A stretch of DNA of 64,000 nt, from the IMG/VR virus record IMGVR_UViG_3300040801_001224, positions 124,001 to 188,000 of that record; one strand, given 5' to 3'. The translations under genes were made by a program, and so were the position numbers. How positions within the stretch are numbered: position 1 is the stretch's first letter; every line of letters begins with the position of its first letter. Below are positions 1 through 64,000 of the stretch, in pieces. The notes beneath the pieces are model-generated. The model was not told the origin of the DNA. It worked only from the letters and a program-made list of their open reading frames with translations, and did no database searches.

Positions 1-69
1 ATGAGAGAATTTATAGAAGAAAGTAGCCTTTCGGAAGAATACCGAAAGCATAAGATGGTAAATACCTTA

Positions 70-457
70 AAGAAATAAGGCGTTCGGATAAGGGCTGGTA
101 TCCCGGAGAACTCACTGGCTGAAGAAGCTATAGACCTCCTTAAGTGCCATTGCGTAAAGCATAAATCAGTTCGCCGTTTTAATTCGATGAAGTAATTTAA
201 TGATACTGTGGACGCCAGTTCGAATCTGGCCATCTCCACCAAATCTATGGGGATGAATTAGGTTTCGACAGGGTATACTGAGAATTATGGAGAATCAGTC
301 AATGCTAAAGGCTGTGAGGATTGGGAGTAACACCTTTAATGGTGCTCGGTCGAAGAAGCAAAAAAATAATTGAAAATGATGAAATTTTCGCATTAGCGGC
401 ATAGACCGTTAACGGGGTTTTACACCGTCTTCCTTGTTATCAAAAGACGGTGTCTTT
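70..457 (+). ncRNA. ssrA: Circularly permuted (two-piece) tmRNA; the 5' boundary is uncertain and the well-supported core is about 192-457
   Basis: T-arm GCCAG-TTCGAAT-CTGGC, then CATCTCC-A-CCA ending at 241; 7-nt spacer; GGGGATG at 249 pairs with CATCTCC, giving the G3:U alanine identity pair; D-loop AATTAGGTTTCGAC; tag ORF; terminal hairpin 422-453. Confidence 0.92.
372..404 (+). other. tmRNA proteolysis tag reading frame (A)ENDEIFALAA*
   Basis: AAATAATT context, then GAA AAT GAT GAA ATT TTC GCA TTA GCG GCA TAG; resembles ANDENYALAA. Confidence 0.9.
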
Positions 458-1096
458 ATGTATGCTATAGTGTTGGCGTAACCCGTTCACTGACTTTTCT
501 TCTCCGCAAATAATACAAGAACATTTTATTCTGCTACTATTATTTTTAGAAATTTTTTCTCTGGTAGTTTTGGATAATTTTCTTCCCTTCCCTTGCCCAG
601 TGCGATCTATGTTTCTTATCTTCGGGTCATGCATTGGGTTGTTGTTTTTTAATCGTTCCGAAGCTTGCCGGCGTTGTTCGTTAGTCCATTCGTACCCTCC
701 ACCACCTGGTCTAGATACTCCTTTATTTGACTCAGATATTTTTCTTTTGTGTTCTTCAGAAAAAGATCGTCCAGTATTGGCCTGACTTATTGTTTTTTTG
801 TGTTCGTCAGATATTACCCTCGGTCCACCATCTGTTCCGTTTTCTATAGCAAGATTTGCCCATTCTTTTGATTCTACGATTTGGTTTAGCTTTGAAAAAA
901 GTGTAGAAAATCTTTTTAGCTTTTCTAAGCTTTTGAATTCCTTATACCACAAGGTATCGATAAATTTGCCGTGTTTCTTGATGTGACGTAACCAGTATTT
1001 GCCCGATCCGGCATATTTAGTCGGCTCATTTTTTGTCTTGCCGAAATATTTGAGCCCGGTTTTCTGGTGCTGTTTTATATATAGATAAATACTCAT
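440..1096 (-). CDS. Free-standing GIY-YIG homing endonuclease with NUMOD3 repeats
   Basis: IYLYIKQH...LKYFGKT...YAGSGKYW; repeated SEEHKRKISES; AGGAG RBS places the start at 1096 rather than 1138. Confidence 0.85.
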   Translation of the reverse strand: MSIYLYIKQHQKTGLKYFGKTKNEPTKYAGSGKYWLRHIKKHGKFIDTLWYKEFKSLEKLKRFSTLFSKLNQIVESKEWANLAIENGTDGGPRVISDEHKKTISQANTGRSFSEEHKRKISESNKGVSRPGGGGYEWTNEQRRQASERLKNNNPMHDPKIRNIDRTGQGKGRKLSKTTREKISKNNSSRIKCSCIICGEEKSVNGLRQHYSIHKDTVF

Positions 1097-1164
1097 GCTG
1101 ATACTCCTATTCAGTATTAGAGTAGTCGGATACGCCAATATCGCGGACTACATTTTTATTTATC
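1097..1164 (-). promoter_or_regulatory. Late promoter plus two-hairpin leader of the endonuclease gene
   Basis: GATAAATA on - strand at 1157-1164; stems GTAGTC/GACTAC and CTAATACT/AGTATCAG, the second overlapping the AGGAG RBS. Confidence 0.6.
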
Positions 1165-1171
1165 ATTTTAC

Positions 1172-1200
1172 TTGACATTTAACGATTTCATTGCTATAAT
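1172..1200 (+). promoter_or_regulatory. sigma70 promoter (leaderless start at 1207)
   Basis: TTGACA-17-TATAAT. Confidence 0.85.
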
Positions 1201-1206
1201 AGATCT

Positions 1207-1470
1207 ATGACTGATAAAATTTTTTATATGACCGAAATAGAGCCCCATGGATGGATAGTTACTTCTACAAAAGATGACCTCTTAGAAATAGACTACGAAA
1301 TGTCTAAAGATGGCAGAGGCTTTAGTAACACCCCAGCAGTTGAAGTTCGTCGTAGACCAGGGCATAGCATACCGGATAAATACAAACGGGCATTCTTTGA
1401 ATTAGATATTCTTTATTCTAGGTTTATTTATATTGCAGAAAACTGTGTTCCGTGGTTGGAAAAAGTTTAA
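1207..1470 (+). CDS. Hypothetical protein
   Basis: 87-aa ORF 6 nt after a consensus -10 box. Confidence 0.7.
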   Translation: MTDKIFYMTEIEPHGWIVTSTKDDLLEIDYEMSKDGRGFSNTPAVEVRRRPGHSIPDKYKRAFFELDILYSRFIYIAENCVPWLEKV

Positions 1471-1521
1471 CATGCTTTAGCGGGGTTTCAAGGGCACCTG
1501 GCAACAGAAGCCCTTTCTTTT
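1471..1521 (+). repeat. Second, displaced copy of a tmRNA coding-piece 3' tail
   Basis: CGGGGTTT + stem AAGGGC/GCCCTT with loop ACCTGGCAACAGAA parallels CGGGGTTT + stem with loop CCTTGTTATCAA at 413-453. Confidence 0.6.
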
Positions 1522-1555
1522 ATAAAGGAAGATAAATACTATTAACGTTTATTTT

Positions 1556-1581
1556 AATAGGGCGTTACGCCCTATTTTTTT
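1556..1581 (+). terminator. Rho-independent terminator-like hairpin
   Basis: AATAGGGCG-TTA-CGCCCTATT followed by a T run. Confidence 0.6.
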
Positions 1582-1592
1582 AAGGAAACATT

Positions 1593-2045
1593 ATGAGACT
1601 CAATGAATTAAAGGGCCAAACAATTCACCAAAAAGTAGACAATTTTATAACATCTGTTAGTGAACAGTATGGCACATCATGGTTATTTGACACACACGTA
1701 TCTAATAGAATGTGGACACGTGGTGATGGCAAACGTTATAAAGAATTATCGAGAATTACGTCATTTTTCAATACTGACCAAATAAAGACCAGAGCGCCTA
1801 AAGATTTAAAGGATCTACCAGATGAAATACAAGATACGCCGGGTGTTATAGACTTACTTTGGAAAGAAATCGAATCTAAAGGCAAGCACGTAGGTCAGTT
1901 GTCAGACGAGTTTCCAAGTATCCCACGTGGTGATTGCTATGTATTAGATAAGGTGTTATATGTACGTAGAGGTGGTATAGACATCATACAGTATGGTTCA
2001 CTTGGACGCCTTAAAAATTCTGAAGTTTGGAATACTAAAAAATGA
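1593..2045 (+). CDS. Putative head-internal protein (MRLNEL tag)
   Basis: Late promoter at 1531; shared N-terminal motif. Confidence 0.7.
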   Translation: MRLNELKGQTIHQKVDNFITSVSEQYGTSWLFDTHVSNRMWTRGDGKRYKELSRITSFFNTDQIKTRAPKDLKDLPDEIQDTPGVIDLLWKEIESKGKHVGQLSDEFPSIPRGDCYVLDKVLYVRRGGIDIIQYGSLGRLKNSEVWNTKK

Positions 2046-3145
2046 GGCTATTTGAACTAACAAATCCACCAGCTAAAACTAAGACTATTACATTCACCTT
2101 TGGTAGAATGAATCCGCCCACGGTAGGTCACGGTAAGTTAATTCAAAAAGTAATGGACGTTGCGGGCGGTGAAGAATTTGTTATCATCCCAACAAAGACT
2201 CAAGACAAGAAAAAGAACCCATTATCATTTGAACAAAAAGTTCACTTCCTTAATGAAATGTTTCCATTAGTTGAAGGTCACATTGCTTTAGACTCAAACA
2301 TTAAAACTGTATTTGACGCAATGAAATCATTTGATGCGGCAGGTGTTAAGCAAGTGACGATGGTTGTAGGTGATGATCGTGTAGCACAGTTTGATAAACT
2401 ACTAAATAGCTACAACGGTAAAGAATACAACTTTGACGCCATCAACATTGTGTCAGCAGGACAACGTGATCCAGACAGTGATGGCGTAGAAGGTATGTCA
2501 GCATCTAAAATGCGTGAAGCGGCTGTTAACGATGATTACGAAACATTCCAACAAGGCTTACCACAAGGCTTCGACGGACAGGAAATGTTCCAGGCAGTAA
2601 AGCAAGGCATGGGACTTACGGAAGGATATAAGGAAGAACCAACGCCACCGAAAGGCGGTAGAACAGGCCCGACAAACTCCACTGTTGCCAAACGTCAAAT
2701 GGCATATAAAGATGGCAAACTATCTAAAGGCTCCGGCTTAACGAAAGGCTGGACTCCTGAAGCAAAAGCTGAAAAAGCCGGATACCCACCTTCAAGCCCA
2801 CTGTATAAATATTTCTTACAAGGATTAAATGAAGCAGAAGAACATTGTAAAACATGTGGTGGCGAAGGCGTTGTATATTGGGATTATGACGATCCTGAAG
2901 TAGGCACTACAGTCAAAGCAACGGCACCATGCCCAGCTTGCTCTGTTACGGAAGCTAAAAAGCCAGTAAAATTAACAAAGCGTGAAAAAGACGCAATTGC
3001 CGACTGTAAGCGTCATGGCGTACCACTGCCTAGCTGGTTACATGACAAAGTAAAATCATTAGAAGAAGACGCAGACAACAAAGAAGCAGACCAGTATCGC
3101 AACTGGGGTCTTAAAGGAAAATTCATCTATTCCGGTTGGGGCTAA
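2042..3145 (+). CDS. HxGH-class cytidylyl/adenylyltransferase-like protein with appended small modules
   Basis: FGRMNPPTVGH, VVGDDR, SAGQRDPD, MSASKMR; MRLFEL N-terminus; CxxC..CPxC module near the C-terminus. Confidence 0.85.
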   Translation: MRLFELTNPPAKTKTITFTFGRMNPPTVGHGKLIQKVMDVAGGEEFVIIPTKTQDKKKNPLSFEQKVHFLNEMFPLVEGHIALDSNIKTVFDAMKSFDAAGVKQVTMVVGDDRVAQFDKLLNSYNGKEYNFDAINIVSAGQRDPDSDGVEGMSASKMREAAVNDDYETFQQGLPQGFDGQEMFQAVKQGMGLTEGYKEEPTPPKGGRTGPTNSTVAKRQMAYKDGKLSKGSGLTKGWTPEAKAEKAGYPPSSPLYKYFLQGLNEAEEHCKTCGGEGVVYWDYDDPEVGTTVKATAPCPACSVTEAKKPVKLTKREKDAIADCKRHGVPLPSWLHDKVKSLEEDADNKEADQYRNWGLKGKFIYSGWG

Positions 3146-3154
3146 AATAAAAGG

Positions 3155-3183
3155 TTGACACTACCACATTTATCCTGTATACT
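3155..3183 (+). promoter_or_regulatory. sigma70 promoter
   Basis: TTGACA-17-TATACT. Confidence 0.8.
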
Positions 3184-3211
3184 GTAACACACTATAGTAA
3201 CGGAGGGATAA

Positions 3212-3757
3212 ATGAATACACCCAAGCAAGAAAACATTGTTAATACAGTACTCAGAGTACGCAATCCCGAGGGTCTAAAGGACCTGCAACAAAACATTGA
3301 TATCGCAATCCATAATATTTATGAAAACCGGGCGGTTATGGTTGCCGATTTCCGTAAAGAATTATTCGCAAATAAAGTAAGTAATGAATATTTTAGTAAC
3401 TGGAACATGTCTGAAGATGGCACTGTGACGGTAAAACAGAAAAGTCCAAAGAAGCCACCATCTAGTGGCCCATTTAATGCTGTGACACAAGATTATAGCT
3501 ATGACATAAAAGAATATAATAATTTAATACGCTATGCTTATAGAAAGGTGATAGGCAACTTACAAAACGCAAAGCGTTCAGTTGATATGGCAATTAAATA
3601 TGACGGTGAAGTAGATATCCCTGGTGATGTGCTAAATAACATTGAGTTCTTTGGAAACGAACCAGAGAGCAGAAAGAAAGTGAAAGATTTCGGTGAGAGA
3701 GCCGTAAGTAAATTTTTTAAGAATCGTACTAATAGAAATAAAACCCAAGCTTGGTAA
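3212..3757 (+). CDS. Hypothetical protein
   Basis: 181-aa ORF with GGAGG RBS. Confidence 0.75.
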   Translation: MNTPKQENIVNTVLRVRNPEGLKDLQQNIDIAIHNIYENRAVMVADFRKELFANKVSNEYFSNWNMSEDGTVTVKQKSPKKPPSSGPFNAVTQDYSYDIKEYNNLIRYAYRKVIGNLQNAKRSVDMAIKYDGEVDIPGDVLNNIEFFGNEPESRKKVKDFGERAVSKFFKNRTNRNKTQAW

Positions 3758-3767
3758 GGAAAATATA

Positions 3768-4901
3768 ATGGCTAAGGCTAAAGCAAAACGAGTTAAATTA
3801 ACCAACGCATTCCGTTGTGATAACTTAAAGTTGGATAGCAAAACATACGACTTTGACTTAGAAACGGCATTGTATAAGATCCACTATAACATGTCCAACA
3901 AAGACATCACTAAGGAAGCAGTCACTTATGCCAAGCAGATGAAAGAGTATAAGAAAGTGCCTTTCAGCATGGTTAGTGATTATGACTTCCGGGTTGTGGG
4001 AAAATATTTAACTGTCCTTAACCGTGGTGGGGAACTCAAGCCAGACACACTTGAGCGTATCCTTAAGATGCTTGCCGAACTTGCGGAAAAAGCAAAGCGA
4101 ATTTCAGCAGAGAAGAAAGCGGCAGAAAAGGCGGCAGAAGAAGCCAAGGGTAAAGTGAAGGTGCTCAGTATTCAGGATCGCCTACGTATGCGAGCTGAAG
4201 AAGTTGCCGGTGAAGAATTCGAAGGCTTAGTTGATGAATTAGTGACTGATCCCAAGTCCTTTGATCTTAAAAAGTTTGACCCAGTTGGCAAGATGCACCT
4301 GAATGAACTCAAGCAAGGACACTTGCGCTACATAATTAAAATGTATGAACCTCAGATTAAAGAGCTTGAAGAATTCCTGGAAGGCAATGATCCTGACTTA
4401 AAAGAAGGCTATTCATACTTGGGCAGAACTGGTGCTAAGAAGCTTATCAAGTTTTATCAAGCTATTGCTGATGGCGCAAACATGATTATCACTAAGTCCA
4501 AAGCCACACGTAAGCCACGCAAGAAAGCGGCAAAGCCGGCTGATAAAGTTATTGAGAAACTAAAGTATAAGAAGGATGATCAAGCACTCAAGATCGCAAG
4601 TGTCAATCCTATTGACATACTTGGCGCCAAAGAAGTCTGGGTTTATAACACCAAACAACGCAAGGTTGGGGTATATAAGGCTTTTGATGAAACTGGCTTG
4701 TATGTTAAGGGAACATCAATTACAAACTTTTCCAAAGACAATAGTAAGCAGAGAACGCTACGCAAACCACAAACACAGTTGCGTGAATTCAAAGGTACCA
4801 CTGCCAAATTAAATAAGGCGTTCAACGCTATCACAACAGTTGATACGAAATTGACTGGTCGAATGAATGATCAGATCATTATATTGAGGATATTCAAATG
4901 A
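3768..4901 (+). CDS. Conserved phage hypothetical protein (basic)
   Basis: 377 aa; C-terminal WVYNTKQRK..VKGTSI..RTLRKP..GRMN pattern seen in T4-like phages. Confidence 0.75.
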   Translation: MAKAKAKRVKLTNAFRCDNLKLDSKTYDFDLETALYKIHYNMSNKDITKEAVTYAKQMKEYKKVPFSMVSDYDFRVVGKYLTVLNRGGELKPDTLERILKMLAELAEKAKRISAEKKAAEKAAEEAKGKVKVLSIQDRLRMRAEEVAGEEFEGLVDELVTDPKSFDLKKFDPVGKMHLNELKQGHLRYIIKMYEPQIKELEEFLEGNDPDLKEGYSYLGRTGAKKLIKFYQAIADGANMIITKSKATRKPRKKAAKPADKVIEKLKYKKDDQALKIASVNPIDILGAKEVWVYNTKQRKVGVYKAFDETGLYVKGTSITNFSKDNSKQRTLRKPQTQLREFKGTTAKLNKAFNAITTVDTKLTGRMNDQIIILRIFK

Positions 4902-5176
4902 GCAATGATTTAGACGATCTTTCTAAGGCTATTGCTCGTGGAATCTCCGGTGGCGTTATGGGTGTACTGTTTGTCTTTGGTATAGCTTTTCTCATCATTG
5001 GCGTTATTTCCAGTATGTTTACGTCTTATGATTCCACTGACGATGAACGCAACGGTGTTCGGTCTGGCTTAGTACTACACATAGATCACGGTACTGGCTG
5101 TCAATATTTGAGTAAACCAGGCGCAGGTTTGACCCCACGATTAGATGATCGTGGCGAACAGATCTGTGATAAATAA
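4898..5176 (+). CDS. Small membrane-anchored protein
   Basis: One TM helix; DHGTGCQYL...GLTPRLD motif. Confidence 0.7.
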   Translation: MSNDLDDLSKAIARGISGGVMGVLFVFGIAFLIIGVISSMFTSYDSTDDERNGVRSGLVLHIDHGTGCQYLSKPGAGLTPRLDDRGEQICDK

Positions 5177-5182
5177 TTTGCT

Positions 5183-5302
5183 ATGGATATATTTGGAATA
5201 ATATTAATGTCAATAATTTTGTCTGTTCTTGTTGTAGGGCTGTGGTGGTCTTTATACGAGATGGGTAAACTGGAAAAGGACGATAATTCTTCAGAAGAGT
5301 AG
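5183..5302 (+). CDS. 39-aa membrane peptide (absent from the ORF track)
   Basis: MDIFGIILMSIILSVLVVGLWWSLYEMGK..., 7 nt after GATAAATA at 5168. Confidence 0.55.
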   Translation: MDIFGIILMSIILSVLVVGLWWSLYEMGKLEKDDNSSEE

Positions 5303-5328
5303 ATAAATACTACAAACGGAGAATTATT

Positions 5329-6081
5329 ATGTCAGCAACACCAGAGCCAAGAACAGAGATTATTAATCAGGTCAAACTGCTATTAGCAGATCAGATGATT
5401 GATCTAGAAGCAGATCCTGAACACTACAATCTTGCTATTGACATGGCTATTGAAAAGCTACGTCAAGCATCTGACGGAGCAAACGAAGAAGCAAATCTAT
5501 TCTTCACTCTTCAGCCAGAACAGACAGAGTACACATTGCCGGACGAAGTACAAAACATCAGACGTCTATACAGACGCGGTGTAGGTGCTAATACTACTGG
5601 CGGCACAAACTTTGATCCATTCGAAGCGGCATTTAGTAACATATATTTGCTACAGGCTGGACGTACCGGTGGCCTTGCTACGTGGGATTTATTTGCCCAG
5701 TTCCAGGAGTCAATTGGTCGTGTGTTTGGATCTGAAATTAATTTTACGTGGAACCCTTCAACTAAAAAGCTAAAGATTATACGTCGAATTCAACATGAAG
5801 AAGATATTAGTATTTTAGCATACATACAAAAGCCAGAACATGTAATGATACGTGACCCTTACATGCGTCCCTGGATACGTGATTACGCTAAAGCACAAGT
5901 TAAAATGATGGTTGGTGAAGCACGTAGCAAGTTCACAGGCGGTTTACCAGGACCAAACGGCAACGTAATCCTTAATGGTGCTGACTTAAAGAACGAAGCC
6001 ATCCAAGAAATTGAAGTATTAGAACAACAACTAAGAGATATTGTAACTGGTGATGCAGGTTACGCATTCTTAATAGGATAA
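5329..6081 (+). CDS. Neck/head-tail connector protein (T4 gp13-like)
   Basis: WIRDYAKA..K..GEARSKF..LPGPNG.V.LNG..LK.EA..E pattern; late promoter at 5302. Confidence 0.8.
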   Translation: MSATPEPRTEIINQVKLLLADQMIDLEADPEHYNLAIDMAIEKLRQASDGANEEANLFFTLQPEQTEYTLPDEVQNIRRLYRRGVGANTTGGTNFDPFEAAFSNIYLLQAGRTGGLATWDLFAQFQESIGRVFGSEINFTWNPSTKKLKIIRRIQHEEDISILAYIQKPEHVMIRDPYMRPWIRDYAKAQVKMMVGEARSKFTGGLPGPNGNVILNGADLKNEAIQEIEVLEQQLRDIVTGDAGYAFLIG

Positions 6082-6087
6082 AATGTT

Positions 6088-6555
6088 ATGACGCCTTTCG
6101 AAATAGTAATGGTAATATTAGGCGTAATTGGTGCTATAGCAACAATTGTTAACCTTTATATTGCGTGGCAAAGACGCCAGAAAGACTGGATTAAAAAGAA
6201 TTATATCTCTGTTGAAGATTTCAATAAATTCACAGATAGCTATGTTAGTAAAGAGGAATATGAAGATAATCGTCGTGTAGACCAACGCGATATTAAACGT
6301 AACGCATATGACATTGCTAAATTAGAACAGGGTGAATATATAGCAAGCCAAGTAATCGACTACCAAGATGTTGATTTAACTGAAAAAAGCCAACAAGAAG
6401 ATGTTGCTATACTGAACCGCAATATGCGAGTAGCAGAACATGAATTCGTAATTGCTCAAAGTAAATTGAAGGATCACGAAACAGAAAAAGCACAGAAACA
6501 GTATGCTAAGAACATAGCAACTGAATTCAAGAAAGTTTGGCCTGACGCCGAATAA
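6088..6555 (+). CDS. N-terminal TM plus coiled-coil protein
   Basis: Hydrophobic first 27 aa, then helical charged region. Confidence 0.65.
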   Translation: MTPFEIVMVILGVIGAIATIVNLYIAWQRRQKDWIKKNYISVEDFNKFTDSYVSKEEYEDNRRVDQRDIKRNAYDIAKLEQGEYIASQVIDYQDVDLTEKSQQEDVAILNRNMRVAEHEFVIAQSKLKDHETEKAQKQYAKNIATEFKKVWPDAE

Positions 6556-6584
6556 AATAACACAGCAAAAGGACACAGTAACCG

Positions 6585-6905
6585 ATGATAACATTAACGG
6601 AAACTGCGATTGAAAAAGCTAAAGAACATTTGGAAGGCCGTGGTAACGGAGTGGGTATACGTTTCGGTGTCACTACCACTGGCTGTTCAGGTTTGGCGTA
6701 TATTATTGAGTTTTGTGATTCTGTACTTGATACTGATGTAGTACAAGAACAGGACGGCTTAAAACTTGTGATAGACAAGAAACACCTTGCGTACATTGAG
6801 GGTTCTAACGTCGACTACGTAAAAGAAGGCTTAAACGAAGGCTTCGAATTCTCTAACCCAAACATGAAAGCCGAGTGTGGCTGTGGAGAATCATTCACGG
6901 TATGA
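6585..6905 (+). CDS. iscA: A-type Fe-S cluster carrier IscA
   Basis: GCSGLAY and CGCGESF motifs. Confidence 0.95.
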   Translation: MITLTETAIEKAKEHLEGRGNGVGIRFGVTTTGCSGLAYIIEFCDSVLDTDVVQEQDGLKLVIDKKHLAYIEGSNVDYVKEGLNEGFEFSNPNMKAECGCGESFTV

Positions 6906-7555
6906 GATTACGAGAATTAATTACTGAAGGAAAAAATCACCCTGTCATCGTTGTAGACGTACAGCCTGAATATTCAGGAATCAATGATGGCTATGAAAAT
7001 CCTGTATTCGAGGAAATTATACAATTCGTAACCAATCAAACAGGCTCTGTTCTTATGTTTGTTAACGCAGAAGAAACGGGCGTATCAGGTGATACTATAG
7101 ACGGTATTAGGCAATACTGGGAAGATACGCTATGTGATCCAGATGATATGTACGATCCAGAAACAGACGAGTATCAAGAGTGCGATGCTATTAACTGGTC
7201 ACGCTTCGACATAGTAGACAAAGGCTACGGCTACTTCAGATCATATATGGATCAAGGTGTAAATGAAAAACACATTATTCGTCTTATCCGAAGTATGTAT
7301 CAGAACAAAGTATCTGACATTCGAGAGCTATACGAAACTGAAGAAGAGTTACAGGAATTCTTCGGTGACGCATATGAAGACTGGATGCCAGGAGAATCAT
7401 TTTCTGTAGAATGGACATCGGTAGCACAACTCAAAAAATTCAACGGAGCATACATAGTGGGTGGCGGAAGAACCGAATGCCTGCGAGAAGTAGAACTGCT
7501 CATGAATGCCTTTAATATCAAATACAAAAGAATAGATTCATTAGTCTACGGATAA
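6902..7555 (+). CDS. Isochorismatase/nicotinamidase-family cysteine hydrolase with MRLRELITE tag
   Basis: VIVVDVQ (Asp), DKGYG (Lys), GGGRTECL (Cys); ATGA overlap with iscA sets the start at 6902. Confidence 0.65.
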   Translation: MRLRELITEGKNHPVIVVDVQPEYSGINDGYENPVFEEIIQFVTNQTGSVLMFVNAEETGVSGDTIDGIRQYWEDTLCDPDDMYDPETDEYQECDAINWSRFDIVDKGYGYFRSYMDQGVNEKHIIRLIRSMYQNKVSDIRELYETEEELQEFFGDAYEDWMPGESFSVEWTSVAQLKKFNGAYIVGGGRTECLREVELLMNAFNIKYKRIDSLVYG

Positions 7556-7562
7556 AAATCAC

Positions 7563-7591
7563 TTGACATTTTCCTCCCTTTTTGCTATAAT
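7563..7591 (+). promoter_or_regulatory. sigma70 promoter
   Basis: TTGACA-17-TATAAT. Confidence 0.85.
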
Positions 7592-7620
7592 ATAGAATCT
7601 ATAAAAGGAGAATAATATCT

Positions 7621-8259
7621 ATGATCGTAGGAATACTTGGTCTCAAAGGCGCTGGCAAGGATACAATAGGCGATTATCTTGTTGAAAATTATGGTTTTGA
7701 AAAAGTAAGTTTTGCCTCAGCTCTTAAAGATGCCACTGCCGCCATTTTTGGTTGGGACAGAGATATGTTAGAAGGGAATACACCTGAAGCACGTGAACAG
7801 AGAGAACAACCTGACGAGTTTTGGTCAGAGAAGTTAGGATATGATTTTACACCACGTTACGCCTTACAGTACATTGGCACAGACGTAATGCGTAAGAACT
7901 TTTATGATGGTATTTGGATTGCGGCACTTGAAAAGAAACTATCAAACCCAGACAAAGACTATGTAATTACAGATGTGCGTTTCCCAAATGAAGTAACCTT
8001 ATTGAAGAATTTGGGTGCGACATTAGTGGAAGTACAGCGTGGTGAACAACCAGAATGGATGGAGTTAGCATCTAAAGCAAACGCTGGTGATAAAGACGCT
8101 CAGCATCAGATGTATATGAATTTCAAGGATGTTCACATCTCAGAATGGGCATGGGCCGGTTCAGACGTCAATGTTGTTATTCCCAATGATGAAACGTTTG
8201 AAGAATTATATGATAAAATTGAGGTTCAAGTTAAAGAGCCATTCTTTAACCAAGCGTAA
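7621..8259 (+). CDS. Deoxynucleoside monophosphate kinase
   Basis: GLKGAGKDT P-loop; PRYALQYIGTDVMR; ITDVRFPNE. Confidence 0.93.
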   Translation: MIVGILGLKGAGKDTIGDYLVENYGFEKVSFASALKDATAAIFGWDRDMLEGNTPEAREQREQPDEFWSEKLGYDFTPRYALQYIGTDVMRKNFYDGIWIAALEKKLSNPDKDYVITDVRFPNEVTLLKNLGATLVEVQRGEQPEWMELASKANAGDKDAQHQMYMNFKDVHISEWAWAGSDVNVVIPNDETFEELYDKIEVQVKEPFFNQA

Positions 8260-8474
8260 ACAGTTTTAGTCGTTACACCATATTTGACGGCAATATCTTT
8301 TACAGATAGGCCGTCATTTCTATCTTGTATAGCAGAATCCCTATCACCTTTTCTATTCTTTAAATTAGGCTTCCCCGTCTTAGAATCACTGATTTTTTTC
8401 TTAGTGACATCAGAATGTTTGCGACCAGCAAAGCCACTTGGTATTTTTTGTATGATAATAGGTTTTATATCCAT
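8226..8474 (-). CDS. NUMOD3 plus HTH DNA-binding protein with no nuclease domain
   Basis: GRKHSDVTKKKISDSKTG; LSVKDIAVKYGVTTKTVYAWL; late motif on - strand at 8483-8490. Confidence 0.65.
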   Translation of the reverse strand: MDIKPIIIQKIPSGFAGRKHSDVTKKKISDSKTGKPNLKNRKGDRDSAIQDRNDGLSVKDIAVKYGVTTKTVYAWLKNGSLT

Positions 8475-8604
8475 GTCATATTTATTTATCTTGATAAATA
8501 ATAAGAACAAACGGGTTTTATTTATCATCAGGCTCAAATTTTAACCATTAACGTTATACGAGTGTATGGGTGAATAAGAAGAATTAGAAACAGGAGATTA
8601 TACT

Positions 8605-10962
8605 ATGCCATTAGTTAGCCCAGGTATTAATGTTACTGTAACAGACGAAAGCTTTTACGTATCGGCTGGTCCAGGAACAGTTCCATTAATCATGATTGCT
8701 ACAGAGCAAGACAAATTATCTTCAGCAGGTGATTCAATCGCTGAGGGTACAACAGCGGCAAACGCAGGTAAGTTATACTTAATGACTTCACAGCGTGAGC
8801 TATTAGAGACGTTTGGTGTTCCAAACTTCAACAACGTTGGCGGTTCAAGCCAACACGGTAACGAATTAAACGAGTACGGTTTACTAGCGGCATACTCTTA
8901 CTTGGGTAACGCTAACCGTGCTTATGTCCTACGTGCAGACGTAGATTTAGCACAACTTCAGCCACGTTCAATTGCTCCAGCTGGTGACCCAGTTGATGGC
9001 ACTTACTGGGTTGACACAAACGCTATGGATTTTGGTATCCATATCTGGCAAACAGGCGGTTGGGCAAAAGTAGAGCCAAAGTACATTGTTAGTGATGCGG
9101 CTGACTTACCACCAACTCCAGCATTAGGCAACTTCTTCCAGGGCGATTTCGCAGTAGAGGTTACTAGTAACGCAATTACAATTTACCGCTACAGTGGTTC
9201 TTGGATTGAAGTAACAGCTTCAGCAGGTGCTTGGGATTACCAAGTAAAGAAAGTATATCCAACAACTCAATTTGCGGGCGGTCTATTAGACGACACTAAC
9301 CCAGAAGATGCGTGGATCAACGCTAACCAAGTTGATTTCGGTATCAAGGTATGGGACGCAGACATCGGCGCATTCATTTCAGAAACAGCTCCAGCATTCC
9401 TAGATGACGCTTCAGCAGAAGCATTCTACGGTTCAGCACTTTCAGACGGTGATTTATACATCCGTTACGGTGAAGTAAGTGAAGAGTTTGTGATCTACCG
9501 TTATGACCTAGCACAGGGCATTTGGGAGCCACTAGTATACCAAGCTGGTTCAACTGCTCCAACCACTGCTACAGAAGCAGGTACATTATGGTATAACAAC
9601 GATGTATTAGTTGACCTAATGATACACGACGGCACAGATTGGATTGAGTTTGCTGGCACATTATCACTACAGTCAAGTGAACCAAGCGCACCAGCTACTG
9701 GTGATATTTGGGTTGATACTGACCAGTTAGATGAATACCCAGTAATCTACCAATACGATGGTAGCGCATGGATACAACGTGACAACACGGACCAGACAAC
9801 TCCAAACGGTGTTGTATTTGGTGATGCTCGTACAGCTCCACTAGAAGCACTAGACGCAGATGCTCCAGACGCAAGCTTCTACCCAGAAGGCATGTTACTG
9901 TGGAACACACGTTACAGCTCAATGAACGTTAAGAAATGGGTACCTAACTACGTATTCGAAGGCGTTCTTGTTGGTGATCGTTGGGTTTCAGAATCAGGCA
10001 ATGACTTCGACGGTTCACTACTAGCAGGACGCAAAGCACAGCGTCAGGTAGTTGTTGAAGCACTAGCGGCAAGCATCCAGAGCAACGAAGAAATTCGCGC
10101 AGAAGCAGTTGTATTCAACCTAATGTCAGCTCCAGGCTACATTGAATTAACTGATGAACTAATTGCTCTTAACGCAGACCGTAAAGAGAAAGGTTTCATT
10201 ATTGCTGACGCTCCAATGCGCCTTGCTCCAAGTGGTACAGATCTACAAGCATGGGCTACAAACTCTAACAACTCACCAGTTAACGGTGAAGATGGCCTAA
10301 TTGCTTCAGACGCATACGTTGGTGTTTATTACCCAGCATGTCTAGCAACAAACGTTGACGGTGAGTCAGTTGTTCAACCAGCATCTCACATCATGCTACG
10401 TACTATGGCATACAACGACCAGGTAGCTTACCAATGGTTTGCTCCAGCAGGTCTACAGCGTGGTACAGTACAAAACGCAGAGTCAGTTGGTTACCTAGAC
10501 AGTGAAGGCGAATACGTAAGTGTTCAATTAAACGAAGGACAACGTGATGTTCTTTACACTAACAACATCAACCCAATAGCATTTATCCCAGGTTCTGGTT
10601 TAATTGTTTATGGTCAGAAGACACGTTATGGCGCAGAATCTGCTCTAGATCGCATTAATGTTGCTCGTTTAATCAACTACATACGTTATCAGTCAGAGCA
10701 GTTAGCACGTCCGTTCTTATTCGAACCAAACGATCAGCTAACTCGCGCAAACGTACAGGATGCGTTCGACCGTTTCCTAGCAGAGTTAATTACTCTACGT
10801 GGACTAAACGACTTCCTAGTTGTTTGTGATGAGAGTAACAATACTCCAGCACGTATTGACCGTAACGAACTATGGATTGACATTGCGATTCAGCCAATTA
10901 AGGCGATTGAATTCATTAATATTCCAATCCGTATCCGTAACACGGGCGCAGATTTATCGTAA
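8605..10962 (+). CDS. Contractile tail sheath protein
   Basis: LVSPGINV; WFAPAGLQRG; RDVLYTNNINPI; ALDRINVARL; FLFEPND; CDESNNTP. Confidence 0.96.
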   Translation: MPLVSPGINVTVTDESFYVSAGPGTVPLIMIATEQDKLSSAGDSIAEGTTAANAGKLYLMTSQRELLETFGVPNFNNVGGSSQHGNELNEYGLLAAYSYLGNANRAYVLRADVDLAQLQPRSIAPAGDPVDGTYWVDTNAMDFGIHIWQTGGWAKVEPKYIVSDAADLPPTPALGNFFQGDFAVEVTSNAITIYRYSGSWIEVTASAGAWDYQVKKVYPTTQFAGGLLDDTNPEDAWINANQVDFGIKVWDADIGAFISETAPAFLDDASAEAFYGSALSDGDLYIRYGEVSEEFVIYRYDLAQGIWEPLVYQAGSTAPTTATEAGTLWYNNDVLVDLMIHDGTDWIEFAGTLSLQSSEPSAPATGDIWVDTDQLDEYPVIYQYDGSAWIQRDNTDQTTPNGVVFGDARTAPLEALDADAPDASFYPEGMLLWNTRYSSMNVKKWVPNYVFEGVLVGDRWVSESGNDFDGSLLAGRKAQRQVVVEALAASIQSNEEIRAEAVVFNLMSAPGYIELTDELIALNADRKEKGFIIADAPMRLAPSGTDLQAWATNSNNSPVNGEDGLIASDAYVGVYYPACLATNVDGESVVQPASHIMLRTMAYNDQVAYQWFAPAGLQRGTVQNAESVGYLDSEGEYVSVQLNEGQRDVLYTNNINPIAFIPGSGLIVYGQKTRYGAESALDRINVARLINYIRYQSEQLARPFLFEPNDQLTRANVQDAFDRFLAELITLRGLNDFLVVCDESNNTPARIDRNELWIDIAIQPIKAIEFINIPIRIRNTGADLS

Positions 10963-10991
10963 TAATAATAAGGAAAGCGATAAAAACTTTG

Positions 10992-11016
10992 GGGCTACTT
11001 CGGTAGCCCTTTTTTT
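10992..11016 (+). terminator. Rho-independent terminator
   Basis: GGGCTAC-TTCG-GTAGCCC followed by a T run. Confidence 0.9.
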
Positions 11017-11290
11017 ATCTTAATTTTTTGCGTTTGAATTTAATGATTGGAAGCTCTAAATTGAGCCTTCTAAGATGGGAATATGCGGCACAGTTTTCTT
11101 TAATGTTGTCATTTAAGATAGTAGAATATATTTTATCGTCTATTCTGTATATTTCAATTAGTTCATATATTGACTGTGCTTCCTGGTCAACAGAATCCAT
11201 TATGCCAGTGAGCAAATGAGTGGCATTCGTTTCTAATAAATCCTTTGATTCCCTTGATAGGTCGCCTAATCTTCTGAATATAACATACAT
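11015..11290 (-). CDS. Hypothetical protein (leaderless, late)
   Basis: ATG 5 nt after GATAAATA on - strand (11296-11303). Confidence 0.6.
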   Translation of the reverse strand: MYVIFRRLGDLSRESKDLLETNATHLLTGIMDSVDQEAQSIYELIEIYRIDDKIYSTILNDNIKENCAAYSHLRRLNLELPIIKFKRKKLR

Positions 11291-11322
11291 GTCTATATTT
11301 ATCTTAACTGATAAATAGTGTT

Positions 11323-11823
11323 ATGAAGATAAGCGAGATACATACAACTAGTCCACAAGGGAGAGACTTTAATAAATGGGATAAGAACGAGTATTCAGAC
11401 AGGACTCCTTTTAACCCAGAGGATAAGAAAGACTTCCAGTATGTTGGCAAGAAAGGTCAACTGAGTGTATGGCACGACAGAGAGAACCCAGGTATATTCA
11501 CAGCATTCTCTGGTAAGAAATGGGCGATGGCTGTGACTACTAAAAAGACTAAATTTGGTAGACAGATTGCCACAACAACTAGCAGTCCAGAGTTTCGTGG
11601 ATTCAAGATGGCGCAATTTCTGTATAAACTTATCGCAAAAAAGACGGGAAGTCTAGCAAGCGACTCAATACTATCACCAGTAGCCAACAGTATGTGGCAG
11701 AGTTTTGAAGGTGACTCACAGGTAGAGTTAGAAGTAGTTGACAGAAACACAGGCAAATCTCGTCCATACGAAGGAGATTTAGATGATACTGTGTCCTTTG
11801 TTTATCGCATCATTCCAAACTAA
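11323..11823 (+). CDS. GNAT-fold acetyltransferase-like protein with MKISEI tag
   Basis: SPEFRGFKMAQFLY...LASDSILSPVANSMWQSF resembles the GNAT acetyl-CoA loop and downstream helix. Confidence 0.6.
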   Translation: MKISEIHTTSPQGRDFNKWDKNEYSDRTPFNPEDKKDFQYVGKKGQLSVWHDRENPGIFTAFSGKKWAMAVTTKKTKFGRQIATTTSSPEFRGFKMAQFLYKLIAKKTGSLASDSILSPVANSMWQSFEGDSQVELEVVDRNTGKSRPYEGDLDDTVSFVYRIIPN

Positions 11824-11891
11824 GCATTGAAAATTTTTCTGACATAAATGATAAATACATATAACAATGTATATTCAGATAGGAGTATAAA

Positions 11892-12500
11892 ATGGCAGAA
11901 ACATTAAGTAAATTCGGCGTACCATTAGACGGTAGTCGTTTAGGTATATTACACCCAAAGCAATCGTACCGTTTCCGTGTTCTTTTCAAGAACTTCGGTG
12001 TTCAGGGTGCTGACTTAAAAGAACTAACAGCGGGTGTTAAGACTGTTACTCGTCCACAAATTTCAAGCACTAATGATGTTATGTTACATTCTTACAACTC
12101 AATTGGTAAGATTGCTGGCAAGCATGAGTGGGGTGACATGACATTAACTGTTCGTGACGACTTAACTTCAGCAGTAGCAAAGCACGTTGGCGCACAGATG
12201 CAGAAGCAATTCAACTTTTTCGAGCAGACTTCAGCAGTAGCAGGTATTAACTACAAGTTCAGCATGGAAGTCCAGATGTTAGATGGTACAGATAACGAAG
12301 CTCTAGAAGCGTGGGTATGTGAAGGTTGCTACCTAAAAGGCGTTGAGTACGGTGAACACGATTACGAAAGCTCAGAGTCAATGATGATTTCAATGACTAT
12401 TTCAATCGACAACGCTACCCATATCGCTGGTCCAGCCGGAACAGTAGATCCAATGGTACCTGAAGGCGTTGCAGGAATCGACGGACGTACTTTCGGTTAA
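11892..12500 (+). CDS. Tail tube protein (gp19-like)
   Basis: Follows the sheath; YRFRV, KIAGKHEWGDMTLTVRDD, W.CEGCY; late promoter at 11850. Confidence 0.9.
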   Translation: MAETLSKFGVPLDGSRLGILHPKQSYRFRVLFKNFGVQGADLKELTAGVKTVTRPQISSTNDVMLHSYNSIGKIAGKHEWGDMTLTVRDDLTSAVAKHVGAQMQKQFNFFEQTSAVAGINYKFSMEVQMLDGTDNEALEAWVCEGCYLKGVEYGEHDYESSESMMISMTISIDNATHIAGPAGTVDPMVPEGVAGIDGRTFG

Positions 12501-12518
12501 TAACGGAGCCATAGCATA

Positions 12519-13832
12519 ATGGCCGTTACCAGAATAACTAACGATGAAAACATTTTTGTGCGTGGCCCAGCCCACGCACAGAATGTCTTTGGCCTCAACA
12601 ATCAGTTCTTATTAAAAGCTCCTAAACTACAGTTTGAAAATTTCATACGCTTTAATTTTACTGAAAACGCAATTGTACAAAACCACGTTAAAAATTATTT
12701 CCCAGACACCAAGGATATGTTGTCTAGAGTAGGCGCCTATGTTAAAACTGCTACATATCCGGGTATGGAAATTGATTCAGAAGTATTTAACCAATATAAC
12801 AAAAAACGTGTAGTGCAAAAAAGCATCAAGTTTGATCCTATCACTGTTACGATGCACGACATTGCTGATGGTTTGACATTAAGATTCTGGGAATTGTACT
12901 ACACGTGGTTCTTTAAAGATGGAAACAAAGACGTGTTTGTGGGAAACACTGGCCAAGCCCGCTTGGCTGAAAACAAGAATATTACGCCTAGTGATTTTAT
13001 AAGTTCAGAACCCGCCGCCCCAGAAAATGGATACGGAATTATCAGTCAGAACATGGAATCACATAATGAATATGGTTTTAACGTACATTATGCCCAGCAA
13101 CAATTACTTGAAAGTATTGAAATATTTTATTCTCGTGGCAAAGTATACAGTAAGGTTATTTTAGTTAACCCAAAAATCACAGCGTTTAAGCATGACACAT
13201 TAAACTATGAAGGCGTATCTAACGCCATGGAATTAACATTCACCATTGAGTATGAAAATGTCATATATGGCAACAATAACTTTGAATTGACAGTCGGGAA
13301 CAATCCACGTAATGAAAACGACATAAGACTGAGACCAAAACCAACTATGCCCACACAGTCACCTGGTATAATTGATCCGATAGTTGATAGACGTAATCTT
13401 TCCTTAGATACGAGCGGAGCAATTCCGACTAATGATGTTGATTCAAACTCGTTACAAGGCGGCATTACTGATCTAGCTTCAAGTATATTTGGTAATGAAT
13501 TTGGCGGAGCCATTGCAGGCACAATAAACAATCAAATTACCAATGTAGAAAGCCAGCTAGGCAACATTGTTGGTAATATAGGAAACGATGTAGCTAATTC
13601 AGTTATACGTGGGATACAAACAGGCGACTTCAGCTTACAACCCAACCCAATTGAATCAGCAAGAAGTGTAGTTAGGAATGCTGGTAGAAACATACTTGCT
13701 GGCGCAGAACAACAGGCAACTGACTTTGTCATTGGTGCTGTATCAGATGGCGTCAACGCAGGCGTTAATGCTATTATTGACAGTTTTAACAACTCAGGAC
13801 AATCAGGTTCAAGTGATCCAGGAGATCCATAA
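12519..13832 (+). CDS. Tube-fold baseplate/tail-tube initiator protein (gp48/gp54-like)
   Basis: NQYNKKRVVQKSIKFDPITVTMHD...LTFTIEYE tube-like pattern. Confidence 0.65.
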   Translation: MAVTRITNDENIFVRGPAHAQNVFGLNNQFLLKAPKLQFENFIRFNFTENAIVQNHVKNYFPDTKDMLSRVGAYVKTATYPGMEIDSEVFNQYNKKRVVQKSIKFDPITVTMHDIADGLTLRFWELYYTWFFKDGNKDVFVGNTGQARLAENKNITPSDFISSEPAAPENGYGIISQNMESHNEYGFNVHYAQQQLLESIEIFYSRGKVYSKVILVNPKITAFKHDTLNYEGVSNAMELTFTIEYENVIYGNNNFELTVGNNPRNENDIRLRPKPTMPTQSPGIIDPIVDRRNLSLDTSGAIPTNDVDSNSLQGGITDLASSIFGNEFGGAIAGTINNQITNVESQLGNIVGNIGNDVANSVIRGIQTGDFSLQPNPIESARSVVRNAGRNILAGAEQQATDFVIGAVSDGVNAGVNAIIDSFNNSGQSGSSDPGDP

Positions 13833-14266
13833 TGGCACAACGTAACAGTAGTCTAGCTAAATCATATCGTGGTCAAGACATTAAGACTACCCTTAACAAC
13901 GGTGGCTACACTACATCTTACGCACCAGAAAAAGGAACACCCGCAGAAGTTTCAAAGCTTATAGGCGAAGCAACGATACCGGCGAGTGTGAAACCAATCG
14001 AATTCAACGTAATCAAAGCATATTACGAACGCAAGGGAGCATCCGCAAAAAACGCAACGACCCTATCACTATTAACTATTGATGCGGCAAGAATAAATGA
14101 CGTGTCACCAATGTCATTACTGAGGCCATTCGACAATACTGAAGTAGCATTGGATGAATTTATATTATACACACTAAACAAGCTAGGTAACACGACATCA
14201 CTACTAGCAACAGCACAAGTAAAGGACAACAGTCAGAGTTACAAAGCTGATTATATTAAGGCCTAG
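13832..14266 (+). CDS. Probable virion structural protein
   Basis: Translationally coupled in the tail operon. Confidence 0.6.
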   Translation: MAQRNSSLAKSYRGQDIKTTLNNGGYTTSYAPEKGTPAEVSKLIGEATIPASVKPIEFNVIKAYYERKGASAKNATTLSLLTIDAARINDVSPMSLLRPFDNTEVALDEFILYTLNKLGNTTSLLATAQVKDNSQSYKADYIKA

Positions 14267-14268
14267 CT

Positions 14269-14715
14269 ATGCGTAGAACACACAAAGGTTACTTCACACC
14301 TAAAAACCCACATAAGCTCCTAAGTAATAAGCGAATTATTTTCCGTAGTTCCTGGGAAAAGAAATTTTGTGAATTCTGCGATACACACCCTAATATCATA
14401 CAGTGGGCAAGTGAGCATGAAGATATAAAAATACCTTATTTTAATCCCTTACAGAATAAATATACAGTGTATGTTCCAGATTTCTTTGTGGTATATCAGA
14501 CAAAGAATGGAAAAAAGAAAATAGAACTAATTGAAATTAAGCCTGCGGCAGAAACGTATATTAGTGAAGCAAAAACAAATAGACACAAAGCCGCTTTAGC
14601 AGTCAATGTGGCCAAATGGAAAGCCGCACAAGAATGGTGCGAAAGAAAAGGAATCACATTTCGTGTTGTCACAGAACATGAAATATTCCGTAACCCAAAA
14701 AAGAAGAAACGATAA
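14269..14715 (+). CDS. Head completion nuclease (T4 gp4-like, TnsA-like PD-(D/E)XK)
   Basis: FRSSWE..FC..CD.HP.I.QWASE; YVPDF; LIEIKP; KWKAA. Confidence 0.92.
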   Translation: MRRTHKGYFTPKNPHKLLSNKRIIFRSSWEKKFCEFCDTHPNIIQWASEHEDIKIPYFNPLQNKYTVYVPDFFVVYQTKNGKKKIELIEIKPAAETYISEAKTNRHKAALAVNVAKWKAAQEWCERKGITFRVVTEHEIFRNPKKKKR

Positions 14716-14912
14716 TGGAAAGATCACATCTAGAAGAAGTCAACGAAGGATACTTCAAACATATGTTTAATTCATTGAAGTATTTTGTAAAATTCTTACA
14801 AGCGGCACTGGCATGTTTAATTCATGCTTTCCTCCCGAACACGTTTAAGAGTACAGCCAGCGTAATAGCCAGTGATGTAGTATATGACGTGGAAAAAAGA
14901 AAGCAAAAATAG
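14715..14912 (+). CDS. Small hypothetical protein
   Basis: HLEEVNEGYFKH...ACLIHAFLP pattern. Confidence 0.65.
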   Translation: MERSHLEEVNEGYFKHMFNSLKYFVKFLQAALACLIHAFLPNTFKSTASVIASDVVYDVEKRKQK

Positions 14913-14986
14913 TCATTATTTGAGCACCTTCTGATATCTGAAAAGGTAAATAAGCGGTCACATGGGGTGGCACTATTTTCTAGAGG

Positions 14987-15247
14987 ATGAAGGTAATGAA
15001 AAAGTCAAACAAGAAGTATACTTTCCAGATGCCATGGGGTTCTGCTGGTTCAAACGATTTCGATATTGCTGGTACTAAGTGTTTAGTGAACCACGATTAC
15101 GAGATTGTTAAAGTCAAGTCCATCAAAGGCGTGGTTAAAGGGCAACCAGACAAGAAAGTACGTATTGTTGTGCGTAAATGTAAAAAGTGTGGTCATGAGC
15201 AATCAATGATGATGCGCGGCAATTTACGTAAAGCAAACCGCAAGTAA
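14987..15247 (+). CDS. Small basic Zn-ribbon-like protein
   Basis: C..NH...CKKCG; GGTAAATA at 14945. Confidence 0.6.
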   Translation: MKVMKKSNKKYTFQMPWGSAGSNDFDIAGTKCLVNHDYEIVKVKSIKGVVKGQPDKKVRIVVRKCKKCGHEQSMMMRGNLRKANRK

Positions 15248-15269
15248 GTATATACTAACACAAATTCCT

Positions 15270-15297
15270 AAAGGCCAACCAAAACGGTTGGTCTTTC
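15270..15297 (+). terminator. Terminator hairpin
   Basis: AAGGCCAACC-AAAAC-GGTTGGTCTTT. Confidence 0.7.
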
Positions 15298-15322
15298 TGT
15301 CATCTGATGATAAATAAAAAAT

Positions 15323-15703
15323 ATGGCATACTCAGATAAAGTTATTGATCATTATGAAAATCCACGTAACGTCGGCTTTATTGAAGAAGACGGCGATGGC
15401 ATTGTTGGTACTGGCATGGTCGGTGCCCCGGCCTGTGGTGACGTAATGAAATTGCAGATCAAAGTAGACAACGATGGTATCGTCAAAGACGCAAAGTTCA
15501 AAACCTATGGCTGTGGCTCAGCAATCGCATCCAGTTCATTAGTCACAGAATGGGTAAAAGGAAAACCGGTAGACGAAGTAGCTGAAATTAAAAATACCCA
15601 AATAGCTGAAGAGTTATGTCTCCCACCAGTCAAAATACACTGCTCAGTACTCGCAGAAGACGCAATTAAATCAGCAATTAGCGATTATAAGTCAAAACTA
15701 TAA
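15323..15703 (+). CDS. iscU: Fe-S scaffold IscU
   Basis: YSDKVIDHYENPRNVG, GAPACGDVM, YGCGSAIASSS, LPPVKIHCS. Confidence 0.97.
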   Translation: MAYSDKVIDHYENPRNVGFIEEDGDGIVGTGMVGAPACGDVMKLQIKVDNDGIVKDAKFKTYGCGSAIASSSLVTEWVKGKPVDEVAEIKNTQIAEELCLPPVKIHCSVLAEDAIKSAISDYKSKL

Positions 15704-15705
15704 AT

Positions 15706-15734
15706 TTGACATAACCACTATTTTCCTGTATAAT
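15706..15734 (+). promoter_or_regulatory. sigma70 promoter (leaderless start at 15741)
   Basis: TTGACA-17-TATAAT. Confidence 0.85.
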
Positions 15735-15740
15735 ACGTTT

Positions 15741-15980
15741 ATGAAAGATAGACTTAACCAAGAAGTAATTGTGGGTGACTACGTGTGTACGATAACAAAA
15801 GGTTATCGTGATCTTGTGTTCTGTAAGGTAATTGCTCTAACACCAAAGAAGATCAAGGTTGAATACAATCACCCAAACATTAAAAATCACATGATAGAAA
15901 CTACAGTGTTTCCAGAGCAAGCTGTAAAAATTGATGAGGAACTGGCAATGGCATACTTGTTGGGAGCAGGAGCTGAGTGA
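15741..15980 (+). CDS. Small SH3/KOW-like hypothetical protein
   Basis: MKDRLNQEVIVGDYV..KVIALTPKKIKV. Confidence 0.7.
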   Translation: MKDRLNQEVIVGDYVCTITKGYRDLVFCKVIALTPKKIKVEYNHPNIKNHMIETTVFPEQAVKIDEELAMAYLLGAGAE

Positions 15981-16300
15981 TGACTAAGGCAGTCTACAAC
16001 ATATTGGAAAACAACAAAGACTACATATTGCTTCAAGACGTAGGCGAAAAGCACGATCGTAGTCTTACCAACGATATGGAAAAAGTTATTGTTGATTTGT
16101 TTTTGTCTGGAAAACTAAAAGAAGGAAAGGAACTATACTACATTGATTCACTGTACAGCTATACCCAAGTGATATATGAAACATACAACCGAGGCTGGAT
16201 AGAAAAAGGCGATGTACATATTAGATCATGGGAATATGCTGGTGAGAATTATGCGGAATTCCAGGAATATAGACTAATGAAGGTATTGGCACATGGATAG
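15977..16300 (+). CDS. Hypothetical protein
   Basis: Coupled ORF; SLTNDMEKVI motif. Confidence 0.7.
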   Translation: MMTKAVYNILENNKDYILLQDVGEKHDRSLTNDMEKVIVDLFLSGKLKEGKELYYIDSLYSYTQVIYETYNRGWIEKGDVHIRSWEYAGENYAEFQEYRLMKVLAHG

Positions 16301-16601
16301 ATTGCTAATAATATTCTTTGACGACTATGGTGTTGAGCAGTTACACGACATTACAGGTTATGAGCAAGACGAACAGGAAAAAATGTTTGCTGTTCTAGCA
16401 GGACAGGAATATGAAGGTAGAGAAATAGATTTTAATTATATGCGCCTGCGAGCTCGATATAATACTCCACGTAACTATCACCTCATTGGAATAAAACTAT
16501 CAGAAGATGTGACAGATGAAATTATATACGATTCCCTGTCATCAGGCGAAAACAACACATTACGCAAACTCATCATTAAACATGGTATAGACCTATCGTA
16601 G
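16293..16601 (+). CDS. Hypothetical protein
   Basis: Coupled ORF; MRLRARYNTPRNY motif. Confidence 0.7.
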   Translation: MDRLLIIFFDDYGVEQLHDITGYEQDEQEKMFAVLAGQEYEGREIDFNYMRLRARYNTPRNYHLIGIKLSEDVTDEIIYDSLSSGENNTLRKLIIKHGIDLS

Positions 16602-16683
16602 GTAAATACACATAACTAATCCAAGGAGGTATTCATAATGACGACCCTATAACGCTGAAGAAGCATACTTAAGGAGAATCATT

Positions 16684-17049
16684 ATGAATAGAACATACTT
16701 AGAGCGTCAGCATCTGACTGAACGCTACCAAGCACGACAAGCAAATACCCATAAGATATTCTATGGGCCATATCAAGACCCAGATCGCAGGCCAGAATTT
16801 CAGTTCCTGTGCGCTATTAGTGACGGCAGTCAATTCCCATATCGACTAAACTACAATCCCACTAAAAGAGAACTAGGACACTGGCGTAAGCACACACCTT
16901 TCGGCTGCTCATGCCATATGTGTAGATCTGTAAGAGCGTGGGAGAAAGCATCTGATACTAACTGGGATAATCCCCGTCGAAGAAAAATCCGCAAAGAAGA
17001 GCTGGCTTATCAGGAAGGCCTAGAAGAGTATTATTCTGATGATAAATAG
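16684..17049 (+). CDS. Arg-rich CSCxxC protein
   Basis: AAGGAG RBS; TPFGCSCHMCR; PRRRKIRK. Confidence 0.7.
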   Translation: MNRTYLERQHLTERYQARQANTHKIFYGPYQDPDRRPEFQFLCAISDGSQFPYRLNYNPTKRELGHWRKHTPFGCSCHMCRSVRAWEKASDTNWDNPRRRKIRKEELAYQEGLEEYYSDDK

Positions 17050-17053
17050 TAGT

Positions 17054-17548
17054 ATGACAAAAAAATTAGAAGAGTTCTTCGATTTAGATTCCGCAGATGA
17101 AGAAACTGTAGAAGAAGAATCATTAGAAGATATAATAGAACACGCTAAGGAAGAGCGTACTGAGTTAATGACAGCACTCACCAACTCAGAAAAAATCAAT
17201 CAGGCACTACCTGCTATAGGTAGTATTGACGAGCATGATACTGAAATGGATGATATTGCTAAAATGGCAATCGATACCTTCCATGAGCTTCATGATATTG
17301 GTATGAACGTGAGTGATGCCCATACTGGCAAGGTATTTGAGGTGGCGGCAACACTGCTAAAGACCGCACTGGACGCCAGAGATGCTAAGGTTAACAGAAA
17401 GTTAAAGCAGATTGAGTTAATGATTAAAAAGCAGAAGCTGGATGCCGATACAGGTGAAATAGATTCACCGCAAGGTGAAGAATTTGACAGAAATGAACTA
17501 CTAAAAGCGTTTCTTGATAACAAAAATAATCAGGAAAGTGATAAATAG
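17054..17548 (+). CDS. Probable terminase small subunit (gp16-like)
   Basis: Helical; KVFEVAATLLKTALDA...FDRNELLK; leaderless start MTKKLEE after GATAAATA at 17041; upstream of terL. Confidence 0.6.
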   Translation: MTKKLEEFFDLDSADEETVEEESLEDIIEHAKEERTELMTALTNSEKINQALPAIGSIDEHDTEMDDIAKMAIDTFHELHDIGMNVSDAHTGKVFEVAATLLKTALDARDAKVNRKLKQIELMIKKQKLDADTGEIDSPQGEEFDRNELLKAFLDNKNNQESDK

Positions 17549-17578
17549 TTGTAACTATATTCAAAAGGGTTTTACAAA

Positions 17579-18184
17579 ATGTCAACATTTTTAGAAATAC
17601 TACAAGAAAATCAAAAGGAATATGCTTTCACAGTTAAGATCGCATGTCCAGACGTAACAGACGAGATGCTAGATTGTATGGAAGATTGTTTATCACGATA
17701 CGACCTTGTGTCAGCATCAAAGTTTAAGAAATCTCCACTACAAAAGAATCCATTAGACTTCCCGAGAGTTGAAAATTCAGAAGTACACACTTCAGATATC
17801 GTAACTCAGTATCCATTTACATCGGATATGCTGGAAGTTCAGCTATGTAAGGCATTGGATATTCCACGTACACACCTAGTTGTTTACTCAGAAAATGATC
17901 CACGTGCGGCATACAATGAAGAGAATGCTCCGCAAGGAGAGTACACAGCGAGAATTGGTACAGTAGTAGACGCAAGCGAAGAAGAAGATGCTTCAGAACT
18001 AGGCGGACAAGCGCAAGTTGACAGCGCAATTGAAGATGCCCTGGAGAAGCGTAAAGATCGTCGTATAGATCGTGTCATTAATGACTTATCGCACGAAGAA
18101 GCGTTTGACGATGCAGAATTTGAGTTTGCTGACCGTGATGGCGAAAACACACGCTCAGTATTCTTTGGTAGAGTAAAGGATTAA
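17579..18184 (+). CDS. Probable head-internal/structural protein
   Basis: MSTFLEILQE N-terminus, similar to T4 capsid-targeting sequences; late promoter at 17540. Confidence 0.65.
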   Translation: MSTFLEILQENQKEYAFTVKIACPDVTDEMLDCMEDCLSRYDLVSASKFKKSPLQKNPLDFPRVENSEVHTSDIVTQYPFTSDMLEVQLCKALDIPRTHLVVYSENDPRAAYNEENAPQGEYTARIGTVVDASEEEDASELGGQAQVDSAIEDALEKRKDRRIDRVINDLSHEEAFDDAEFEFADRDGENTRSVFFGRVKD

Positions 18185-18188
18185 TAAC

Positions 18189-19445
18189 ATGGAAATTAAA
18201 GCAGACGAATTAGCAGAATTATTAAAGTTAGCAGGCGTTCAAGCACAACCAGAAATGGATGCGATGCCAGCAGAAGAGCCGGCGACGGTTGAATTACCGG
18301 TAATGGACGTTGAAATGCCAGGTGACGAAGGTCCTTGTTTTGATGATCAGGAAGCTGAAGTTGTAATGCGTGAAGAATATGATGAACATCTACATGATAT
18401 GTACATCGATGCTATTGAAGACGCAATCATGAAACGTTATGGTGATTGGTGGGACCAGGGCATTTATGATGAGCAACACTTACATGACCTAGCAGACGGA
18501 ATGATTGAAGCATGGAAAACATTTGGTGATAATGAGTTCGGTGAGTTTATTGAATACGATTACGCTACTGACACGGGTTCGTCTGTTGCCGTTGTTCCAG
18601 GCGAAGCATTTGAAATGTTCTTCGGAATGGCATCAAACAAAATATCAGAAAAAGAAATGGAAGACGATGATGATTGGGTTGCTCAAAAGAACGCAGACGA
18701 GCGTTACGGCCCAGTAGAAGAAGATGAAGATCCAGCACAGGGTGACATGGAACTAGACAACGGGTACACTGGTTCACATGAAGTTGCGTTAGACAAGACA
18801 AACGACAACCCATCAGGTGATGACAAAGACGAATTTACAATGGACGAGCCTAAAGGCTACCGTGCTGTTAAGATGGAAAACTGTGAAGAAACAAAAGCAA
18901 TTCACGAAAACCTAGTAAGCAAGTACGCAGAATTCATTAAAGAGTCTGAAGAAGTTGAAGAAGGTCGTGGTGGCGCAATGGCAAGAGCAGGCCAGAAAAT
19001 GAAGATGGACAAAGATAAAGGACGTTCATTAGATCACAGTTCAGAAGAGTTCAAAGCACTAGCGGCAATGTACCAGAAAAAAGCACAAGAACGTGATGCT
19101 GATAAAGCACAGGTTTTTGGCGAAGCTGGTGAAGTACATGGTGCTACATACACGGCAGACCAACAAGAAATGCTTTCATACCTAGCGAATTTTATCGGTG
19201 AAATGTTTGGTACTGGTGAAGAAACTGATGACATCGCACTACATGTTCTGGATGAACTTCCATACGAAACATTGGAAGACATGGAAGAAGCTGATTATGA
19301 CGGTACACTGGCTGACGAAGTTCAATACCACGTTGAAGCATACCAATCAGGCCCAGATCCCGAAGATGTAGCATATCAAGCAGACCAACAAGCATGGGAC
19401 GACTCAGCTGAAATGGATGAACTACGAGGATTAGCAGGTATCTAA
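18189..19445 (+). CDS. Acidic modular head-internal (prohead core-like) protein
   Basis: Very Glu/Asp-rich; LKLAGV and LRGLAGI motifs at the two ends. Confidence 0.65.
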   Translation: MEIKADELAELLKLAGVQAQPEMDAMPAEEPATVELPVMDVEMPGDEGPCFDDQEAEVVMREEYDEHLHDMYIDAIEDAIMKRYGDWWDQGIYDEQHLHDLADGMIEAWKTFGDNEFGEFIEYDYATDTGSSVAVVPGEAFEMFFGMASNKISEKEMEDDDDWVAQKNADERYGPVEEDEDPAQGDMELDNGYTGSHEVALDKTNDNPSGDDKDEFTMDEPKGYRAVKMENCEETKAIHENLVSKYAEFIKESEEVEEGRGGAMARAGQKMKMDKDKGRSLDHSSEEFKALAAMYQKKAQERDADKAQVFGEAGEVHGATYTADQQEMLSYLANFIGEMFGTGEETDDIALHVLDELPYETLEDMEEADYDGTLADEVQYHVEAYQSGPDPEDVAYQADQQAWDDSAEMDELRGLAGI

Positions 19446-19472
19446 ACTTGCTAATTCTTTTAGGAGAATTCA

Positions 19473-21038
19473 ATGGATGAATCGTTAGTCAAAAAAGCCT
19501 TTAAGAAAGTACGGTATACACCACAACAACTAGAAGAATTAAAAAAATGTATGCACCCGGACACTGGTCCGATGTACTTCATGGAAACGTTCATGAAGAT
19601 ACAGCATCCTACCAAAGGTGAAATCCCTTTTGAGCCATTCGAATACCAACATGAACTAGTAGAATCTTATCACAAGTTTAAATACTCAATCGCTATGATT
19701 GGTAGACAGCTAGGTAAAACTACGGTTGCGGCAGGCTACTTACTGTGGTATGCGATGTTTGTGAACGACAGTCATATACTTATTGCGGCACACAAATATG
19801 ATGGTGCTCTAGAGATTATGGATCGTGTACGCTTTGCTTATGAAGGATTGCCAGATCATATCCGTGCTGGTGTGCGTGAATACAACAAAAAATCATTAAA
19901 GTTTGATAACGGTTCAGTTATTGAATCACAAGCAACAACAACAAACACTGGGCGTGGTAAATCTCTTTCATTAATATACTTGGACGAGTTTGCGTTCGTG
20001 GAGCCCCGTATTGCGAAAGAATTCTGGACAGCGATATCACCGACACTAAGTACTGGTGGTAAGTGTATGATTACTTCAACGCCAAACACTGACGAAGATC
20101 AGTTCGCACATATCTGGTTTGAAGCATTAAAAGTTACTGATGAGTATGGAAACAAGATACGTAACGTTGGTAAGAATAATTTTAAAGCATTCCACGCCAC
20201 ATGGGAAGCCCACCCGGATCGTGATGAAGAATGGGCTGAAATAGAACGAAGTAAAATTGGCGAGGATCGTTTCAAAAGGGAACATGAATGTGAATTTATT
20301 TCATTCGAAGAGACTCTAATTAATCCAGTTAAATTAGCAAAGCTTGACGCAAAACAACCCATCTATGTTGACGGACATGTGCGTTGGTATAAAGAGATAG
20401 ATCCAAACAAAACATATGTTGTTGGACTAGACCCAAGTATGGGTACTGGTGGTGACAATTCAGCAATACAAGTATTAGAAGTTCCCACAATGGAACAAGT
20501 AGGTGAATGGCAACATAATAAAACACCAGTAGAAGGACAGGTCCGTGTTCTTAAACAGGTATGTAATAAGCTACATAATGCTGGCGTAAGTGATATATAC
20601 TGGTCAGTAGAATCCAATACCCTAGGCGAAGCAATCCTTGTGATCATACGAGACACCGGCGAGGAAACAATACCAGGAACGTTCCTTCACGATCAACGCA
20701 GAGACTTAGGCATGAAGCACAGACGCAAAGGCTTCATCACAACACACAAATCAAAGCTAGAAGCATGTGCTAGATTGAAATCATGGCTAGAGAGTGATAA
20801 GCTAAAAATTAGCTCACAAAACCTATTACAAGAATTAAAAATGTTTGTTGCTAAAGGCAACAGCTATGAAGCAAAGACAGGTGAGAAAGACGACCTAGTG
20901 ATGTCAATGATACTTGTAATACGTATGGCCATAGCAATCGCAACGTTCGATGACAGAGCATATAACGCCATTAATTCAAATATTGACTATGATGAAGATG
21001 GTGAATACTCAGCACCCATGCCAATAGTAATGATATAA
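19473..21038 (+). CDS. terL: Terminase large subunit (gp17-like)
   Basis: GRQLGKTT, LIYLDEFAF, ITSTPN, GLDPSMG, KDDLVMS. Confidence 0.97.
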   Translation: MDESLVKKAFKKVRYTPQQLEELKKCMHPDTGPMYFMETFMKIQHPTKGEIPFEPFEYQHELVESYHKFKYSIAMIGRQLGKTTVAAGYLLWYAMFVNDSHILIAAHKYDGALEIMDRVRFAYEGLPDHIRAGVREYNKKSLKFDNGSVIESQATTTNTGRGKSLSLIYLDEFAFVEPRIAKEFWTAISPTLSTGGKCMITSTPNTDEDQFAHIWFEALKVTDEYGNKIRNVGKNNFKAFHATWEAHPDRDEEWAEIERSKIGEDRFKREHECEFISFEETLINPVKLAKLDAKQPIYVDGHVRWYKEIDPNKTYVVGLDPSMGTGGDNSAIQVLEVPTMEQVGEWQHNKTPVEGQVRVLKQVCNKLHNAGVSDIYWSVESNTLGEAILVIIRDTGEETIPGTFLHDQRRDLGMKHRRKGFITTHKSKLEACARLKSWLESDKLKISSQNLLQELKMFVAKGNSYEAKTGEKDDLVMSMILVIRMAIAIATFDDRAYNAINSNIDYDEDGEYSAPMPIVMI

Positions 21039-21073
21039 CATTAATGTGATAAATACATTAAAGGAGTAAGGGC

Positions 21074-23197
21074 ATGATCAAACATTCAAAACTAGCCACA
21101 TCAGTATACCAGATCCTAAAGGGTCACGGTTCATTGCCTACTATGTTTACACGGGAAGGTCAAGAAACAGTTGACCCAGCTGAAGCACAGTATATGTGGG
21201 TAAATGATCCAAACATTATGATTGCTATAGATCCAATGGATGGTACAATCCGTTTTGAAAAGAGTGACACATTGCCACTAGAAAAAATTGATAAGCTACG
21301 TAAGCAGTTACGCAAATTAGCAAACGACAACGCCCTAAATTTCCAATTCAAAATTATTGGTGGTGAGATTACTCCAAAGGATTATTCTGCAGAAACTAAA
21401 AGACAGGAAAAAACAATGGAAAGTATTATATTAGAAGGTTTTTCAAAACTAAGAGGTTCAACTAAAACTAGCTATCAGATGTTAGAAAACGCACGTCTAG
21501 TTATTAAACACCGCCTACCGGTAAACGAAGAAATTCGTGGCGCACGTAGCCGTAACATTCAGGCGATATTTATTGAGAGCAATGGCGAACGCTTCCGCTT
21601 CCCAGTAAATAACCTAGCAGGTGCTCGAGCGGCACTACGCCACGTTGTAGAAGGCGGTAAGATTGATGATCAGATTGGCAACTATATTGTTGAGTCTACA
21701 AAGAAGTTAATTAAGATGCGTGAGTTTGTTCGTTACGCACGTACCAACAAGCTTATCAACGAGGATACAGCAGAAGCAGTTGACCTAGTTAAAGAAAATA
21801 TCCAAGTAATAGCTTCCGAAATCCACAAGATCACAGGTAAGAAAACTTACGAGTCGATTAAAACACGTATTGAAGAATCAAACAATGAAGTACTAGAAGA
21901 GAACGATATTGATGAACTGAAAGACATGTTCACTATTAAGCGTTTTGACGAGAAGTTCCTAGACCTACTTCCCGATGTTAAGCAGATGGTCAGCGAACGC
22001 CAATCATTCCTACGTAGAATTGAAGAAGCGTCAGAGCAAGAAATCAAATTAGACGAAACCAAATATGTTTCGGATACAATTATTGAGCATACCACACGTG
22101 AAGGTGAATTGAGTTCACGTTTACAGATGGTAGCGGCATCAATAATGGAAAATGAAGAACTAGCTAGTTATGTTAGCTCACTAGCAGGCAAGCTAGTAGA
22201 AGGCGAGCTAAATGCTTTTGAAAGTTCTGTGCTAGGTAATGTCCTACGTAATGCGAAAATCCAAGAAAGCGTGGATGCTGATCTATTAGACTTTGCTAGG
22301 CAGTACTGCCAGATGTCAGGTATTGACATTCACTTACCCGGTGTTACCGAAGAAGAGCGCATCAAGTGTGCCCAGGAATTCATCGACCGCACAGGCGTTA
22401 GCTCAGCAGATGAGCTAGAAGCGTACATTGAAGGCCAGGAATCATATGTTGCGGCTATGATGCAGGACATATTCCAGTCAGCAGGCGATGACAGAATGTT
22501 TGGCGAAGCTGTCCAAGATATGGAACACTTTGATCTAGGCCAAATGAAAGATCGTATCCGTTCAATGTCAGACGAAGAACTATCAGGTTGGATCGGCCAT
22601 CAGCCACCGGAAGACGCAGTAGGCGGCCGTTACTTCATGAAAATTGTTGGTCACGAACTTAAGAAGCGTGGCTTAGACGAAGGCTACACAGTATTACCTC
22701 AAATGTCAGACGAAGACCAAGCACGTTACCAAGAGCGTGATGGTTTAGAAGGTCCATTTAGAGCAAGAAGCGGTAAAGTTTACTACTATGACCCAAGTGA
22801 AGGCAAGTACTATGATCCAGATACAGACTTTTACATCAGTGATGAAGAGTTCATGAAGCATGATCAATATGGTTTAACACAAGAAGGCTTCGGTGACTTC
22901 GTTAAAGGAATGGCCCGAAAAGGTGTTAACGCACTAGACAGAAAAGCAGTTGACCAAATATTCAAAGCAATTGATATGACAGGTTCATGGTTAATGGTAG
23001 CAAGTGAAATTTCAGATCTAGATGAAAAGAAGAAAGCTAACATGCTACGCTCAATGCGTGACTTCTGTGAACACAACCCAGACGATATGCGTTGTGACAC
23101 GTTGAAGAAAATGATACAGTTCATAGAACCAGAAATGAAAGAAGCGCAACAGTTAGAAGAGTCATTAAATAAATTTGACCCAAAGTTTCTTTTTTAA
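21074..23197 (+). CDS. Large head-internal/core protein with appended modules, including an OCRE-like YYYDP repeat
   Basis: RSRNIQAIFIESNGERFRFP..LAGARA..RHV core; VYYYDPSEGKYYDPDTDFY; late promoter at 21048. Confidence 0.7.
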   Translation: MIKHSKLATSVYQILKGHGSLPTMFTREGQETVDPAEAQYMWVNDPNIMIAIDPMDGTIRFEKSDTLPLEKIDKLRKQLRKLANDNALNFQFKIIGGEITPKDYSAETKRQEKTMESIILEGFSKLRGSTKTSYQMLENARLVIKHRLPVNEEIRGARSRNIQAIFIESNGERFRFPVNNLAGARAALRHVVEGGKIDDQIGNYIVESTKKLIKMREFVRYARTNKLINEDTAEAVDLVKENIQVIASEIHKITGKKTYESIKTRIEESNNEVLEENDIDELKDMFTIKRFDEKFLDLLPDVKQMVSERQSFLRRIEEASEQEIKLDETKYVSDTIIEHTTREGELSSRLQMVAASIMENEELASYVSSLAGKLVEGELNAFESSVLGNVLRNAKIQESVDADLLDFARQYCQMSGIDIHLPGVTEEERIKCAQEFIDRTGVSSADELEAYIEGQESYVAAMMQDIFQSAGDDRMFGEAVQDMEHFDLGQMKDRIRSMSDEELSGWIGHQPPEDAVGGRYFMKIVGHELKKRGLDEGYTVLPQMSDEDQARYQERDGLEGPFRARSGKVYYYDPSEGKYYDPDTDFYISDEEFMKHDQYGLTQEGFGDFVKGMARKGVNALDRKAVDQIFKAIDMTGSWLMVASEISDLDEKKKANMLRSMRDFCEHNPDDMRCDTLKKMIQFIEPEMKEAQQLEESLNKFDPKFLF

Positions 23198-23217
23198 CCT
23201 ACCTTTTATAAGGAGCA

Positions 23218-23244
23218 AGCCGGTGTAAAAACCGGCTCTTTTTT
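23218..23244 (+). terminator. Rho-independent terminator
   Basis: AGCCGGT-GTAAAA-ACCGGCT-CTTTTTT. Confidence 0.85.
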
Positions 23245-23270
23245 CACTTTAAATAACCCAAAAAAAGTTC

Positions 23271-23299
23271 TTGACATAAATACAAATACAGTGTATAAT
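23271..23299 (+). promoter_or_regulatory. sigma70 promoter with a nested late-like CATAAATA
   Basis: TTGACA-17-TATAAT. Confidence 0.85.
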
Positions 23300-23438
23300 G
23301 TCTGTACATGTTAAGCATGTTATGGATTTTATGCTGTACTCGCCTGTATTTATGCGGATACAGGATCGAGTTCGACTAAGTAACACACGGGAGTGTTACT
23401 TGACAGGGATACGCATCAATATTAAGGAGAATTATATT

Positions 23439-24416
23439 ATGACAAGTCTAGCGGACATTCGTGCCAAGCTACAAAAACTCGAAAACAGAAAATCAGGAAC
23501 TACTACAAACTCAGGTGATGGAACAACATATCCATTCTGGAATATTAATCCAGATGAGTCTACAACAGTACGCTTCCTTCCAGACGGTAACCCAGATAAC
23601 ACATTCTTCTGGGTCGAACGTCAAGTAATTAAACTTCCTTTCCCAGGCATCAAAGGCCAAGACGAGGACAAGGAAGTAACAGTTCAAGTACCATGTGTTG
23701 AAATGTGGAACGACACGTGCCCAGTTCATGCGGAAATTCGTCCATGGTTTGAAGATCCATCTCTAGAAGATATGGCTCGCAAATACTGGAAGAAGCGCAC
23801 ATACTTTTTCCAGGGTTTCGTTCAAGACTCACCTCTTAACGAAGACGCACCGGAAAATCCAATCCGCAAATTTAACATCTCTCCACAGTTGTTTAAGATC
23901 ATTAAGGCGGCACTTATGGATCCAGATATGGAAGAACTTCCAACTGATTACCTAAACGGTGTTGACTTTAAGATTGTTAAGACAAAAGACGGCCAATACG
24001 CTAACTACACTACATCTAACTACTCACGTAAGAACACAGCTCTTACTGAAGAACAGTTAGAAGCTATTGATGAGTATGGTTTACAGAATTTGTCTGATTA
24101 CCTACCCAAGCGTCCTACTGAAGAAGAAGTTGACATTATCTTTGAAATGTTCCAGGCTTCTCTAGAAGGCGAACTTTACGATCCAGAGCGTTGGGCGAAA
24201 TACTTCCGTCCATGGGGTCTTGAGTACAATGATGATTCAGCAAAGACAGAGTCTAAGCCAGCACCTGCTCCAAAGGCAGAAGTTAAAGCTGAAACTCCAG
24301 TAGCTGAAGTTAAGGAAGAAGTCGTTGAAGAGAAGGAAGAAGAAACTTCAACTTCAAGTGGCGACAACCAGTCAGTACAAGACATTCTAGCTCTAGTTAA
24401 AAGCCGTAATAAGTAA
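23439..24416 (+). CDS. Single-stranded DNA-binding protein (T4 gp32-like)
   Basis: VRFLPDG, CVEMW..TCPV, YWKKR, DYLNGVDFKIVKT..YANY; acidic tail; AAGGAG RBS gives start 23439. Confidence 0.92.
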   Translation: MTSLADIRAKLQKLENRKSGTTTNSGDGTTYPFWNINPDESTTVRFLPDGNPDNTFFWVERQVIKLPFPGIKGQDEDKEVTVQVPCVEMWNDTCPVHAEIRPWFEDPSLEDMARKYWKKRTYFFQGFVQDSPLNEDAPENPIRKFNISPQLFKIIKAALMDPDMEELPTDYLNGVDFKIVKTKDGQYANYTTSNYSRKNTALTEEQLEAIDEYGLQNLSDYLPKRPTEEEVDIIFEMFQASLEGELYDPERWAKYFRPWGLEYNDDSAKTESKPAPAPKAEVKAETPVAEVKEEVVEEKEEETSTSSGDNQSVQDILALVKSRNK

Positions 24417-24485
24417 TCATTACTCGCTAACAAGGTGTGTATAGTCTTTATACACACCTTACACAAAACACAGGAGAATAACGGA

Positions 24486-25574
24486 ATGCCAAAGACTTTC
24501 GACGTTTCGAAGTTTCGAAACAATCTAACAAAAAATATAGCGGGTATTAGTACCGGCTTTCACGATCCACAAACATGGATTAGCACAGGCAACTATTGCC
24601 TAAATTATTTAATCAGCGGTGACTTCAATGGTGGCGTGCCACTAGGCAAAGTTACTGTGTTTGCTGGTGAATCAGGCTCAGGTAAATCTTATATCTGTTC
24701 TGGTAACCTAGTAAAAAACGCCCAGGATCAAGGCATCTTTGTAGTACTTATGGACTCAGAGAACGCCCTTGATGAAGCATGGTTACATGCTATTGGTGTC
24801 GACACAAGTGAAGACAAATTGTTGCGTATGAACGTATCAATGATTGATGATGTTGCTAAGGCAGTATCTACATTTATGATTGACTTTAAGAAGGAATATG
24901 AAGGCGAGAAGCTTGAAGACATTCCTAAAGTTTTATTTGTAGTTGATTCACTTGGTATGTTATTGACGCCAACTGACGTTGACCAATTCCAGAAAGGTGA
25001 TATGAAAGGTGACATGGGACGTAAGCCAAAAGCATTAACAGCATTGGTTCGTAACACTGTAAACTTAATTGCTCCTTTTGACGTTGGTTTAGTTGCTACT
25101 AACCACACTTACGCTTCACAGGATATGTTCGACCCAGATGACAAGATTTCCGGTGGCCAAGGCTTTATTTACGCATCTTCAATTGTTGTAGCAATGAAGA
25201 AGAAAAAGCTTAAAGAGAAGGACTTGGTTTCAGGTGGCGGAGCATCTGTTAAAGGCATTAAGGCCGCATGTAAGGTAATGAAATCACGCTACTCAAAGCC
25301 ATTTGAATCAGTAGACGTGTTCATTCCATACGATGAGGGGATGCACCCTTACTCAGGATTATTTGATTTATTTGAAAAGACAGGCCTATTAGAACGTTCA
25401 GGTAACAAGTATATCTACGTTTCTAAAGAGACTGGCGAAGAGATCAAAGAGTTCCGTAAAGCATGGGAATCAAACACCGACTTACTAGATTTGGTTATGT
25501 CAGAATTTAAGATGGACGATTTAGTTCTACAGGCCGAAGTAATCGAAGAAGTCGATGAAGTTGAAGTAGATTAA
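24486..25574 (+). CDS. uvsX: RecA-like recombinase UvsX
   Basis: AGESGSGKS, DSENALD, VDSLGML, TNHTY, ISGGQG. Confidence 0.95.
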   Translation: MPKTFDVSKFRNNLTKNIAGISTGFHDPQTWISTGNYCLNYLISGDFNGGVPLGKVTVFAGESGSGKSYICSGNLVKNAQDQGIFVVLMDSENALDEAWLHAIGVDTSEDKLLRMNVSMIDDVAKAVSTFMIDFKKEYEGEKLEDIPKVLFVVDSLGMLLTPTDVDQFQKGDMKGDMGRKPKALTALVRNTVNLIAPFDVGLVATNHTYASQDMFDPDDKISGGQGFIYASSIVVAMKKKKLKEKDLVSGGGASVKGIKAACKVMKSRYSKPFESVDVFIPYDEGMHPYSGLFDLFEKTGLLERSGNKYIYVSKETGEEIKEFRKAWESNTDLLDLVMSEFKMDDLVLQAEVIEEVDEVEVD

Positions 25575-25590
25575 ATAAATAGAGTGTCGA

Positions 25591-25743
25591 ATGAAAATAT
25601 TATTTGATGAAGTTATGAATAAATATTATGTCTTGAAGAAAGAAATGATATATATTGGTAAGCTTAATTGGATAATAGACAGAAAGTTCGACACTCACGC
25701 TGAAGCATCCAATTATATAAAAACAAGGAGCAATAATGGATAG
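25591..25743 (+). CDS. 50-aa hypothetical protein (absent from the ORF track)
   Basis: MKILFDEVMNKYYVLKK...FDTHAEASNYIK; fills the gap. Confidence 0.45.
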   Translation: MKILFDEVMNKYYVLKKEMIYIGKLNWIIDRKFDTHAEASNYIKTRSNNG

Positions 25744-25948
25744 TGATTTTTTAATTGAGTTATGGGAAACCCTAAAGCCTTACATCAACAGTAAGGACAA
25801 ACTACATGCGGCAGATGAGCTAATTGCGTTGTGTGACGCACATGGCTATGATGAGATCGCTGATGTGGTGGATCTACCCGCAGATCTAAAAGCGGCAGTA
25901 GTAACACACTACGATTTAGATGAAGAAGATGAGGATGAAGAATGGTAA
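25736..25948 (+). CDS. Small acidic conserved protein
   Basis: AAGGAG RBS; lies between uvsX and uvsY. Confidence 0.75.
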   Translation: MDSDFLIELWETLKPYINSKDKLHAADELIALCDAHGYDEIADVVDLPADLKAAVVTHYDLDEEDEDEEW

Positions 25949-26241
25949 ATTTAGTCGACGAGCTACGTGAACGCACTAATGCTGGTGACGCTTATGGTTC
26001 TTTAGAAACACTGGAAAAGATTGAAATAGAGATTCGAACTAATCCAGAGTTACTGAAAGAAATATTGAGTCCACCGGTTCTTACAGAGTTACATGAAACA
26101 CTGGAAGAAAAATTGGGCGTGAATCGTAGGCATATGCAGGTTCGTAAAAGAGTAACACAACCAAAAACACGTGGTATGTTATTCGTGAAAGCAATGATTG
26201 TCGGAGTAAAGCACAGTGAGTCAATGGTATCGAAAGGTTAG
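25942..26241 (+). CDS. Hypothetical protein
   Basis: Coupled 99-aa ORF. Confidence 0.6.
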   Translation: MVNLVDELRERTNAGDAYGSLETLEKIEIEIRTNPELLKEILSPPVLTELHETLEEKLGVNRRHMQVRKRVTQPKTRGMLFVKAMIVGVKHSESMVSKG

Positions 26242-26680
26242 TGATAACTTAGCAAACCTGCCAGCTTGTATTGATCATTACGAGGATGAACTAGAAGAAG
26301 CCCGTAACGAACTTTCCATGAAAGGCAAGACCATTGAAAAGCATGAATCTGAACTTCCAGGTATCATGGAGTATCGCTTTAATCAGCTACAAGAGATTGA
26401 GGCGATACTTGAACATTTAAACTTGGAACTCAGAAAGCTTTCAACGGCAAAGTTCAAGAAATTCCTTGAACATTACAACAGGCAACTAACGTCAGCAGAT
26501 GCTAAGAAGTATGCTGAGGGAGATCCAGAGGTTGTCGATTTACAGATATTAATTAACGAATTTGCCCTAGTACGCAACAAATTCTTGGGCATAATGAAGG
26601 GATTAGACACAAAGAATTGGATGTTGGGCCACGTAACTAAATTACGTGTATCTGGATTAGATGACGCCATTATCCAATAG
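26216..26680 (+). CDS. uvsY: Recombination mediator UvsY-like
   Basis: Helical; AKKYAEGDPEV...KGLDTKNWML; context with uvsX and uvsW. Confidence 0.75.
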   Translation: MSQWYRKVSDNLANLPACIDHYEDELEEARNELSMKGKTIEKHESELPGIMEYRFNQLQEIEAILEHLNLELRKLSTAKFKKFLEHYNRQLTSADAKKYAEGDPEVVDLQILINEFALVRNKFLGIMKGLDTKNWMLGHVTKLRVSGLDDAIIQ

Positions 26681-26688
26681 GAGGCAAT

Positions 26689-26853
26689 ATGCGTATTGAA
26701 AACAAATTCAGAAAGCACAACGAAGCTAAAACTTATTATAGAGTTTATATTGAAATGAGCGATGGTGAGCGATTGCCACTGTTGATGACCCACCGTGAAG
26801 TATTACGTGCCGCAGAAAGAGCGGGTAAGAATCCAGAAGATACAAAAGGTTGA
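26689..26853 (+). CDS. 54-aa hypothetical protein (absent from the ORF track)
   Basis: AGGAGG RBS; MRIENKFRKHNEAKTYYRV...ERAGKNPED. Confidence 0.65.
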   Translation: MRIENKFRKHNEAKTYYRVYIEMSDGERLPLLMTHREVLRAAERAGKNPEDTKG

Positions 26854-26878
26854 CATAACCACTTTTCTTTGTTATAAT
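26850..26878 (+). promoter_or_regulatory. sigma70 promoter
   Basis: TTGACA-17-TATAAT. Confidence 0.85.
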
Positions 26879-26911
26879 AGTTCTGTTGTTGGGAATTACC
26901 GGAGATAATAA

Positions 26912-27445
26912 ATGACAGATCTTATCACAAGAGCAAGAGAATTTGCTATCACAGCACACGAGTCGATTGGCCAAAAGCGCAAGTACAGTGATGACCCATA
27001 CTGGGTTCATCCTGAGCGAGTTGCGGCTATGGTTGCTGATTTCGGTGGAACTCCGGAAATGGTTGCGGCCGCCTGGTTACATGACACAGTCGAGGACACG
27101 CCTGTTACAATTGAAGAAATTGAGGCAGAGTTTGGTTCAGAGGTCATGGCTCTAGTTGACGATTTAACCGACGTTAGCCAGCCAGAAGACGGCAATCGAG
27201 CATTCCGTAAAGCAATGGACCGAGACCACACTGCTCAGGCATCAGCTGATGCTCAGACAGTCAAGTTGTGTGACTTAATCGACAACACTGCCAGCATTGT
27301 TGAGCATGACGTCAAGTTTGCTAGGGTTTACCTGAGAGAGAAGAAGCTCTCACTTGAAGTCCTTACAAAAGGCGACAAGCGTTTGCAGACACTTGCTTGG
27401 GGCAAATTACGAGAAGGTGCGAAGCAAATTGGCCTCGAACTGTAA
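26912..27445 (+). CDS. SpoT/Mesh1-like HD hydrolase (small alarmone hydrolase-like)
   Basis: AH..GQKRKY..DPY.VHP..VA; AAWLHDTVEDT; VKLCDLIDN. Confidence 0.88.
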   Translation: MTDLITRAREFAITAHESIGQKRKYSDDPYWVHPERVAAMVADFGGTPEMVAAAWLHDTVEDTPVTIEEIEAEFGSEVMALVDDLTDVSQPEDGNRAFRKAMDRDHTAQASADAQTVKLCDLIDNTASIVEHDVKFARVYLREKKLSLEVLTKGDKRLQTLAWGKLREGAKQIGLEL

Positions 27446-27614
27446 ACAAAAACTTTTATTTTGGAGGGTACTGTCAGCTGTGCTGGCAGTCACTCTTGTC
27501 TTGATGCAGACGAAACTTATATCTAATGATCGTTGTGCTATGATATTAGACCAAAAAATCACACCCAAACAACTTGTGAAGATTGTTGAAATCATTGAGT
27601 CTAAAGATGATTGA
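27429..27614 (+). CDS. Small membrane protein (start uncertain)
   Basis: TM segment LLFWRVLSAVLAVTLVL. Confidence 0.45.
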   Translation: MASNCKQKLLFWRVLSAVLAVTLVLMQTKLISNDRCAMILDQKITPKQLVKIVEIIESKDD

Positions 27615-28209
27615 TTACAGTATTCCAGAAGATGAATTAGAAAGGCTTTACCTTAGCACCCACTTGGACCGGGAAGGCATTACGATCCTATGGAAACAAT
27701 TTATAAACTACACAAACGTAGTTCGGAAGAAATCTTTCACACTACGGAAAAAGCCCAAGGCGACCTTTGAGCATTTCGTGATATACAACGCCTTGCGTGG
27801 AAAACCACTGTTCAATGGTATTGATGGTAAACGTGAAATGGAATACTTTCGAGCTAGATTAGAAGGCAACACGGTACAATCGCATCCATATATGAATCAT
27901 TATTATAATCTTGCTCGCATGGAAGTCAAGATGGAAAGGATGTTAAATACGACTGCTTCTGCTTTTGAATCGCCGAACACTATTTCTGGGGTCAAGGCCT
28001 TAAATAACGTACTGGGTAATTGGCTCAATTGGTTGGATTATAGTTTCGGTGGGTTGGGTCCGGGTAACCGAAAACACATTCATGTTCACAACAGAGACAA
28101 GCGCATGTATGTTAGATTGCTTCATAAGCATATTAAAATATACAGAGAAATGATTATGGAACAACTAAAAGCAGAAAATCATATTGTTCATAATTATTAT
28201 ATTCCTTGA
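27607..28209 (+). CDS. Hypothetical protein
   Basis: About 200-aa ORF; HFVIYNALRGKP motif. Confidence 0.7.
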   Translation: MIDYSIPEDELERLYLSTHLDREGITILWKQFINYTNVVRKKSFTLRKKPKATFEHFVIYNALRGKPLFNGIDGKREMEYFRARLEGNTVQSHPYMNHYYNLARMEVKMERMLNTTASAFESPNTISGVKALNNVLGNWLNWLDYSFGGLGPGNRKHIHVHNRDKRMYVRLLHKHIKIYREMIMEQLKAENHIVHNYYIP

Positions 28210-28234
28210 CAAACCCGTCAAAGTTTGTTATAAT
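28206..28234 (+). promoter_or_regulatory. sigma70 promoter
   Basis: TTGACA-17-TATAAT. Confidence 0.85.
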
Positions 28235-28257
28235 ATAAAACTAAGTAAAGGATTACT

Positions 28258-29709
28258 ATGGTTAAAAAATGTACACTTGAAATTAGGGATGAAGTGAATA
28301 TTAAGTTTTCAGGACTTGATGTAATCACACGTCGAAAACTGGCAGACGAAGTTAAGTTTTTTTTACCTTATGCTCGACACGTACCCGCGTACAAATTAGG
28401 TAGATGGGATGGCATGATGAGGTTCTGTGACATAGGTGGCAGGAGTTACTTTCACATCTTGGATAGACTATTGCCAATTGTAGTCGGTGCCGGCTATGAA
28501 CTTGATATACAAGATGATCGCATTCCACACGAGTTTGAATTTGATCACATAAATGAACAAAGCTATTCGCATATAACCTGGCCAGAAGGACATCCAGTTG
28601 AAGGTCAACCCATTGTTTTGCGTGACTATCAAGTGGACGTAATCAACAAGTATCTAGAAAACCCACAGAGTTTACAGGAAATATCTACAGGCGCAGGCAA
28701 GACGTTAATCACTGCGGTATTGTCACATCAAGTAGAAAAGTACGGCCGATCAATTGTAATTGTTCCAAGTAAGGATCTAGTGACTCAGACAGAAGAAGAT
28801 TATATTAACATGGGGTTAGATGTTGGTGTATTTTTTGGTGATAGAAAAGAATATGGCAAGACGCATACGATATGTACGTGGCAGTCGTTAGAGTCATTGG
28901 ATAAGAAAAGCAAAAAGTATGATAGTGAAGTCAGTGTAGAAAGTTTTATTGAAGATGTTGTGTGCGTAATGGTTGACGAAGCACATTCATCTAAGGCAGA
29001 CGTATTAAAGAAATTACTTACAACACATTTTAGGAATTGTCCAATTCGTTGGGGGATGACGGGCACTATTCCAAAGGAAGAACACTTTGCTATGGGTTTA
29101 CAGGTATGTTTAGGTCCAGTTGTAAATCGGGTTAAAGCAAAGGACTTGCAGGAAAAAGGTGTCCTGTCTAACCTTCATGTTCACGTACAGCAATTAGTAG
29201 ATCCGCCATTAGGTTTCAAAGATTATGCGTCAGAGCTTAAATGGCTAACAAGTGACCGCAACAGAGTACAAAAGATAGCAGAGATGATTGAAGAAGTAGA
29301 AGGCAATAGTCTTATACTTGTGACACGCATTGATACTGGAAACTTATTACAAGAGATGATTCCAGACTCAGTGTTCATTAAGGGTGATGTGAAATCAAAA
29401 GATAGAAAAGCTGAGTACAAGGACGTTAATACCGCAGATAATAAGGTAGTTATAGCGACATTTGGTGTTGCCGCAGTTGGCATTAATATTCCACGCATAT
29501 TTAATTTGTTCATGATTGAACCAGGCAAAAGCTTTGTGAGGGTGATACAGAGTATTGGACGTGGCATTAGAACGGCCAAGGATAAGGATTACGTTGATAT
29601 TTACGACATAACATCGACATGTAAATACTCAAAGCGACATTTAACGGAAAGAAAACGCTATTACAAAGAGGCCGAATATCCTTTTAAGGTTACAAAGATA
29701 AAGTACTAA
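28258..29709 (+). CDS. uvsW: SF2 DNA helicase UvsW
   Basis: LRDYQ, STGAGKT, VDEAH, GMTGT, QSIGRGIR. Confidence 0.95.
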   Translation: MVKKCTLEIRDEVNIKFSGLDVITRRKLADEVKFFLPYARHVPAYKLGRWDGMMRFCDIGGRSYFHILDRLLPIVVGAGYELDIQDDRIPHEFEFDHINEQSYSHITWPEGHPVEGQPIVLRDYQVDVINKYLENPQSLQEISTGAGKTLITAVLSHQVEKYGRSIVIVPSKDLVTQTEEDYINMGLDVGVFFGDRKEYGKTHTICTWQSLESLDKKSKKYDSEVSVESFIEDVVCVMVDEAHSSKADVLKKLLTTHFRNCPIRWGMTGTIPKEEHFAMGLQVCLGPVVNRVKAKDLQEKGVLSNLHVHVQQLVDPPLGFKDYASELKWLTSDRNRVQKIAEMIEEVEGNSLILVTRIDTGNLLQEMIPDSVFIKGDVKSKDRKAEYKDVNTADNKVVIATFGVAAVGINIPRIFNLFMIEPGKSFVRVIQSIGRGIRTAKDKDYVDIYDITSTCKYSKRHLTERKRYYKEAEYPFKVTKIKY

Positions 29710-30293
29710 TGAAAACATTTAAGGTAGATTCTAGGTTTTGGAGAAAGCTAAACACACAGACGAATGTTGGCTCTTTCCTCGATCACATGTATGGTCTAAA
29801 GAAAATAAATGACGATGGCGAGCAGACTACTCTACTAATGGAGTGGGATAAAATACCAATGAAAAATAATTCATATGGTACTGCGATTAACGCAATCGCT
29901 AAGGTGTGCGATCCAATTGTGATGCTTGAGTTGTTGGATGCTTCATATAGAAAAGAATCTACTATATATGCGTTCAAGAGATTTACACAGGACGATTCAG
30001 ATAATCTGATTATCTACCCATGTGCGACGCCTAAAATTATGAATATAATGCCAGAATATTGTGAGAAACATTACCCTGGTAAATATGACTTTGAGTTTAC
30101 TTCTGAAAATGGACTCAGATCATATAACGCAATTATATACCTTGACGCAGTGTCGTCTATCATGGAGGATTTATCGTTTCTATTATTACAAGACGCAGAC
30201 GCACACGCACTATACGAATATAAAATAAAAAACGATATTAAATTAGAAGAATACGTTGATTATACAGAATTAAAAGAGAAGGAACTCATATGA
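29709..30293 (+). CDS. Hypothetical protein
   Basis: Coupled 194-aa ORF. Confidence 0.7.
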   Translation: MKTFKVDSRFWRKLNTQTNVGSFLDHMYGLKKINDDGEQTTLLMEWDKIPMKNNSYGTAINAIAKVCDPIVMLELLDASYRKESTIYAFKRFTQDDSDNLIIYPCATPKIMNIMPEYCEKHYPGKYDFEFTSENGLRSYNAIIYLDAVSSIMEDLSFLLLQDADAHALYEYKIKNDIKLEEYVDYTELKEKELI

Positions 30294-30817
30294 ACTTACT
30301 AATAGCAAATGAAGAAGTAGTTGACAAATTGGAAACACAAGTGTATAATTTAGATTGTGTCCCTAATGAAGAAGTCGACTTACGTTATTGTATAATGGAT
30401 TGTACAGACAAAACGGATATTGATTACTTTTTTGTGCCACTTATATTTTTGGAATCATTCTACGCACCAGCAATTGTGCTAAACATTGCGGGCAAGAAAA
30501 TCCAGATGCCAATTGACTGGTCAATGATGGTATGTGATGAACATTTTAATGATGTAGAAATTATTCCGCTAACACAGTTAAATGATCGTGGATTTAAGAC
30601 ACCAGTTTACAACCCAATGTCACATATGGTGCCGGAATCATTAGATGTAGAGATTACTAATGTATACGCAGAAGTCAAATGGTTCTTTCCAAAGTTAAAG
30701 AACGGATATATGTTGCCTGTTCCGTTAGACAATGGTCCAGATCCACGATGTGTGATGTTTGTTAAAGAAGCAAACAAGATACCAGACCCGTTAGATGCGG
30801 CACAATTGTTCTCATAG
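30290..30817 (+). CDS. Conserved protein, possibly a degenerate Hint-fold
   Basis: IVLNIAGKKIQMPIDWSMMV..IIPLTQLN..VEITNV pattern. Confidence 0.6.
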   Translation: MNLLIANEEVVDKLETQVYNLDCVPNEEVDLRYCIMDCTDKTDIDYFFVPLIFLESFYAPAIVLNIAGKKIQMPIDWSMMVCDEHFNDVEIIPLTQLNDRGFKTPVYNPMSHMVPESLDVEITNVYAEVKWFFPKLKNGYMLPVPLDNGPDPRCVMFVKEANKIPDPLDAAQLFS

Positions 30818-30825
30818 GATAAACA

Positions 30826-31296
30826 ATGGCAAAGGCTAAGAAAGCAAAGATTCCATTAAACGAAATACTCGGTGCGATGGACAGAAATAACTGGGAGTAT
30901 TATAGGAACCTCCCAGAAGAATTACAGGAGGAGTTTTCACCTTTTGTAATGATGCGGTATGCCAGTAATGTTAGGAGTAAAGAGTTTTACGGACATTATA
31001 TTACAATGGTTAACGACTTATGTAATGTGAATTTCGATGTACTCAGTAAGCACCCAGAGCTTTTTTGGCAGTTGCTATCACTATCTGGTGTGGGCAAATC
31101 ACAGTTCCATGCTTGGTTGCCACCTGGCAAGAAGGCAAAGAAGAGTAAAGTTCAAGAGTTTTTGTATAAGATGCACCCAACGTATAAGTTAGAAGATTTA
31201 GAAATGCTGGAAAGTATAAACACCAAAGAACAAATACAAGACATGATGCGTGAATATGGTTATGACGACAAAGAGATTAAGGAAATATTCAAATGA
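30826..31296 (+). CDS. Probable clamp-loader small subunit (gp62-like)
   Basis: FSPFVMMRYAS...N...KHPELFWQLL...FHAWL; replication cluster. Confidence 0.55.
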   Translation: MAKAKKAKIPLNEILGAMDRNNWEYYRNLPEELQEEFSPFVMMRYASNVRSKEFYGHYITMVNDLCNVNFDVLSKHPELFWQLLSLSGVGKSQFHAWLPPGKKAKKSKVQEFLYKMHPTYKLEDLEMLESINTKEQIQDMMREYGYDDKEIKEIFK

Positions 31297-31805
31297 AAAT
31301 AAATCACGAATTTGTATTCCAGGTTATGCGTTATATGGCGGAAGAAGAATTATATGAAGACATCCAATGGACTGCAGATTTGAAATTCTACATTAACTGC
31401 GGTGATGTGTTCTTCTGGGGCTGTGCTGATGCCGAAGATTTAACTGAAGATAACTTCCAATTGTTTGTAGACACATATAATGATTGTATAGAAGCGTTAA
31501 AGGATAGCAAAGATGGCGAATACGCATACCTAAACTGGGCACCGACATTATTTTGTGCTAGGTCTCGAAATATGAGGCCGCAAGGTGCGTTGTATAAAAA
31601 CATGCCCGAAGAACTGATCCCATTATTTAATGAATGTGGTGAAGAACGTGAAGTAAATTTTGGAAATCCTTACACAACACCCAAAACTATCGGAGATAAG
31701 CCAGTGTACGCATACCAATCGGAGTATGTGAACCAAAAAATATCATTAGCTGATAAATTAGAATCAGCTTTTAACAAATTCAAAGGATTATTTAAGAGTG
31801 TATAA
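31293..31805 (+). CDS. Hypothetical protein
   Basis: INCGDVFFWGCADAE; LFCARSRNMRPQGALY. Confidence 0.75.
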   Translation: MKINHEFVFQVMRYMAEEELYEDIQWTADLKFYINCGDVFFWGCADAEDLTEDNFQLFVDTYNDCIEALKDSKDGEYAYLNWAPTLFCARSRNMRPQGALYKNMPEELIPLFNECGEEREVNFGNPYTTPKTIGDKPVYAYQSEYVNQKISLADKLESAFNKFKGLFKSV

Positions 31806-32469
31806 GTGTAAATACTGTCATAAAAGTTTTACTCGTGAATCCACGCTTTCTTCACATATGTGCCCGAAGAAAAAACGCATGGCAGAAAAGAACACACTAT
31901 CATCAAGGCTTGGTTTTAGGGTGTTTCAGAGGTTTTATGAACTCACTACAACGCAAAAAAACCCAAAAACGTTTGAAGATTTTGTTGGAAGCCAGTACTA
32001 TAAAGATTTTGTTAAATTTGGACGTTACCTGGGTCAACGTGATGCCATAGACACTGAAAAATTTACAGATTTTGTCATTACCAATGGTGTGAAGTTGCGT
32101 GATTGGACAAAACCGCACGTATATGAAACGTTTTTACAGGATTTAATGAAGAAAGAACCGGCTGAACGAGCATTAGAGCGCACAATCATTACCTTAAATG
32201 AATGGGCTGAAGAAAACAATACGACATTTAACAAATTTTTTGAAGAAGTGACAACAACAGAAGCGACACATATAATACAGGCAGGTAGAATTAGTCCCTG
32301 GGTGCTGTATTTGTCAGAAGAAGCAGGAAAATTGCTTGGAAGAATGAATAGAGAGCAGGGAAATTTAATATCAGCGGTAATTGATCCAAACATATGGAAA
32401 GTACGGTTTGCTAACAGGCCAGATGATGTGGATTTTGTAATTGATGTGTTAGATAAGGCAGGATTATGA
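31798..32469 (+). CDS. Zn-finger-containing conserved replication-cluster protein
   Basis: YKCKYCHKSFTRESTLSSHMC; GRISPWVL. Confidence 0.75.
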   Translation: MYKCKYCHKSFTRESTLSSHMCPKKKRMAEKNTLSSRLGFRVFQRFYELTTTQKNPKTFEDFVGSQYYKDFVKFGRYLGQRDAIDTEKFTDFVITNGVKLRDWTKPHVYETFLQDLMKKEPAERALERTIITLNEWAEENNTTFNKFFEEVTTTEATHIIQAGRISPWVLYLSEEAGKLLGRMNREQGNLISAVIDPNIWKVRFANRPDDVDFVIDVLDKAGL

Positions 32470-33044
32470 GAGTACAAACGGATATTGATATTGACGTGGC
32501 GAACAGGGATGATATTATTTCTAAATTGAAGTGTAGAACTGGCCGTATTGATCGTGAAGGCGACAATTATGACAAACATAACACTGGCGTATACTTTCAG
32601 GACATTCCTTATGATCCATTTACAAACATTTCAACAATAGATCACAAAGTAGCTGAAGAATTAGGCTATTTTAAAGTTGATTTGCTTAATGTACACTTTT
32701 ATAAAGACATACGTAACGAAGAACACTTAAATGAGCTCGTTAATCGTGAGCCACTGTGGCAATTATTGGAACATGAGCAAGTAGTTTCTAAATTATTTCA
32801 GATACACAAGCACTTTGATCTTGTAAACTACCATAAACCCAAATCTGTTGAAGAGATAGCAATGCTTATCGCTATACTACGTCCAGGCAAAGCATATTTA
32901 CAGCGAAAGTCATGGGATGATATTAGAAAGGAAGTTTGGGTCAAGCCTTCAAACAATGAGTACTGGTTTAAAAAAGCCCACGCATTTTCTTACGCAATGG
33001 TCATTGTGGCACAATTAAACTTATTGGCGGAGCAAGCAGAATGA
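32466..33044 (+). CDS. Minimal DNA polymerase III alpha (DnaE)-like catalytic protein
   Basis: TDIDID, KHNTGV, GYFKVDLL, AILRPG, FKKAHAFSY correspond to DnaE PDIDxD, HAxG, GLxKxDFL, ALxRPG, FNKSHAxxY. Confidence 0.85.
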   Translation: MRVQTDIDIDVANRDDIISKLKCRTGRIDREGDNYDKHNTGVYFQDIPYDPFTNISTIDHKVAEELGYFKVDLLNVHFYKDIRNEEHLNELVNREPLWQLLEHEQVVSKLFQIHKHFDLVNYHKPKSVEEIAMLIAILRPGKAYLQRKSWDDIRKEVWVKPSNNEYWFKKAHAFSYAMVIVAQLNLLAEQAE

Positions 33045-33391
33045 ATCATTGGATGTGGGATACATACGGAAAAGTAGAAGAAAGAGTATACGATCATGGG
33101 AATGGCTGGCAGGAAATTGATATGCCATGCGTTTACACGTTTCATTATGACGGAAGAGTGTTATCTCTGAAAAAAGATTGCCTAGGAGACTATTCGTTTG
33201 TACAGCATGAAATAAGTGTTGCCAAACACATGGGTGGCTGGAACCATATATGGAAAATGGGGAGACCGTCATCGTGGCGTATTAGGTTATCGAAGAAAAA
33301 CTTTTTTCTATTGGAACTGACACGCGATTTTAATATGCTTGCTGAAGCTGTCAATGCTAATCCTGATAATTTTGAGAGTGTTACGATTTAA
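33041..33391 (+). CDS. Hypothetical protein
   Basis: Coupled ORF. Confidence 0.6.
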   Translation: MNHWMWDTYGKVEERVYDHGNGWQEIDMPCVYTFHYDGRVLSLKKDCLGDYSFVQHEISVAKHMGGWNHIWKMGRPSSWRIRLSKKNFFLLELTRDFNMLAEAVNANPDNFESVTI

Positions 33392-33764
33392 CTACTAATT
33401 TTATTTGACGTCTTTTGATTCTTTTAGTGACTAGACTGTTGAGTGATGTGATTGGACCGAATATTACTTCTACTTCTTTTGTTTTAAACGTTTGTAGGTA
33501 TTGAGAGAACGGTTTCATTTGCCCCTGCATAAATATATTGATGGGCAACAAGCGATTGGACTCATTCCACCAGTTATCGCCATATTGAAGAAATAACTTT
33601 TTCTCTTCAGGGGTGCGAATAGAGTCAAAGTCATAAAAACTTAAGACCTTATCGTCAGTATTTTGTATAATACCAAGCATTTCGTTCTCTTGCCATACGA
33701 TACACGTTAAGAATGGGTAGGCACTGGCGATTTTGTCTTGGTCATCGCTTATTTTTATTTCCAT
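33381..33764 (-). CDS. Conserved hypothetical protein (leaderless, late)
   Basis: YPFLT..GIIQN..WWNESNRLLPINIF; TATAAATA on - strand 5 nt before ATG. Confidence 0.75.
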   Translation of the reverse strand: MEIKISDDQDKIASAYPFLTCIVWQENEMLGIIQNTDDKVLSFYDFDSIRTPEEKKLFLQYGDNWWNESNRLLPINIFMQGQMKPFSQYLQTFKTKEVEVIFGPITSLNSLVTKRIKRRQIKLVVKS

Positions 33765-33840
33765 AGTTGTATTTATACCACTTTGCGGATCAACTCACAG
33801 AAAACTGAAATAGTGATAAATACATGAAAAGGAACTGTAC

Positions 33841-34677
33841 ATGCACCATAAAATTTACACATATGATGATTCAATTCATTTAGTTTATGACGATGACTTG
33901 GCCATGTGCATCAAAACGGATAATCGCAATATGAATGATAGAATAATTAAAGTTCACAAAGGTGTTGATAACACTATTAGCTTCAAGGTTTATAATAGAG
34001 ACCGAAAGCCACAAGCAGTGAGTCATTTACAAATCAGAACACGTTTAGTTAACCCGCTCAACAACGAAGTTATGCTTGAGCGTTATGCTACTGCTACAAG
34101 TGAGAAGGGTGTTATTAAGTTAAAAGTATTAGAGGGTGACTTATTAAGTATTCCAGAAGGATACTATAACCTAATCGTCACAGGTGGTGAAGAACTCTTA
34201 CCAAACCAAGCAGGACAGATTATTCAAACACCATTCTTCTCAGATACAGGCAACAATGTCACCATTAAGGTGGAAGTTACTGGCCAAGCACAAGCGGCAC
34301 CACAGCCAACACAAGAAATACTGCCAGATGACTGGATGATACTTTCAGCACGATTTGAACCAACAGTTTATCATACAGGCGCATACCCGGCGGGTCGCAT
34401 CCGCAATACAACAACGTCAGTTCACACAATGGCGGTTTATACGACAAATTATTCAGGTAATTTTAAAATTTACGGGTCGTTAGAAGATGTCCCTTCAGAA
34501 CGTTTAGAATCTTGGTTTCCGGTTAACGTAGATCAGCTGGGTAACGAACTAATATTTAATGAACAAACCGGTGTGTTCCCGATTGTATTCCAAGCCAACT
34601 ATCTATGGCTTAAATTCACATATGAGCCATCAAGTACTAACGAAGGCACATTAGATAAGGTCCAAATCAGAAATTAA
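33841..34677 (+). CDS. Virion structural protein (Ig-like/baseplate-upper-like beta domains)
   Basis: KVHKGVDNTISFKVYNRDRKP; late promoter at 33815. Confidence 0.65.
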   Translation: MHHKIYTYDDSIHLVYDDDLAMCIKTDNRNMNDRIIKVHKGVDNTISFKVYNRDRKPQAVSHLQIRTRLVNPLNNEVMLERYATATSEKGVIKLKVLEGDLLSIPEGYYNLIVTGGEELLPNQAGQIIQTPFFSDTGNNVTIKVEVTGQAQAAPQPTQEILPDDWMILSARFEPTVYHTGAYPAGRIRNTTTSVHTMAVYTTNYSGNFKIYGSLEDVPSERLESWFPVNVDQLGNELIFNEQTGVFPIVFQANYLWLKFTYEPSSTNEGTLDKVQIRN

Positions 34678-34681
34678 ACAC

Positions 34682-34710
34682 TTGACAAATAGCTCATACT
34701 CCTGTATAAT
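34682..34710 (+). promoter_or_regulatory. sigma70 promoter inside an RBS-sequestering inverted repeat
   Basis: TTGACA-17-TATAAT; CTCATACTCC/GGAGTATGAG. Confidence 0.85.
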
Positions 34711-34727
34711 AACAAAATATATGGAGT

Positions 34728-35768
34728 ATGAGTTTGGTTACAGAACAAGAAATAGCTGACAGAATACACAGGGAAGTACTAGGGCTACTAGGTCCACTCA
34801 AATCAGTACCTTCAGGTTGGCAAAAGCAAAATTGTAAATTATGTCATCATCGCGGTCATGGACATGACAAGCGTGAACGATTCGGTGTGATTAGACATAA
34901 CGATGGCTCTGTAGTTGTGAATTGCTTTAACTGTGGCTTCAGCAGTAGTTGGACACCAGGCAAAACCCTATCTAAGTCTTTTAAATGGTTTTTAGAAACA
35001 ATTGGCATGAGCAAGTATGATGTCAAACGTTTAGACTTTGAGTTATATAAGCTACGTAACAACATGAAGACTGGCTCCACTCTAAAGATGTCACGTGATG
35101 TCACAAAGGAATGGAAAGAAGTTGAGCTACCCAAAGGTTCTAAGACTATTAGGGAATGGGCTGAAGAAGGCTGTACAGACGAAAACTTTTTAGGTGTAGT
35201 ACAGTACCTAGTTGACAGGGACTTGCTCTATCCTGACACGTTCTATTGGACACCTAAAGACTTAATGTATAAGAACAGAGCTACCTATCCATTTATATAT
35301 GATGGCAAGATAGTAGGTTATACTGGACGTTATGTTAAAGAAATAAAAGACAAGAAGATGCCCAAGTATCACGCTGAAACACCAGAAAGCTTTTTAACTA
35401 ACCTGGATAGACAAAAGCGTGAAGACAAGAAGTTTGTAATACTTACGGAAGGTGTGTTTGACGCACATGTTGTAGATGGTGTTGCCGTTCTTGGAAATAA
35501 CCTAACTGCTGACCAGATAAGTATTATTGAACGACTAGGTAAAGAAATCATTGTAGTGCCTGACAAAGACAAAGACGGGCAATTATTATTTGACACAGCT
35601 ATAGAACATGGCTGGACAATTAGTACGCCAGACTGGGGGGCAGGTGTTAAAGACCCAGCAGGTGCTGTAGAAAAATATGGACGTATTTTAACAGTACAGA
35701 GCATTATTGAATCAAGGGACAAGAACGCCTTTGCGGCAAAACTCAAAAGGAAATTGGATAAGTTTTAA
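34728..35768 (+). CDS. DNA primase (gp61-like)
   Basis: Zn finger CKLC..CFNC; TOPRIM LTEGVFDA, VPDKDKDG, KDP. Confidence 0.93.
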   Translation: MSLVTEQEIADRIHREVLGLLGPLKSVPSGWQKQNCKLCHHRGHGHDKRERFGVIRHNDGSVVVNCFNCGFSSSWTPGKTLSKSFKWFLETIGMSKYDVKRLDFELYKLRNNMKTGSTLKMSRDVTKEWKEVELPKGSKTIREWAEEGCTDENFLGVVQYLVDRDLLYPDTFYWTPKDLMYKNRATYPFIYDGKIVGYTGRYVKEIKDKKMPKYHAETPESFLTNLDRQKREDKKFVILTEGVFDAHVVDGVAVLGNNLTADQISIIERLGKEIIVVPDKDKDGQLLFDTAIEHGWTISTPDWGAGVKDPAGAVEKYGRILTVQSIIESRDKNAFAAKLKRKLDKF

Positions 35769-37168
35769 TGGCTGAAATAACAGAATATACACAAGAGATT
35801 GAAAATCTATTTATTGACTTTTTATTTAATGATCCAGAACTATATGTGAGATGTAAGGGCATTATTGACCCACACTTCTTTGAGTCTAACAAGAACTCAG
35901 ACACGATCAAGTTTATGAACCAACATTATTTGGATCATTCGGATTTGCCTACACGTGAGCAGATAAAATCTGTAGTAGGTAAAGATATTAACGAGTTAGA
36001 AAAGATGCACGACAGTCATAGAGACTGGTTCCTTGATGAGTTTGAAACTTTCTGTCGTCACAAAGGACTGGAACATGAGATTCTACAGTCTACGACCTTG
36101 CTTGAAAAGAAGCGTTATGGTGAAGTAGAAGATAGAATTAAGAAAGCAGTACAGATTGGTCTAGTAAAGGACTTGGGCACAAATTACTTTGACAAGCCAC
36201 ATGAACGTCTAGAAGATTTACGTGATAACAGTAACCTTGTAAGCACAGGCTGGAAAGACATTGACCGAAAGCTTTATGGTGGTTTTGAGAAAGGCGGCTT
36301 AAATATATTTGCAGGACAGTCAGGATCAGGTAAGTCATTATTCTTACAGAATTTAGCCATTAACTGGGCGCAAGCAGGTATGAATGTTGTTTACATATCC
36401 TTAGAATTAAGTGAAAAGCTATGTAGTATGCGACTAGACGCAATGATTTCAAATTACGCTACAAACGAAGTATTAAAGAATATTGATGATGTATCTATGA
36501 GAGTGGGAACCTTTAAGAAAAAGTTTAAAGGCAACATGGTTATTAAGCAAATGCCAAACGGTTGTACCGCAAACGATATTAGAGCGTATATTAAAGAATT
36601 AGAAATACAATCAGGAAACAGAGTAGACGCAATATTGCTTGATTACCTAGATCTTTGTATGCCAATGAGCGTTAAGGTTAGCCCAAGTGACATGTTTGTC
36701 AAGGACAAGTACGTATCAGAAGAATTACGTAACCTAGCAATGGACTTGGATATTATGTTCTGTACTGCTTCGCAGTTAAACAGAGCGTCACACGAAGAAA
36801 TAGAATTTGATCACTCACATATCTCAGGCGGTATATCTAAAATTAATACCGCTGATAACGTGATGGGTATTTTCGTAACACCTACTATGAAAGAAAACGG
36901 ACGTTATCAAATACAGTTCTTAAAGACTCGTAGTTCTAGTGGTGTGGGCAGTAAGGTAGACTTGAAGTTCAACGTTAAGAGCTTACGTATTGAAGATTTA
37001 GATGAGGATGAAGCATCAGCAACAGAAGTATCGACAGCTAGTATGATTGATCAACTAAAAAAGAAATCTGTGTTAAACAACAAAACAGAGTCGGAAAAAG
37101 TTGAAGATTCAGGTGATGATGTGCTACAGGCGTCGGCAGATCTCAGAGCTCTTCTAAAACGTAAATAG
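35768..37168 (+). CDS. Replicative DnaB-like helicase (gp41-like)
   Basis: AGQSGSGKS, YISLELSE, LDYLDL, TASQLNR, KTRSS. Confidence 0.95.
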   Translation: MAEITEYTQEIENLFIDFLFNDPELYVRCKGIIDPHFFESNKNSDTIKFMNQHYLDHSDLPTREQIKSVVGKDINELEKMHDSHRDWFLDEFETFCRHKGLEHEILQSTTLLEKKRYGEVEDRIKKAVQIGLVKDLGTNYFDKPHERLEDLRDNSNLVSTGWKDIDRKLYGGFEKGGLNIFAGQSGSGKSLFLQNLAINWAQAGMNVVYISLELSEKLCSMRLDAMISNYATNEVLKNIDDVSMRVGTFKKKFKGNMVIKQMPNGCTANDIRAYIKELEIQSGNRVDAILLDYLDLCMPMSVKVSPSDMFVKDKYVSEELRNLAMDLDIMFCTASQLNRASHEEIEFDHSHISGGISKINTADNVMGIFVTPTMKENGRYQIQFLKTRSSSGVGSKVDLKFNVKSLRIEDLDEDEASATEVSTASMIDQLKKKSVLNNKTESEKVEDSGDDVLQASADLRALLKRK

Positions 37169-37216
37169 ATTACCATTTATTTGATAAATACACTAAAGCA
37201 TTAAAGGGAGTCTGTT

Positions 37217-37465
37217 GTGACACGTAAGAGTTTATTTGAAGAATTAAATGAATTGGCGCCTGTTTCTACTAGGGAAGTGGTTTTAGAAAGCCGAGCAACT
37301 CATGCCATTTCATCAATAATTAATTTATTCGAATATATTGAAGATAACTTTGCCGAAGAAGAAGCTATAAATTTACAACGTAGATTGATCAGCAGTATCA
37401 AAGGCAAAGATCCAAAACGTTTTTCACGTGCTTTAGCTAAGATCACCAAAGGCGACACAGAGTAA
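37217..37465 (+). CDS. Small conserved late protein
   Basis: GTG start with GGGAG RBS; late promoter at 37183. Confidence 0.7.
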   Translation: MTRKSLFEELNELAPVSTREVVLESRATHAISSIINLFEYIEDNFAEEEAINLQRRLISSIKGKDPKRFSRALAKITKGDTE

Positions 37466-38925
37466 TGAGGCTAGACCAAATCCGCCCGCTTAAAGAACGA
37501 GCAGGCGGTATCACACACATCGAAGATTTGGCCATTGATGAGCTAATATCAGCACTTAGAAATTTTGAAGAATATGAAATTTCAGAAAAAATTGATGGAT
37601 CAAACCTACAATTCGGATACGACGGTGACGGGTTTTATACTAGTCGTGAGTCGAAAGCCGGAGATGAAAGAATGCGCTCTGTGGACGACTATCCAATACA
37701 ATACAGCACCACATTTCAAAGATCAGCACACCTAGCACTAGAAAAAGTTATGCCACTCATCATACGTAGTGAATTTTTTACTACTGGTGACGCAGTTGAA
37801 GTTGAAGTATTATTTGGTAAGCTACCGAACGCTGTGCCATATAACGACGATGCGAACCGCATCATATTCTTACGCCCCATATCAGGAAACCCAGACATTG
37901 AGGGGTTAAGCGATCTATTGGAAGGGCAACGAATTCGAGTTGAAGTAGATGCGCCATTCAGTTTAAATGGCAAAACTATGGATATTCGTCCAGAACGTCA
38001 TGTTTGGGAATTTGCCCAGACGCCAACAGTTAATGGTAATGAAGTTGTCAAGGGTGAAGCCAAACAGGAACTAGAATCCAAACTAGATGAAATAGAGACA
38101 TTTTTGAAACAGCCGAGTGGCATTGGTGGTTTCAGTAATGCTGAAGCTATTTCATTGCCGTTGAATAAGCGTCCGGAAGGAATCAGTACTTCTGAATGGA
38201 AAGAAGCAAAAGAAGCGATAAAGTCACTACGTAAGAAATTTTACGATGTTTCTGATGATGGAACTCCTACTGGATTCAAGCAGGATATCAAGGAGTTTCT
38301 ATTAAAGCGTTTAGTTAGGACTATAGGCAGTGCCTTTGGCCCAGAAGTTTCAGACGGTGGCTGGATTGAGGGTGTCGTGTTCCGTCACAAAGACACTAAC
38401 CAAATGTTTAAGGTTGTTGATAAGGATATGTTTACTGCCGTTAAGAAATTCATATGGAAAGTTAGAGATGAGTTAAGTGAAAAGCCAAAAAGTGTCAACA
38501 CCATTAGCTCCTTTATGGGTAAGGTCCTAGTGGGATTGGGGACGTCACTTGGTATCCCCGAGTTAGGAACTTTCCAGGCTAAACGAGCACTCAAAAAACA
38601 CGGCAGTACACGGGAAGAAATACTGTCAAATCTCAGTAAGGAAATAGACTTTGACAACACTAAATCTTATTGGGAAAAATTTATCACTGATCAACAAGAG
38701 AAGTTTAACAAAGAGTTAGATAAATACATAAAAGGCAGAAAAGACCTGTCATTCACCGCAAACGATCGAACGTTTAAATATGACGATGAAGTCCATGCTA
38801 GAACACTTCAAGTATTTGAGAGTGTTAATAGAATACTAAAAGGCTTTTTAGAAAATACTAGAAAAGCCAAGTCGGCAGAAGACCTAATAATGCTATTGGT
38901 TGGTCGACAATTACAGGACATATAA
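37465..38925 (+). CDS. ATP-dependent RNA-ligase-superfamily nucleotidyltransferase with MRLDQI tag
   Basis: Motif I EKIDGSN, motif III EVEVLF, motif IV EGVVFR, motif V FKVVDK. Confidence 0.75.
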   Translation: MRLDQIRPLKERAGGITHIEDLAIDELISALRNFEEYEISEKIDGSNLQFGYDGDGFYTSRESKAGDERMRSVDDYPIQYSTTFQRSAHLALEKVMPLIIRSEFFTTGDAVEVEVLFGKLPNAVPYNDDANRIIFLRPISGNPDIEGLSDLLEGQRIRVEVDAPFSLNGKTMDIRPERHVWEFAQTPTVNGNEVVKGEAKQELESKLDEIETFLKQPSGIGGFSNAEAISLPLNKRPEGISTSEWKEAKEAIKSLRKKFYDVSDDGTPTGFKQDIKEFLLKRLVRTIGSAFGPEVSDGGWIEGVVFRHKDTNQMFKVVDKDMFTAVKKFIWKVRDELSEKPKSVNTISSFMGKVLVGLGTSLGIPELGTFQAKRALKKHGSTREEILSNLSKEIDFDNTKSYWEKFITDQQEKFNKELDKYIKGRKDLSFTANDRTFKYDDEVHARTLQVFESVNRILKGFLENTRKAKSAEDLIMLLVGRQLQDI

Positions 38926-38927
38926 TA

Positions 38928-40019
38928 ATGAACTTAAGAGAACAGTTTGACAAATTTAAATTAGATGAAAGGGCATTGAGTGATATGTCTACTTATCGAC
39001 AAGCCATGTCTATTTTAAATCAGCGAGCCAAAGCTGGTGATTCTCAAGCAATCTCTCTTAAAAACAAAGTTCTTAAAATGATTGGCGATAAGGGCATCTC
39101 ACACAAATCTGTTATTGGCATGATGAACACTCTTCCGCAGTTTACCCTTAAAGAAGGCGGCAATGCTGTAGAAGGTGTTGGCCCAATAAACCAAGAAAAT
39201 GTCGAAGCTACCATGGCAGTAATCTATAAAGAATTATTGCCGGCGCTAGGATTGTCCAAATCAGACACAGCATCATTGGGTAGTACAGGAAAGAAAGGTC
39301 CTGGCCAGCAGAGCGGTGATATTGATCTTGCGGTTAGTGTTCAGGCATTGACCAAAAACAATAATATCGAAACGCCAGCAGACTTATATACATTCATCGA
39401 GCAAACACTTCAAAAGTTTACTGATAGAACTAGAATCATGGGTGGAATTGGCATTGTCACTTGTGCGTGGCCAATCAGTAACACCGACGGCAAGCAGGAA
39501 GGTGAATTTGTCCAGTTGGATATAATGACTGTTGACAGTGTTGATTGGGCTCGTTGGGCATTCTTTGCGCCATCATTTGATCAGTCACCATATAAAGGAT
39601 TGTATAGGAACGAAATACTATATGCGATTGCTCGGTATATGGATTATGAGTCGTTAGAAACAGCACTAGATAAAGAAGGCGTTGAGGTAGATGCTCGTTG
39701 GAAACGTAAGTTTTATGACTTAGGAAAAGGCATCTTATCAGGCGAGCAGTCACGTATGGGCAAGAAGGGAATTGTTAAGACAGTTAAAACACTGAATAAA
39801 GAAATATTGTCTCAGAATCCAGAAGAAGCTGTGACAATGTTTTTCGGCCCAGACTTCAAGCCAAATGATATGTTGACGTGGGAGCAAGCCTTTGCCGCAA
39901 TTATGGACAGCGATTTCATACATGCTGATCATAGACAAGAAATATTGCAGATGACAAAGCAGGGTATACTCAATAAAGGCTACCCTATTCCACCAGAACT
40001 AGATGAGGTGACAGCATGA
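38928..40019 (+). CDS. Pol-beta-superfamily nucleotidyltransferase
   Basis: LGSTGKK...SGDIDLAV (GS...DxD) and third Asp in VQLDIM; domain begins at LKE|GGNA. Confidence 0.78.
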   Translation: MNLREQFDKFKLDERALSDMSTYRQAMSILNQRAKAGDSQAISLKNKVLKMIGDKGISHKSVIGMMNTLPQFTLKEGGNAVEGVGPINQENVEATMAVIYKELLPALGLSKSDTASLGSTGKKGPGQQSGDIDLAVSVQALTKNNNIETPADLYTFIEQTLQKFTDRTRIMGGIGIVTCAWPISNTDGKQEGEFVQLDIMTVDSVDWARWAFFAPSFDQSPYKGLYRNEILYAIARYMDYESLETALDKEGVEVDARWKRKFYDLGKGILSGEQSRMGKKGIVKTVKTLNKEILSQNPEEAVTMFFGPDFKPNDMLTWEQAFAAIMDSDFIHADHRQEILQMTKQGILNKGYPIPPELDEVTA

Positions 40020-40603
40020 GACTAGATGAAATAGCACAAACGCCAGTAGAAGAAACGGCGGGTGACTTAGTAAGACCAGAAGATGAAAGAATGGGTGATG
40101 ACAAAACAACACACCTAGTCTATGATGATGGCGACTTTAAAGTATGGTGGACACCTGCCAAAGATATGTTTGAGATTACAGAAATGCAGGAAGATGGCTG
40201 GGTAGAAGGCCGGTTTAAAGCTAAAGCGTTTAGTGTAACAAAAGCAGAACAAATCGCTGAAAAGTACATGACGACAAAATGGTACGAAGGCATTGACGAA
40301 AGCGTTACAGAAGAAGCAAATGAGTTAAACATTGAAGTCCACCAAACAGATCAGTGGACTGACGAAGGCAACCCAGAATATTATGAGCCAGATGTAGAAA
40401 ATACACAATACGAAGTAAATATTGGTGGCGAATTAGTGGGTGAAATGACATACGACAATTACTTTGGCTACTTAGCTGGTAACATTGGCAATCGCACGGT
40501 GCAACTGGAAATGAGATACGAAGAATCTGCTGAAGATTGTGTTAAGCGTTATTTCGCAACACCAACAGGTCAAAAGCATCTTAAAGTAATGGGATTCGCA
40601 TAA
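40016..40603 (+). CDS. Putative head-internal modular protein (MRLDEI tag)
   Basis: Two modules separated by IDE|SVTEE|. Confidence 0.65.
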   Translation: MRLDEIAQTPVEETAGDLVRPEDERMGDDKTTHLVYDDGDFKVWWTPAKDMFEITEMQEDGWVEGRFKAKAFSVTKAEQIAEKYMTTKWYEGIDESVTEEANELNIEVHQTDQWTDEGNPEYYEPDVENTQYEVNIGGELVGEMTYDNYFGYLAGNIGNRTVQLEMRYEESAEDCVKRYFATPTGQKHLKVMGFA

Positions 40604-40878
40604 TGTTTGAAATAGTATTAGATATATTTTTAATAACACTTATGGTGGCAGGTATTTTTTGTACACTACTAGGTCTATTAACAGTATTCTATTGGTTCAA
40701 GCCTGCCGAACCACCAGCAGACACAAGCAACAGAATAAATAATATTACGTCGTGGTGGACTGGTTTAACACGTACAAATGTAATGGCAAAAGAATATAAG
40801 TTTTTTCGTCAAGACGTGATGGACAATATAAATGATGTTGAAACACAAGACGAAGTAAATAGACACAGGGAAAAATAA
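40603..40878 (+). CDS. Small membrane protein
   Basis: About 30-aa hydrophobic N-terminus. Confidence 0.65.
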   Translation: MFEIVLDIFLITLMVAGIFCTLLGLLTVFYWFKPAEPPADTSNRINNITSWWTGLTRTNVMAKEYKFFRQDVMDNINDVETQDEVNRHREK

Positions 40879-41609
40879 TGACTGAACACAGTAAACAATG
40901 GCCATTCACAAAAGAAGATGATGGAGACTTTTCATTCTTTCGTGAATTAAATGAGAACAAAGTATTCCGTAATAAATCTGATTTACAGAGAATATCTCAT
41001 GACACGTCAAAAGAATTGCTATACCTGAGTATTTTAGCTACAATAGCATTGTCACAAGAATCTAATACAGCAGACGAAGCGCAGGACCTAGCGTCACGTA
41101 CTGCTACATTTAATAACTTTGACACGTTTAAAGTGGCACTTCCAGACCTATATAACTTGTCACATATGCACTTTGGTGATACAAGTTATGATGATCTGGG
41201 TGTTGAAACGCAGTGGAAAAAGAATGCTACTAAGCCATTAAAAGGATTATACATTAGACTGTTACGTAGTATCGGCCACGGCACAATGCGTGATGCAGAA
41301 GCGTCACAATTTCTACTAAAGTTAGAACGTGCGTTAGATATTGATAATGGTGTTTACAAGCAAATACGAAGAGTTGTTTCCAATTGGAATAGAAATGACA
41401 GCAAAGAAAAGTCATCTACATTCAAGCGTTTGTATCGTTACATTAGAGCATTGAGTCCACGTAGTGAAATGCTACCAATCATAAAGAAACAGACTGGTAC
41501 GGTAGGCGCAATGACTAACACACAGAAGGCGGCACTTGGTGTTGGTATATTTGGCGCAGGCGTTTTAGCTGGTTATAAAATGACTAGAAATCCAAAAGGA
41601 AAGAAGTAA
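40878..41609 (+). CDS. Conserved late (probable virion) protein
   Basis: FFRELNE| junction; C-terminal GVGIFGAGVLAGY hydrophobic tail. Confidence 0.7.
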   Translation: MTEHSKQWPFTKEDDGDFSFFRELNENKVFRNKSDLQRISHDTSKELLYLSILATIALSQESNTADEAQDLASRTATFNNFDTFKVALPDLYNLSHMHFGDTSYDDLGVETQWKKNATKPLKGLYIRLLRSIGHGTMRDAEASQFLLKLERALDIDNGVYKQIRRVVSNWNRNDSKEKSSTFKRLYRYIRALSPRSEMLPIIKKQTGTVGAMTNTQKAALGVGIFGAGVLAGYKMTRNPKGKK

Positions 41610-42619
41610 TGTTAGTGAGCGAAGTCCTGTTTGAACATTATATTAGTGATAAGGACATCATGCACATCTTCAAACGAGCTGTTGAGCTCGTAGACCAAAC
41701 TGGCAAAAATAAAACCAGTGTCGGAAGAATAGTTACGCCTACTAAAAAGCCAATCACACCTGATGATAGTGACGAAAAACTTGAGTCTTTAGCACATTCC
41801 GATATAACCCACGCCATATCTGAAGGGCCATTTGATCGCATCAAAACGCTTGGCGGTAATCTCGCCAATAAAGTCACTTTAGACAAACTGCTGAAGAGGT
41901 GGCAGAAATATGGATCAGACAATGATTCGGCAGTAGTTCTAGCAGTGCTAAGAAACAGCGATGTTCCAGATGAAATTATTTCACAGTTACAGAAAGAAAC
42001 CACGTTAGGAAAAGATGTATCATCAGATAGCGATAAAGGCGGCATCAATAACGGTGAGCAGATCAATAAGAACAGAGCAGACGGTGATATAATTAAAGGC
42101 GATAAAGAAGAAGCAGTTGACGGCATCAAAACGTCTATGAGTTACATGTCAAACTGGGGCAAACAAGGCCAAGATATTGGTGATAATTATAATGTGACGA
42201 TGAAGTCAATAGACAATTCGGAATCACTAAGTGATGACGAGAAGGAAACCGCAAAAGGCGCAGTAAACCAATACGCACAAGCTACTGAGTTTAGAGAAAA
42301 GACTGAATTACTATATAGTCAATACCAGGAAGCCATCCGACGAGTATATCAGCAGGACAATGAGGGTGAAGCTAATTCCCATGGCGATCCACGTATGCTC
42401 GCAAAATTCTTATTAAATAGGTCAACTGACTTCTCTAAAGAAGAATATTTAGCAATGCCTGACGAAGAAAAAGCTAGAGTAGACAATTTACAGGCTAAGA
42501 TAGAAAGATTGCGTAAAGATTTTGGCAATAAGACATCCGGTGCTAAAGGAGATGACCTAAAATATGCCATCGAAAAATTGTGGAAAAAGCAACCAAAAAT
42601 CGTTAAGAGTGATAAATAA
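41609..42619 (+). CDS. Putative head-internal protein (MLVSEVLFE tag)
   Basis: Tag, plus ISE|GPFDRIK junction. Confidence 0.65.
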   Translation: MLVSEVLFEHYISDKDIMHIFKRAVELVDQTGKNKTSVGRIVTPTKKPITPDDSDEKLESLAHSDITHAISEGPFDRIKTLGGNLANKVTLDKLLKRWQKYGSDNDSAVVLAVLRNSDVPDEIISQLQKETTLGKDVSSDSDKGGINNGEQINKNRADGDIIKGDKEEAVDGIKTSMSYMSNWGKQGQDIGDNYNVTMKSIDNSESLSDDEKETAKGAVNQYAQATEFREKTELLYSQYQEAIRRVYQQDNEGEANSHGDPRMLAKFLLNRSTDFSKEEYLAMPDEEKARVDNLQAKIERLRKDFGNKTSGAKGDDLKYAIEKLWKKQPKIVKSDK

Positions 42620-42673
42620 ATGTAACGCAGTAATATATTACTAGCGAAATAAATTAACAAGGAGAATATTACA

Positions 42674-42952
42674 ATGGTAGAGAAGGTTCACGGTTTAGTA
42701 CCAGAGCAAGGCACATGGTCAGAAGGTCCATTAACTTTTGTTTCAATCGCGGCGGCAGACGATGCGGCTCTTGATGCGGCAGTTAAATTAGCAGGTCAAT
42801 TTGCTACAATTCTAGGCATCAACGTTGTTGGTGGTGTTGCACACATGATCCTAGGTTATGCGGCAAACGACGGTGTTGATGGCGATCTAGCTCCACAAAC
42901 TGGTCTAGAAGATGCTGGTTTCACAGTTTACGCTGGCTTCCAGGGTGTTTAA
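42674..42952 (+). CDS. Small virion structural protein (MVEKVHG)
   Basis: Own late promoter at 42611, strong RBS, own terminator. Confidence 0.7.
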   Translation: MVEKVHGLVPEQGTWSEGPLTFVSIAAADDAALDAAVKLAGQFATILGINVVGGVAHMILGYAANDGVDGDLAPQTGLEDAGFTVYAGFQGV

Positions 42953-42979
42953 TAGCTAAGTACTAACACACTATTATTG

Positions 42980-43004
42980 AAAAACCGCCTTAGGGCGGTT
43001 TTTT
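42980..43004 (+). terminator. Bidirectional terminator
   Basis: AAAAACCGCC-TTAG-GGCGGTTTTTT. Confidence 0.9.
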
Positions 43005-43085
43005 ATTGACTCCACATTCTGTAATAATCTTGTTATCACAAAACAATGATAAATACGATTAATATAATAATGGAGAATAACCACA

Positions 43086-43547
43086 ATGGTACAAAGAATT
43101 CACGGTGCGGCAACCGCAATGCAGAATTTGACAGAGAATATTACCTACTACAAAGTGTATGCTCTATCAATAGGCGCAACTACAGACCCTTTAACAGCTG
43201 GCCAGGTTAATATCCATCAGACAGGCAACATTCAAGACGAAAGCCAAAAGAATTTTGAAGTACTAATACAGAGCATCGCTTTACGTGCCATGCCTGTAGT
43301 TATGAACGCACCGGTTGCTGTTTCAAATGTGGCTAATGAAGGGGCGGCAGAAATGAGCGGTGAAGGATATGTGTGGAAATTCGCTGTTGAACGTTCGGAC
43401 TATTTTACAAATGACGGCCCAAATGGAACTTTAGGTCCGGTTGGTTTCTTAGTTGATGAAATTGATGGCATTGTGTTGCCAAACGCAACAGTGTTAAGCA
43501 CGAGTGGAGCAGACCAGAACATTGAGTTTCAGGTATCGGAGTTTTAA
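43086..43547 (+). CDS. Virion structural protein (MVQRIHG)
   Basis: Late promoter at 43048; N-terminus similar to the previous gene. Confidence 0.7.
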   Translation: MVQRIHGAATAMQNLTENITYYKVYALSIGATTDPLTAGQVNIHQTGNIQDESQKNFEVLIQSIALRAMPVVMNAPVAVSNVANEGAAEMSGEGYVWKFAVERSDYFTNDGPNGTLGPVGFLVDEIDGIVLPNATVLSTSGADQNIEFQVSEF

Positions 43548-43548
43548 T

Positions 43549-43782
43549 ATGAGATTAATAGAAATAGCTGAAAGTGTGCCGGTGTATAAAGGCGATCCTA
43601 TATATGATGAGAGATTCATTACAAGAAGACTCCATGATAATATTCTTGCTCGGCTACAACAGGACTATCCTGATGCGGTACTAACAAAAATTGGTCCACT
43701 TGATGACGGCGGTGTTATAGCTTTTATTGAACCAGACGAAGGTTTTATATTTCATAAGGAATATGTTGAGGCTAACAAATGA
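43549..43782 (+). CDS. Small putative head-internal protein (MRLIEIAE tag)
   Basis: Start reassigned to 43549, just after the upstream stop. Confidence 0.6.
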   Translation: MRLIEIAESVPVYKGDPIYDERFITRRLHDNILARLQQDYPDAVLTKIGPLDDGGVIAFIEPDEGFIFHKEYVEANK

Positions 43783-44066
43783 AGATAACAGAGATTATTA
43801 TAGAACAAAAAGAAGAAGAAGTTTGCGAAGCTAGGATGGCTTGGGCTAGAAAAGGCAACAAAGTTGTTCGTAAGTACCGCTGTACTTCAGGCCCACGCAA
43901 AGGTAGAGTTGTATCAAATCCAACACAATGTTCAAAGCCAATTGACATAAAGAAGCGCATGAATTTAAAAAGAACAAAAGCGGCAAACGCTACACGAATT
44001 AAACGTAAGACAGCTAGGACAAAACGCTTAAACCCAGCGTCTAAAATGCTAAAGAGGTTAAACTAA
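43779..44066 (+). CDS. Basic prohead core/DNA-binding-like protein (MKITEIIIE tag)
   Basis: Acidic leader then a K/R-rich body with RCTSGPRKGRVV..C. Confidence 0.7.
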   Translation: MKITEIIIEQKEEEVCEARMAWARKGNKVVRKYRCTSGPRKGRVVSNPTQCSKPIDIKKRMNLKRTKAANATRIKRKTARTKRLNPASKMLKRLN

Positions 44067-44623
44067 TGATAAGAAAATTAAACGAGACTATGCAGATGTT
44101 ATCTGAAGAATCACTAGCAGACAAGCTACAAAAGGAAATGGGCATTGAAGCCACTGAAGAAGTTAAAGAGTTGGGATTCACAGAATATTTGGAAGTTGCT
44201 TCTGCCCTAGAAGCCGGTGATGAAATGATGGTGCGTGACCTGCTTGGATTGGGTCTTGAAGAAGACTACACGAAAGCTAAAGTAACTGATGTGCGTCCGG
44301 GACAAGAATTAACATATCAGGATGACAAGGGTCGTGAGACGAAAGTTGATTTGCGTGATCCAGATCATGAACTAGGTTTAGCAGTATTGGATATGACAGG
44401 AAACCGACCAGCATTGGACGATCGTGGCGAAGATGTTACGCCAAATGCCAAAGAGATTGAACGTGGTGACGAGTTTATGATTGATCTAGAAGAAATGAAA
44501 AAATTGGCTGGCATTGAAGATGAAGATGGCGCTGAAGAGGAAGTTGAAGAAACAACCTCAGCAGGCGGAATCGCAGTAGCGGCACAGCCAATGGGAAAGA
44601 TGATAAAACGTAAGAAGAAGTAA
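44066..44623 (+). CDS. Acidic head-internal modular protein
   Basis: LSEE|, LEE|, EMKKLAGI, VEE|TTSAGGIA...MIKRKKK. Confidence 0.65.
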   Translation: MIRKLNETMQMLSEESLADKLQKEMGIEATEEVKELGFTEYLEVASALEAGDEMMVRDLLGLGLEEDYTKAKVTDVRPGQELTYQDDKGRETKVDLRDPDHELGLAVLDMTGNRPALDDRGEDVTPNAKEIERGDEFMIDLEEMKKLAGIEDEDGAEEEVEETTSAGGIAVAAQPMGKMIKRKKK

Positions 44624-45057
44624 TGGACTATAAGTTAAAGAATAAATTTAAACGAATAGTTAATCGAGTTGCAGAGGATGTAACTAAAAAATATCTTATT
44701 GAAAAAATATCTGATCATACATTCAAATACCACAGTTTTATAATTGAAAAGCGTGGTACTAATGATTATGTGTGTAAAAAAGGAAAGAAAGTAATCTTTG
44801 AGGGCATATGTAACCTAAGACTCGCAACAATGTTCTGCTATAGTTACTTGTATAAGAATACAAAAGGTGTCAGACAAGAACTCAACAAGTTGAACAACGC
44901 AGTCCAGAAGAATAGACAGGATGTGCTGTTTTATAGACACTATGTTAAAGAAAGCCCAGATCAAGACCTATCGCACATATACGCTAGGATAACTGAGAGC
45001 AATTTAGTGTACGAAAAGCTTAAGGAAGATATACGAATTCTTTCAACGTCGATATAA
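44623..45057 (+). CDS. Hypothetical protein
   Basis: Coupled 144-aa ORF. Confidence 0.7.
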   Translation: MDYKLKNKFKRIVNRVAEDVTKKYLIEKISDHTFKYHSFIIEKRGTNDYVCKKGKKVIFEGICNLRLATMFCYSYLYKNTKGVRQELNKLNNAVQKNRQDVLFYRHYVKESPDQDLSHIYARITESNLVYEKLKEDIRILSTSI

Positions 45058-45105
45058 TTTGAGAACTCTGATAAATATAACAAATACACTAGGGAAATTA
45101 CAACT

Positions 45106-46020
45106 ATGTTATTAAATGAATTTAACCGTTCAGACGCTAAAAATGAGTATAAAAGCTCTGTCCGTTTATTAGAATCTACTTATGGTGTAAAGATTAAAGA
45201 AACTGACGACCTTCATAACCTATTTGTAGCCGCTTCTAAAGCTGGCGCAATCATGGAGAACTTACGTTTACAGAACCGCACTATTGAAGACAAAGAGTAT
45301 TCAAAGTACGCCTTAATCAAGGAAGCCATTACTTCTAAAATTGACGCCATATATGAGGAGCGTGTTCAAAACTTACTAGAGTTTGAAGGCATTCCATCAG
45401 TCAACACTGGTTCTGCTAAGTTCCGCAGAATATTAGACGCTACAGTAGCTCGTGCTATTGAGCAATACGATTCAGGTATGGATCTAGAAGATGTTACACG
45501 TAATGCTGTTTACGCATTCCGTAACACACCGGGTATCGTTATTCCAAGCGAAATCTTCAAAATTGAATTTGAAAAAGCATTCTTACAGAAGCTATACTTC
45601 TCGGGACGTGAGCCAGAAATGAGTCAAGCTCCAAGCTATAGTGACACAGAGCGTCCAGCGGCTACATTGCTAGATAGTATCACAGAAGAAGAACTAGCCG
45701 AAGCACTAGCTAACATGGAAGCAGTTATTGAAGGTAAGCTAACAGAAGATTCAGATGTTGACCAAGCACGTTTACAGGAAATTGCTGAAGCTATTATTAA
45801 TGAAGGTGACTTTTACAGTAGCAAAGACAAGAAAGGTAACGCTATTGGCAAGCAACAAGCAGACGTAGCAAGTAAGTACCTAGACTTTTTAGGTAGTGAT
45901 TTAAAATTAGATGGTGAAGAAGAGCCAATCGAAGTTAAATTTGGTAAAGACAAAGCAATGTCTCCAGCAGACAAAGCTAAAATAGCAAGAATTAAAAAAG
46001 CCGCGGCGGCTCAAAAATAA
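45106..46020 (+). CDS. Prohead core/scaffold-like protein (MLLNEF)
   Basis: Late promoter at 45070; repeated LLE, LTE and INE junctions. Confidence 0.6.
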   Translation: MLLNEFNRSDAKNEYKSSVRLLESTYGVKIKETDDLHNLFVAASKAGAIMENLRLQNRTIEDKEYSKYALIKEAITSKIDAIYEERVQNLLEFEGIPSVNTGSAKFRRILDATVARAIEQYDSGMDLEDVTRNAVYAFRNTPGIVIPSEIFKIEFEKAFLQKLYFSGREPEMSQAPSYSDTERPAATLLDSITEEELAEALANMEAVIEGKLTEDSDVDQARLQEIAEAIINEGDFYSSKDKKGNAIGKQQADVASKYLDFLGSDLKLDGEEEPIEVKFGKDKAMSPADKAKIARIKKAAAAQK

Positions 46021-46030
46021 AGGAAATATT

Positions 46031-46579
46031 ATGAACAAAAATTACGTTAAAACAGTAAGAACATTACTAGAAAGCGAAATTGAGCAGGCTGAGGTAATCA
46101 TTGCCGCTAAAGGCTTTGCACAAGAGCTTCAAAACATGATCGAGAAAGTTGGTCGTTTAATGAACGAAGACTTGGGTCCAGTTGTTGACCAGATGCGTGA
46201 AGCATATGGCAATGAAGTGTCAGCAAACTTTGGTGAAATGATGGGTTCTCAGATGCAGGAAGTTATTGACGAACTACGCATTTCTAAAGACAAGATTGAC
46301 GATTCAGTTGACGCTATTGCTTCAGGCCAGATGCCAAGCAATGACGTTGACATGGATGCTGATCTAGACATGGGCGGCGACGATTTAGATTTAGACGCAG
46401 AACTAGAACTAGGTGACGATGACATGGACGGTGATTTAGAAGCTGATCTAGACATGGACGCAGAGCTAGAGCTAGATGACGAACCACAGTTAGGTCGTGA
46501 AACTAAAGAATCTAAAATCGAAGAACTACGCAACAAAATGCGTATGATGGAAGACAAGATCGCAAAAGCTAAGGCATAA
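46031..46579 (+). CDS. Prohead core/scaffold-like protein with acidic low-complexity repeat
   Basis: LLE|SEIEQAEVIIAAK; DMDADLD repeats; LGRETKE. Confidence 0.65.
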   Translation: MNKNYVKTVRTLLESEIEQAEVIIAAKGFAQELQNMIEKVGRLMNEDLGPVVDQMREAYGNEVSANFGEMMGSQMQEVIDELRISKDKIDDSVDAIASGQMPSNDVDMDADLDMGGDDLDLDAELELGDDDMDGDLEADLDMDAELELDDEPQLGRETKESKIEELRNKMRMMEDKIAKAKA

Positions 46580-46580
46580 T

Positions 46581-46919
46581 ATGCGCCTAAGCGAACTAGT
46601 ACTAGAGAGCGATGTAGCTCATGACATAGAAGGCGCCCTAGACAGCCTTCTTATGTCAGTACGTGCTAATGATATTAGCTCAATTGCTACAGATAAAATT
46701 GTTGACCAGTTACGTCAGCAAGGATATAGTGTTTCGACATCATCTTTAATAAACTTTATCGAAGGCAATCCCCTAGTACAAAACGCTACAGTTGATAACA
46801 TCACTTTCAAACATGCAGACAATTATGCTGTTAGTGGTGATGCAGAATCAGCAGAAAAGAATAAAGAAAAAGTCCACAGCATGGCTAAGAAAGCGGCTAT
46901 GAAGGGCATTAAACAGTAG
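46581..46919 (+). CDS. Putative head-internal protein (MRLSELVLE tag)
   Basis: Tag; C-terminal VHSMAKKA. Confidence 0.7.
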   Translation: MRLSELVLESDVAHDIEGALDSLLMSVRANDISSIATDKIVDQLRQQGYSVSTSSLINFIEGNPLVQNATVDNITFKHADNYAVSGDAESAEKNKEKVHSMAKKAAMKGIKQ

Positions 46920-46929
46920 AGGTTAGGTA

Positions 46930-48009
46930 ATGGCATCATGTAATAATAGCACTTGCTTTATCACAGCTAGTGAAGCAAGATCAAACGCAAGAAACAACTC
47001 CCTAGTGTTTCAGGAAATATGTGCTATACAGCAGGCTATTTTAGCGGCTATAGACGCACATCAGTTTGATGTTGTTATTGCGGATGGCACGCCAATGACT
47101 TCTGTAAACGAAATTCAAAGCGTAGTAGTTACTAACCCAGGTAGTGGCTACTCAACATTTACCGCAACAGCTTCAGTTGTACACCCAAACGGCACAGGCG
47201 CAATTATTTCACCAATTATATCAGGCACAACAGTTTCTGGGTTCACAGTTATTGATGGTGGTTCAGGATATGAGCCTATACTAGCGTCAGCAGATGCTTC
47301 AGGCATTGGTAACGGTGACGCAGTAATACAGGTTATTGCGGCAAACGATGGAATCGCAGAAGCAAATATTCTAGTTCCGGGCACAAACTACAACGTAGGA
47401 TTCACAATCCCAGTTACTCACCCTACTGGCGTTAACGCAGTTGTTACAATTTCACAAGTTGACTTAAATGGCGCAATTACAGAATTAACAATTGATAACC
47501 CAGGTACAGGATACGATCCGATAGTAGGTTCTATTGATGTGGTTCACCCAACTGGCGTGGGCTTTGATGCTATTCCAGTTGTGCTAGGTGGAGTCGTAAC
47601 TGATGTGTTCATTAATTACGGTGGTGAAGGCTATGGTGACCTAAAGCCTACTGCTACACTAGTTAATCCTACAGGCGCAGGCGCAGAATTTGATGTTACA
47701 CTATCAGCTGATCAGATAGCAAGTGTTGAAGTTGTAAATGGTGGCGCAGGCTACTCAGACCCAACAGATATTGTTATTAACGACATTCCAGGTGGCACAG
47801 GGACAGGTGCTACAGCTCTTACAGTTGTTGATGCTAGTGAATATTCAAGCACAGACTATTATAATGTATGGCAGGGCCTTGTTACTGATCCAGCAATCCA
47901 GGATCAGTTAGACAGCGTTATCTCATATTATCAGAAGCTAGGTTACAATATACGTATTGAAACTAATACCAACACCTCTGATACTATACAATGGCATATT
48001 TTCTGGTAA
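46930..48009 (+). CDS. Virion structural protein with G-x-G-Y beta repeats
   Basis: NPGSGY, DGGSGY, NPGTGY, YGGEGY, NGGAGY. Confidence 0.75.
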   Translation: MASCNNSTCFITASEARSNARNNSLVFQEICAIQQAILAAIDAHQFDVVIADGTPMTSVNEIQSVVVTNPGSGYSTFTATASVVHPNGTGAIISPIISGTTVSGFTVIDGGSGYEPILASADASGIGNGDAVIQVIAANDGIAEANILVPGTNYNVGFTIPVTHPTGVNAVVTISQVDLNGAITELTIDNPGTGYDPIVGSIDVVHPTGVGFDAIPVVLGGVVTDVFINYGGEGYGDLKPTATLVNPTGAGAEFDVTLSADQIASVEVVNGGAGYSDPTDIVINDIPGGTGTGATALTVVDASEYSSTDYYNVWQGLVTDPAIQDQLDSVISYYQKLGYNIRIETNTNTSDTIQWHIFW

Positions 48010-48014
48010 ACTAC

Positions 48015-48043
48015 TTGACATAAACCCCATATAGTGCTATAAT
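48015..48043 (+). promoter_or_regulatory. sigma70 promoter (leaderless start at 48049)
   Basis: TTGACA-17-TATAAT. Confidence 0.85.
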
Positions 48044-48048
48044 GCGCT

Positions 48049-48726
48049 ATGAAGTTAAACGTTAGATACGAATACAAATCCCTAAAACAGATAAATTCTA
48101 AGACTGGGCCTAGAGTCTATGACGTTGGTGAAGATCGCAAACTTCCTAGCGTAACCACAATCTTATCTGCCACAAAGCCCAAGGAAGATCTACAGGCACT
48201 TAAAGACTGGCGTAAGCGTGTTGGTGATGAAGAAGCCAACCGAGTTACCAAGCAGTCTACGAGCATGGGATCTGACATGCACGATAACCTGGAGAAGTAC
48301 ATCCTCACAGAAGGCAAAGCTGATCTCAAAGGCGTTATGCTTGCTAAGATGATGACCAAGCTGGTCATTAAAAATGGATTATCAAAAGTAGATGAGGTAT
48401 GGGGGACAGAAGCACAACTCTATTACCCAGAACTCTACGCCGGTACAACGGACTTAGTTGGAATATGGAACGGTAAACCAGCCATAATGGATTTTAAGAA
48501 TAGTCGCAAGACAAAGAAAGAAGAATGGATTGAAGACTACAAGTATCAGCTAGTTGCTTACGCAATGGCCCACAATGAACTATTTGGTACTGATATCAAA
48601 ACCGGTGTTATTATGATGGCAACCCATGGATTGGAATATCAGGAGTTTGTTTTAGAAGGTAAGGAATTTGATAAGTATAAGCAGTTATGGTTAAATCGTG
48701 TCTATCAATACTATGAAAATGCGTAA
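48049..48726 (+). CDS. PD-(D/E)XK exonuclease (Cas4/RecB-like)
   Basis: LPSVTTIL, YAGTTDLV, IMDFKNS, QLVAYAMA. Confidence 0.9.
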   Translation: MKLNVRYEYKSLKQINSKTGPRVYDVGEDRKLPSVTTILSATKPKEDLQALKDWRKRVGDEEANRVTKQSTSMGSDMHDNLEKYILTEGKADLKGVMLAKMMTKLVIKNGLSKVDEVWGTEAQLYYPELYAGTTDLVGIWNGKPAIMDFKNSRKTKKEEWIEDYKYQLVAYAMAHNELFGTDIKTGVIMMATHGLEYQEFVLEGKEFDKYKQLWLNRVYQYYENA

Positions 48727-48768
48727 ATAATAGATAAATATAACATAATAAGCTCAAAGGAATGAACG

Positions 48769-49761
48769 ATGGCAATATCAGACGTATCTGTAGAAAGAAT
48801 ACAAAATAGACGTGGTTTAAAAATTAACTTACCACAGCCTCTAAGACCTGGTGAATACGGCTTTTGTACTGACACAAGGGAACTATTCATTGGTATAGAC
48901 CCAGAACAAATGAACGCCCCTGCTATACAGATTTATAGCGGCCAGGTTAACGTAGCAGATACTATCATGACAAATCAAATTGTCATTGGTGATACAAACA
49001 CAGTTCCTACAGATACTAACATCAGTGACTTAAATACTGCTCTAGGCATTAACCCGCTTACAGATTCAGCAGAAGGCAACGTTTATTATATCCCTGAAAC
49101 AGGCTTATTATACGTTGGTGGTGACCTAGCACAAATAGGTGATATCTCAGCAACAGTTACGGCTCAACCCTGGGTTGACAGTGTAACGACCGATCTAAAC
49201 AAGACAATTGATGCGAACGGTGGTGTTTTATTCACATACCACTCAGAAGCAAACGCAGTTGCGGCTATCTTAAATGGTGTATCAAACGATCCAGTGGCAA
49301 CTACGAAATTAAACATTGAAATACTAACAGAAGAATCGGACCTAGACGGTTCAGAGATATTAGATCCAGTCGTAACAACCCTACCTAGTGTATTAGGGTT
49401 TACGTCTATTCCAGAGTTAGTATATGAAGCAGAAGAAACAGAAACGTTTGTTATTGATTATAGCATACACGTATATGACACTTTGGACATCCCAAGTCCA
49501 ACACAGTCGTCATATGTTTCTTCAGGTAGTATGACAATCACGACAAACGTTCATACACAAGAATCATTATTGAATGAAGAAAGCACCGTTATAGCTGACG
49601 CAGGTTGGTCAGACGGTGGTGTAGATTTCCAAGCAGTGTTTACACCAGGCGGAAGTCCATTAACAGGCACAGTTGAAATACAGTACTTCCATAGTATTCC
49701 TGTAAGCCCAACAAAAGAAGTAGTATTTAAGACAAACACAAAACGCTGGTCGAGCTTCTAA
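48769..49761 (+). CDS. Tail/baseplate-associated structural protein
   Basis: IQNRRG..LPQPLRPGEYGFCTDTRELFIG fibre-attachment-type N-terminus; late promoter at 48733. Confidence 0.7.
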   Translation: MAISDVSVERIQNRRGLKINLPQPLRPGEYGFCTDTRELFIGIDPEQMNAPAIQIYSGQVNVADTIMTNQIVIGDTNTVPTDTNISDLNTALGINPLTDSAEGNVYYIPETGLLYVGGDLAQIGDISATVTAQPWVDSVTTDLNKTIDANGGVLFTYHSEANAVAAILNGVSNDPVATTKLNIEILTEESDLDGSEILDPVVTTLPSVLGFTSIPELVYEAEETETFVIDYSIHVYDTLDIPSPTQSSYVSSGSMTITTNVHTQESLLNEESTVIADAGWSDGGVDFQAVFTPGGSPLTGTVEIQYFHSIPVSPTKEVVFKTNTKRWSSF

Positions 49762-50199
49762 TTGAAAAACTGGAACAACTTACATCATACCGCTCGTATG
49801 CTAGAGTGGGGCGACTTTAGATCTGATATTAGTGGAGACACACTTTTCGAGCAGATTGAAGCCATTGCTGACTATTTTAAGGATGTACCTATAGCCTCCA
49901 GGCAGTTGGATTACTACACTCCTGGATCATGGCCATCTCCCTGGGAGATATTACACTATGGTCAGATGTGTCCTAGTAGTGTGTCACTATTAATGGCATA
50001 TACATTACTACTTAATGGGCAGGCAGACTTTAAATTATTATTGATTGACGATAACATAGATTATTATTTAGTCCCTTTAATAGAAGGGCAGTATATATTG
50101 AACTATATCCTAGGTGAAGTAGTCAACCTAGATACTATCAGAAATGATATCAAGGTTAAACACACATACAATCCTTCGGATTTAAAAGATATATACTAA
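49762..50199 (+). CDS. Transglutaminase-like (BTLCP-like) fold protein
   Basis: WPSPWEILHYGQMC..SVSLLMAYTL; TTG start. Confidence 0.5.
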   Translation: MKNWNNLHHTARMLEWGDFRSDISGDTLFEQIEAIADYFKDVPIASRQLDYYTPGSWPSPWEILHYGQMCPSSVSLLMAYTLLLNGQADFKLLLIDDNIDYYLVPLIEGQYILNYILGEVVNLDTIRNDIKVKHTYNPSDLKDIY

Positions 50200-50228
50200 C
50201 ACATACATAGAAAATTGGAGAATAATAA

Positions 50229-51221
50229 ATGGCAGTTCAAATGAAAACCTATAAGGAAGCCTACGTCTATGACTATGACGTACCGGTGGAAATGGCCAAA
50301 CAACAGAATGAAGTTTTTTGGTTAGCAGATGAAATTAAAGTAGAAAAAGACGTACAGGACATCATGGTAAACATGACAGAGTCTGAGCGTCACGGTGTTA
50401 TCACAGTGTTAAAACTGTTTACACTATACGAGTTAGTTATTGGCAAGGAATACTGGGGCAACCGTGTGATGAAGACATTCCCTCGCCCAGACATACAGAT
50501 GATGGCAAGTGCGTTCTCATACTTTGAGTTAAACGTTCACGCACCATTCTATAACAAACTAAACGAAGCCCTTCACCTTAACACTGAAGAGTTTTATACA
50601 TCTTACGTTGACGATCCAGTTCTTAAAGAGCGTATGCGTTTCGTAGAGAAGTCTGTTATCAGCAAGAAAGATCTTGTTTCTGTTGGTGCATTTTCACTTA
50701 TCGAAGGTGCTGTACTGTATTCTGCATTTGCTTTCTTAAAGCACTTCCAGTCAGTGGGCAAAAACAAGTTATTAAACGTGGTACGTGGTATTAACTTCTC
50801 AGTGCGTGACGAAAACCTACACTGCCTAGGTGGAGCATGGATTTACAATCAGCTAAAGAAAGAAATGATTGAAGCAGGTGAAGAAGATGAGCAATACTTC
50901 AAAGACGTTGAAGAAGAAATCCGTGCAGTAGCATCTAAGATTTACGAACACGAAGCACGTATCGTTGACATGATCTTTGAAGAAGGTCCAATGGATGGTA
51001 TTACAGATATCCAGATGAAGCGTTTCATTGAATCACGCATTAACATCTGTCTGAAGAACTTAGAAATCAAGCCAATCTTTGAATCAACATACAATCCTAT
51101 TGCGGATTGGTTCTACGACGGAATCAACGCATATCAGATGAACGACTTCTTCACAGGAGTTGGTAACAGTTATAACAGAAACTGGTCAGAAGACAGTTTC
51201 TCATGGGGGCAAGTAGAATGA
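50229..51221 (+). CDS. nrdB: Ribonucleotide reductase class I beta subunit
   Basis: FWLADEI, ELNVHAPFY, EGAVLYSAF, RDENLH. Confidence 0.95.
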   Translation: MAVQMKTYKEAYVYDYDVPVEMAKQQNEVFWLADEIKVEKDVQDIMVNMTESERHGVITVLKLFTLYELVIGKEYWGNRVMKTFPRPDIQMMASAFSYFELNVHAPFYNKLNEALHLNTEEFYTSYVDDPVLKERMRFVEKSVISKKDLVSVGAFSLIEGAVLYSAFAFLKHFQSVGKNKLLNVVRGINFSVRDENLHCLGGAWIYNQLKKEMIEAGEEDEQYFKDVEEEIRAVASKIYEHEARIVDMIFEEGPMDGITDIQMKRFIESRINICLKNLEIKPIFESTYNPIADWFYDGINAYQMNDFFTGVGNSYNRNWSEDSFSWGQVE

Positions 51222-52951
51222 ACAAACCAAAGTCAGATATTAGTTTAGATCCAATGATGGATAAAAACTTATTACAGCAGTTTTCAGAAGAACGCAAAGC
51301 AGGCCAGGAAAGCGGTGACATTCCAGAGTGGATGACTACTGGCGGCTATCAGATGTTTAAGACAAAATACTCTTACAATGGTAGCACAGTTAAAGAATCA
51401 TTTGAACGTATTGCCCGAGCGGCCGCAGAACACACACCAAAACGCCAGGTATGGGAAGAACGCTTTTTTGACATCATGTGGAAAGGCTGGTTAGCGTGTA
51501 GCTCACCAGTACTAGCAAACATGGGTACAGAGCGTGGGTGTCCAGTATCTTGTTCAGGCGGTTATGTTGGTGACTCTATTTACAATTTTTATGATTCGCA
51601 ATTAGAAACAGCTATGTTAACTAAGAACGGCTTCGGCACATCATCTTACCTAGGTGATTTGCGTGAACGTGGCGCAGAAATTGCTACAGGCGGTCATGCT
51701 TCTGGTGTTGTCCCAGTATTTAATGACTTTGTTCAAGTATCACGTGACGTAAGCCAGGGAAACACACGACGTGGCGCCTGGGCAGGATACCTAGACATTG
51801 ACCATGATGATTTTTATGAGCTAGTAGACGATTTAATGGCAGAGCCAGATGATAAGAACATTGGTTGGATTGTTACAGACGCATTCATTGAGCGAATGGA
51901 TGCTGGTGATCAAGATGCTATAGAACGCTACCAACGTGCTATGAAGGCAAAATGTGTTACGGGTAAAGGCTACTTTTTCTTCAAGGACAAAGTGAACCGC
52001 ATGAACCCAGAATGCTATAAGCAAAACGAACTAGACGTCAAAGCATCAAACCTATGTACTGAAATTACTCTATTCTCAGACCACCAGCATACATTCACTT
52101 GCGTATTAAGCTCAATGAACCTGGCTAAGTGGGATGAATGGAAAGATACTGACGCAGTATTTTGGGCAACGGTATTCTTAGATTGTATCGCAGAAGAATT
52201 CATTCACATGGGACGTAAGATTCGTGGTCTAGACAAAGCAGTACGTATGACTGAGAAAGGTCGCGCATTAGGCTTAGGTACATTAGGTTTCCATACATTG
52301 CTACAAAAGAAAATGTTACCATTTGACAGCTTCGACACATTCCAATTAAATGCGGAAATCTTCCGTCACATGGACAGAGAATCAATGAGAGCAACTAAAT
52401 GGATGGCTGAAGCATACGGTGAGCCAGAATGGTGTAAAGGATTCGGTATCCATAACACACATCGTCTAGCAGTTGCGCCAAATACTAGTTCAGCATTAAT
52501 GTGCGGTGGCGTATCACAAGGCATTGAGCCAATTGTACAAAACGTCTATAATCAGCCAACAGCGGCAGGTGAAATAGAACGCATTAATCCACAGCTATTA
52601 GAGATAATGAAAAAGCGTGGTAAGCACACTAAGGCTGTCAAGAAAGACATTATTGATAACAACGGTTCAGTACAGCACGTTGATTGGTTAAGTGATGAAG
52701 AAAAACTTGTTTTCAGAACAGCATTTGAGATTGATCAGGGTGCTATTATTCGTTTAGCAAGCCAACGTCAGAAGTGGATTGACCAAGCACAGTCAATTAA
52801 CTTGTTCTTTGATGCTAACGAAGATGAAGCGTACATTTCAAAGATTCACGAACAAGCGTTCAAGGATCCAAACATTAAATCACTATACTATATGCGTAGT
52901 ATGGCAGGCATTCAAGCGGCTAAAGATGAATGTCAAGCATGTGAAGGCTGA
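51218..52951 (+). CDS. nrdA: Ribonucleotide reductase class I alpha subunit (short, no ATP cone)
   Basis: SNLCTEI, APNTSS, QSINLF, KSLYYMRS, C-terminal CQACEG. Confidence 0.95.
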   Translation: MNKPKSDISLDPMMDKNLLQQFSEERKAGQESGDIPEWMTTGGYQMFKTKYSYNGSTVKESFERIARAAAEHTPKRQVWEERFFDIMWKGWLACSSPVLANMGTERGCPVSCSGGYVGDSIYNFYDSQLETAMLTKNGFGTSSYLGDLRERGAEIATGGHASGVVPVFNDFVQVSRDVSQGNTRRGAWAGYLDIDHDDFYELVDDLMAEPDDKNIGWIVTDAFIERMDAGDQDAIERYQRAMKAKCVTGKGYFFFKDKVNRMNPECYKQNELDVKASNLCTEITLFSDHQHTFTCVLSSMNLAKWDEWKDTDAVFWATVFLDCIAEEFIHMGRKIRGLDKAVRMTEKGRALGLGTLGFHTLLQKKMLPFDSFDTFQLNAEIFRHMDRESMRATKWMAEAYGEPEWCKGFGIHNTHRLAVAPNTSSALMCGGVSQGIEPIVQNVYNQPTAAGEIERINPQLLEIMKKRGKHTKAVKKDIIDNNGSVQHVDWLSDEEKLVFRTAFEIDQGAIIRLASQRQKWIDQAQSINLFFDANEDEAYISKIHEQAFKDPNIKSLYYMRSMAGIQAAKDECQACEG

Positions 52952-52973
52952 TTAACTTAAGAGGAAAACACAG

Positions 52974-53315
52974 ATGTTACAGACAGACAAATTATCAAAA
53001 GACACGGTGTATACTTTTAAACTAGCAACTGGCGAAGAAATGGTAGCAAAATTTCTTCGCAGTGAAGATGGTAACTACTATGTTAGCCATCCCTTAGTTT
53101 TGGGTATGCAACAGGTACAAAATCCTGAAACTGGACAGGTTGGACAGCAGATTGGCTTCATGCCGTTTGCTGTTACACTCAACCCAGACATTATTAAGGA
53201 GATTCCGATAAATATTAGCAATATTGTAACGTACTTTGAACCACCTAAAGATATCAGTGATGGGTACTTACAGCAAACATCGGGTATACAGTTAGCAACC
53301 GCCGGAAGTGTGTAA
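52974..53315 (+). CDS. Small Sm-like-fold phage protein
   Basis: FKLATGEEMVAK..HPLVL..YLQQTSGIQL. Confidence 0.65.
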   Translation: MLQTDKLSKDTVYTFKLATGEEMVAKFLRSEDGNYYVSHPLVLGMQQVQNPETGQVGQQIGFMPFAVTLNPDIIKEIPINISNIVTYFEPPKDISDGYLQQTSGIQLATAGSV

Positions 53316-53355
53316 TACACTTCCAGGCTTATTTTTATAGGGATATAATAACAAA

Positions 53356-53547
53356 ATGTCAGCACATAAGACACCTTACGAAATTAGATTAAATCTATTA
53401 GAACTAGCTCAGAAGATTGAGAGCGAGAGAATGGCCGCTGAAAGCGTAAAATCAGGCAGTGACAAGATTGATCAAGCACCATCAGTATCAGACGTTGTTG
53501 ACGCGGCAGAAGAATTAAACAAGTTTGTTTCAAAACCAAACTCATAA
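53356..53547 (+). CDS. Small conserved phage protein
   Basis: KTPYEIRLNLLELA...AEELNKFVS. Confidence 0.75.
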   Translation: MSAHKTPYEIRLNLLELAQKIESERMAAESVKSGSDKIDQAPSVSDVVDAAEELNKFVSKPNS

Positions 53548-53550
53548 CAC

Positions 53551-53579
53551 TTGACAAACGCAAGCATATGTAGTATAAT
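53551..53579 (+). promoter_or_regulatory. sigma70 promoter (leaderless start at 53586)
   Basis: TTGACA-17-TATAAT. Confidence 0.85.
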
Positions 53580-53585
53580 ACGCAT

Positions 53586-54287
53586 ATGTTTGATAATCTT
53601 AAAAAATGGTGGAATTACGAGCCACCCGATTACGCCACTTCAGAAGAATGGAATGCTCACGACCGGTCTTTTAGAGAAAATGCTCCCATTAGATATTTCT
53701 TAAATGAGACCCTAAGTAAGTATTACATGCGCTATTGTTACCATCCTATTGTTAGCCCAGTGAAAGACAGGGTACACAAAATAATGTGTCGCATATTACC
53801 CTGGCGACAACATAATGTTATTAGAATAAAAACCCATGGAGCCACATGGCATGACAAGGATTATGTTATGCTCCATGGCATGTTTGCTCTCCTTGTTGAT
53901 TTTGTGGAAGTTGAAAAAGCTTGGATGGAGTGTCTCTCAGATGAGGGTAAACTGCGAAAAATGCCCTGGTACAAGCGGCCGTTCTTTCGTTCACGTGAAC
54001 TTGGCCTAAAATATCTTGATGATGAAGCAATGCTTGATCAAGATCCACAGAGCCAATTGTATGGTAATCCGGCATGGGATGCCGATGGTAATCCCAGTCA
54101 AGCAGAAAGCGCACGACAGCAGAGACGATTGTATCTATGGTGGAAGGATGATTACCTAAAGCGTGTTGATCCGTATGAGATGGAGCTCACAACGGCAGAA
54201 CTATTAAAACTGGAAACCGAGCGATTTAATGAAGAGCAAGAAGCTCTCCAAATGCTAGTTAAGATACGAGCTCACCTTTGGACTTGA
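53586..54287 (+). CDS. Conserved hypothetical protein
   Basis: WHDKD..LH..F.LLVDFVEVE; LYLWWK; KIRAHLWT. Confidence 0.8.
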   Translation: MFDNLKKWWNYEPPDYATSEEWNAHDRSFRENAPIRYFLNETLSKYYMRYCYHPIVSPVKDRVHKIMCRILPWRQHNVIRIKTHGATWHDKDYVMLHGMFALLVDFVEVEKAWMECLSDEGKLRKMPWYKRPFFRSRELGLKYLDDEAMLDQDPQSQLYGNPAWDADGNPSQAESARQQRRLYLWWKDDYLKRVDPYEMELTTAELLKLETERFNEEQEALQMLVKIRAHLWT

Positions 54288-54312
54288 CAAACCCACCATT
54301 CTATAGTATAAT
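54284..54312 (+). promoter_or_regulatory. sigma70 promoter (leaderless start at 54319)
   Basis: TTGACA-17-TATAAT. Confidence 0.85.
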
Positions 54313-54318
54313 AACATT

Positions 54319-55095
54319 ATGAAATTACGCATACTATCAGATCTACACATGGAGTTCGGACCGTTCGAGGTGCCGGTATTGCCTGATGATCCAGAAACCA
54401 CATTGGTCTTAGCTGGAGATATAAATGTGGGTACAATGGCATACAAGTTTGTAGAAGAGATGTGTGAACGTTTCTATGAAGTTATCTATTGCCCTGGCAA
54501 TCACGAGTACTATAACCAAGACATGGACCACATTAGAGAATGGTGGGCAGATCACACTATTGGCAATCTAACGTTTCTTGATGACACCGCAACAGTACTC
54601 GCTGATAACGACGACGATGTTCTAATTGTAGGTGGCACATTGTGGACAGACTTCATGATAGATGGCAAAGATAGTGAATGGTTTTCTAAATTTAGGGCAA
54701 AACAGGGTATGAATGATTACCATGCTATAGTTCAAAACGGTGTTCTAATTACGCCCGATGATACGGTCGAGTACCATAACAAAACTAAAGAATTTATTAT
54801 TGAACAATTGAATGCTGTGAATACTGAAAAGAAGATCGTAATAACACACCACTTGCCACACCCAATTTGTATAGATCCCAAGTTTAAGAATAGCCCTCTT
54901 AATGCGGCGTTTGCGAGTGATCTAACAGAAATATTTGAAATGGACAATGCTCCTGATTTATGGATACATGGCCATACGCACACACCAGTGGATGTCATGG
55001 TGAATAATACCCGTATACTATGTAACCCAGGTGGCTACCCTACTCGCGAACGAGCGAACAATAATCATAACCCAATTTTAACGGTGGAAATATAA
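54319..55095 (+). CDS. Calcineurin-like metallophosphoesterase
   Basis: SDLH, AGDI, GNHEYY, THH, HGHTH. Confidence 0.93.
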   Translation: MKLRILSDLHMEFGPFEVPVLPDDPETTLVLAGDINVGTMAYKFVEEMCERFYEVIYCPGNHEYYNQDMDHIREWWADHTIGNLTFLDDTATVLADNDDDVLIVGGTLWTDFMIDGKDSEWFSKFRAKQGMNDYHAIVQNGVLITPDDTVEYHNKTKEFIIEQLNAVNTEKKIVITHHLPHPICIDPKFKNSPLNAAFASDLTEIFEMDNAPDLWIHGHTHTPVDVMVNNTRILCNPGGYPTRERANNNHNPILTVEI

Positions 55096-55349
55096 TGCAC
55101 TTACACGAAGTACAAATACTAATAGGCGAAAACTTTAAATGGGATGATTATCTTGAAATGCGTAAATGGTGCGTAGAGAACGTTGATTCAGAAAACTTTT
55201 ACGTTCACCCACCAAAAGAAATTATGGAGAAACCGGCACGTTTCCAGTTTGCCAAGGAATCTGACGAGTTCGCATTTAAGATGACATTTGGAGTACATGA
55301 CATAGATGATACGTTTGAAAGTCGCACGATCGACATTAACATTCAGTAA
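55095..55349 (+). CDS. Small hypothetical protein (F-x-x-E-x-[DS]-x-x-x-F-[KC]-[LM] family)
   Basis: EMRKWC...FQFAKESDEFAFKMTF. Confidence 0.7.
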   Translation: MHLHEVQILIGENFKWDDYLEMRKWCVENVDSENFYVHPPKEIMEKPARFQFAKESDEFAFKMTFGVHDIDDTFESRTIDINIQ

Positions 55350-55536
55350 AAGACAGGAAATGAAAAATTGGTGCGCTGAGAACGGCGGCCACTATCGTGC
55401 TGGAAAAATTGAGGATGATTTCAAGGGATTGAAGTCAGGATTTATTTTTAGTTTTTTTGATGAAGAAAGTGCTATGGCATTTTGTTTAACATTTAATATA
55501 GATCCGAAACAAATAACACAAGGAATTAAACGGTGA
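55306..55536 (+). CDS. Small hypothetical protein, paralogue of the previous gene
   Basis: EMKNWC...FSFFDEESAMAFCLTF. Confidence 0.65.
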   Translation: MIRLKVARSTLTFSKRQEMKNWCAENGGHYRAGKIEDDFKGLKSGFIFSFFDEESAMAFCLTFNIDPKQITQGIKR

Positions 55537-56279
55537 AAGATTATATTATTAATTGGATTAAGGATTACGCAGAAAAAGGAAACTTCAAGCTAGTGATAGG
55601 TGTTTCTGGTGGCGTCGATTCAGGCACAGTATCAACATTATGTGCTAACACTGGTATTGAAACACACATTGTGACAATGCCTATATATCAGAATGAAGAA
55701 CAGCTTAAATTAGCAAGAGAGCATATGACTGATTTACAGTCAAAATTTCCAACTACAGTACATACACATGAGTATGATTTAACCCATGCGTTTGATTCAT
55801 TACGTGGATCTCTGCCAGGCCTGGACGATGAATTAGGCTGGGCAAACACACGAAGTCGTTTACGTATGATAACACTGTATCAAATAGCACATCGTTTTGG
55901 TGGCATTGTTGTGGGCACCGGAAATAAGGTAGAAGATTTTGGTGTTGGCTTCTATACTAAGTATGGCGACGGTGGTGTTGATATTGCCCCTATCGCAGAC
56001 TTAAGTAAAACTGAGGTGCGTGAACTAGCTAAAGAATTAGGCGTGATCCAGGGTATTGTTGATGCTAAGCCAACCGACGGACTCTGGGATGATGACCGAA
56101 CTGATGAAGATCAGATTGGCGCATCTTACGAAGAATTAGAATGGGCAATGGATTTTAAAGAAGACCCAAAAGTCTTGACAGGTAGAGAGAAAGAAGTGTA
56201 TAATATATACATGGACTTCCACAGACAGAATAAACATAAAATGGAGCCAATTCCAATTTGTAAACCACCGAGGGGTTAA
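55533..56279 (+). CDS. nadE: NH3-dependent NAD+ synthetase
   Basis: GVSGGVDS, NTRSRLRM, GTGNKVE, YTKYGDG, PTDGLW..DEDQIG. Confidence 0.95.
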   Translation: MKDYIINWIKDYAEKGNFKLVIGVSGGVDSGTVSTLCANTGIETHIVTMPIYQNEEQLKLAREHMTDLQSKFPTTVHTHEYDLTHAFDSLRGSLPGLDDELGWANTRSRLRMITLYQIAHRFGGIVVGTGNKVEDFGVGFYTKYGDGGVDIAPIADLSKTEVRELAKELGVIQGIVDAKPTDGLWDDDRTDEDQIGASYEELEWAMDFKEDPKVLTGREKEVYNIYMDFHRQNKHKMEPIPICKPPRG

Positions 56280-56280
56280 A

Positions 56281-56496
56281 ATGAGAGAGTACGTAAGAAC
56301 TAGTGATTCTAGTAACATTGAGAGCGTAGCATACGATAAAGACGATAGCATGTTACTTGTCAGATTCCAAACAGGATCTGAATACGCATATTATAATGTG
56401 CCAGAAGACAAGTATCAAAACTTATTGGAAGCCGAAAGCAAGGGCAAATTCTTTGTTAAAGAAATTAAGCCAGAATACGAGTATAAAAAAATATGA
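56281..56496 (+). CDS. KTSC-domain protein
   Basis: SSNIESVAYD..L.V.F..GSEY.YYNVP...LL.AESKGKFF. Confidence 0.9.
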   Translation: MREYVRTSDSSNIESVAYDKDDSMLLVRFQTGSEYAYYNVPEDKYQNLLEAESKGKFFVKEIKPEYEYKKI

Positions 56497-56849
56497 CCAT
56501 GGTTTATGACAATAGGGTTTATGAGAAACTACAGACCGTCGATAGGGTAGTACATCTCTTACTCGAAGACCCGGTTGTCCAGGATCGATTTAAGGAACTG
56601 GCAACATTTGATAAATTAGGTGGTGATACTGATGATGCTGAGATGCTAACGAGTCAGATGTATCAAGCATTGAATCATATATCAAACTATATAGATGGCA
56701 CTCGTTATGATTTGAGTAACTTTCTCATGTATATGAAAGAATTCATGCAATTGCATCAAGATCAAGTAAATGGTTTTACTACGGGTTCTGAATACGCACA
56801 ACGGCTGACGGTCATTAAAATGAATATAGATAATTTACACTTCATGTGA
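56493..56849 (+). CDS. Hypothetical protein
   Basis: Coupled ORF. Confidence 0.65.
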   Translation: MTMVYDNRVYEKLQTVDRVVHLLLEDPVVQDRFKELATFDKLGGDTDDAEMLTSQMYQALNHISNYIDGTRYDLSNFLMYMKEFMQLHQDQVNGFTTGSEYAQRLTVIKMNIDNLHFM

Positions 56850-56922
56850 CAAGGAATGGTAAATAAGACTGTGCGTAGCAAAAGGTTACGTAACAGTCAA
56901 ATAATATTTCAGGAGGAAATAC

Positions 56923-57600
56923 ATGTCATTAAACAAGCAAAAAACTGATCCGGAATTAGGATTACAGATACGTGAACATTTAATTAAAGTAGGTTTAGAA
57001 ACACCATTAAACCCGGACAATAAATTGAGCGTAAAACAGAAAGTATCTCGCATTGAGAAAAAGTTCACAGACATTATGAACATATTAGGTTTAGATCTAA
57101 CAGACGACAGTCTAGCAGACACACCGAATCGTGTAGCAAAGATGTATGTTAATGAAATTTTTTATGGCTTAGACTATGAAAATTTTCCAAAGTGTACAGC
57201 AGTAGATAACAAGATGAAGTATGATGAAATGGTAGTTGAGAAGAACATTAATGTTCAATCAAACTGCGAGCACCATTTCGTCGTTATTGACGGTGTTGCT
57301 ACAGTGGGCTATATTCCAGAAGATAAAGTATTAGGACTATCTAAAATGAACCGCATTGTCGAATACTTCGCAAAACGTCCACAGATCCAGGAACGTTTAA
57401 CATCACAGATATTCCACGCCATGTCTTATATCCTGGGTACTGAAAATGTAGCAGTGACAATTGATGCGACACACTATTGCGTTAAGTCACGAGGTGTAGA
57501 AGATACAGGCTCAAGCACAGTGACTTCACACTTGGGTGGCGCATTTAAGACAGACCCAGCATTGCGTCAGGAATTCTTAGCACTAGCACGTAACTGCTAA
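56923..57600 (+). CDS. folE: GTP cyclohydrolase I
   Basis: [37 protein letters not shown]. Confidence 0.97.
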
Positions 57601-57604
57601 AACA

Positions 57605-57877
57605 ATGAATCTGCAATATATTTTATATGTGGGTGATATAGTCACCCTACATGATAATACTAGAAACGCATTGCGATACTATGTATCTAAATATATTGTT
57701 GAGTGTTCGTTATTTGAGGATAAGTATTTAGAATTTGATAGTGAAGAAGACTTCATGAAGTTTAAGTTGTCTTTTGATCTAGATCATTTTAATAGATGTA
57801 AGTTTGATATATTCAATCAAATGCAGGATGACGCATTAGAAAATGTAATTGAACACGCAAATAAATTAAATTGGTAA
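57605..57877 (+). CDS. Small hypothetical protein (same family as 55095 and 55306)
   Basis: LEFDSEEDFMKFKLSF. Confidence 0.65.
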   Translation: MNLQYILYVGDIVTLHDNTRNALRYYVSKYIVECSLFEDKYLEFDSEEDFMKFKLSFDLDHFNRCKFDIFNQMQDDALENVIEHANKLNW

Positions 57878-57886
57878 GGAGAAGAA

Positions 57887-58378
57887 ATGTACGTATCAAC
57901 CAAAAGTTATGGGCCAAGTGAAGGCTTCGCTGTTTGTTATAGACAATGGAAGGCAGACAGAAAAGAAGGTGGTTCAGGCCCATATCCACACAATGAGATT
58001 CCAGGATGCTGTGCCTTACATGGCTACGCCCTAAGTTTTTATTTCGAGTTTGAATGTGAAACACTCGACGCACGTAACTGGGTCGTAGATTTTGGTGGCT
58101 TGAGATCATTTAAAGAATTTCTTAAAGAAACCTTTGATCACACAATGCTTGTGGCTGAAGATGATCCAGAGTTCGAAACATTCCAGTTATTACACGATAA
58201 AGCAATGGCTAAAATGGTTGTAGTTGAAAAGACTGGCTGTGAAGCATTAGCTGAGTTTTTGGTAAACTATCTGAACGAAATCTGGCTTCCAGAGAATTAT
58301 GGTAACAGAACTGATATTCGTTGCCGTAAAGCGGAAGTCCGTGAAACACCGAGTAACTCTGCATTTTATGAGCTTTAA
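57887..58378 (+). CDS. queD: 6-pyruvoyl-tetrahydropterin synthase / QueD
   Basis: C..LHGY, WVVDFG, FDHT, GCEALA, VRET..NSA. Confidence 0.88.
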   Translation: MYVSTKSYGPSEGFAVCYRQWKADRKEGGSGPYPHNEIPGCCALHGYALSFYFEFECETLDARNWVVDFGGLRSFKEFLKETFDHTMLVAEDDPEFETFQLLHDKAMAKMVVVEKTGCEALAEFLVNYLNEIWLPENYGNRTDIRCRKAEVRETPSNSAFYEL

Positions 58379-58784
58379 AGAAGACAGACCGTTTGTATGC
58401 GCTCAGACATTATTGTATGATGCCATGCTCAAACACCCAACAGTGACCAGGTATATATCTGAGGATCAGTTCTGTAAGGATATATACTCGTCACTGACTA
58501 ACTCTAATGTGATCTTAGACTTGGACAAAATGGACCTGTCTGAAGAAGATCGCAAGGAAATGTTTAGTCAAGTTATTAAATATGAAGATGGGTTAGACGC
58601 AAGTATGAGTTTCAGGAGTGCCGGTGGATTCGTTGCTGGACTACGCAATGAGTTGATTGGCACCAATGAGGACTATATGGACTGGTATTGTTCACAGGGT
58701 GAAGGATACTTATCAGCAACAATAGAAGTCATATATGACGAGTTTGGCATTAAATGGTCAGAATGGCGAGATTATCGCCCATAA
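58368..58784 (+). CDS. Conserved hypothetical protein
   Basis: SFRSAGGFVAGLR...DYMDWYCS..EG. Confidence 0.75.
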   Translation: MSFKEDRPFVCAQTLLYDAMLKHPTVTRYISEDQFCKDIYSSLTNSNVILDLDKMDLSEEDRKEMFSQVIKYEDGLDASMSFRSAGGFVAGLRNELIGTNEDYMDWYCSQGEGYLSATIEVIYDEFGIKWSEWRDYRP

Positions 58785-58805
58785 TTCATGGTAAATACTT
58801 AAACT

Positions 58806-60215
58806 ATGTTATTTGTTTTATTAGTATTTGTGGTCGCACTGTTTGTCGCAATAACTGCGGCATGGTTCAGTATTATTGGTTTAATGGCAATTTTTGCTGG
58901 TTCAGCAATATCCATTGCTGTCATGGCTGGTGGTTTAGAAGCCGCCAAACTACTAACAGCAAGTTGGTTGTATAGGAACTGGGATGAATCTCCAGGAGCA
59001 TTAAAATATCCACTTACCGCTATGACTGTGATATTGATGATTATCACAAGCTTGGGTATATTTGGATTCTTGTCCAAAGCACATATTGAGCAAGGTGCGC
59101 CGGTTGGCAACAATATTGCTAAGATTGAACGTCTCGACCAGAGAATAGCAAGAGAGCAAAAAATTGTTGACGATGCCACTTCTGTTGTGTTACAATTAGA
59201 CGATGCTGTAAAAACTCTTATTGAATACGATAGAATACGTGGGCCTAACGGTAGCATTGCGGTACGTGAATCTCAGAAAGAGGAACGTGCCACATTAAGT
59301 GCTACGATAGACGAGGCGCAGGATAACATAGATAAACTTACTGATGAAAAGTTTGCCCTGCAAAGTGAAGTTAGAGCGTTTGAGGTTGAAGTAGGACCAA
59401 TTAAATATGTAGCTGATATTATATACGGTCCTGATGCTGGTAAGACAGCAATCGAATCAGCGGTTCAGTGGTTGATTATAATTATTATATTTGTATTTGA
59501 CCCTTTAGCTATTTTGCTATTGATTGCGGCCAACTATTCATTAATTGATTATGGATTAAAGTTGAGACCAAAAGATGAACGTGAAAAGATCAGGCAGAAG
59601 TACTCTAATAAATCTGGTGATGAAACTAAACCGAATGGAGAGAATCCAAAGGAAATTAGGCAACAAGCCCAACATGTTGATGACCAAGAGGAATCATCAG
59701 TTAGCGAAGCTGACGGATTGGAAAAATCAGGAGTGGTATTAGATGAGACAGAAAGTTTGGATACATCCGTCAGTACAAGTGAAACTGGACCACTTGAACA
59801 TGAAGGCGGCCTGGAGAAGGATACAGAGGCGGGAACAGAAGCTGGAGAAAGTTCAGAGCAAGATGCCAGTGAAAGCGGAGAGAGTGAAGTCACTAATGAG
59901 GGAACCATCACCAATCAGGATGACAAACCTGATAGCGAATGGGATGGATATGATGAACAAGAAGCAGAAGAAAGAATGAACATCATAGCCCAGAACGGTA
60001 ATGATGGGCTACACTATGATGAAGTTGAAGAACCAACTGAAGACGTTCGAGAAAAAATGAGAGACGCAGTTGAACGTCTAAAGAAGAAACAAGAAAAGCC
60101 ACCAGTTATAGGGGGTGGCGTTGTGTTAAGTAAAACCGACGACAAAGTTATAGACAACCAGCCGAGAGGCATAAGAGGCTGGTTATTATCAGACAAACAA
60201 CATAAGGAAGACTAA
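58806..60215 (+). CDS. Multi-pass membrane protein with coiled coil and acidic disordered tail
   Basis: 3 N-terminal TM segments, GIFGFLSKAH, EVGPIKY, IIFVFDPLA. Confidence 0.8.
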   Translation: MLFVLLVFVVALFVAITAAWFSIIGLMAIFAGSAISIAVMAGGLEAAKLLTASWLYRNWDESPGALKYPLTAMTVILMIITSLGIFGFLSKAHIEQGAPVGNNIAKIERLDQRIAREQKIVDDATSVVLQLDDAVKTLIEYDRIRGPNGSIAVRESQKEERATLSATIDEAQDNIDKLTDEKFALQSEVRAFEVEVGPIKYVADIIYGPDAGKTAIESAVQWLIIIIIFVFDPLAILLLIAANYSLIDYGLKLRPKDEREKIRQKYSNKSGDETKPNGENPKEIRQQAQHVDDQEESSVSEADGLEKSGVVLDETESLDTSVSTSETGPLEHEGGLEKDTEAGTEAGESSEQDASESGESEVTNEGTITNQDDKPDSEWDGYDEQEAEERMNIIAQNGNDGLHYDEVEEPTEDVREKMRDAVERLKKKQEKPPVIGGGVVLSKTDDKVIDNQPRGIRGWLLSDKQHKED

Positions 60216-61445
60216 ATGCCAACAAAAGACATTCATTGTTCTTTTTGCTCGCAATCCAGACATCAAGTCAAAAAGATGATTGAAGGCCCTGTAATTAAAG
60301 GTGTTCAGATTTATATTTGTGACGAATGTGTTGACGCAAGCCATTCAGCAATTCACGGAAGCATATCTGTTAAGCGTGAAAAGAAAATACCAACATTTAC
60401 CCCCAGTGAAATACACTCACATTTGGATGATTATGTAGTAGGACAGGATGACGCCAAGCGTACTTTGTCAGTAGCCATCTATAACCACTATAAGCGTATT
60501 AATGATTTAATTGAGGGTGACGTCGAGACTGAATTACAGAAGTCCAATGTTTTGATTATCGGTCCGTCAGGCACTGGCAAAACGTTACTTGCTTCAAGTG
60601 TGGCACGTATTATGAATTTACCATTTGCTATTGGTGATGCCACAACGCTAACGGAGTCAGGTTATGTGGGTGATGATGTAGAAAAGTTAGTTGAGCGTTT
60701 ACTTCAATCAGCAGATGGCGACGTAGAAGCGGCAGAGCGTGGCATTATATTTATTGACGAGATTGACAAGAAGTCACGCAAAGGCGCCAGCGCAAGCGTT
60801 AAGGACGTATCTGGTGAAGGCGTACAGCAAGCACTATTAAAGTTAGTGGAAGGCACGACAGTTAAGGTACGTTACCAGCATGATTCATATGATATCGACA
60901 CAAGTAACATACTGTTTGTTATTGGTGGTGCGTTTGTGGGACTTAGTGAAATCGTTAAGAAGTCACAGCAAGGAAAGAGCTCAATGGGTTTCGGTGCTGA
61001 GATTAAAGATGCTGAAAAAGACAGCGAACTATTTAAACTGGCGTCACCAGATGATTTGACTAAATATGGGCTAATACCAGAATTTGTGGGACGTTTCCCA
61101 GTGACAGTAGCTTTGGATAGTTTAAGCGAAGAAACGATGGTGAGGATCCTAAAGGAGCCAAAACACAGCATTATTCAGCAGTATCAACGACTGTTTCAGA
61201 TTGATGGTGTCACCCTTACCTTTGCTGATAAATACATTGAGAATATAGCCAAGCAAGGATTTAAGCAGAAAACTGGAGCTCGTGGACTGAGAGCTATTAT
61301 AGAGAAAGACCTAGCAGATATCCAGTTTAACTTGCCTGACTTGGCTAAAGAAGGATTTAAGCACGTATTAGTGCAGGACGACGGAACAATAAAACAAACA
61401 AAACGGAAGCCAAGAACCCAAAACAAGGAGAGAGCGAATGGGTAA
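60216..61445 (+). CDS. clpX: ClpX ATPase/unfoldase
   Basis: CSFC..ICDEC Zn domain, GPSGTGKT, GYVGDDV, IFIDEIDK, DVSGEGVQQ, MGF loop, TGARGLR. Confidence 0.95.
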   Translation: MPTKDIHCSFCSQSRHQVKKMIEGPVIKGVQIYICDECVDASHSAIHGSISVKREKKIPTFTPSEIHSHLDDYVVGQDDAKRTLSVAIYNHYKRINDLIEGDVETELQKSNVLIIGPSGTGKTLLASSVARIMNLPFAIGDATTLTESGYVGDDVEKLVERLLQSADGDVEAAERGIIFIDEIDKKSRKGASASVKDVSGEGVQQALLKLVEGTTVKVRYQHDSYDIDTSNILFVIGGAFVGLSEIVKKSQQGKSSMGFGAEIKDAEKDSELFKLASPDDLTKYGLIPEFVGRFPVTVALDSLSEETMVRILKEPKHSIIQQYQRLFQIDGVTLTFADKYIENIAKQGFKQKTGARGLRAIIEKDLADIQFNLPDLAKEGFKHVLVQDDGTIKQTKRKPRTQNKERANG

Positions 61446-61710
61446 GCGATTTGATCGTAACAGTAACTATCAAGATATAGATTCATCAAAGATTGTACAA
61501 CGTGGTGTACAGGTTAGAGGTGATGACCAACGTGCATTTGAAAAAGCATTTCGCACATTCAATAAAAAATGTCAGAACTTGGGCATTGTCAAAGAAGTGC
61601 GTGACCGCCAGTACTATGTCAAGCCAAGTGAAAAGAAGCGTTTAGCAAAGAAAGCGGCCGTAAACAAAACTCGTCGCGAAAAAGTTACAGAGCGCAAACC
61701 ACAGTATTAA
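61438..61710 (+). CDS. rpsU: Ribosomal protein bS21 with N-terminal extension
   Basis: FEKAFRTFNKKCQNLGIVKEVRDRQYYVKPSEKKR. Confidence 0.9.
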   Translation: MGKRFDRNSNYQDIDSSKIVQRGVQVRGDDQRAFEKAFRTFNKKCQNLGIVKEVRDRQYYVKPSEKKRLAKKAAVNKTRREKVTERKPQY

Positions 61711-61747
61711 AGAAATAAGAAAGATAAATAAATATAGCACCAGGCAG

Positions 61748-61776
61748 TTGACAATCAATGCCAGCGGTGCTATAAT
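61748..61776 (+). promoter_or_regulatory. sigma70 promoter of hsp20 within an inverted repeat
   Basis: TTGACA-17-TATAAT; TATAGCACC/GGTGCTATA. Confidence 0.8.
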
Positions 61777-61782
61777 AAAAAT

Positions 61783-61866
61783 ACGGTGTGCGGAATAGGT
61801 CCGGCACTGTTTATAGATACGCACAATAGTGGTATCGACAATCTTGCTTTTTAAAGGAGAACTATT
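61783..61866 (+). promoter_or_regulatory. ROSE-like RNA thermometer 5' UTR
   Basis: Two hairpins, then TCTTGCTTT pairing with AAAGGAGA with a bulged G. Confidence 0.6.
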
Positions 61867-62307
61867 ATGACAAGCAGAAACCTACCTGCGGAATTTGACC
61901 GCATTCATACTGGCCTACTAAAGAACTTTTTAGGCATCCCAAGTAACCTTGGCGAAACATTTTACAGTAGTACTACAAACTATCCACCATACGACATCAT
62001 TCAGTCTGAAGATGAGTCTTTAATTGAGTTACGCCTAGCATTAGCTGGCTGGTCCAAAGATGATCTTGAAGTTGAAGTTGAAAAAGATCAACTAAAGATT
62101 TCTGGATCTAAGACAAAAGAAGTCGAAGGTGAAGAAGAAACTACATTCTTACACAAGGGAATTTCAAACAAAGCATTTACACGCACATTCACGTTAGGTG
62201 CTGGCGTTGAAGTAACTGATGTTAAGTACATAGATGGCATACTAACGGTATTCATGGAGAAAGTAATACCTGAAGAAGAGAAGCCACGCTTAATTAAAAT
62301 TAAATAA
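61867..62307 (+). CDS. Small heat-shock protein (Hsp20/IbpA-like)
   Basis: NYPPYDI, ALAGW, LHKGISNKAFTRTF, DGIL, IPEEEKPRLIKI. Confidence 0.95.
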   Translation: MTSRNLPAEFDRIHTGLLKNFLGIPSNLGETFYSSTTNYPPYDIIQSEDESLIELRLALAGWSKDDLEVEVEKDQLKISGSKTKEVEGEEETTFLHKGISNKAFTRTFTLGAGVEVTDVKYIDGILTVFMEKVIPEEEKPRLIKIK

Positions 62308-62315
62308 AAAAGTAG

Positions 62316-62354
62316 GTGGGGGTGCTTGACATCCCCACTTTTTTGTGTTATAAT
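62316..62354 (+). terminator. Terminator with an overlapping sigma70 promoter
   Basis: GTGGGGGTG-CTTGA-CATCCCCAC-TTTTTT; TTGACA 62326, 17-nt spacer, TATAAT 62349. Confidence 0.8.
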
Positions 62355-62395
62355 TCGGGTTATGTAACAGTACTGTATTGTATGAAGGATATTGA

Positions 62396-62704
62396 ATGAG
62401 TGCCACTGACGTAATCGAAAAAACTGAAGCAAAAGAAGAAGTTGAAGTAAAAGAGCCTGGAAAATATAAGGTTGTTCTACACAATGATGACAAGACAACA
62501 TTCGACTTTGTTATCTTTATATTAACTGAAGTATTTAATAAGTCAATGAAAGAAGCGGCTGAAATAACCATGTTTGTCCACGAAAAAGGCCAAGCAGTCG
62601 CAGGTATTTACACGTATCAGATTGCAGAGATGAAAATTGACGAGTCGATTACCCTGGCAAGACGTGCCGGATTCCCACTCACACTGACCGCTGAAGAGCT
62701 CTAA
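62396..62704 (+). CDS. clpS: N-end-rule adaptor ClpS
   Basis: YKVVLHNDD.T..DFV..IL..VF; VHEKGQAVAG.Y...IAE.K; FPL. Confidence 0.93.
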   Translation: MSATDVIEKTEAKEEVEVKEPGKYKVVLHNDDKTTFDFVIFILTEVFNKSMKEAAEITMFVHEKGQAVAGIYTYQIAEMKIDESITLARRAGFPLTLTAEEL

Positions 62705-62756
62705 AACGATCACCGACCGGTAAATAATATTAGCACTACCTAAAAGGAGTGGTAAT

Positions 62757-62825
62757 ATGCGAATACAACACACTTCCCTCATCACCCAAATTCTGGTAAC
62801 CCAGAGTAACACCAATCAAAAATAA
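62757..62825 (+). CDS. 22-aa short ORF
   Basis: GGTAAATA at 62719 and AAGGAG RBS; MRIQHTSLITQILVTQSNTNQK. Confidence 0.4.
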   Translation: MRIQHTSLITQILVTQSNTNQK

Positions 62826-62836
62826 AAAGGACAGTT

Positions 62837-63148
62837 ATGAATATAATAGATTTAATGGAATTAGGAACTGAATTGGATGTATACAAATCAGGCAAGAGAC
62901 TTGGCACAATATTAGTAATTCAGTATGAAGACTTAATTCATGAAACAATTGGTGAGTATGATGATCGATTTGAATCATATGCAGAGTATATGATGGAGCT
63001 ACATGCCCGCATCAAAGATCACGTATCATGCCCGTATAATATCACATGGTATACCCTACCGAATACCGAAACTCTTGATATTAATGACGTAGCAACACAA
63101 ACAGTACGTGAAGGCAATAATATAGTGGTCGTGGAATATCTTGACTAA
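62837..63148 (+). CDS. Hypothetical protein
   Basis: AAGGA RBS, 103 aa. Confidence 0.7.
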   Translation: MNIIDLMELGTELDVYKSGKRLGTILVIQYEDLIHETIGEYDDRFESYAEYMMELHARIKDHVSCPYNITWYTLPNTETLDINDVATQTVREGNNIVVVEYLD

Positions 63149-63198
63149 ACCACTTTTTTAACGTATAATTGTAAGCAGACAAACTAATAGGAGTATTT

Positions 63199-63465
63199 AT
63201 GAAACTTACGCAGCCTTGTCTGCTTATGACAATTGCTGACCAAGAAGTCGATTGGGCGATGCTTGTTGCCCCTGGGGAGGAATGGACTGAAGAGACCGTA
63301 TCCAATTATTGTGACACACTTAATACTGACGGTATATATGGATACCCAGTTATGATGGATGACCCGCGCCTCAAAAATGGCATTGTAAATCGAATTATTG
63401 AATCTTTAAACTCAGCACTCGTTGAGTACAAACCACTTGAAATTCCAGGAGTATTTAAACTATGA
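63199..63465 (+). CDS. Hypothetical protein
   Basis: AGGAG RBS; TTGACT...TATAAT upstream. Confidence 0.7.
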   Translation: MKLTQPCLLMTIADQEVDWAMLVAPGEEWTEETVSNYCDTLNTDGIYGYPVMMDDPRLKNGIVNRIIESLNSALVEYKPLEIPGVFKL

Positions 63466-63572
63466 TGACATTTGAACCAAGCATGACTTTTGGTGAAGCT
63501 GTATTAAATTTAGAAATTACTACGGTTGAATATACCTCTACCGGTGTAAATATCCGCTTAAGTTTTTCATAA
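63462..63572 (+). CDS. 36-aa short ORF
   Basis: AGGAG RBS, ATGA coupling. Confidence 0.45.
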   Translation: MMTFEPSMTFGEAVLNLEITTVEYTSTGVNIRLSFS

Positions 63573-63660
63573 AGATGGGGCGGGCTTTGCCCGCTTCTTT
63601 TCCACTACCCAAATGCCCAACAATAGATAAATACTAATATTATTTAGTAGGAGATTTATT

Positions 63661-64000
63661 ATGTCAGACATGAAGAAATGGTTGAAGCTAATGGAAGATG
63701 CGGCGCCATCAAGCCCAAAAGCAGACCTATCCAAGCCTGAATCACCAATGGACGATGATCCAGAATTTACAAATGAAAAGGGTGAAGACAGCGTTGTTAC
63801 ACACATGGCCGAAGATGGCATGGAAGATTACGTTGAAGACACAAGTTTTGAAGAATGGTTAATGGATCCAGCAAACGAAGGCAAATCAATGCCGGTAGAA
63901 ATGATGATTGCTGACATTAACGAACACGGTCCAGATGCTACTGCGGCATATTGGATGGCAACAGAAGAGCAAATCCAATCCTGGATTGATGCTGGTAAAA
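63661..64000 (+). CDS. Acidic head-internal-like protein, truncated by the window end
   Basis: Late promoter at 63626, AGGAG RBS; MSDMKKWLKLME|DAAP; open to the end. Confidence 0.7.
   Translation, partial: MSDMKKWLKLMEDAAPSSPKADLSKPESPMDDDPEFTNEKGEDSVVTHMAEDGMEDYVEDTSFEEWLMDPANEGKSMPVEMMIADINEHGPDATAAYWMATEEQIQSWIDAGK

What the first reader, a model, noticed from the sequence alone, without database searches (positions are those of the whole stretch)
18189..23197. Core proteins flanking terL carry swappable peptide cassettes, including an OCRE-like module
After its conserved core the 707-aa protein reads KIQE | SVDADLL...MFGE | AVQDMEH...GLDE | GYTVLP...GLEGPF..GKVYYYDPSEGKYYDPDTDFY...LTQE | GFGDFVK...LEE. 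The 418-aa protein is similarly segmented (MREE, KISE, PVEE, FIKE, VEE, VFGE). Inference: essential scaffold genes serve as carriers for small effector domains released by the prohead protease, a hidden accessory proteome that ORF-level annotation misses.
Basis: inference. Interest (0 to 1): 0.62.

Follow-up and report, generated by a model that had tools for sequence, protein, structure and literature searches.

The report
Swappable domain cassettes on jumbo-phage protein
A virion protein encoded next to the DNA-packaging gene of a 328-kb phage carries a string of four small domains that related phages have swapped in and out at short Glu-Gly/Ser joints resembling the cutting sites of the phage's own head protease; the swapping is shown here, the cutting is not.

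Summary
The window lies in a complete 328-kb jumbo phage (PA5oct/RaK2/121Q clade, microbial-mat metagenome). The 707-aa protein after terL is a conserved core (aa 1-398, PHROG 13484 "virion structural protein") followed by four segments (399-478, 479-536, 537-604, 605-696) and an 11-aa tail. Segmentation is real. S2 sits in the upstream (418-aa family) gene of a sister contig. S4, a 62-aa OCRE-like module, occurs in at least 85 unrelated proteins and as a free 83-aa ORF in KVP40-type phages, and it is closer to those copies (61-69%) than to the copies in its nearest core relatives (40-42%). The phage encodes a T4 gp21-type protease, and [VILM]-x-E|[GSA] is strongly enriched in its putative scaffold. 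Sites 398, 536 and 696 fit that motif; 478 and 604 do not. Cleavage and effector function remain untested. The 418-aa protein is an acidic, mostly disordered scaffold-like protein whose "E junctions" are at chance level. Beyond the window, orthologues use one in-frame 17-nt linker (QGVAE|G) at which recombination breakpoints lie.

The parts
18189..19445 (+). 418-aa acidic protein P0002 (Glu 14.8%, Asp 12.4%), upstream of terL. Syntenic with PA5oct structural protein gp281.
   Evidence: ORF. No Pfam, PHROG or phage tblastn match. Only 3 relatives in 5.8 billion proteins, and they differ by block indels. AF2 mean pLDDT 48.6, with 245 of 418 residues below 50. PA5oct synteny and its ESI-MS/MS virion note.
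18201..18239 (+). N-terminal motif of P0002 (aa 5-17, ...ELAELLKLAGV), of the type [DE]Lxx[LIM]xxLAG[IVL].
   Evidence: Invariant in the relatives. Shared with the PA5oct gp281 N-terminus. The same motif ends the putative scaffold of this genome (G000:79478-80590) and of L038.
19410..19442 (+). C-terminal motif of P0002 (aa 408-418, ...MDELRGLAGI).
19473..21038 (+). Large terminase subunit (521 aa).
   Evidence: Pfam Terminase_6N/6C and phrog_36964 at E 8e-122.
21074..22267 (+). Conserved core of P0001 (aa 1-398). It has an N-domain (aa 1-113), a disordered linker holding the nearly invariant site [IVL]-x-E121|[SG], and a middle domain (aa 126-398).
   Evidence: phrog_13484 'virion structural protein'. 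41.5% identity to PA5oct gp278, a virion protein by ESI-MS/MS. 279 homologues, with core-only forms of about 425 aa. AF2 model. Site 121 keeps the motif in 114 of 120 sequences and site 318 in 119 of 120.
22268..22507 (+). Cassette S2 (aa 399-478), a helical unit with atypical GC3 of 0.51.
   Evidence: 36% identity over 72 aa (E 8e-14) to the C-terminus of P0216, the P0002-family protein of sister contig L010. Also found in fragment P0219. GC3 is in the top 1% of 80-codon windows of the genome.
22508..22681 (+). Cassette S3 (aa 479-536), a helical unit ending in the linker-like RGLDE536|GY.
   Evidence: 33% identity over 54 aa to the same position in P0006. Absent from P0004 and P0005. AF2 linker 536-544.
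22682..22885 (+). Cassette S4 (aa 537-604): a widespread 62-aa module (EGY..LP..DRERYQERdGLEGPF..GKVvYYDPkeGkYYDPDTDfY), OCRE-like in its Tyr-rich beta part.
   Evidence: phrog_13298 at E 2e-12; Pfam OCRE 20-23 bits, below the cut-off. 55-70% identity in at least 85 proteins that lack the core. Free 83-aa ORF KVP40.0154. AF2 pLDDT above 90 with four strands.
22886..23161 (+). Cassette S5 (aa 605-696), a helical unit.
   Evidence: AF2 helices 603-699. Only marginal similarity downstream of S4 in P0123 (21% over 80 aa). No phmmer hit on its own. Atlas gives leads only.
23162..23197 (+). Conserved C-terminal tail (aa 697-707, SLNKFDPKFLF) preceded by L-E-E696|S, then the stop codon.
   Evidence: The tail is shared with P0004, P0005 and P0006. 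88 of 119 family members end in [ILVM]xE[SAGC] plus about 17 aa with (Y/F)FDK(Y/F).

Best explanation
The 707-aa protein is a virion-associated protein of a PA5oct/RaK2-type jumbo phage. It consists of a conserved two-domain core, a C-terminal array of four small independently folding cassettes, and a short conserved tail.

Shown: the cassettes are mobile. They are gained, lost, replaced and moved between proteins, including the other terL-flanking gene, and between phages. This happens by recombination at short interdomain joints of the form G-[VL]-x-E|G.

Inferred: these joints, together with the conserved sites at E121 and before the tail, are substrates of the phage's T4 gp21-type prohead protease, which cuts after Glu with an aliphatic P3. 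On this reading the precursor enters the prohead and is cut into a core and free 6-10 kDa domains.

What the freed domains do is unknown. Possibilities are cargo delivered with the DNA, or disposable assembly pieces.

The 418-aa protein is best read as an acidic, largely disordered prohead-core or scaffold-like protein. It carries the scaffold's LAG[IVL] end motif at both termini and has one or two exchangeable C-terminal blocks.
For: Modularity and exchange (shown):
- AF2 linkers coincide with junctions 478, 536 and 604.
- Family lengths run from 425 to 1197 aa, with variable inserts between the core and the tail.
- S2 sits in the upstream-gene homologue of the syntenic contig L010, whose downstream gene (P0005) has no cassettes.
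- S4 of P0001 is 61-69% identical to copies in unrelated carriers, but 40-42% identical to those of P0004 and P0006, which share 80% and 63% core identity.
- S2 has foreign GC3.
- In orthologous genes of relatives (TerL-core-SSB-UvsX loci L069, L089, L092, L111) the joints are QGVAE|G, encoded by one 17-nt word. DNA identity between L069 and L111 (98.8%) ends exactly at that word, and L111 has a tandem cassette duplication bounded by it.

Protease link (inferred):
- A Peptidase_S77 gene is present.
- The putative scaffold next to it has 12 [VILM]xE[GSA] against 2.0 expected, rank 1 of 398 genes. P0001 ranks 4th.
- The MCP N-terminus has three such sites, the last at E46. This matches the roughly 5 kDa lost from the 121Q MCP (PMC5646251).
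- The module S4 is preceded by aliphatic-x-E|G in 67 of 72 carriers, inside a stretch that AF2 leaves disordered.
- Some carriers start with 8-aa leaders such as MKIDQITE|G, like the T4 capsid-targeting sequence (the T4 sequence is from my own knowledge).
- gp21-family proteases all cut after Glu (PMC5694885).
- PA5oct homologues of both proteins are in virions, and 121Q shows an inner-body-like signal.
Against: - No cleavage data exist for any member of the family.
- Known gp21-family cleavages remove N-terminal propeptides (13 of 14 sites in SPN3US). Here the conserved part is N-terminal.
- At E398 the full motif with P1' G/S/A holds in only 12 of 119 relatives.
- Junctions 478 and 604 have Phe and Thr at P3.
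- P0001's motif excess (P about 0.003) would not survive correction for 398 genes.
- S4 also occurs as a free ORF between nrdC.11 and dda in KVP40-type phages, and in carriers set among DnaJ, ClpB and DNA-polymerase genes. Cassettes are therefore not confined to head genes.
- The conserved EGY could be a binding motif of the module rather than a cut site.
- In relatives the linker is conserved at the DNA level, so recombination alone could explain its sameness.
- No cassette of this protein matches an enzyme or known anti-host family.
- Co-folding of protease and junction gave no answer.
Confidence: 0.5

Rival explanations
1. Same mobile cassette array, but never cut. The protein works as one multi-domain adaptor whose variable C-terminal domains bind changing partners (host or phage factors). 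The Glu-Gly joints are flexible acidic linkers that persist because they serve as in-frame recombination points.
For: - The linker word is conserved at the DNA level beyond what the peptide requires. GTG and GCG make up 8-21% of Val and Ala codons, yet 74 of 108 non-seed linkers use the exact 14-mer.
- Recombination breakpoints lie at the linker.
- S4 occurs in non-structural gene neighbourhoods.
- The E398 site is poorly conserved at P1'.
- Known protease substrates lose N-terminal parts.
Against: - The joints share P3 aliphatic, P1 Glu and P1' Gly/Ser/Ala with the sites that crowd the putative scaffold and the MCP propeptide of the same genome.
- Conserved sites sit in disordered linkers at E121 and before the tail.
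- CTS-like leaders occur on some carriers.
Confidence: 0.35
2. The C-terminal segments are disposable assembly or propeptide material. They are degraded by the prohead protease and expelled before DNA packaging, like T4 gp22, gp67 and gp68, and have no function after assembly.
For: - In T4, core proteins are cut to small peptides that leave the head (PMC9958956).
- P0002 and the 262-aa acidic ORF beside the protease look like such core proteins.
- No effector domain was recognised.
Against: - S4 is conserved at 55-70% identity across very different phages and also exists as a free gene. That implies a function of its own.
- The cassettes are compact folded units rather than coiled-coil filler.
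- Relatives carry Zn-ribbon, HNH or nucleotidyltransferase cassettes.
Confidence: 0.1
3. There are no cassettes. The 'xxxE|' pattern is what any Glu-rich protein shows, and the C-terminal 300 residues are one fast-evolving tail.
For: P0002's junction strings are at or below chance. Glu makes up 10.7% of P0001.
Against: - AF2 linkers lie at the junctions.
- Relatives differ by presence or absence of whole segments.
- S2 and S4 are found in other carriers.
- S4 identity is discordant with core identity.
Confidence: 0.03

Closest known systems
T4 prohead core and internal proteins (IPI-III, Alt, gp22/67/68) processed by the gp21 protease
   Same: - A gp21-family (Peptidase_S77) protease lies in a portal / acidic-protein / protease / scaffold / MCP gene row.
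- Sites after Glu with aliphatic P3 crowd the scaffold and the MCP N-terminus.
- Some cassette carriers have short N-terminal leaders ending in aliphatic-x-E.
   Different: - T4 internal proteins are single-domain proteins with a 10-aa N-terminal targeting peptide. Here a conserved N-terminal core carries a C-terminal string of exchangeable domains.
- No cleavage has been measured here.
phiKZ/201phi2-1/SPN3US head and ejection proteins cut at (S/A/G)-x-E (PMC10052503, PMC5694885)
   Same: These are giant-phage heads with many internal proteins, multiple cuts after Glu within one precursor, and hints of an inner body in this clade (121Q; PMC5646251).
   Different: - It is a different phage lineage and protease subfamily (S80 rather than S77), and P3 is small rather than aliphatic.
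- The propeptides there are N-terminal and are not known to be shuffled between proteins.
Polyvalent proteins of phages and conjugative elements (Iyer et al. 2017, PMC5512222)
   Same: - Both are long virion-delivered proteins built from many unrelated domains with extreme mosaicism.
- Release by a peptidase is proposed for both.
- One structural relative of the core is annotated 'large polyvalent protein-associated domain'.
   Different: - Polyvalent proteins are defined by catalytic or anti-defence domains and usually an embedded zincin-type peptidase. None is found here.
- The stereotyped Glu-Gly joints and the shared DNA linker are not part of that description (one search found no 'linker' and no 'OCRE').
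OCRE domain (Pfam PF17780; RBM5/RBM10-type Tyr-rich beta domain)
   Same: S4 has a Tyr-rich YYD...YYD beta-hairpin stretch. 33 of 34 module copies hit the model at E<=0.01, and the AF2 model shows four short strands.
   Different: - Only profile positions 13-33 of 52 match.
- P0001's copy scores 23.1 bits against a cut-off of 24.7.
- A module profile finds no OCRE structure in the PDB.
- The N-terminal half of the module (DRERYQERdGLEGPF) is not OCRE.
Mobile boundary sequences that promote module shuffling in phage genomes (for example promoter-stem-loop cassettes of T4-type phages; recalled from my own knowledge, not checked here)
   Same: A short conserved DNA word is repeated at module borders, and recombination breakpoints lie on it.
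   Different: Those elements are intergenic and shuffle whole genes. Here the word is inside ORFs, always in one reading frame, and it shuffles protein domains.

Membership tests
PHROG 13484 / PA5oct gp278 family (virion structural protein next to terL) | Sequence match of the core to the family profile and to characterised members | tested here: met
   phrog_13484 at E 1e-33 over aa 8-222. 41.5% identity over aa 1-399 to PA5oct gp278. 279 homologues.
PHROG 13484 / PA5oct gp278 family (virion structural protein next to terL) | Conserved gene position (terL, this gene, gp32-like SSB, UvsX) | tested here: met
   The window, PA5oct, and loci L008, L010, L047, L067, L089 and L092.
PHROG 13484 / PA5oct gp278 family (virion structural protein next to terL) | Presence of the protein in purified virions | not testable with these tools
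   Known only from the ESI-MS/MS note on the PA5oct homologue. The window's phage is uncultured.
Substrates of T4 gp21-type prohead protease | Genome encodes a gp21-family protease in a head-gene cluster | tested here: met
   PF03420 at 94.4 bits, G000:78912-79337. phrog_207 at E 6e-61, flanked by portal, scaffold-like and MCP genes.
Substrates of T4 gp21-type prohead protease | Cleavage motif (aliphatic-x-Glu, small P1') at accessible places | tested here: inconclusive
   Junctions 398, 536 and 696, and the conserved site 121, fit the motif and lie in or beside disordered linkers. Junctions 478 and 604 do not fit. The excess over chance is P=0.003-0.004, uncorrected.
Substrates of T4 gp21-type prohead protease | Observed processing (mature N-termini, mass shift) | not testable with these tools
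   No proteomic data could be reached: no supplement is held for the PA5oct paper. Co-folding gave no answer.
Substrates of T4 gp21-type prohead protease | N-terminal targeting or propeptide removed | tested here: not met
   The N-terminus of P0001 is part of the conserved folded core. The variable parts are C-terminal. P0002 starts with MEIKADELAE, which ends in L-A-E, but that is followed by a conserved motif.
Polyvalent proteins (Iyer et al. 2017) | Several catalytic or anti-defence effector domains in one large protein | tested here: not met
   No Pfam family above cut-off in P0001 or P0002. Among the 10 relatives and carriers scanned, only DnaJ-type Zn-ribbon, cytidylyltransferase-like, HNH and DUF7230 domains were found.
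Polyvalent proteins (Iyer et al. 2017) | Embedded peptidase (zincin-like MPTase, assemblin-like) | tested here: not met
   None detected. The protease is a separate gene.
Polyvalent proteins (Iyer et al. 2017) | Mosaic domain architecture varying between close relatives | tested here: met
OCRE domain (PF17780) | Score at or above Pfam's gathering threshold (24.7 bits) | tested here: not met
   20.0 bits in the whole protein and 23.1 bits for the excised module. 33 of 34 copies hit at E<=0.01, best 4.2e-6.
OCRE domain (PF17780) | Similarity to solved OCRE structures | tested here: not met
   The module profile against PDB sequences gave nothing at E<0.3. Foldseek of the whole model against the PDB gave no OCRE hit. 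The module alone was not folded separately.
Prohead scaffold/core proteins (for the 418-aa protein) | Acidic, helical or disordered, shares a terminal motif with the scaffold, virion- or prohead-associated | tested here: inconclusive
   Acidic and mostly low-confidence in AF2. An LAG[IVL] motif at both ends, as at the C-terminus of the scaffold candidates. No sequence homology to a characterised scaffold.

The most novel reading that the evidence does not exclude
In this clade of jumbo phages, head-module genes are in-frame cassette arrays. A short joint does double duty. It is a fixed 17-nt word, CAAGGTGTGGCGGAAGG (QGVAE|G), in many relatives and a degenerate G-L-D-E|G in this window.

As DNA, the joint is the recombination point that lets phages shuffle small domains between proteins without breaking the frame. 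As peptide, it is the cut site of the gp21-type prohead protease. Each phage would therefore package a combinatorial set of free 6-10 kDa proteins that no ORF-level annotation lists, some of which may enter the host with the DNA.
Probability: 0.25. Interest if true: 0.85.

Novelty: new variant of a known kind. Interest (0 to 1): 0.66.

Why it matters
If the joints are cut, the protein inventory of jumbo-phage heads is larger and far more variable than gene lists show. A conserved 'carrier' gene next to terL would then be a place to look for fast-evolving, possibly host-directed small proteins.

Even if they are not cut, the data show a mechanism of domain shuffling in phages that I could not find described. 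In relatives, the same short in-frame DNA word bounds unrelated cassettes in at least 120 viral contigs, and recombination breakpoints lie on it. This would give a concrete, testable model of how modular phage proteins are assembled. It would also provide a natural scheme of linkers for engineering packaged cargo in laboratory phages.

The 62-aa S4 module is conserved at 55-70% identity from KVP40-type to jumbo phages. It has no known function and deserves a binding-partner search.

Tried and rejected
- **Paralogous cassettes in the same genome.** tblastn of aa 403-707 and of P0002 against all 328 kb found only themselves. Cassettes are therefore not duplicated among this phage's own proteins.
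- **S2 as a copy of P0002's own C-terminus.** No similarity was found.
- **Near-identical DNA in sequenced phages.** None was found.
- **Fold of the core.** Foldseek against the PDB gave nothing at E<=0.001. BFVD returned only uncharacterised relatives.
- **ESM Atlas for S2+S3 and for S5.** Scores were low, so these are leads only.
- **Exhaustive HMMER search with S2+S3.** Four hits resulted. Two are RTX-like repeat artefacts, one is a real S2 fragment (P0219), and one is a weak S3-like repeat protein.
- **S5 on its own.** Pairwise similarity after S4 in P0123 is marginal.
- **The QGVAEG linker DNA word in the window or its genome.** It is absent, even allowing up to 3 mismatches.
- **Population variants in public reads.** Three runs of one microbial-mat sample hold the stretch at 3-5x as short Logan contigs. 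They show no differences and no joints skipping a cassette. This says little, because contigs drop rare variants.
- **Complex prediction of the protease with aa 520-556.** The result was 'no answer' (score 0.00, controls not run). It is not evidence either way.
- **The LAG[IVL] regular expression.** It also hits the ribonucleotide reductase large subunit (window 51203-52951). That is a chance match, so the motif list needs pruning.
- **PA5oct proteome tables.** These were not held.


Full report
**What the region is.** The window is bases 124001-188000 of a 328,096-bp virus record with direct terminal repeats. Public reads place it in a microbial-mat metagenome. The flagged stretch holds three ORFs on the + strand:
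- a 418-aa acidic protein (18189-19445, P0002);
- the large terminase (19473-21038);
- a 707-aa protein (21074-23197, P0001).

A gp32-like SSB and a UvsX recombinase follow. The nearest sequenced phages are Pseudomonas phage PA5oct and the 121Q/RaK2/CBB group. PA5oct has the same gene order, and its counterparts of both flanking proteins are marked as virion proteins by ESI-MS/MS. The database gene call for P0001 starts at Met24 (P0003). Relatives conserve the first 23 residues, so the 707-aa reading is the better one.

**The 707-aa protein is segmented.** The junction Glu residues are at 398, 478, 536, 604 and 696.

AlphaFold2 with an 86-row alignment gave mean pLDDT 83. It shows:
- an N-domain (aa 1-113), a disordered stretch (114-119) and a middle domain running to about 398;
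- then four compact units separated by low-confidence stretches at 471-485, 536-544 and 599-606.

With only 10 E[GSA] dipeptides in aa 399-707, that has a chance probability of 0.0185. S4 is a four-stranded unit with pLDDT above 90. S2, S3 and S5 are helical.

**The segments vary between relatives.**
- A word-indexed search found 279 homologues. Core-only forms are about 425 aa, and others run to 1197 aa.
- In most members the core ends ...LEN..[IV].E. A linker follows, then [IL]-K-E-S and a tail of about 17 aa with (Y/F)FDK(Y/F). 88 of 119 members end this way, and 15 end instead in a Zn-ribbon. The variable material is therefore inserted between the core and a conserved tail.
- The three closest relatives show the pattern directly. 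P0005 (71% core identity, 437 aa) has no cassettes. P0004 (80%) has an S4-like unit, the tail and an extra domain. P0006 (63%) has S3-like and S4-like units.

**The cassettes occur in other carriers.**
- *S4.* The module is found at 55-70% identity in 85 further proteins with no similarity to the core. It lies at any position, including the extreme N-terminus. It is also a free 83-aa ORF (KVP40.0154) in 49 KVP40-type Vibrio phage records and a 73-aa 'OCRE domain-containing protein' in BFVD.
- *S2.* It matches the C-terminus of P0216 at 36% identity over 72 aa (E 8e-14). P0216 is the homologue of the upstream 418-aa protein on contig L010. That contig reads P0216 - TerL - P0005, in full synteny with the window. 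The same cassette therefore sits upstream of terL in one phage and downstream in the other.
- *No vertical descent.* P0002 itself has no S2-like part. The S4 copy of P0001 is 61-69% identical to copies in unrelated carriers, but only 40-42% identical to those of P0004 and P0006. S2 has GC3 of 0.51 against a genome mean of 0.343 +/- 0.065, within the top 1% of windows. These three results rule out simple vertical descent of the array.

**What the carriers look like.** Many S4 carriers read like polyproteins. They are runs of unrelated small units separated by the same hexapeptide QGVAE|G (41 copies in 88 proteins). The motif [VILM]xE[GSA] occurs 580 times against 206 +/- 12 in shuffles, although the relatedness of the sequences inflates this figure. 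Few units match Pfam: a DnaJ-type Zn-ribbon, a cytidylyltransferase-like domain, HNH and DUF7230. S4 itself is preceded by aliphatic-x-E|G in 67 of 72 cases, within the stretch that AlphaFold leaves disordered. Some carriers begin with 8-aa leaders such as MKIDQITE|G.

**The linker is a DNA word.**
- In L007 and L008 every GVAE linker is encoded by CAAGGTGTGGCGGAAGG, although GTG and GCG are minor codons there at 8-21%.
- All 155 analysable instances are in frame as Q-G-V-A-E-G in long ORFs. The median open stretch is 605 aa, against 28 and 17 in the other frames, and the flanks are unrelated.
- After removing one seed copy per locus, 74 of 108 further G[VIL]AEG still use the exact 14-mer.
- Several of these loci are TerL - core - SSB - UvsX neighbourhoods of relatives of the window's phage. 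There the linker lies in the orthologous gene, for example directly after the core in L089.
- L069 and L111 are 98.8% identical in DNA up to a linker and unrelated after it. L111 also carries an exact tandem duplication of one cassette bounded by the linker.
- No paper in the searchable library mentions this peptide in phages.
- The window's own genome lacks the word. Its junction 536 (R-G-L-D-E|G-Y) has the same G-[VL]-x-E-G form.

**The protease link.**
- The genome encodes a T4 gp21-type protease (Peptidase_S77). It sits in a row of portal, a 262-aa very acidic ORF, protease, a 370-aa coiled-coil protein and the major capsid protein (MCP).
- The 370-aa protein is conserved across the clade and is annotated once as a scaffolding protein. 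It has 12 [VILM]xE[GSA] sites against 2.0 expected, the strongest excess among 398 predicted genes. P0001 is fourth, with 10 against 3.4.
- The MCP has three such sites in its first 46 residues. This fits the roughly 5 kDa lost from the 121Q MCP (PMC5646251).
- Proteases of this family cut after Glu (PMC5694885; PMC10052503).
- Within the P0001 family the motif is nearly invariant at E121 (114 of 120, in the disordered inter-domain stretch) and at E318 (119 of 120). At E398 the P3 residue is Val or Ile in 108 of 120 and P1 is Glu in 75 of 120. P1' is variable there, so only 12 of 119 relatives keep the full motif.
- These data make processing plausible. They do not show it.

**The 418-aa protein.**
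- It has only three relatives in 5.8 billion proteins. It matches no family and gives a poor model with pLDDT 48.6.
- Its relatives differ by blocks. P0216 lacks aa 64-180 and has other inserts, and the region after the VFGE312-type junction is replaced in P0216 by the S2-like cassette.
- The Glu-junction motif is not enriched: 4 against 2.5 expected, and E[GSA] 9 against 13.5.
- Its N-terminus (...ELAELLKLAGV) and C-terminus (...MDELRGLAGI) carry the motif that ends the scaffold candidates of this genome and of L038. The motif recurs at the ends of some P0001-family members and S4 carriers.
- I read it as a prohead-core or scaffold-like protein. This is an inference from position, composition and motif.

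**Verdict.** Release by the prohead protease is a reasonable, testable inference. 'Effector' and 'essential scaffold' are not supported.

The closest known concepts are three. The first is T4 internal proteins with gp21 processing (PMC9958956). The second is the multiply cut head and ejection proteins of phiKZ-type phages. The third is polyvalent proteins (PMC5512222). The array differs from all three in its C-terminal position, its lack of enzyme domains and of an embedded peptidase, and its stereotyped joints. In relatives those joints are a fixed in-frame DNA word at which recombination occurs.

**Limits.**
- S5 was not searched alone in the large databases.
- The modules were not folded separately.
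- The reads available are low-depth contigs of a single sample.
- The co-folding job gave no answer.

Noticed in passing
L007:10001-13645, L008:10001-12655, and loci L011 onward (for example L069:3830-6214, L089:6123-8120, L111:2-2209): One in-frame 17-nt word, CAAGGTGTGGCGGAAGG (QGVAE|G), separates unrelated cassettes in long ORFs of at least 120 IMG/VR contigs. It is conserved beyond what the peptide needs. Homology breakpoints between L069 and L111, and a tandem cassette duplication in L111, lie exactly on it. It is absent from the window's genome.
   Followed up: partly
window 18201-18239 and 19410-19442; G000:C1:79478-80590 (C-terminus); window 44066-44623; window 63661 to beyond the window end: A short motif [DE]Lxx[LIM][KR]xLAG[IVL] ends the scaffold candidates of this phage and of L038. 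It caps both ends of the 418-aa protein and recurs in two more ORFs of unknown function, and at the C-termini of some P0001-family members and S4 carriers. It may be a prohead-incorporation signal. The hit in the ribonucleotide reductase (window 51203-52951) is a chance match.
   Followed up: partly
G000:C1:78046-78834 (L009:6046-6834): A 262-aa ORF between the portal and protease genes with 22% Glu and 17% Asp and no family match. By position and composition it resembles T4 prohead-core proteins gp67/gp68.
   Followed up: no
G000:C1:81881-83548 (L009:9881-11548): A 555-aa HNH/homing-endonuclease gene sits directly after the major capsid protein gene.
   Followed up: no
window 22799-22837: In run X3 of the same microbial-mat sample, a contig matches only the YYDP core of S4 and continues on both sides with unrelated sequence. 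It is a second S4 carrier from another genome in the same community.
   Followed up: no
window 15323-15703: A phage-encoded IscU/NifU-type Fe-S cluster scaffold (NifU_N, E 1e-52), an auxiliary metabolic gene.
   Followed up: partly
window 26912-27445: A 177-aa HD-domain protein (HD_4, E 1e-17), of the RelA/SpoT-hydrolase-like type.
   Followed up: partly
window 14269-14715: A 148-aa TnsA-like endonuclease N-terminal domain protein (E 6e-23) a few genes upstream of the terL block.
   Followed up: no
window 21074-21142: The public gene call for the 707-aa protein starts at Met24 (684 aa). The 23 residues upstream are conserved in relatives, so that call is probably too short.
   Followed up: yes
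L005:10001-12637 and L007:10001-13645: In two other jumbo-phage contigs (326 kb and 268 kb) the S4-carrying polyprotein lies in a conserved block with DnaJ, ClpB-like AAA+ proteins, ferritin and DNA polymerase B, not near head genes.
   Followed up: no

What the first reader, a model, noticed from the sequence alone, without database searches (positions are those of the whole stretch)
32466..33044. 192-aa miniature DnaE-like polymerase with all three catalytic Asp residues
The PDIDxD, HxxG, KxD, RPG and FxKxH motifs of the roughly 1100-aa family C polymerase are compressed, in order, into 192 aa, without PHP, most thumb/fingers, HhH or OB domains. It is therefore a streamlined enzyme rather than a simple truncation. 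It is translationally coupled to a Zn-finger gene inside a T4-type replication cluster. It could be a primer extender, a terminal or protein nucleotidyltransferase, or one subunit of a split enzyme with the 31798 protein.
Basis: partly seen in the sequence, partly recalled or inferred. Interest (0 to 1): 0.62.

Follow-up and report, generated by a model that had tools for sequence, protein, structure and literature searches.

The report
Half of a split mini-DnaE polymerase
The 192-residue protein is the metal-binding half of a two-gene, stripped-down relative of the bacterial replicative polymerase, already described in 2021 from RaK2/PA5oct-like giant phages; its missing nucleotide-binding half lies 43 kb away, so it is not a complete miniature enzyme.

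Summary
The ORF at 32466-33044 (+, 192 aa) is real, and its DnaE-like motifs are real homology. A family profile hits only Pol III alpha in the PDB. The AlphaFold model's 14 best structural matches are all family C polymerases (Z 9.6-4.8; next fold 3.8). D6, D8, D10, H38, K70, D72, R139, P140, K142 and H172 are invariant in 70 distinct homologues.

It is not a self-contained mini-polymerase. It begins exactly at the DxD strand and lacks the GxGRGS triphosphate loop. That loop sits in a separate 170-aa gene at genome 199642-200154, 43 kb downstream and outside the window. This gene passes Pfam PF07733 and ends where the 192-aa protein starts.

The two halves aligned end to end are colinear with E. 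coli alpha 267-776. They are predicted to bind (score 0.89; best control 0.01). One natural fused 375-aa form exists.

The zinc-finger neighbour is a conserved neighbour, not the missing half.

The phage also has a family B polymerase and no PHP or HhH domains. This "minimal, split Pol III alpha" was described by Iyer et al. 2021 (PMC7824862) and is in PHROGs, so it is already known. Its activity is still untested.

The parts
32466..33044 (+). C-terminal unit (192 aa) of the split minimal Pol III alpha-type enzyme. It holds the second half of the Pol beta-like palm and the middle-finger subdomain.
   Evidence: phrog_11778 matches at E 7.8e-70. The profile hits only Pol III alpha in the PDB. 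hhalign aligns it to E. coli alpha 509-642. VIA-align gives Z 9.6-8.3 to DnaE structures, spanning E. coli 403-780. Its partner N-unit lies OUTSIDE the window at genome G000:C1:199642-200154 (+), which is L004:1222-1734.
32481..32495 (+). DxDxD strand (D6, D8, D10). These are the metal-ligand aspartates, equivalent to E. coli D401, D403 and D405.
   Evidence: Invariant in 70 of 70 distinct homologues. The E. coli sequence reads PDFDVDF at 400-406. In the complex model, residues 9-11 pack against N-unit W135, next to the GRGS loop.
32574..32588 (+). K37-H38-N-T-G41 motif, equivalent to E. coli K510-H511-A-G-G514. The thumb domain would be inserted just before it; here it is replaced by a loop of about 8 residues.
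   Evidence: hhalign. H38 is invariant and G41 is present in 69 of 70. The pairwise alignment shows E. coli ~425-508 unmatched.
32673..32681 (+). K70-V-D72, the third catalytic aspartate and its lysine, equivalent to E. coli K553 and D555.
   Evidence: hhalign. Both residues are invariant in 70 of 70.
32880..32891 (+). R139-P140-G141-K142 finger motif, equivalent to E. coli R639-P640-G641-P642.
   Evidence: HMM and hhalign alignments. R139, P140 and K142 are invariant.
32967..32981 (+). F168-K-K-A-H172 finger motif, equivalent to E. coli F756-N-K758-S-H760. The index finger (E. coli ~643-750) is reduced to about 20 residues before it.
   Evidence: HMM alignment to E. coli 752-768. H172 is invariant and F168 is present in 68 of 70. 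Pairwise alignment.
31798..32469 (+). Conserved upstream neighbour: a 223-aa protein with an N-terminal classical C2H2-like finger (C4, C7, H20, C22) and an all-helical body. It is not the missing polymerase half; an accessory role is untested.
   Evidence: phrog_11058 matches at E 5e-70. It is found upstream of the C-unit in 76 of 80 related loci and in 93 phage records. The finger matches eukaryotic C2H2 fingers. The model has pLDDT 92.9 and no fold match (Foldseek E > 0.5; best Z 4.1).

Best explanation
The 192-aa protein is the C-terminal ('Mg2+- and template-binding') subunit of a two-gene, minimal family C (Pol III alpha/DnaE-type) nucleotidyltransferase. This enzyme is typical of RaK2/PA5oct/Atu_ph07-like (group 2.2) large phages.

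Shown:
- It carries the palm strand with the DxD metal ligands (D6, D8), the third aspartate with its lysine (K70, D72), and the middle-finger motifs RPGK and FKKAH.
- The thumb and index finger are deleted. PHP, ring and little fingers, the clamp-binding region, HhH and OB are absent.
- It lacks the first palm strand and the GxGRGS loop that holds the dNTP triphosphate. Those are in a separate 170-aa protein (N-unit) at genome 199642-200154, 43 kb downstream on the same strand. That protein ends (...EFLK) exactly where this one begins.

Inferred:
- The two proteins assemble side by side, with the GRGS strand next to the DIDID strand, to rebuild one Pol beta-like active site of about 362 residues.
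- The heterodimer is a DNA-templated polymerase that works beside the phage's own family B replicase. The role could be repair, gap filling or primer extension, and it is probably short-patch, because no clamp-binding or duplex-gripping domains remain.

Alone, the 192-aa protein should be inactive.
For: Homology of the C-unit to Pol III alpha:
- phrog_11778 at E 7.8e-70, and phrog_405 (full-length Pol III alpha) positions 579-681.
- The PDB profile hits are all Pol III alpha, with hhalign agreeing.
- The top 14 structural matches are all DnaE or PolC, Z 9.6-4.8, against 3.8 for the next fold. Foldseek's top 8 are Pol III alpha.
- The catalytic and finger residues are invariant in 70 distinct homologues.

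The N-unit:
- The only PF07733 match in the genome, 38.7 bits against a cut-off of 23.9; also phrog_11127 at E 7.6e-51.
- WGVGRGSSVxS is invariant, and all 33 aligned sequences end at ...EF(L/I/F)(K/R), two with one further E.
- It aligns to E. coli 322-393, and all 9 of its PDB hits are Pol III alpha.
- The N and C units placed end to end align colinearly with E. coli alpha 267-776 straight across the junction.

Co-occurrence:
- Genus tallies of the two units in the phage collection are nearly identical.
- The N-unit is present as a separate small ORF in 3 of 3 complete IMG/VR genomes that carry the C-unit.
- In Ralstonia phage RsoM2USA the two genes lie 4.2 kb apart on one strand.

Fused form: a natural 375-aa protein (P0320, L099:1066-2193) has the N-unit at residues 13-181 (hhalign probability 99.7) and the C-unit at 190-372 (E 2.2e-41). 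It is followed by the same convergent small gene as in the window.

Predicted binding: score 0.89 in three runs, best of 3 controls 0.01. That mark was reached by 58 of 80 solved complexes and 2 of 110 mismatched pairs (roughly, since my own alignments were used). The runs share at least 93% of contacts and the partner pLDDT is at least 85. C-unit residues 3-12 touch N-unit residues 131-144.

Family B polymerase is present. PHP and HHH_6 are absent.

Literature: Iyer et al. 2021 describe exactly this split minimal Pol III alpha in group 2.2 jumbo phages (PMC7824862).
Against: - No biochemical or genetic test exists for any member. I found none in the paper library.
- Sequence-level significance against solved DnaE is modest: E about 3e-3, hhalign probability 26% for the C-unit and 81% for the N-unit. 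The C-unit is below the Pfam gathering score (PF17657, 13.9 bits against 22).
- The complex score may partly reflect the model's memory of contacts within intact Pol III alpha. It shows likeness, not binding.
- The fused form rests on a single 2.4-kb metagenomic contig.
- With thumb, index, ring and little fingers gone, it is unclear how primer-template DNA would be held. A polymerase activity, rather than another nucleotidyl transfer, is therefore inferred only.
Confidence: 0.78

Rival explanations
1. Stand-alone miniature polymerase. On this view the 192-aa protein alone is a complete, streamlined nucleotidyltransferase.
For: All three acidic residues and the finger motifs are present and invariant. 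The protein folds confidently on its own (pLDDT 86.5).
Against: It begins at the DxD strand; in some relatives the initiator Met directly precedes DIDID. It therefore has no GS/GRGS triphosphate loop and no first palm strand. Both are present in every Pol beta-fold transferase and are supplied here by a separate, co-occurring gene. A fused form joins exactly these two pieces.
Confidence: 0.04
2. The zinc-finger protein (31798) is a subunit. Either it is the missing half, or it is a third, DNA-binding accessory that stands in for the lost thumb and fingers.
For: It lies directly upstream in this genome with a 4-nt overlap. The same gene order holds in 76 of 80 related loci and in distant phages: RsoM2USA at 21% identity and Atu_ph07. 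A C2H2-like finger suggests nucleic-acid binding.
Against: As the missing half, it is excluded. It shows no Pol III-like sequence or fold, and the true N-terminal half is identified elsewhere. As an accessory, the evidence is weak. The whole block from helicase to DnaB is syntenic, so adjacency may only be inherited order. The gap to the C-unit is 30 nt or less in only 16 of 76 loci and reaches 2.6 kb. In Xoo-sp13 the detectable homologue lies 10 kb away.
Confidence: 0.15
3. The N/C heterodimer is a nucleotidyltransferase that is not a templated DNA polymerase. Possibilities include a terminal transferase, a primer or protein nucleotidylating enzyme, or an oligonucleotide or signal synthase.
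For: All DNA-duplex-gripping and clamp-binding domains are lost. The phage already has a family B replicase. Pol beta-fold enzymes cover many such activities (established knowledge).
Against: The middle-finger motifs RPG and FxKxH are specific to family C polymerases rather than generic Pol beta-fold transferases. They are invariant here. The gene sits in the primase/helicase block.
Confidence: 0.15
4. Inactive remnant or purely structural protein derived from a decayed DnaE gene.
For: The size reduction is extreme, and some database records label it a membrane or hypothetical protein.
Against: Length is strictly conserved at 189-203 aa. Every catalytic residue is invariant across 70 distinct sequences and across hosts from Agrobacterium to Vibrio. 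525 cluster representatives were found.
Confidence: 0.03

Closest known systems
Split minimal DNA polymerase III alpha of group 2.2 jumbo phages, C-terminal unit (Iyer, Anantharaman, Krishnan, Burroughs & Aravind 2021, Viruses 13:63, PMC7824862; phrog_11778; e.g. PA5oct EST35_0220, RaK2 ORF124)
   Same: Same family: 55% identity to PA5oct and 46% to RaK2, with the same length. The synteny block is the same: helicase ... ZnF, C-unit, convergent small gene, structural protein, primase, DnaB. The N-unit is likewise separate and distant, and a family B polymerase is likewise present.
   Different: Nothing essential. This copy comes from an uncultivated 328-kb phage. Additions here: the exact split point, the mapping of the thumb and index-finger deletions, a supported complex prediction, one fused 375-aa natural form, and presence in a 141.6-kb (non-jumbo) phage.
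Bacterial DnaE / Pol III alpha (E. coli alpha, PDB 2HNH; Taq 2HPI; M. tuberculosis DnaE1 5LEW)
   Same: The Pol beta-like palm has the DxD strand, the K-x-D strand, the KH..G motif, and the RPG and F-x-K-x-H finger motifs in the same order. The structural match is Z 8.9-9.6 over E. coli 403-780.
   Different: DnaE is one chain of about 1160 aa with PHP, thumb, four finger subdomains, clamp-binding, HhH and OB parts. Here there are 192 aa, with the GRGS half of the palm on another polypeptide, the thumb (~425-508) and index finger (~643-750) deleted, and nothing after ~780.
PolC of Firmicutes (G. kaustophilus PolC, PDB 3F2C)
   Same: Same family C catalytic core; Z 7.4 over 968-1295.
   Different: The match is weaker than to DnaE. 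PolC has an inserted proofreading exonuclease and a permuted OB domain.
Full-length phage DnaE (group 3.2 phages; phrog_405, about 1190 positions)
   Same: The N-unit maps to profile positions 360-429 and the C-unit to 579-681, colinear.
   Different: Those are host-like enzymes with a PHP domain that serve as the phage's replicase. The minimal form accompanies a family B replicase instead (PMC7824862).
Bacillus subtilis DnaE as RNA-primer extender handing off to PolC (recalled from the literature, not tested here)
   Same: A second, family C polymerase working beside the main replicase. This is a possible functional analogy, given the neighbouring primase and helicase genes.
   Different: This is only an analogy. 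B. subtilis DnaE is full length and binds the clamp.

Membership tests
Family C DNA polymerase catalytic core (Pol III alpha / DnaE) | Pol beta-like palm with the DxD pair and a third aspartate on the neighbouring strand | tested here: met
   D6/D8 (plus D10) and K70/D72 align with E. coli D401/D403 and K553/D555. They are invariant in 70 sequences. The structural match is Z up to 9.6.
Family C DNA polymerase catalytic core (Pol III alpha / DnaE) | GxGRGS triphosphate-binding loop and first palm strand in the same polypeptide | tested here: not met
   These are absent from the 192-aa ORF, which starts at the DxD strand. They are present in a separate 170-aa gene at genome 199642-200154 (G136-S145 matches E. 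coli 359-368). So the feature is met only in trans.
Family C DNA polymerase catalytic core (Pol III alpha / DnaE) | Finger motifs RPG and F-x-K-x-H | tested here: met
   R139-P140-G-K142 matches E. coli 639-642, and F168..H172 matches 756-760. The key residues are invariant.
Family C DNA polymerase catalytic core (Pol III alpha / DnaE) | Curated Pfam score reached (PF07733 NTPase domain / PF17657 finger domain) | tested here: not met
   The C-unit scores 13.9 bits on PF17657 against a cut-off of 22. The N-unit passes PF07733 with 38.7 bits against 23.9.
Family C DNA polymerase catalytic core (Pol III alpha / DnaE) | PHP domain, thumb, and the clamp-binding/HhH/OB C-terminal region | tested here: not met
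   There is no PF02811 or PF14579 match anywhere in the 328-kb genome. The thumb and index finger are unmatched in the alignment. The protein ends at the equivalent of E. coli ~780.
Family C DNA polymerase catalytic core (Pol III alpha / DnaE) | Template-directed DNA synthesis | not testable with these tools
   This needs an enzyme assay. No published assay was found.
Split minimal Pol III alpha of group 2.2 jumbo phages (Iyer et al. 2021), C-terminal unit | Full-length match to the phage-specific family of about 190 aa | tested here: met
   phrog_11778 matches at E 7.8e-70, residues 3-190 against profile 5-194 of 197. 96 phage records were found, all with at least 80% coverage.
Split minimal Pol III alpha of group 2.2 jumbo phages (Iyer et al. 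2021), C-terminal unit | Separate N-terminal NTP-binding unit encoded by a distant gene in the same genome | tested here: met
   The N-unit lies at genome 199642-200154, 43.2 kb away start to start. The same holds in 3 of 3 complete related genomes.
Split minimal Pol III alpha of group 2.2 jumbo phages (Iyer et al. 2021), C-terminal unit | Accompanies a family B polymerase and T4-type replication genes | tested here: met
   PF00136 and PF03104 match at genome 235301-239770. UvsX, UvsW-like helicase, primase and DnaB-like helicase are in the window. Gene order is the same as in PA5oct.
Split minimal Pol III alpha of group 2.2 jumbo phages (Iyer et al. 2021), C-terminal unit | The two units form one enzyme | tested here: inconclusive
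   Support is by prediction only: score 0.89 against a best control of 0.01. One natural fusion protein also supports it. There is no physical evidence.

The most novel reading that the evidence does not exclude
The N/C pair (about 362 aa in all) is a working, minimal family C DNA polymerase. The conserved upstream C2H2-finger protein serves as its DNA-holding subunit in place of the lost thumb and fingers. The trio extends primers made by the neighbouring gp61-type primase before hand-off to the family B replicase. This would be a phage parallel to DnaE-to-PolC hand-off in Bacillus, and a living model of an ancestral modular Pol III.
Probability: 0.1. Interest if true: 0.7.

Novelty: already known. 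Interest (0 to 1): 0.36.

Why it matters
If the two small proteins really rebuild a working active site, this is the smallest known family C polymerase core. It is about 362 residues in two chains, against about 1160 in one. That would give a tractable system for asking what the bare Pol III palm plus middle finger can do. It would also help explain why large T4-like phages keep a second, bacterial-type polymerase module beside a eukaryote-like family B replicase, and whether the minimal form is ancestral or reduced. The existence and the split architecture were published in 2021, so nothing in kind is new here. The open question is biochemical. The natural fused form and cultured relatives (PA5oct, RaK2, Atu_ph07) make it directly testable.

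Tried and rejected
- Megablast of 6 kb around the gene against the phage collection gave no match. Relatives are visible only at protein level.
- Single-sequence phmmer against the PDB gave only chance hits with E > 0.5. A family profile was needed.
- Pfam on the C-unit gave only a sub-threshold finger hit.
- Foldseek against the PDB gave E of 2e-3 at best, just short of its 1e-3 line, though the top 8 hits were all Pol III alpha. VIA-align was clearer.
- Zinc-finger protein as a polymerase part: there was no PDB sequence hit beyond the finger, no Foldseek match, and a best Z of 4.1 in the wide search. T4 gp59 appeared at Z 3.0 with rmsd 13 A, which is meaningless. It is rejected as the missing half. 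Its role as an accessory stays open.
- The gp59 helicase-loader Pfam families were not found in the genome.
- I looked for the N-unit within 10 kb either side of 80 related C-unit loci and found none.
- Supplementary expression tables for PA5oct are not held, and the main text has nothing on these genes.
No experimental follow-up to Iyer et al. 2021 was found.
No expression or read-level evidence was obtained.
- P0333 (233 aa) has a C-unit N-terminal half followed by unrelated sequence. I took it as a probable frameshift or chimera and did not pursue it.
Full report
**1. What is there**

The window is bases 124001-188000 of a 328,096-bp virus record with direct terminal repeats. The ORF 32466..33044 (+) encodes 192 residues. 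Its ATG overlaps the stop of the upstream 223-aa gene by four bases (ATGA). Its stop overlaps the start of the next ORF in the same way.

- T5-D6-I-D8-I-D10-V
- K37-H38-N-T-G41
- K70-V-D72
- R139-P140-G-K142
- F168-K-K-A-H172

The neighbourhood is a T4-type replication and recombination block:
- UvsX-like recombinase (24435)
- UvsW-like helicase (28258)
- gp61-type primase (34728)
- gp41/DnaB-type helicase (35768)

Gene order matches Pseudomonas phage PA5oct gene for gene and Klebsiella phage RaK2.

**2. Is the DnaE likeness real?**

Yes.
- Pfam alone gives only a sub-threshold finger-domain hit, and single-sequence search of the PDB gives nothing.
- PHROGs places the protein in phrog_11778, 'DNA polymerase', at E 7.8e-70 over its full length. 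It also matches the full-length Pol III alpha family phrog_405 at positions 579-681.
- The word search found 1445 clusters, all of about 190-200 aa.
- A profile of 33 of them (A1) hits only Pol III alpha chains in the PDB. It does so in three colinear stretches, E. coli 403-424, 592-641 and 752-768.
- hhalign against E. coli DnaE (fetched) pairs K37/H38 with K510/H511, K70/D72 with K553/D555, and R139-K142 with 639-642.
- The AlphaFold2 model (pLDDT 86.5) has Pol III alpha as its eight best Foldseek hits.
- With VIA-align, the 14 best chains are all DnaE or PolC, at Z 9.6 to 4.8 and spanning E. coli 403-780. The next fold scores Z 3.8.
- I compared 70 distinct homologues: 80 IMG/VR loci plus PA5oct, RaK2, Atu_ph07, RsoM2USA, Xoo-sp13, RAS14 and Slickus01. 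D6, D8, D10, H38, K70, D72, R139, P140, K142 and H172 never change.

One caveat applies. Two automated alignments put D6 opposite E. coli D403 rather than D401. Both proteins carry DxDxD, so I take D6/D8 as equivalent to D401/D403. The register is uncertain by two residues.

**3. What it lacks, and where that is**

The protein starts at the DxD strand. In RsoM2USA, Xoo-sp13 and RAS14 the initiator Met directly precedes DIDID. A Pol beta-fold transferase also needs the preceding strand and the G-S loop that holds the triphosphate.

A scan of the whole genome with Pfam PF07733 found one match, at 199921-200172. It belongs to a 170-aa ORF at genome 199642-200154 (L004:1222-1734). This lies 43.2 kb downstream on the same strand and outside the window.
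- It passes the curated cut-off, 38.7 bits against 23.9, and is phrog_11127, 'DNA polymerase'.
- At least 7976 small homologues exist.
- In 33 aligned ones, WGVGRGSSVxS is invariant, and every sequence ends at ...EF(L/I/F)(K/R); two carry one further E.
- This unit aligns to E. coli 322-393, with G136-S145 opposite G359-S368.
- All nine of its PDB profile hits are Pol III alpha.

E. coli continues from residue 393 with NPERVSMP and then D401. The phage C-unit begins MRVQT and then D6. The N- and C-units joined end to end align colinearly with E. coli alpha 267-776 right across the junction. Two large deletions appear: the thumb (about 425-508) and the index finger (about 643-750).

Elsewhere in the genome there is no PHP and no HHH_6 domain. 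The finger-domain model finds only the C-unit itself.

**4. Do the two halves work together?**

- *Co-occurrence.* Genus tallies of the two units in the phage collection are almost identical. The N-unit is a separate small ORF in 3 of 3 complete IMG/VR genomes that carry the C-unit, 59-61 kb away. It is also present in 1 of 2 incomplete genomes.
- *Linkage.* The genes are usually far apart, with none within 10 kb either side in 80 loci. In RsoM2USA, however, N-unit, zinc-finger gene and C-unit lie within 5.3 kb on one strand. In the 141.6-kb Alishewanella phage Slickus01 the two units are 11 kb apart.
- *Fusion.* The exhaustive profile search found 525 representatives, and the best 150 were nearly all of 84-233 aa. 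One was a 375-aa protein, P0320. Its residues 13-181 are a full N-unit (hhalign probability 99.7, E 2.3e-25), and residues 190-372 are the C-unit. The gene lies inside a 2.4-kb metagenomic contig. It is followed by the same convergent small gene that follows the C-unit in the window. This rests on a single contig.
- *Complex prediction.* The score was 0.89 in each of three runs, and the best of 3 controls scored 0.01. That mark was reached by 58 of 80 solved complexes and 2 of 110 mismatched pairs. These counts hold only roughly, because my own alignments were used. The runs share at least 93% of contacts, and the partner pLDDT is at least 85. C-unit residues 3-12 (the DIDID strand) touch N-unit residues 131-144 (the GRGS strand and loop), and the N-unit C-terminus touches the C-unit. 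This is the geometry of an intact Pol beta-like palm. The model may be recalling intact Pol III alpha, so this shows likeness and not binding.

**5. The zinc-finger neighbour**

The 31798 product has a classical C2H2-like finger (C4, C7, H20, C22) that matches eukaryotic fingers. The rest is a confidently modelled all-helical body (pLDDT 92.9). That body has no fold match, so it is not a Pol III piece.

It is the upstream neighbour of the C-unit in 76 of 80 related loci and occurs in 93 phage records. However, the whole helicase-to-DnaB block is syntenic. The intergenic gap ranges from an overlap to 2.6 kb, and is 30 nt or less in only 16 of 76 loci. A role as a DNA-binding accessory is possible but untested.

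**6. Mechanism proposed**

Shown: the C-unit supplies the metal ligands and the template/dNTP-facing middle finger, and the N-unit supplies the triphosphate loop.

Inferred: they form a heterodimer of about 362 residues with one active site. [quoted passage not shown] Its place next to the primase and helicase genes makes primer extension a reasonable guess.

The genome's family B polymerase lies at 235301-239770. A DnaQ-type exonuclease is encoded 8 kb upstream of the N-unit.

**7. Comparison with what is known**

Iyer et al. [quoted passage not shown] The window's protein is an ortholog of that C-terminal unit.

PHROGs and several GenBank records already label it as a DNA polymerase. I found no experimental study of it.

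The finding is therefore real but already known in kind. This analysis adds:
- the exact split point
- the mapping of the deletions
- a controlled complex prediction
- a fused natural form
- occurrence in a non-jumbo phage

**8. Limits**

All functional statements beyond homology are inference.

Noticed in passing
outside the window: genome G000:C1:235301-239770 (L001:487-2856; L003:114-1073 and 1063-2175): The family B polymerase is in pieces. A 789-aa ORF holds the exonuclease and the first part of the polymerase domain, with an intein-splicing hit at residues 680-784 (33.7 bits, just under the 35.8 cut-off). Next comes a 319-aa ORF with a weak restriction-endonuclease-like hit. A 370-aa ORF then carries the rest of the polymerase domain. 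This looks like a gene fractured by a split intein with a free-standing endonuclease.
   Followed up: partly
outside the window: genome G000:C1:190260-192145 (L093:374-1243 and 1477-2259): A 260-aa DnaQ/RNase T-type 3'-5' exonuclease (75 bits) is preceded by an N6/N4 DNA methylase, 8 kb upstream of the N-unit. In Xanthomonas phage Xoo-sp13 a gene annotated as 'Pol III epsilon' lies 2.3 kb downstream of the C-unit. It could be a proofreader for the minimal polymerase; this is untested.
   Followed up: partly
L099:1066-2193 (protein P0320): A natural 375-aa protein fuses the N-unit and C-unit through a linker of about 9 residues. It sits on a 2.4-kb metagenomic contig with 25% G+C, and the usual convergent small gene lies downstream. 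It is a candidate unsplit form of the minimal polymerase, known from a single contig only.
   Followed up: yes
window 31798-32469 (+): A classical eukaryote-type C2H2-like zinc finger (C-x2-C-x12-H-x-C) heads a 223-aa all-helical phage protein. The confident model (pLDDT 92.9) has no match among solved structures; the best Z is 4.1.
   Followed up: partly
window 33381-33764 (-): A 127-aa gene on the opposite strand (phrog_11637, function unknown) converges on the C-unit. It overlaps the 3' end of ORF 33041-33391 by 11 nt. It keeps this position in 79 of 80 related loci, in RaK2, PA5oct and Atu_ph07, and next to the fused form.
   Followed up: partly
window 29709-30293, 31293-31805 and 33041-33391 (all +): Three ORFs (194, 170 and 116 aa) inside the conserved replication block have no tblastn match in any of 80 related loci and no Pfam or PHROG hit. 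They look like lineage-specific insertions. The 116-aa ORF is the one whose start overlaps the C-unit stop.
   Followed up: partly
L088 (Alishewanella phage Slickus01, 141,644 bp): C-unit 12480-13091, N-unit 1129-1641: Both units occur in a phage well below the 200-kb 'jumbo' limit, 11 kb apart. The split minimal polymerase is therefore not confined to jumbo phages.
   Followed up: partly
L006 (Ralstonia phage RsoM2USA): N-unit 1300-1821, zinc-finger gene 4916-5602, C-unit 6010-6591: Here the N-unit, the zinc-finger gene and the C-unit lie on one strand within 5.3 kb, unlike the 30-180 kb separation in other phages.
   Followed up: partly
L092:3001-3576 (Agrobacterium phage Atu_ph07, FDI40_gp074): The annotated start (3082) cuts off the first 27 residues, including the DxDxD strand. 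The open frame and the tblastn match begin at about 3001. The start in the public record is probably mis-called.
   Followed up: partly
protein P0333 (233 aa): The first 114 residues are the N-terminal half of a C-unit, and the rest is unrelated sequence. It is probably a frameshift or an assembly chimera.
   Followed up: no

What the first reader, a model, noticed from the sequence alone, without database searches (positions are those of the whole stretch)
37465..40019. Adjacent late-expressed RNA-ligase-like and Pol-beta nucleotidyltransferase genes: candidate injected RNA-repair or nucleotide-signalling module
Seen: a KxDG/EGxV/K ligase-superfamily protein with a long helical C-terminus lies 2 nt before a GS-x-DxD..D NTase. 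Both are tagged and follow a late promoter, far from the DNA replication operons. Known: Rnl-type ligases seal broken tRNAs; Pol-beta NTases include CCA-adding enzymes, CD-NTases and AMPylating toxins and antitoxins. Inference: a two-enzyme unit, perhaps three with the HxGH enzyme at 2042, that heals tRNA or tmRNA ends, caps RNA or ejected DNA, or makes a decoy nucleotide signal at infection onset.
Basis: partly seen in the sequence, partly recalled or inferred. Interest (0 to 1): 0.72.

Follow-up and report, generated by a model that had tools for sequence, protein, structure and literature searches.

The report
Phage fill-and-seal nucleic-acid repair pair
Two adjacent genes of a 328-kb jumbo phage encode an RNA-ligase-type sealing enzyme and an unannotated polymerase-X-like nucleotide-adding enzyme; in hundreds of other phages these are neighbours or fused, so they probably refill and rejoin broken RNA (or DNA) during infection.

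Summary
The sequence observation holds. ORF A (37465-38925, 486 aa) has intact ligase motifs I, III, IV and V, an RNA-ligase-like fold, a helical C-terminal domain and no OB domain. ORF B (38928-40019, 363 aa) starts 2 nt after A's stop and has an invariant GS...DxD...D.

B is not a generic Pol-beta NTase. Its model matches the palm plus thumb of family X DNA polymerases (Z about 10). It belongs to a large, virus-only family without a Pfam model (about 1,600 clusters).

A-type or other RNA-ligase-type genes are fused to B, or lie next to it, in 23 of 41 dereplicated loci. Triple fusions add an HxGH (HIGH) nucleotidyltransferase.

Two claims fail. The genes are not far from replication genes; they directly follow primase and DnaB helicase. 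Late expression is unproven.

Best reading: a fill-and-seal end-repair module, a non-orthologous counterpart of RlaP plus RNA ligase. The substrate is probably RNA/tRNA (about 0.45). Ribo-patch DNA repair is a serious rival (about 0.3). The B homologue in phage PA5oct is recorded as a virion protein, which partly supports the "injected" idea. Cyclic-nucleotide signalling and capping are not supported. Novelty: a new variant of a known kind.

The parts
37465..38925 (+). ORF A, 486 aa: covalent nucleotidyltransferase of RNA-ligase type. It has an adenylyltransferase domain (about residues 12-330) and an all-helical C-terminal domain (320-485). There is no OB domain.
   Evidence: ORF. Pfam RNA_ligase PF09414 E=1.2e-4, 22.7 bits, below the 27-bit cut-off. 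58 of 81 homologues hit PF09414. AlphaFold pLDDT 93. Best structural matches are RNA ligases: NgrRnl Z 9.3, T4 Rnl2 8.6, Trl1 8.0, REL1 7.8, T4 Rnl1 7.8; DNA ligases reach 7.0 at most. Viral structural relatives are named RNA ligases, none DNA ligases.
37588..37599 (+). Motif I, K42-I-D44-G45; K42 is the predicted AMP-accepting lysine.
   Evidence: K42, D44 and G45 are invariant in 81 homologues.
37804..37806 (+). Motif III glutamate, E114.
   Evidence: Invariant.
38368..38424 (+). Motif IV (E302-G303-V-V305) and motif V (K316...K320).
   Evidence: E302, G303, V305, K316 and D319 are invariant; K320 is at least 90% conserved.
38928..40019 (+). ORF B, 363 aa: Pol-beta-fold nucleotidyltransferase with a family-X-polymerase-like palm and thumb (residues about 75-330). 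It has a 65-residue helical N-terminal extension that most ~300-aa homologues lack.
   Evidence: ORF. No Pfam, PHROG or NCBIfam hit. AlphaFold pLDDT 90. VIA: Tth PolX Z 10.4, Pol beta palm-thumb 10.0, ASFV PolX 9.8 (166 of 176 residues), TdT 9.8, Pol lambda 9.3; TUTases and CD-NTases match the palm only, Z 8.5 or less. Foldseek PDB and Swiss-Prot top hits are Pol beta and Pol lambda. ESM Atlas places it in virus-only unnamed clusters.
39279..39326 (+). NTase signature G118-S119 ... D131-I-D133 (metal-binding carboxylates).
   Evidence: G118, D131 and D133 are invariant; S119 is at least 90% conserved.
39519..39521 (+). Third catalytic carboxylate, D198, in the VQLD motif.
   Evidence: Q196 and D198 are invariant.
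39594..39611 (+). Conserved K223-G224-x-x-R227-N228 at the start of the first thumb helix. It is a candidate contact with the primer terminus or the nascent nucleotide.
   Evidence: At least 90% conserved. The helix starts at residue 224 in the model. The functional role is inferred.
37183..37191 (+). GATAAATAC motif, resembling the T4 late promoter TATAAATA. It lies upstream of the small ORF-A-B run.
   Evidence: the 8-mer ATAAATAC occurs 16 times against 4.7 expected. The timing it implies is an inference from the T4 consensus (my own knowledge).
37217..37465 (+). Small ORF, 82 aa, always found between the helicase and A in related contigs.
   Evidence: phrog_11854 'virion structural protein', E=1.6e-21. 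Synteny.
34682..37168 (+). Context: a perfect sigma-70 promoter (34682-34710), DnaG-type primase (34728-35768) and DnaB-type helicase (35768-37168) directly upstream.
2042..3145 (+). HIGH-type (T-x-G-H) nucleotidyltransferase, 367 aa, tagged MRLFEL. It is a candidate third component. It is not adjacent here, but homologous domains are fused to B and to the ligase in other phages.
   Evidence: Pfam CTP_transf_like E=4.4e-5. phrog_3041 and phrog_395 'cytidyltransferase'. Weak NMNAT-like hits far below cut-off. Fusions.
40016..40603 (+). Downstream ORF, 195 aa, with an MRLDEI tag. Its N-terminus resembles PA5oct gp230, a virion protein.

Best explanation
A and B form a two-enzyme 'fill-and-seal' module for broken polynucleotide ends.

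Proposed mechanism:
- B, a minimal Pol-X-like nucleotidyltransferase, adds one or a few nucleotides to a 3'-OH end. It uses the two-metal site formed by D131, D133 and D198.
- A, an RNA-ligase-type enzyme, self-adenylylates on K42, transfers AMP to a 5'-phosphate end, and joins that end to the 3'-OH.
- The most likely substrate is RNA of the translation apparatus, above all tRNAs that host nucleases have cut and trimmed.
- On this reading the pair is a non-orthologous counterpart of the RlaP + RNA ligase repair pairs of other phages and bacteria, and serves as a counter-defence.
- In other phages a HIGH-type adenylyltransferase (NMNAT-like) is fused on as a third activity. Its role is open.

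Shown: the folds, the conserved catalytic residues, the gene linkage and the fusions.
Inferred: the activities, their order, and the substrate.

The confidence of 0.45 is for the full statement with RNA as substrate. The fill-and-seal mechanism alone, whatever the substrate, I put at about 0.8.
For: 1. Catalytic motifs are intact and invariant in both families.
2. A is of RNA-ligase type. Its nearest structures are Rnl5, Rnl2, Trl1, REL1 and Rnl1; it has a helical C-terminal domain and no OB fold. 58 of 81 homologues hit PF09414.
3. Rosetta-stone evidence:
   - A+B fusions.
   - B fused in either order to three different RNA-ligase-type domains: A-type, short PF09414-type and DUF6267.
   - Of 41 dereplicated B loci, 4 are fused to such a ligase, 19 are adjacent to one, and 5 lie within 8 kb of one.
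   - Of 80 A loci, 38 have B fused or adjacent, and 8 more have B nearby.
4. B is never found paired with a PF01068 or PF01653 DNA ligase. All 11 other complete genomes checked nonetheless carry one elsewhere.
5. Three B-family proteins also carry CCA-adding-enzyme domains. One of them additionally has a PNK-like kinase and an HD domain.
6. There is a published precedent. RlaP Pol-beta NTases sit beside RNA ligases, add 1-2 nt to RNA 3'-OH ends, and restore function to over-trimmed tRNA (PMC12776372; PMC7824862).
7. RlaP above its cut-off was found only in RsoM2USA, which lacks B. It was found in none of the B-bearing genomes tested.
8. The phage invests in translation: 26 tRNA genes and a tmRNA.
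Against: - B's closest folds are DNA polymerases of family X, matching the thumb as well as the palm. They are not RNA-specific NTases.
- The pair sits inside a conserved primase-helicase block. Where no ligase is nearby, B can directly follow DnaB, or follow primase plus a PD-(D/E)XK exonuclease.
- No PNK-type kinase (AAA_33), CCA-adding enzyme or KptA was found in this genome, and most relatives lack the kinase and KptA too. Classical 2',3'-cyclic-phosphate/5'-OH tRNA breaks could therefore not be healed by phage enzymes alone.
- The PA5oct B homologue is recorded in virions. That location suits a DNA-bound role at least as well.
- This genome, unlike its relatives, has no canonical DNA ligase.
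- No activity has been measured for any member of either family.
Confidence: 0.45

Rival explanations
1. DNA end, nick or gap repair by a ribo-patch route, like bacterial LigD. B fills short gaps or extends DNA 3' ends, possibly with ribonucleotides. The RNA-ligase-type A then seals the resulting nick between a 3'-ribonucleotide and a 5'-phosphate DNA end. The target would be the phage's own genome: nicks or ends at ejection, damage from host nucleases, or replication intermediates.
For: - Pol X palm plus thumb fold, Z about 10; ASFV Pol X is covered almost end to end. Pol beta and Pol lambda are the top hits in PDB and Swiss-Prot.
- Some related clusters hit the Pol X palm model PF14792.
- Conserved position after primase and DnaB.
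- A PD-(D/E)XK exonuclease is adjacent or fused in some lineages.
- A PNK-type kinase is absent from most of these genomes.
- The PA5oct B homologue is virion-associated.
- This genome has no other ligase.
- From my own knowledge: Rnl2- and Rnl5-type ligases seal nicks whose 3'-OH strand is RNA, and LigD couples ribonucleotide addition to ligation.
Against: - The ligase partners lack the OB domain found in all known DNA ligases.
- Canonical DNA ligases coexist elsewhere in all 11 other complete genomes checked.
- Fusions to a tRNA-specific CCA-adding enzyme.
- B shows no recognisable 8-kDa lyase domain or helix-hairpin-helix Pfam hit.
Confidence: 0.3
2. Okazaki-fragment maturation. B fills the gaps left after primer removal, and A is this phage's replicative nick-sealing ligase.
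For: - The genes directly follow primase and helicase.
- No PF01068 or PF01653 ligase, and no homologue of the relatives' DNA ligases, occurs in this 328-kb genome.
Against: - All 11 other complete genomes with an A-like or short ligase also encode a canonical DNA ligase. The family is therefore not the replicative ligase in general.
- A has an RNA-ligase fold without an OB domain.
- The host LigA could serve this phage.
Confidence: 0.07
3. Nucleotide signalling, a decoy signal, or capping, as the first reader also proposed. B would make cyclic or linear oligonucleotide signals, or A would cap RNA or DNA ends.
For: B shares the Pol-beta palm with CD-NTases and OAS. A shares KxDG chemistry with capping enzymes.
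Against: - CD-NTase and OAS matches cover only the palm (about 100 residues, Z 7.2 or less). Pol X matches cover palm plus thumb.
- A has no OB domain, and no capping enzyme is among its 50 listed PDB matches.
- Consistent pairing with a polynucleotide ligase is not expected of a signal synthase.
Confidence: 0.05
4. Largely structural, or otherwise non-catalytic, virion proteins that merely retain ancestral folds.
For: - The PA5oct B homologue is annotated as a structural protein.
- The neighbouring genes are virion proteins.
Against: Every catalytic residue is invariant across families that diverge down to about 30% identity, including in the PA5oct virion homologue.
Confidence: 0.03

Closest known systems
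[quoted passage not shown]
   Same: A Pol-beta-fold NTase is genetically coupled to an RNA ligase. The proposed logic is to add back lost nucleotides to a 3'-OH end and then seal. Such pairs are common in jumbo phages.
   Different: B is not an RlaP. It has no PF10127 hit, and hhalign against the RsoM2USA RlaP finds nothing. B has a Pol-X-type thumb, whereas PfRlaP is described with a helical C-terminal domain (PMC12776372). The distributions look complementary in the few genomes tested.
Family X DNA polymerases, especially the minimal ASFV Pol X, which works with the ASFV ligase in base-excision repair
   Same: Palm plus thumb architecture, a GS...DxD...D active site, small size, and a partner ligase encoded by the same virus.
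   Different: No sequence-level Pol X signature in this protein (no PF14792 or PF14791 hit). An extra four-strand beta-sheet at residues 241-295. The partner is an RNA-ligase-type enzyme without an OB domain. The substrate is unknown.
Bacterial LigD (NHEJ), in which ligase, polymerase and phosphoesterase are fused
   Same: Polymerase and ligase lie in one polypeptide or operon. A ribonucleotide-patch logic is possible.
   Different: The LigD polymerase is a primase-polymerase (AEP), not a Pol-beta fold. Its ligase is a canonical OB-containing DNA ligase.
ATP-dependent RNA ligases: Rnl5 (NgrRnl/DraRnl), T4 Rnl2, the fungal Trl1 ligase domain, T4 Rnl1, and trypanosome REL1 (which works with the TUTase RET2)
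   Same: The adenylyltransferase fold and motifs I, III, IV and V. A non-OB accessory domain. Trl1 and Rnl1 also carry helical C-terminal domains.
   Different: About 10-17% identity. There is a roughly 190-residue elaboration between motifs III and IV. The C-terminal domain is not superimposable as a whole. Pfam scores the window's protein below the PF09414 cut-off.
Pfam DUF6267 (PF19782), an uncharacterised phage family
   Same: It also carries KxDG and EGxV, with an N-terminal HIED-like box before motif I. It is also fused to B.
   Different: A does not score against PF19782. Only one distant A relative does so weakly.

Membership tests
Covalent nucleotidyltransferase superfamily (ligases and capping enzymes), for A | Motif I KxDG lysine nucleophile, with motifs III, IV and V | tested here: met
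   K42, D44, G45, E114, E302, G303, V305 and K316 are invariant in 81 homologues.
Covalent nucleotidyltransferase superfamily, for A | Adenylyltransferase fold | tested here: met
   The pLDDT-93 model aligns with 160-230 residues of RNA and DNA ligase NTase domains, Z 6.6-9.3.
ATP-dependent RNA ligase (Pfam RNA_ligase, PF09414), for A | Score above the Pfam gathering threshold | tested here: inconclusive
   The window's protein scores 22.7 bits against a 27-bit cut-off. 58 of 81 homologues match at E of 0.01 or better, best 3.6e-6. Short partner ligases of other phages pass the threshold, at 31.4 bits.
ATP-dependent RNA ligase, for A | RNA sealing activity and lysyl-AMP formation | not testable with these tools
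   Needs biochemistry.
DNA ligase (ATP- or NAD-dependent), for A | NTase domain followed by an OB domain; PF01068 or PF01653 signature | tested here: not met
   No OB domain; the C-terminus is helical. There is no PF01068 or PF01653 match anywhere in the genome. DNA ligases rank below RNA ligases structurally.
mRNA capping enzyme (GTase), for A | KxDG NTase domain plus a C-terminal OB domain | tested here: not met
   No OB domain. No capping enzyme is among the 50 listed PDB matches. One appears only at rank 36 in the viral library.
Pol-beta nucleotidyltransferase superfamily, for B | hG[GS]-x(9-13)-DxD plus a third carboxylate, on the Pol-beta palm | tested here: met
   G118, S119, D131, D133 and D198 are conserved. 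The palm aligns with dozens of NTases.
Family X DNA polymerase, for B | Palm plus thumb subdomain arrangement | tested here: met
   Pol X enzymes align over model residues about 75-328 (164-186 residues, Z 9.3-10.4). Other NTases align only over 88-212. Swiss-Prot hits run Pol beta 109-335.
Family X DNA polymerase, for B | Sequence signatures PF14792, PF14791 and PF10391; the 8-kDa dRP-lyase domain; helix-hairpin-helix motifs | tested here: not met
   No Pfam hit for B, and none of these models is hit by its 79 homologues. Only a minority of members of related Atlas clusters hit PF14792. The N-terminal helices align only loosely with the Pol beta fingers.
Family X DNA polymerase, for B | Template-directed DNA synthesis | not testable with these tools
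   Needs primer-extension assays.
RlaP (PF10127), for B | PF10127 sequence signature | tested here: not met
   No hit for B or for any of its 79 homologues. hhalign against the RsoM2USA RlaP gives probability 0.2.
RlaP (PF10127), for B | Genomic association with RNA ligase genes | tested here: met
CD-NTase / cGAS-DncV-like, for B | Pol-beta palm plus the CD-NTase helical C-terminal lobe; CBASS effector neighbourhood | tested here: not met
   Only the palm aligns (Z 7.2 or less, about 100 residues). The neighbours are a ligase, a helicase and virion genes.
CCA-adding enzyme / poly(A) polymerase (PF01743), for B | PolyA_pol head domain | tested here: not met
   No PF01743 hit in B or anywhere in the genome. 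In fusions, the CCA enzyme is a separate domain beside B.

The most novel reading that the evidence does not exclude
B is the founding member of a phage-specific branch of family X polymerases. It is carried in the virion, as its PA5oct homologue is, and works with an OB-less RNA-type ligase. A HIGH adenylyltransferase that supplies or recycles the ligase's nucleotide cofactor may also take part. Together they would patch and seal the incoming phage genome, or host-inflicted nicks, with ribonucleotides. This would be a viral, Pol-X-based analogue of LigD-type end repair acting at the moment of infection.
Probability: 0.2. Interest if true: 0.8.

Novelty: new variant of a known kind. Interest (0 to 1): 0.6.

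Why it matters
- **Scale.** B's family is large: 1,605 representative clusters at 50% identity. It is essentially virus-only, has no Pfam, PHROG or NCBIfam model, and is labelled 'hypothetical protein' wherever it is labelled at all.
- **What the linkage explains.** Seeing B as a Pol-X-like enzyme wired to RNA-ligase-type enzymes, often with a HIGH adenylyltransferase, gives a testable function to thousands of phage genes. It also gives one to Pfam DUF6267.
- **Relation to RlaP.** It shows a second, independent route to the 'add nucleotides, then ligate' repair logic known from RlaP.
- **If the substrate is RNA.** It widens the set of phage counter-measures against tRNA-cutting defences.
- **If the substrate is DNA.** It would be, as far as I know, the first Pol-X-based repair system described in phages, and possibly a virion-delivered one.
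- **Possible tools.** Compact terminal or gap-filling transferases and ligases are also potential laboratory reagents.

Tried and rejected
- **Nucleotide search of the phage collection.** blastn with the whole region found nothing. Only protein-level relatives exist.
- **PDB sequence-profile searches.** Neither family gave a meaningful hit.
- **Complex prediction for A + B.** The job returned 'no answer' (score 0.00). It counts neither for nor against binding.
- **Genes directly after the A homologues in PA5oct (gp229) and RsoM2USA (gp437).** They are not B homologues by BLAST or hhalign. The PA5oct B homologue turned out to lie two genes further on, at gp231.
- **A second ligase in the genome.** The only other ORF with KxDG and EGxV is the large terminase subunit, so this is a chance match.
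- **Other healing enzymes in the genome.** Searches for PolyA_pol, AAA_33, DUF6267 and KptA found none.
- **The 907-aa gene after the B homologue in the Flavobacterium phage.** It is annotated NadR but could not be assigned.
- **C-terminal extensions of distant A relatives (770-1,250 aa).** They have no Pfam hit.
- **Literature.** The PA5oct omics paper gives no per-gene timing for gp228 or gp231 in its main text. Burroughs & Aravind 2016 (the RlaP definition) is not held, and neither are the supplements of the jumbo-phage survey. No paper was found for DUF6267, or for a Pol-X-like enzyme paired with an RNA ligase in phages.
- **Where B lies far from A (G009-G011).** Its neighbours gave no clue.


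Full report
**Setting.** The window is bases 124001-188000 of a 328,096-bp IMG/VR phage record with direct terminal repeats, judged complete. Nearly all genes are on the + strand. The window mixes virion genes (tail sheath, large terminase, virion proteins) with replication and nucleotide-metabolism genes (two helicases, primase, ribonucleotide reductase). The genome carries 26 tRNA genes and a tmRNA. The nearest cultured relatives at protein level are Pseudomonas phage PA5oct and Ralstonia phage RsoM2USA.

**The observation.**
- ORF A (37465-38925, 486 aa) and ORF B (38928-40019, 363 aa) are real open frames separated by 2 nt.
- A carries KIDG (42-45), E114, EGVV (302-305) and K316/K320.
- B carries G118-S119, D131-x-D133 and D198.
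- In alignments of 81 A relatives and 79 B relatives, reaching down to about 30% identity, these residues are invariant or nearly so.
- The statement that the genes are far from the replication operons is wrong. A DnaG-type primase (34728-35768) and a DnaB-type helicase (35768-37168) lie immediately upstream.
- The order virion protein, primase, helicase, small ORF, A, B recurs in dozens of metagenomic contigs.

**Promoters and the N-terminal tag.**
- The 'late promoter' is a GATAAATAC motif at 37183-37191.
- The 8-mer ATAAATAC is over-represented in the window: 16 copies against 4.7 expected. It resembles the T4 late consensus (my own knowledge).
- A perfect sigma-70 promoter precedes the primase, and no convincing terminator lies between the helicase and A. 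Timing is therefore open.
- The 'tag' is an N-terminal M-[RK]-[LIV]-x-[EQ]-[LIVF] motif that starts 14 ORFs in the genome, 9 of them in the window.
- A fits it (MRLDQI). B fits it only loosely.
- The motif recurs on A- and B-family proteins of other phages.

**What A is.**
- The AlphaFold model is confident (pLDDT 93). It shows an adenylyltransferase domain, then about 165 residues of helices, and no OB fold.
- The best structural matches are RNA ligases: NgrRnl/Rnl5 Z 9.3, T4 Rnl2 8.6, the Trl1 ligase domain 8.0 (extending into the helical domain), REL1 7.8 and T4 Rnl1 7.8. DNA ligases reach 7.0 at most.
- In the viral structure library its relatives are the PA5oct homologue, proteins named RNA ligase, and many 'cytidyltransferase-like domain' fusion proteins, including one from cyanophage S-PM2. 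None is a DNA ligase.
- Pfam RNA_ligase scores the window's protein just below threshold, but it matches 58 of 81 homologues.
- A is related at its N-terminus to Pfam DUF6267, which also has KxDG and EGxV.

**What B is.**
- No Pfam, PHROG or NCBIfam model matches B.
- The model (pLDDT 90) matches family X DNA polymerases best, and over both palm and thumb: Thermus PolX Z 10.4, the Pol beta palm-thumb fragment 10.0, ASFV Pol X 9.8 (166 of its 176 residues), TdT 9.8 and Pol lambda 9.3.
- TUTases, poly(A) polymerases, CD-NTases, OAS and CCA-adding enzymes align only with the palm, about 100 residues at Z 8.5 or less.
- Foldseek against the PDB and against Swiss-Prot models agrees.
- The ESM Atlas lists Pol lambda and giant-virus Pol X clusters after B's own unnamed, virus-only clusters.
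- A profile search of 1.84 billion representatives finds 1,605 clusters.
- B is not an RlaP. It has no PF10127 signal, no profile similarity to the RsoM2USA RlaP, and a different C-terminal domain from the one described for PfRlaP (PMC12776372).

**Linkage of the two.**
- P0036 (771 aa) is A fused to B. Five of the 80 A loci carry such fusions, 33 have B adjacent, and 8 have B within about 2 kb. The 26 loci without B are all distant A relatives, at 32% identity or less.
- Starting from B, I clustered 80 IMG/VR loci at 80% identity into 41 groups. In 4 groups B is fused to a KxDG ligase gene, in 19 it is adjacent on either side, and in 5 it lies within 8 kb.
- The partner is of three different RNA-ligase-type lineages: A-type, short PF09414-type of about 300 aa, and DUF6267-type.
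- Among 33 B-family proteins of 430 aa or more:
  - 11 are B + ligase, in either order.
  - 8 are B + ligase + HIGH (CTP_transf_like) NTase, some with NUDIX and extra B copies.
  - 2 are HIGH NTase + CCA-adding enzyme, one of them with a PNK-like kinase and HD domain, + B.
  - 2 are HIGH NTase + B.
- This is strong Rosetta-stone evidence for a shared pathway.
- That enzyme resembles NMN/NaMN adenylyltransferases only weakly.

**RNA or DNA?**

For RNA:
- Every ligase partner is RNA-ligase-like and lacks an OB domain.
- Canonical DNA ligases exist elsewhere in all 11 other complete genomes checked, yet are never the partner.
- Fusions to CCA-adding, kinase and HD domains exist.
- The RlaP-RNA ligase precedent applies. 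RlaP adds 1-2 nt to RNA 3'-OH ends and improves function of an over-trimmed tRNA after ligation (PMC12776372; survey in PMC7824862).
- In the few genomes tested, RlaP and B look complementary.

For DNA:
- B has the Pol X fold.
- The position after primase and helicase persists even where the ligase is absent.
- PD-(D/E)XK exonuclease neighbours or fusions occur.
- A PNK-type kinase and KptA are lacking in this genome and most relatives, and this genome also has no CCA-adding enzyme.
- This genome has no canonical DNA ligase.
- PA5oct EST35_0231, annotated 'structural protein, ESI-MS/MS', is a B homologue with all catalytic residues (hhalign probability 96.9%, E 2e-10).

I therefore commit firmly to the fill-and-seal mechanism (about 0.8). 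I put RNA as substrate at about 0.45, ribo-patch DNA repair at about 0.3, a replicative role at about 0.07, and signalling, capping or purely structural roles at about 0.08 together.

**Comparison and novelty.** In function the pair works like RlaP + Rnl. By membership, A is a divergent RNA-ligase-type enzyme outside the named Rnl families. B is a Pol-X-like branch of the Pol-beta superfamily that fails the sequence definitions of both Pol X and RlaP. I found no paper describing this family or DUF6267, though the searchable library is incomplete. I rate it a new variant of a known kind.

**Limits.**
- No activity is measured.
- Structural matches of Z about 10 show fold, not substrate.
- Co-occurrence counts come from metagenomic contigs of related phages and are not phylogenetically independent.
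- Virion association is known only for the PA5oct homologue of B, and only from a database annotation.

Noticed in passing
window starts 1593, 2042, 6902, 11323, 37465, 40016, 43549, 43779, 46581; also 5 further ORF starts and one internal site elsewhere in the genome: An N-terminal motif M-[RK]-[LIV]-x-[EQ]-[LIVF] (MRLDEI, MRLNEL, MRLFEL, MKISEI and similar) starts 14 ORFs of unrelated sequence. It also starts many A- and B-family proteins of other phages. It resembles the T4 prohead-protease and capsid-targeting L/I-x-E motif (my own knowledge). PA5oct gp230 (MRLDEI) is a virion protein, while gp228 (MNIAEI) was not detected in virions.
   Followed up: partly
L001:8579-9292 (PA5oct EST35_0231): A protein annotated only as 'structural protein (ESI-MS/MS)' is a Pol-X-like NTase of the B family with an intact GS/DxD/D site. 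A nucleotidyltransferase therefore appears to be packaged in PA5oct virions.
   Followed up: partly
whole genome G000: No ATP- or NAD-dependent DNA ligase is detectable in this complete 328-kb genome. All 11 other complete genomes examined have one.
   Followed up: partly
window 37183-37191 and 15 other sites (e.g. 5303, 21049, 33816, 43049): The 8-mer ATAAATAC, a T4-late-promoter-like motif, is enriched 3.4-fold, and 13 of its 16 copies are on the + strand, several of them 20-35 nt before start codons. Separately, TATAAT-type sigma-70 promoters precede other genes. The one at 34682-34710 is a perfect 12/12 match.
   Followed up: partly
window 149-495: A phage-encoded tmRNA with tag peptide ENDEIFALAA.
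   Followed up: no
genome 266270-266347 (outside the window): ARAGORN reports a tRNA with a four-base anticodon (tttg) within the 26-gene tRNA cluster. It is a possible frameshift-suppressor-like tRNA, or a prediction artefact.
   Followed up: no
L068, L070, L079 (414-434 kb phages G003, G004): Arrays of three to four B-family copies, tandem B-B fusions and B-ligase fusions lie side by side. Several matches contain in-frame TAG codons, which hints at TAG recoding in those huge phages.
   Followed up: no
RsoM2USA 129411-132575; G011, G015, G016: RlaP or weak RlaP-like genes lie 2-5 kb from the canonical PF01068 'DNA ligase' of these phages. In PA5oct a 579-aa ORF with a weak P-loop kinase hit sits just upstream of that ligase. 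The 'DNA ligase' may itself belong to a heal-and-seal cluster.
   Followed up: no
window 60216-61445: A ClpX-like ATPase with an N-terminal zinc-finger-like CxxC motif. This could relate to the N-terminal tags.
   Followed up: no
BFVD hit A0A0M6VVW4 (Synechococcus phage S-PM2) and similar: Fusion proteins of an RNA-ligase-like domain with a cytidylyltransferase-like domain are widespread, including in a cultured T4-like cyanophage. They offer an accessible experimental model.
   Followed up: no
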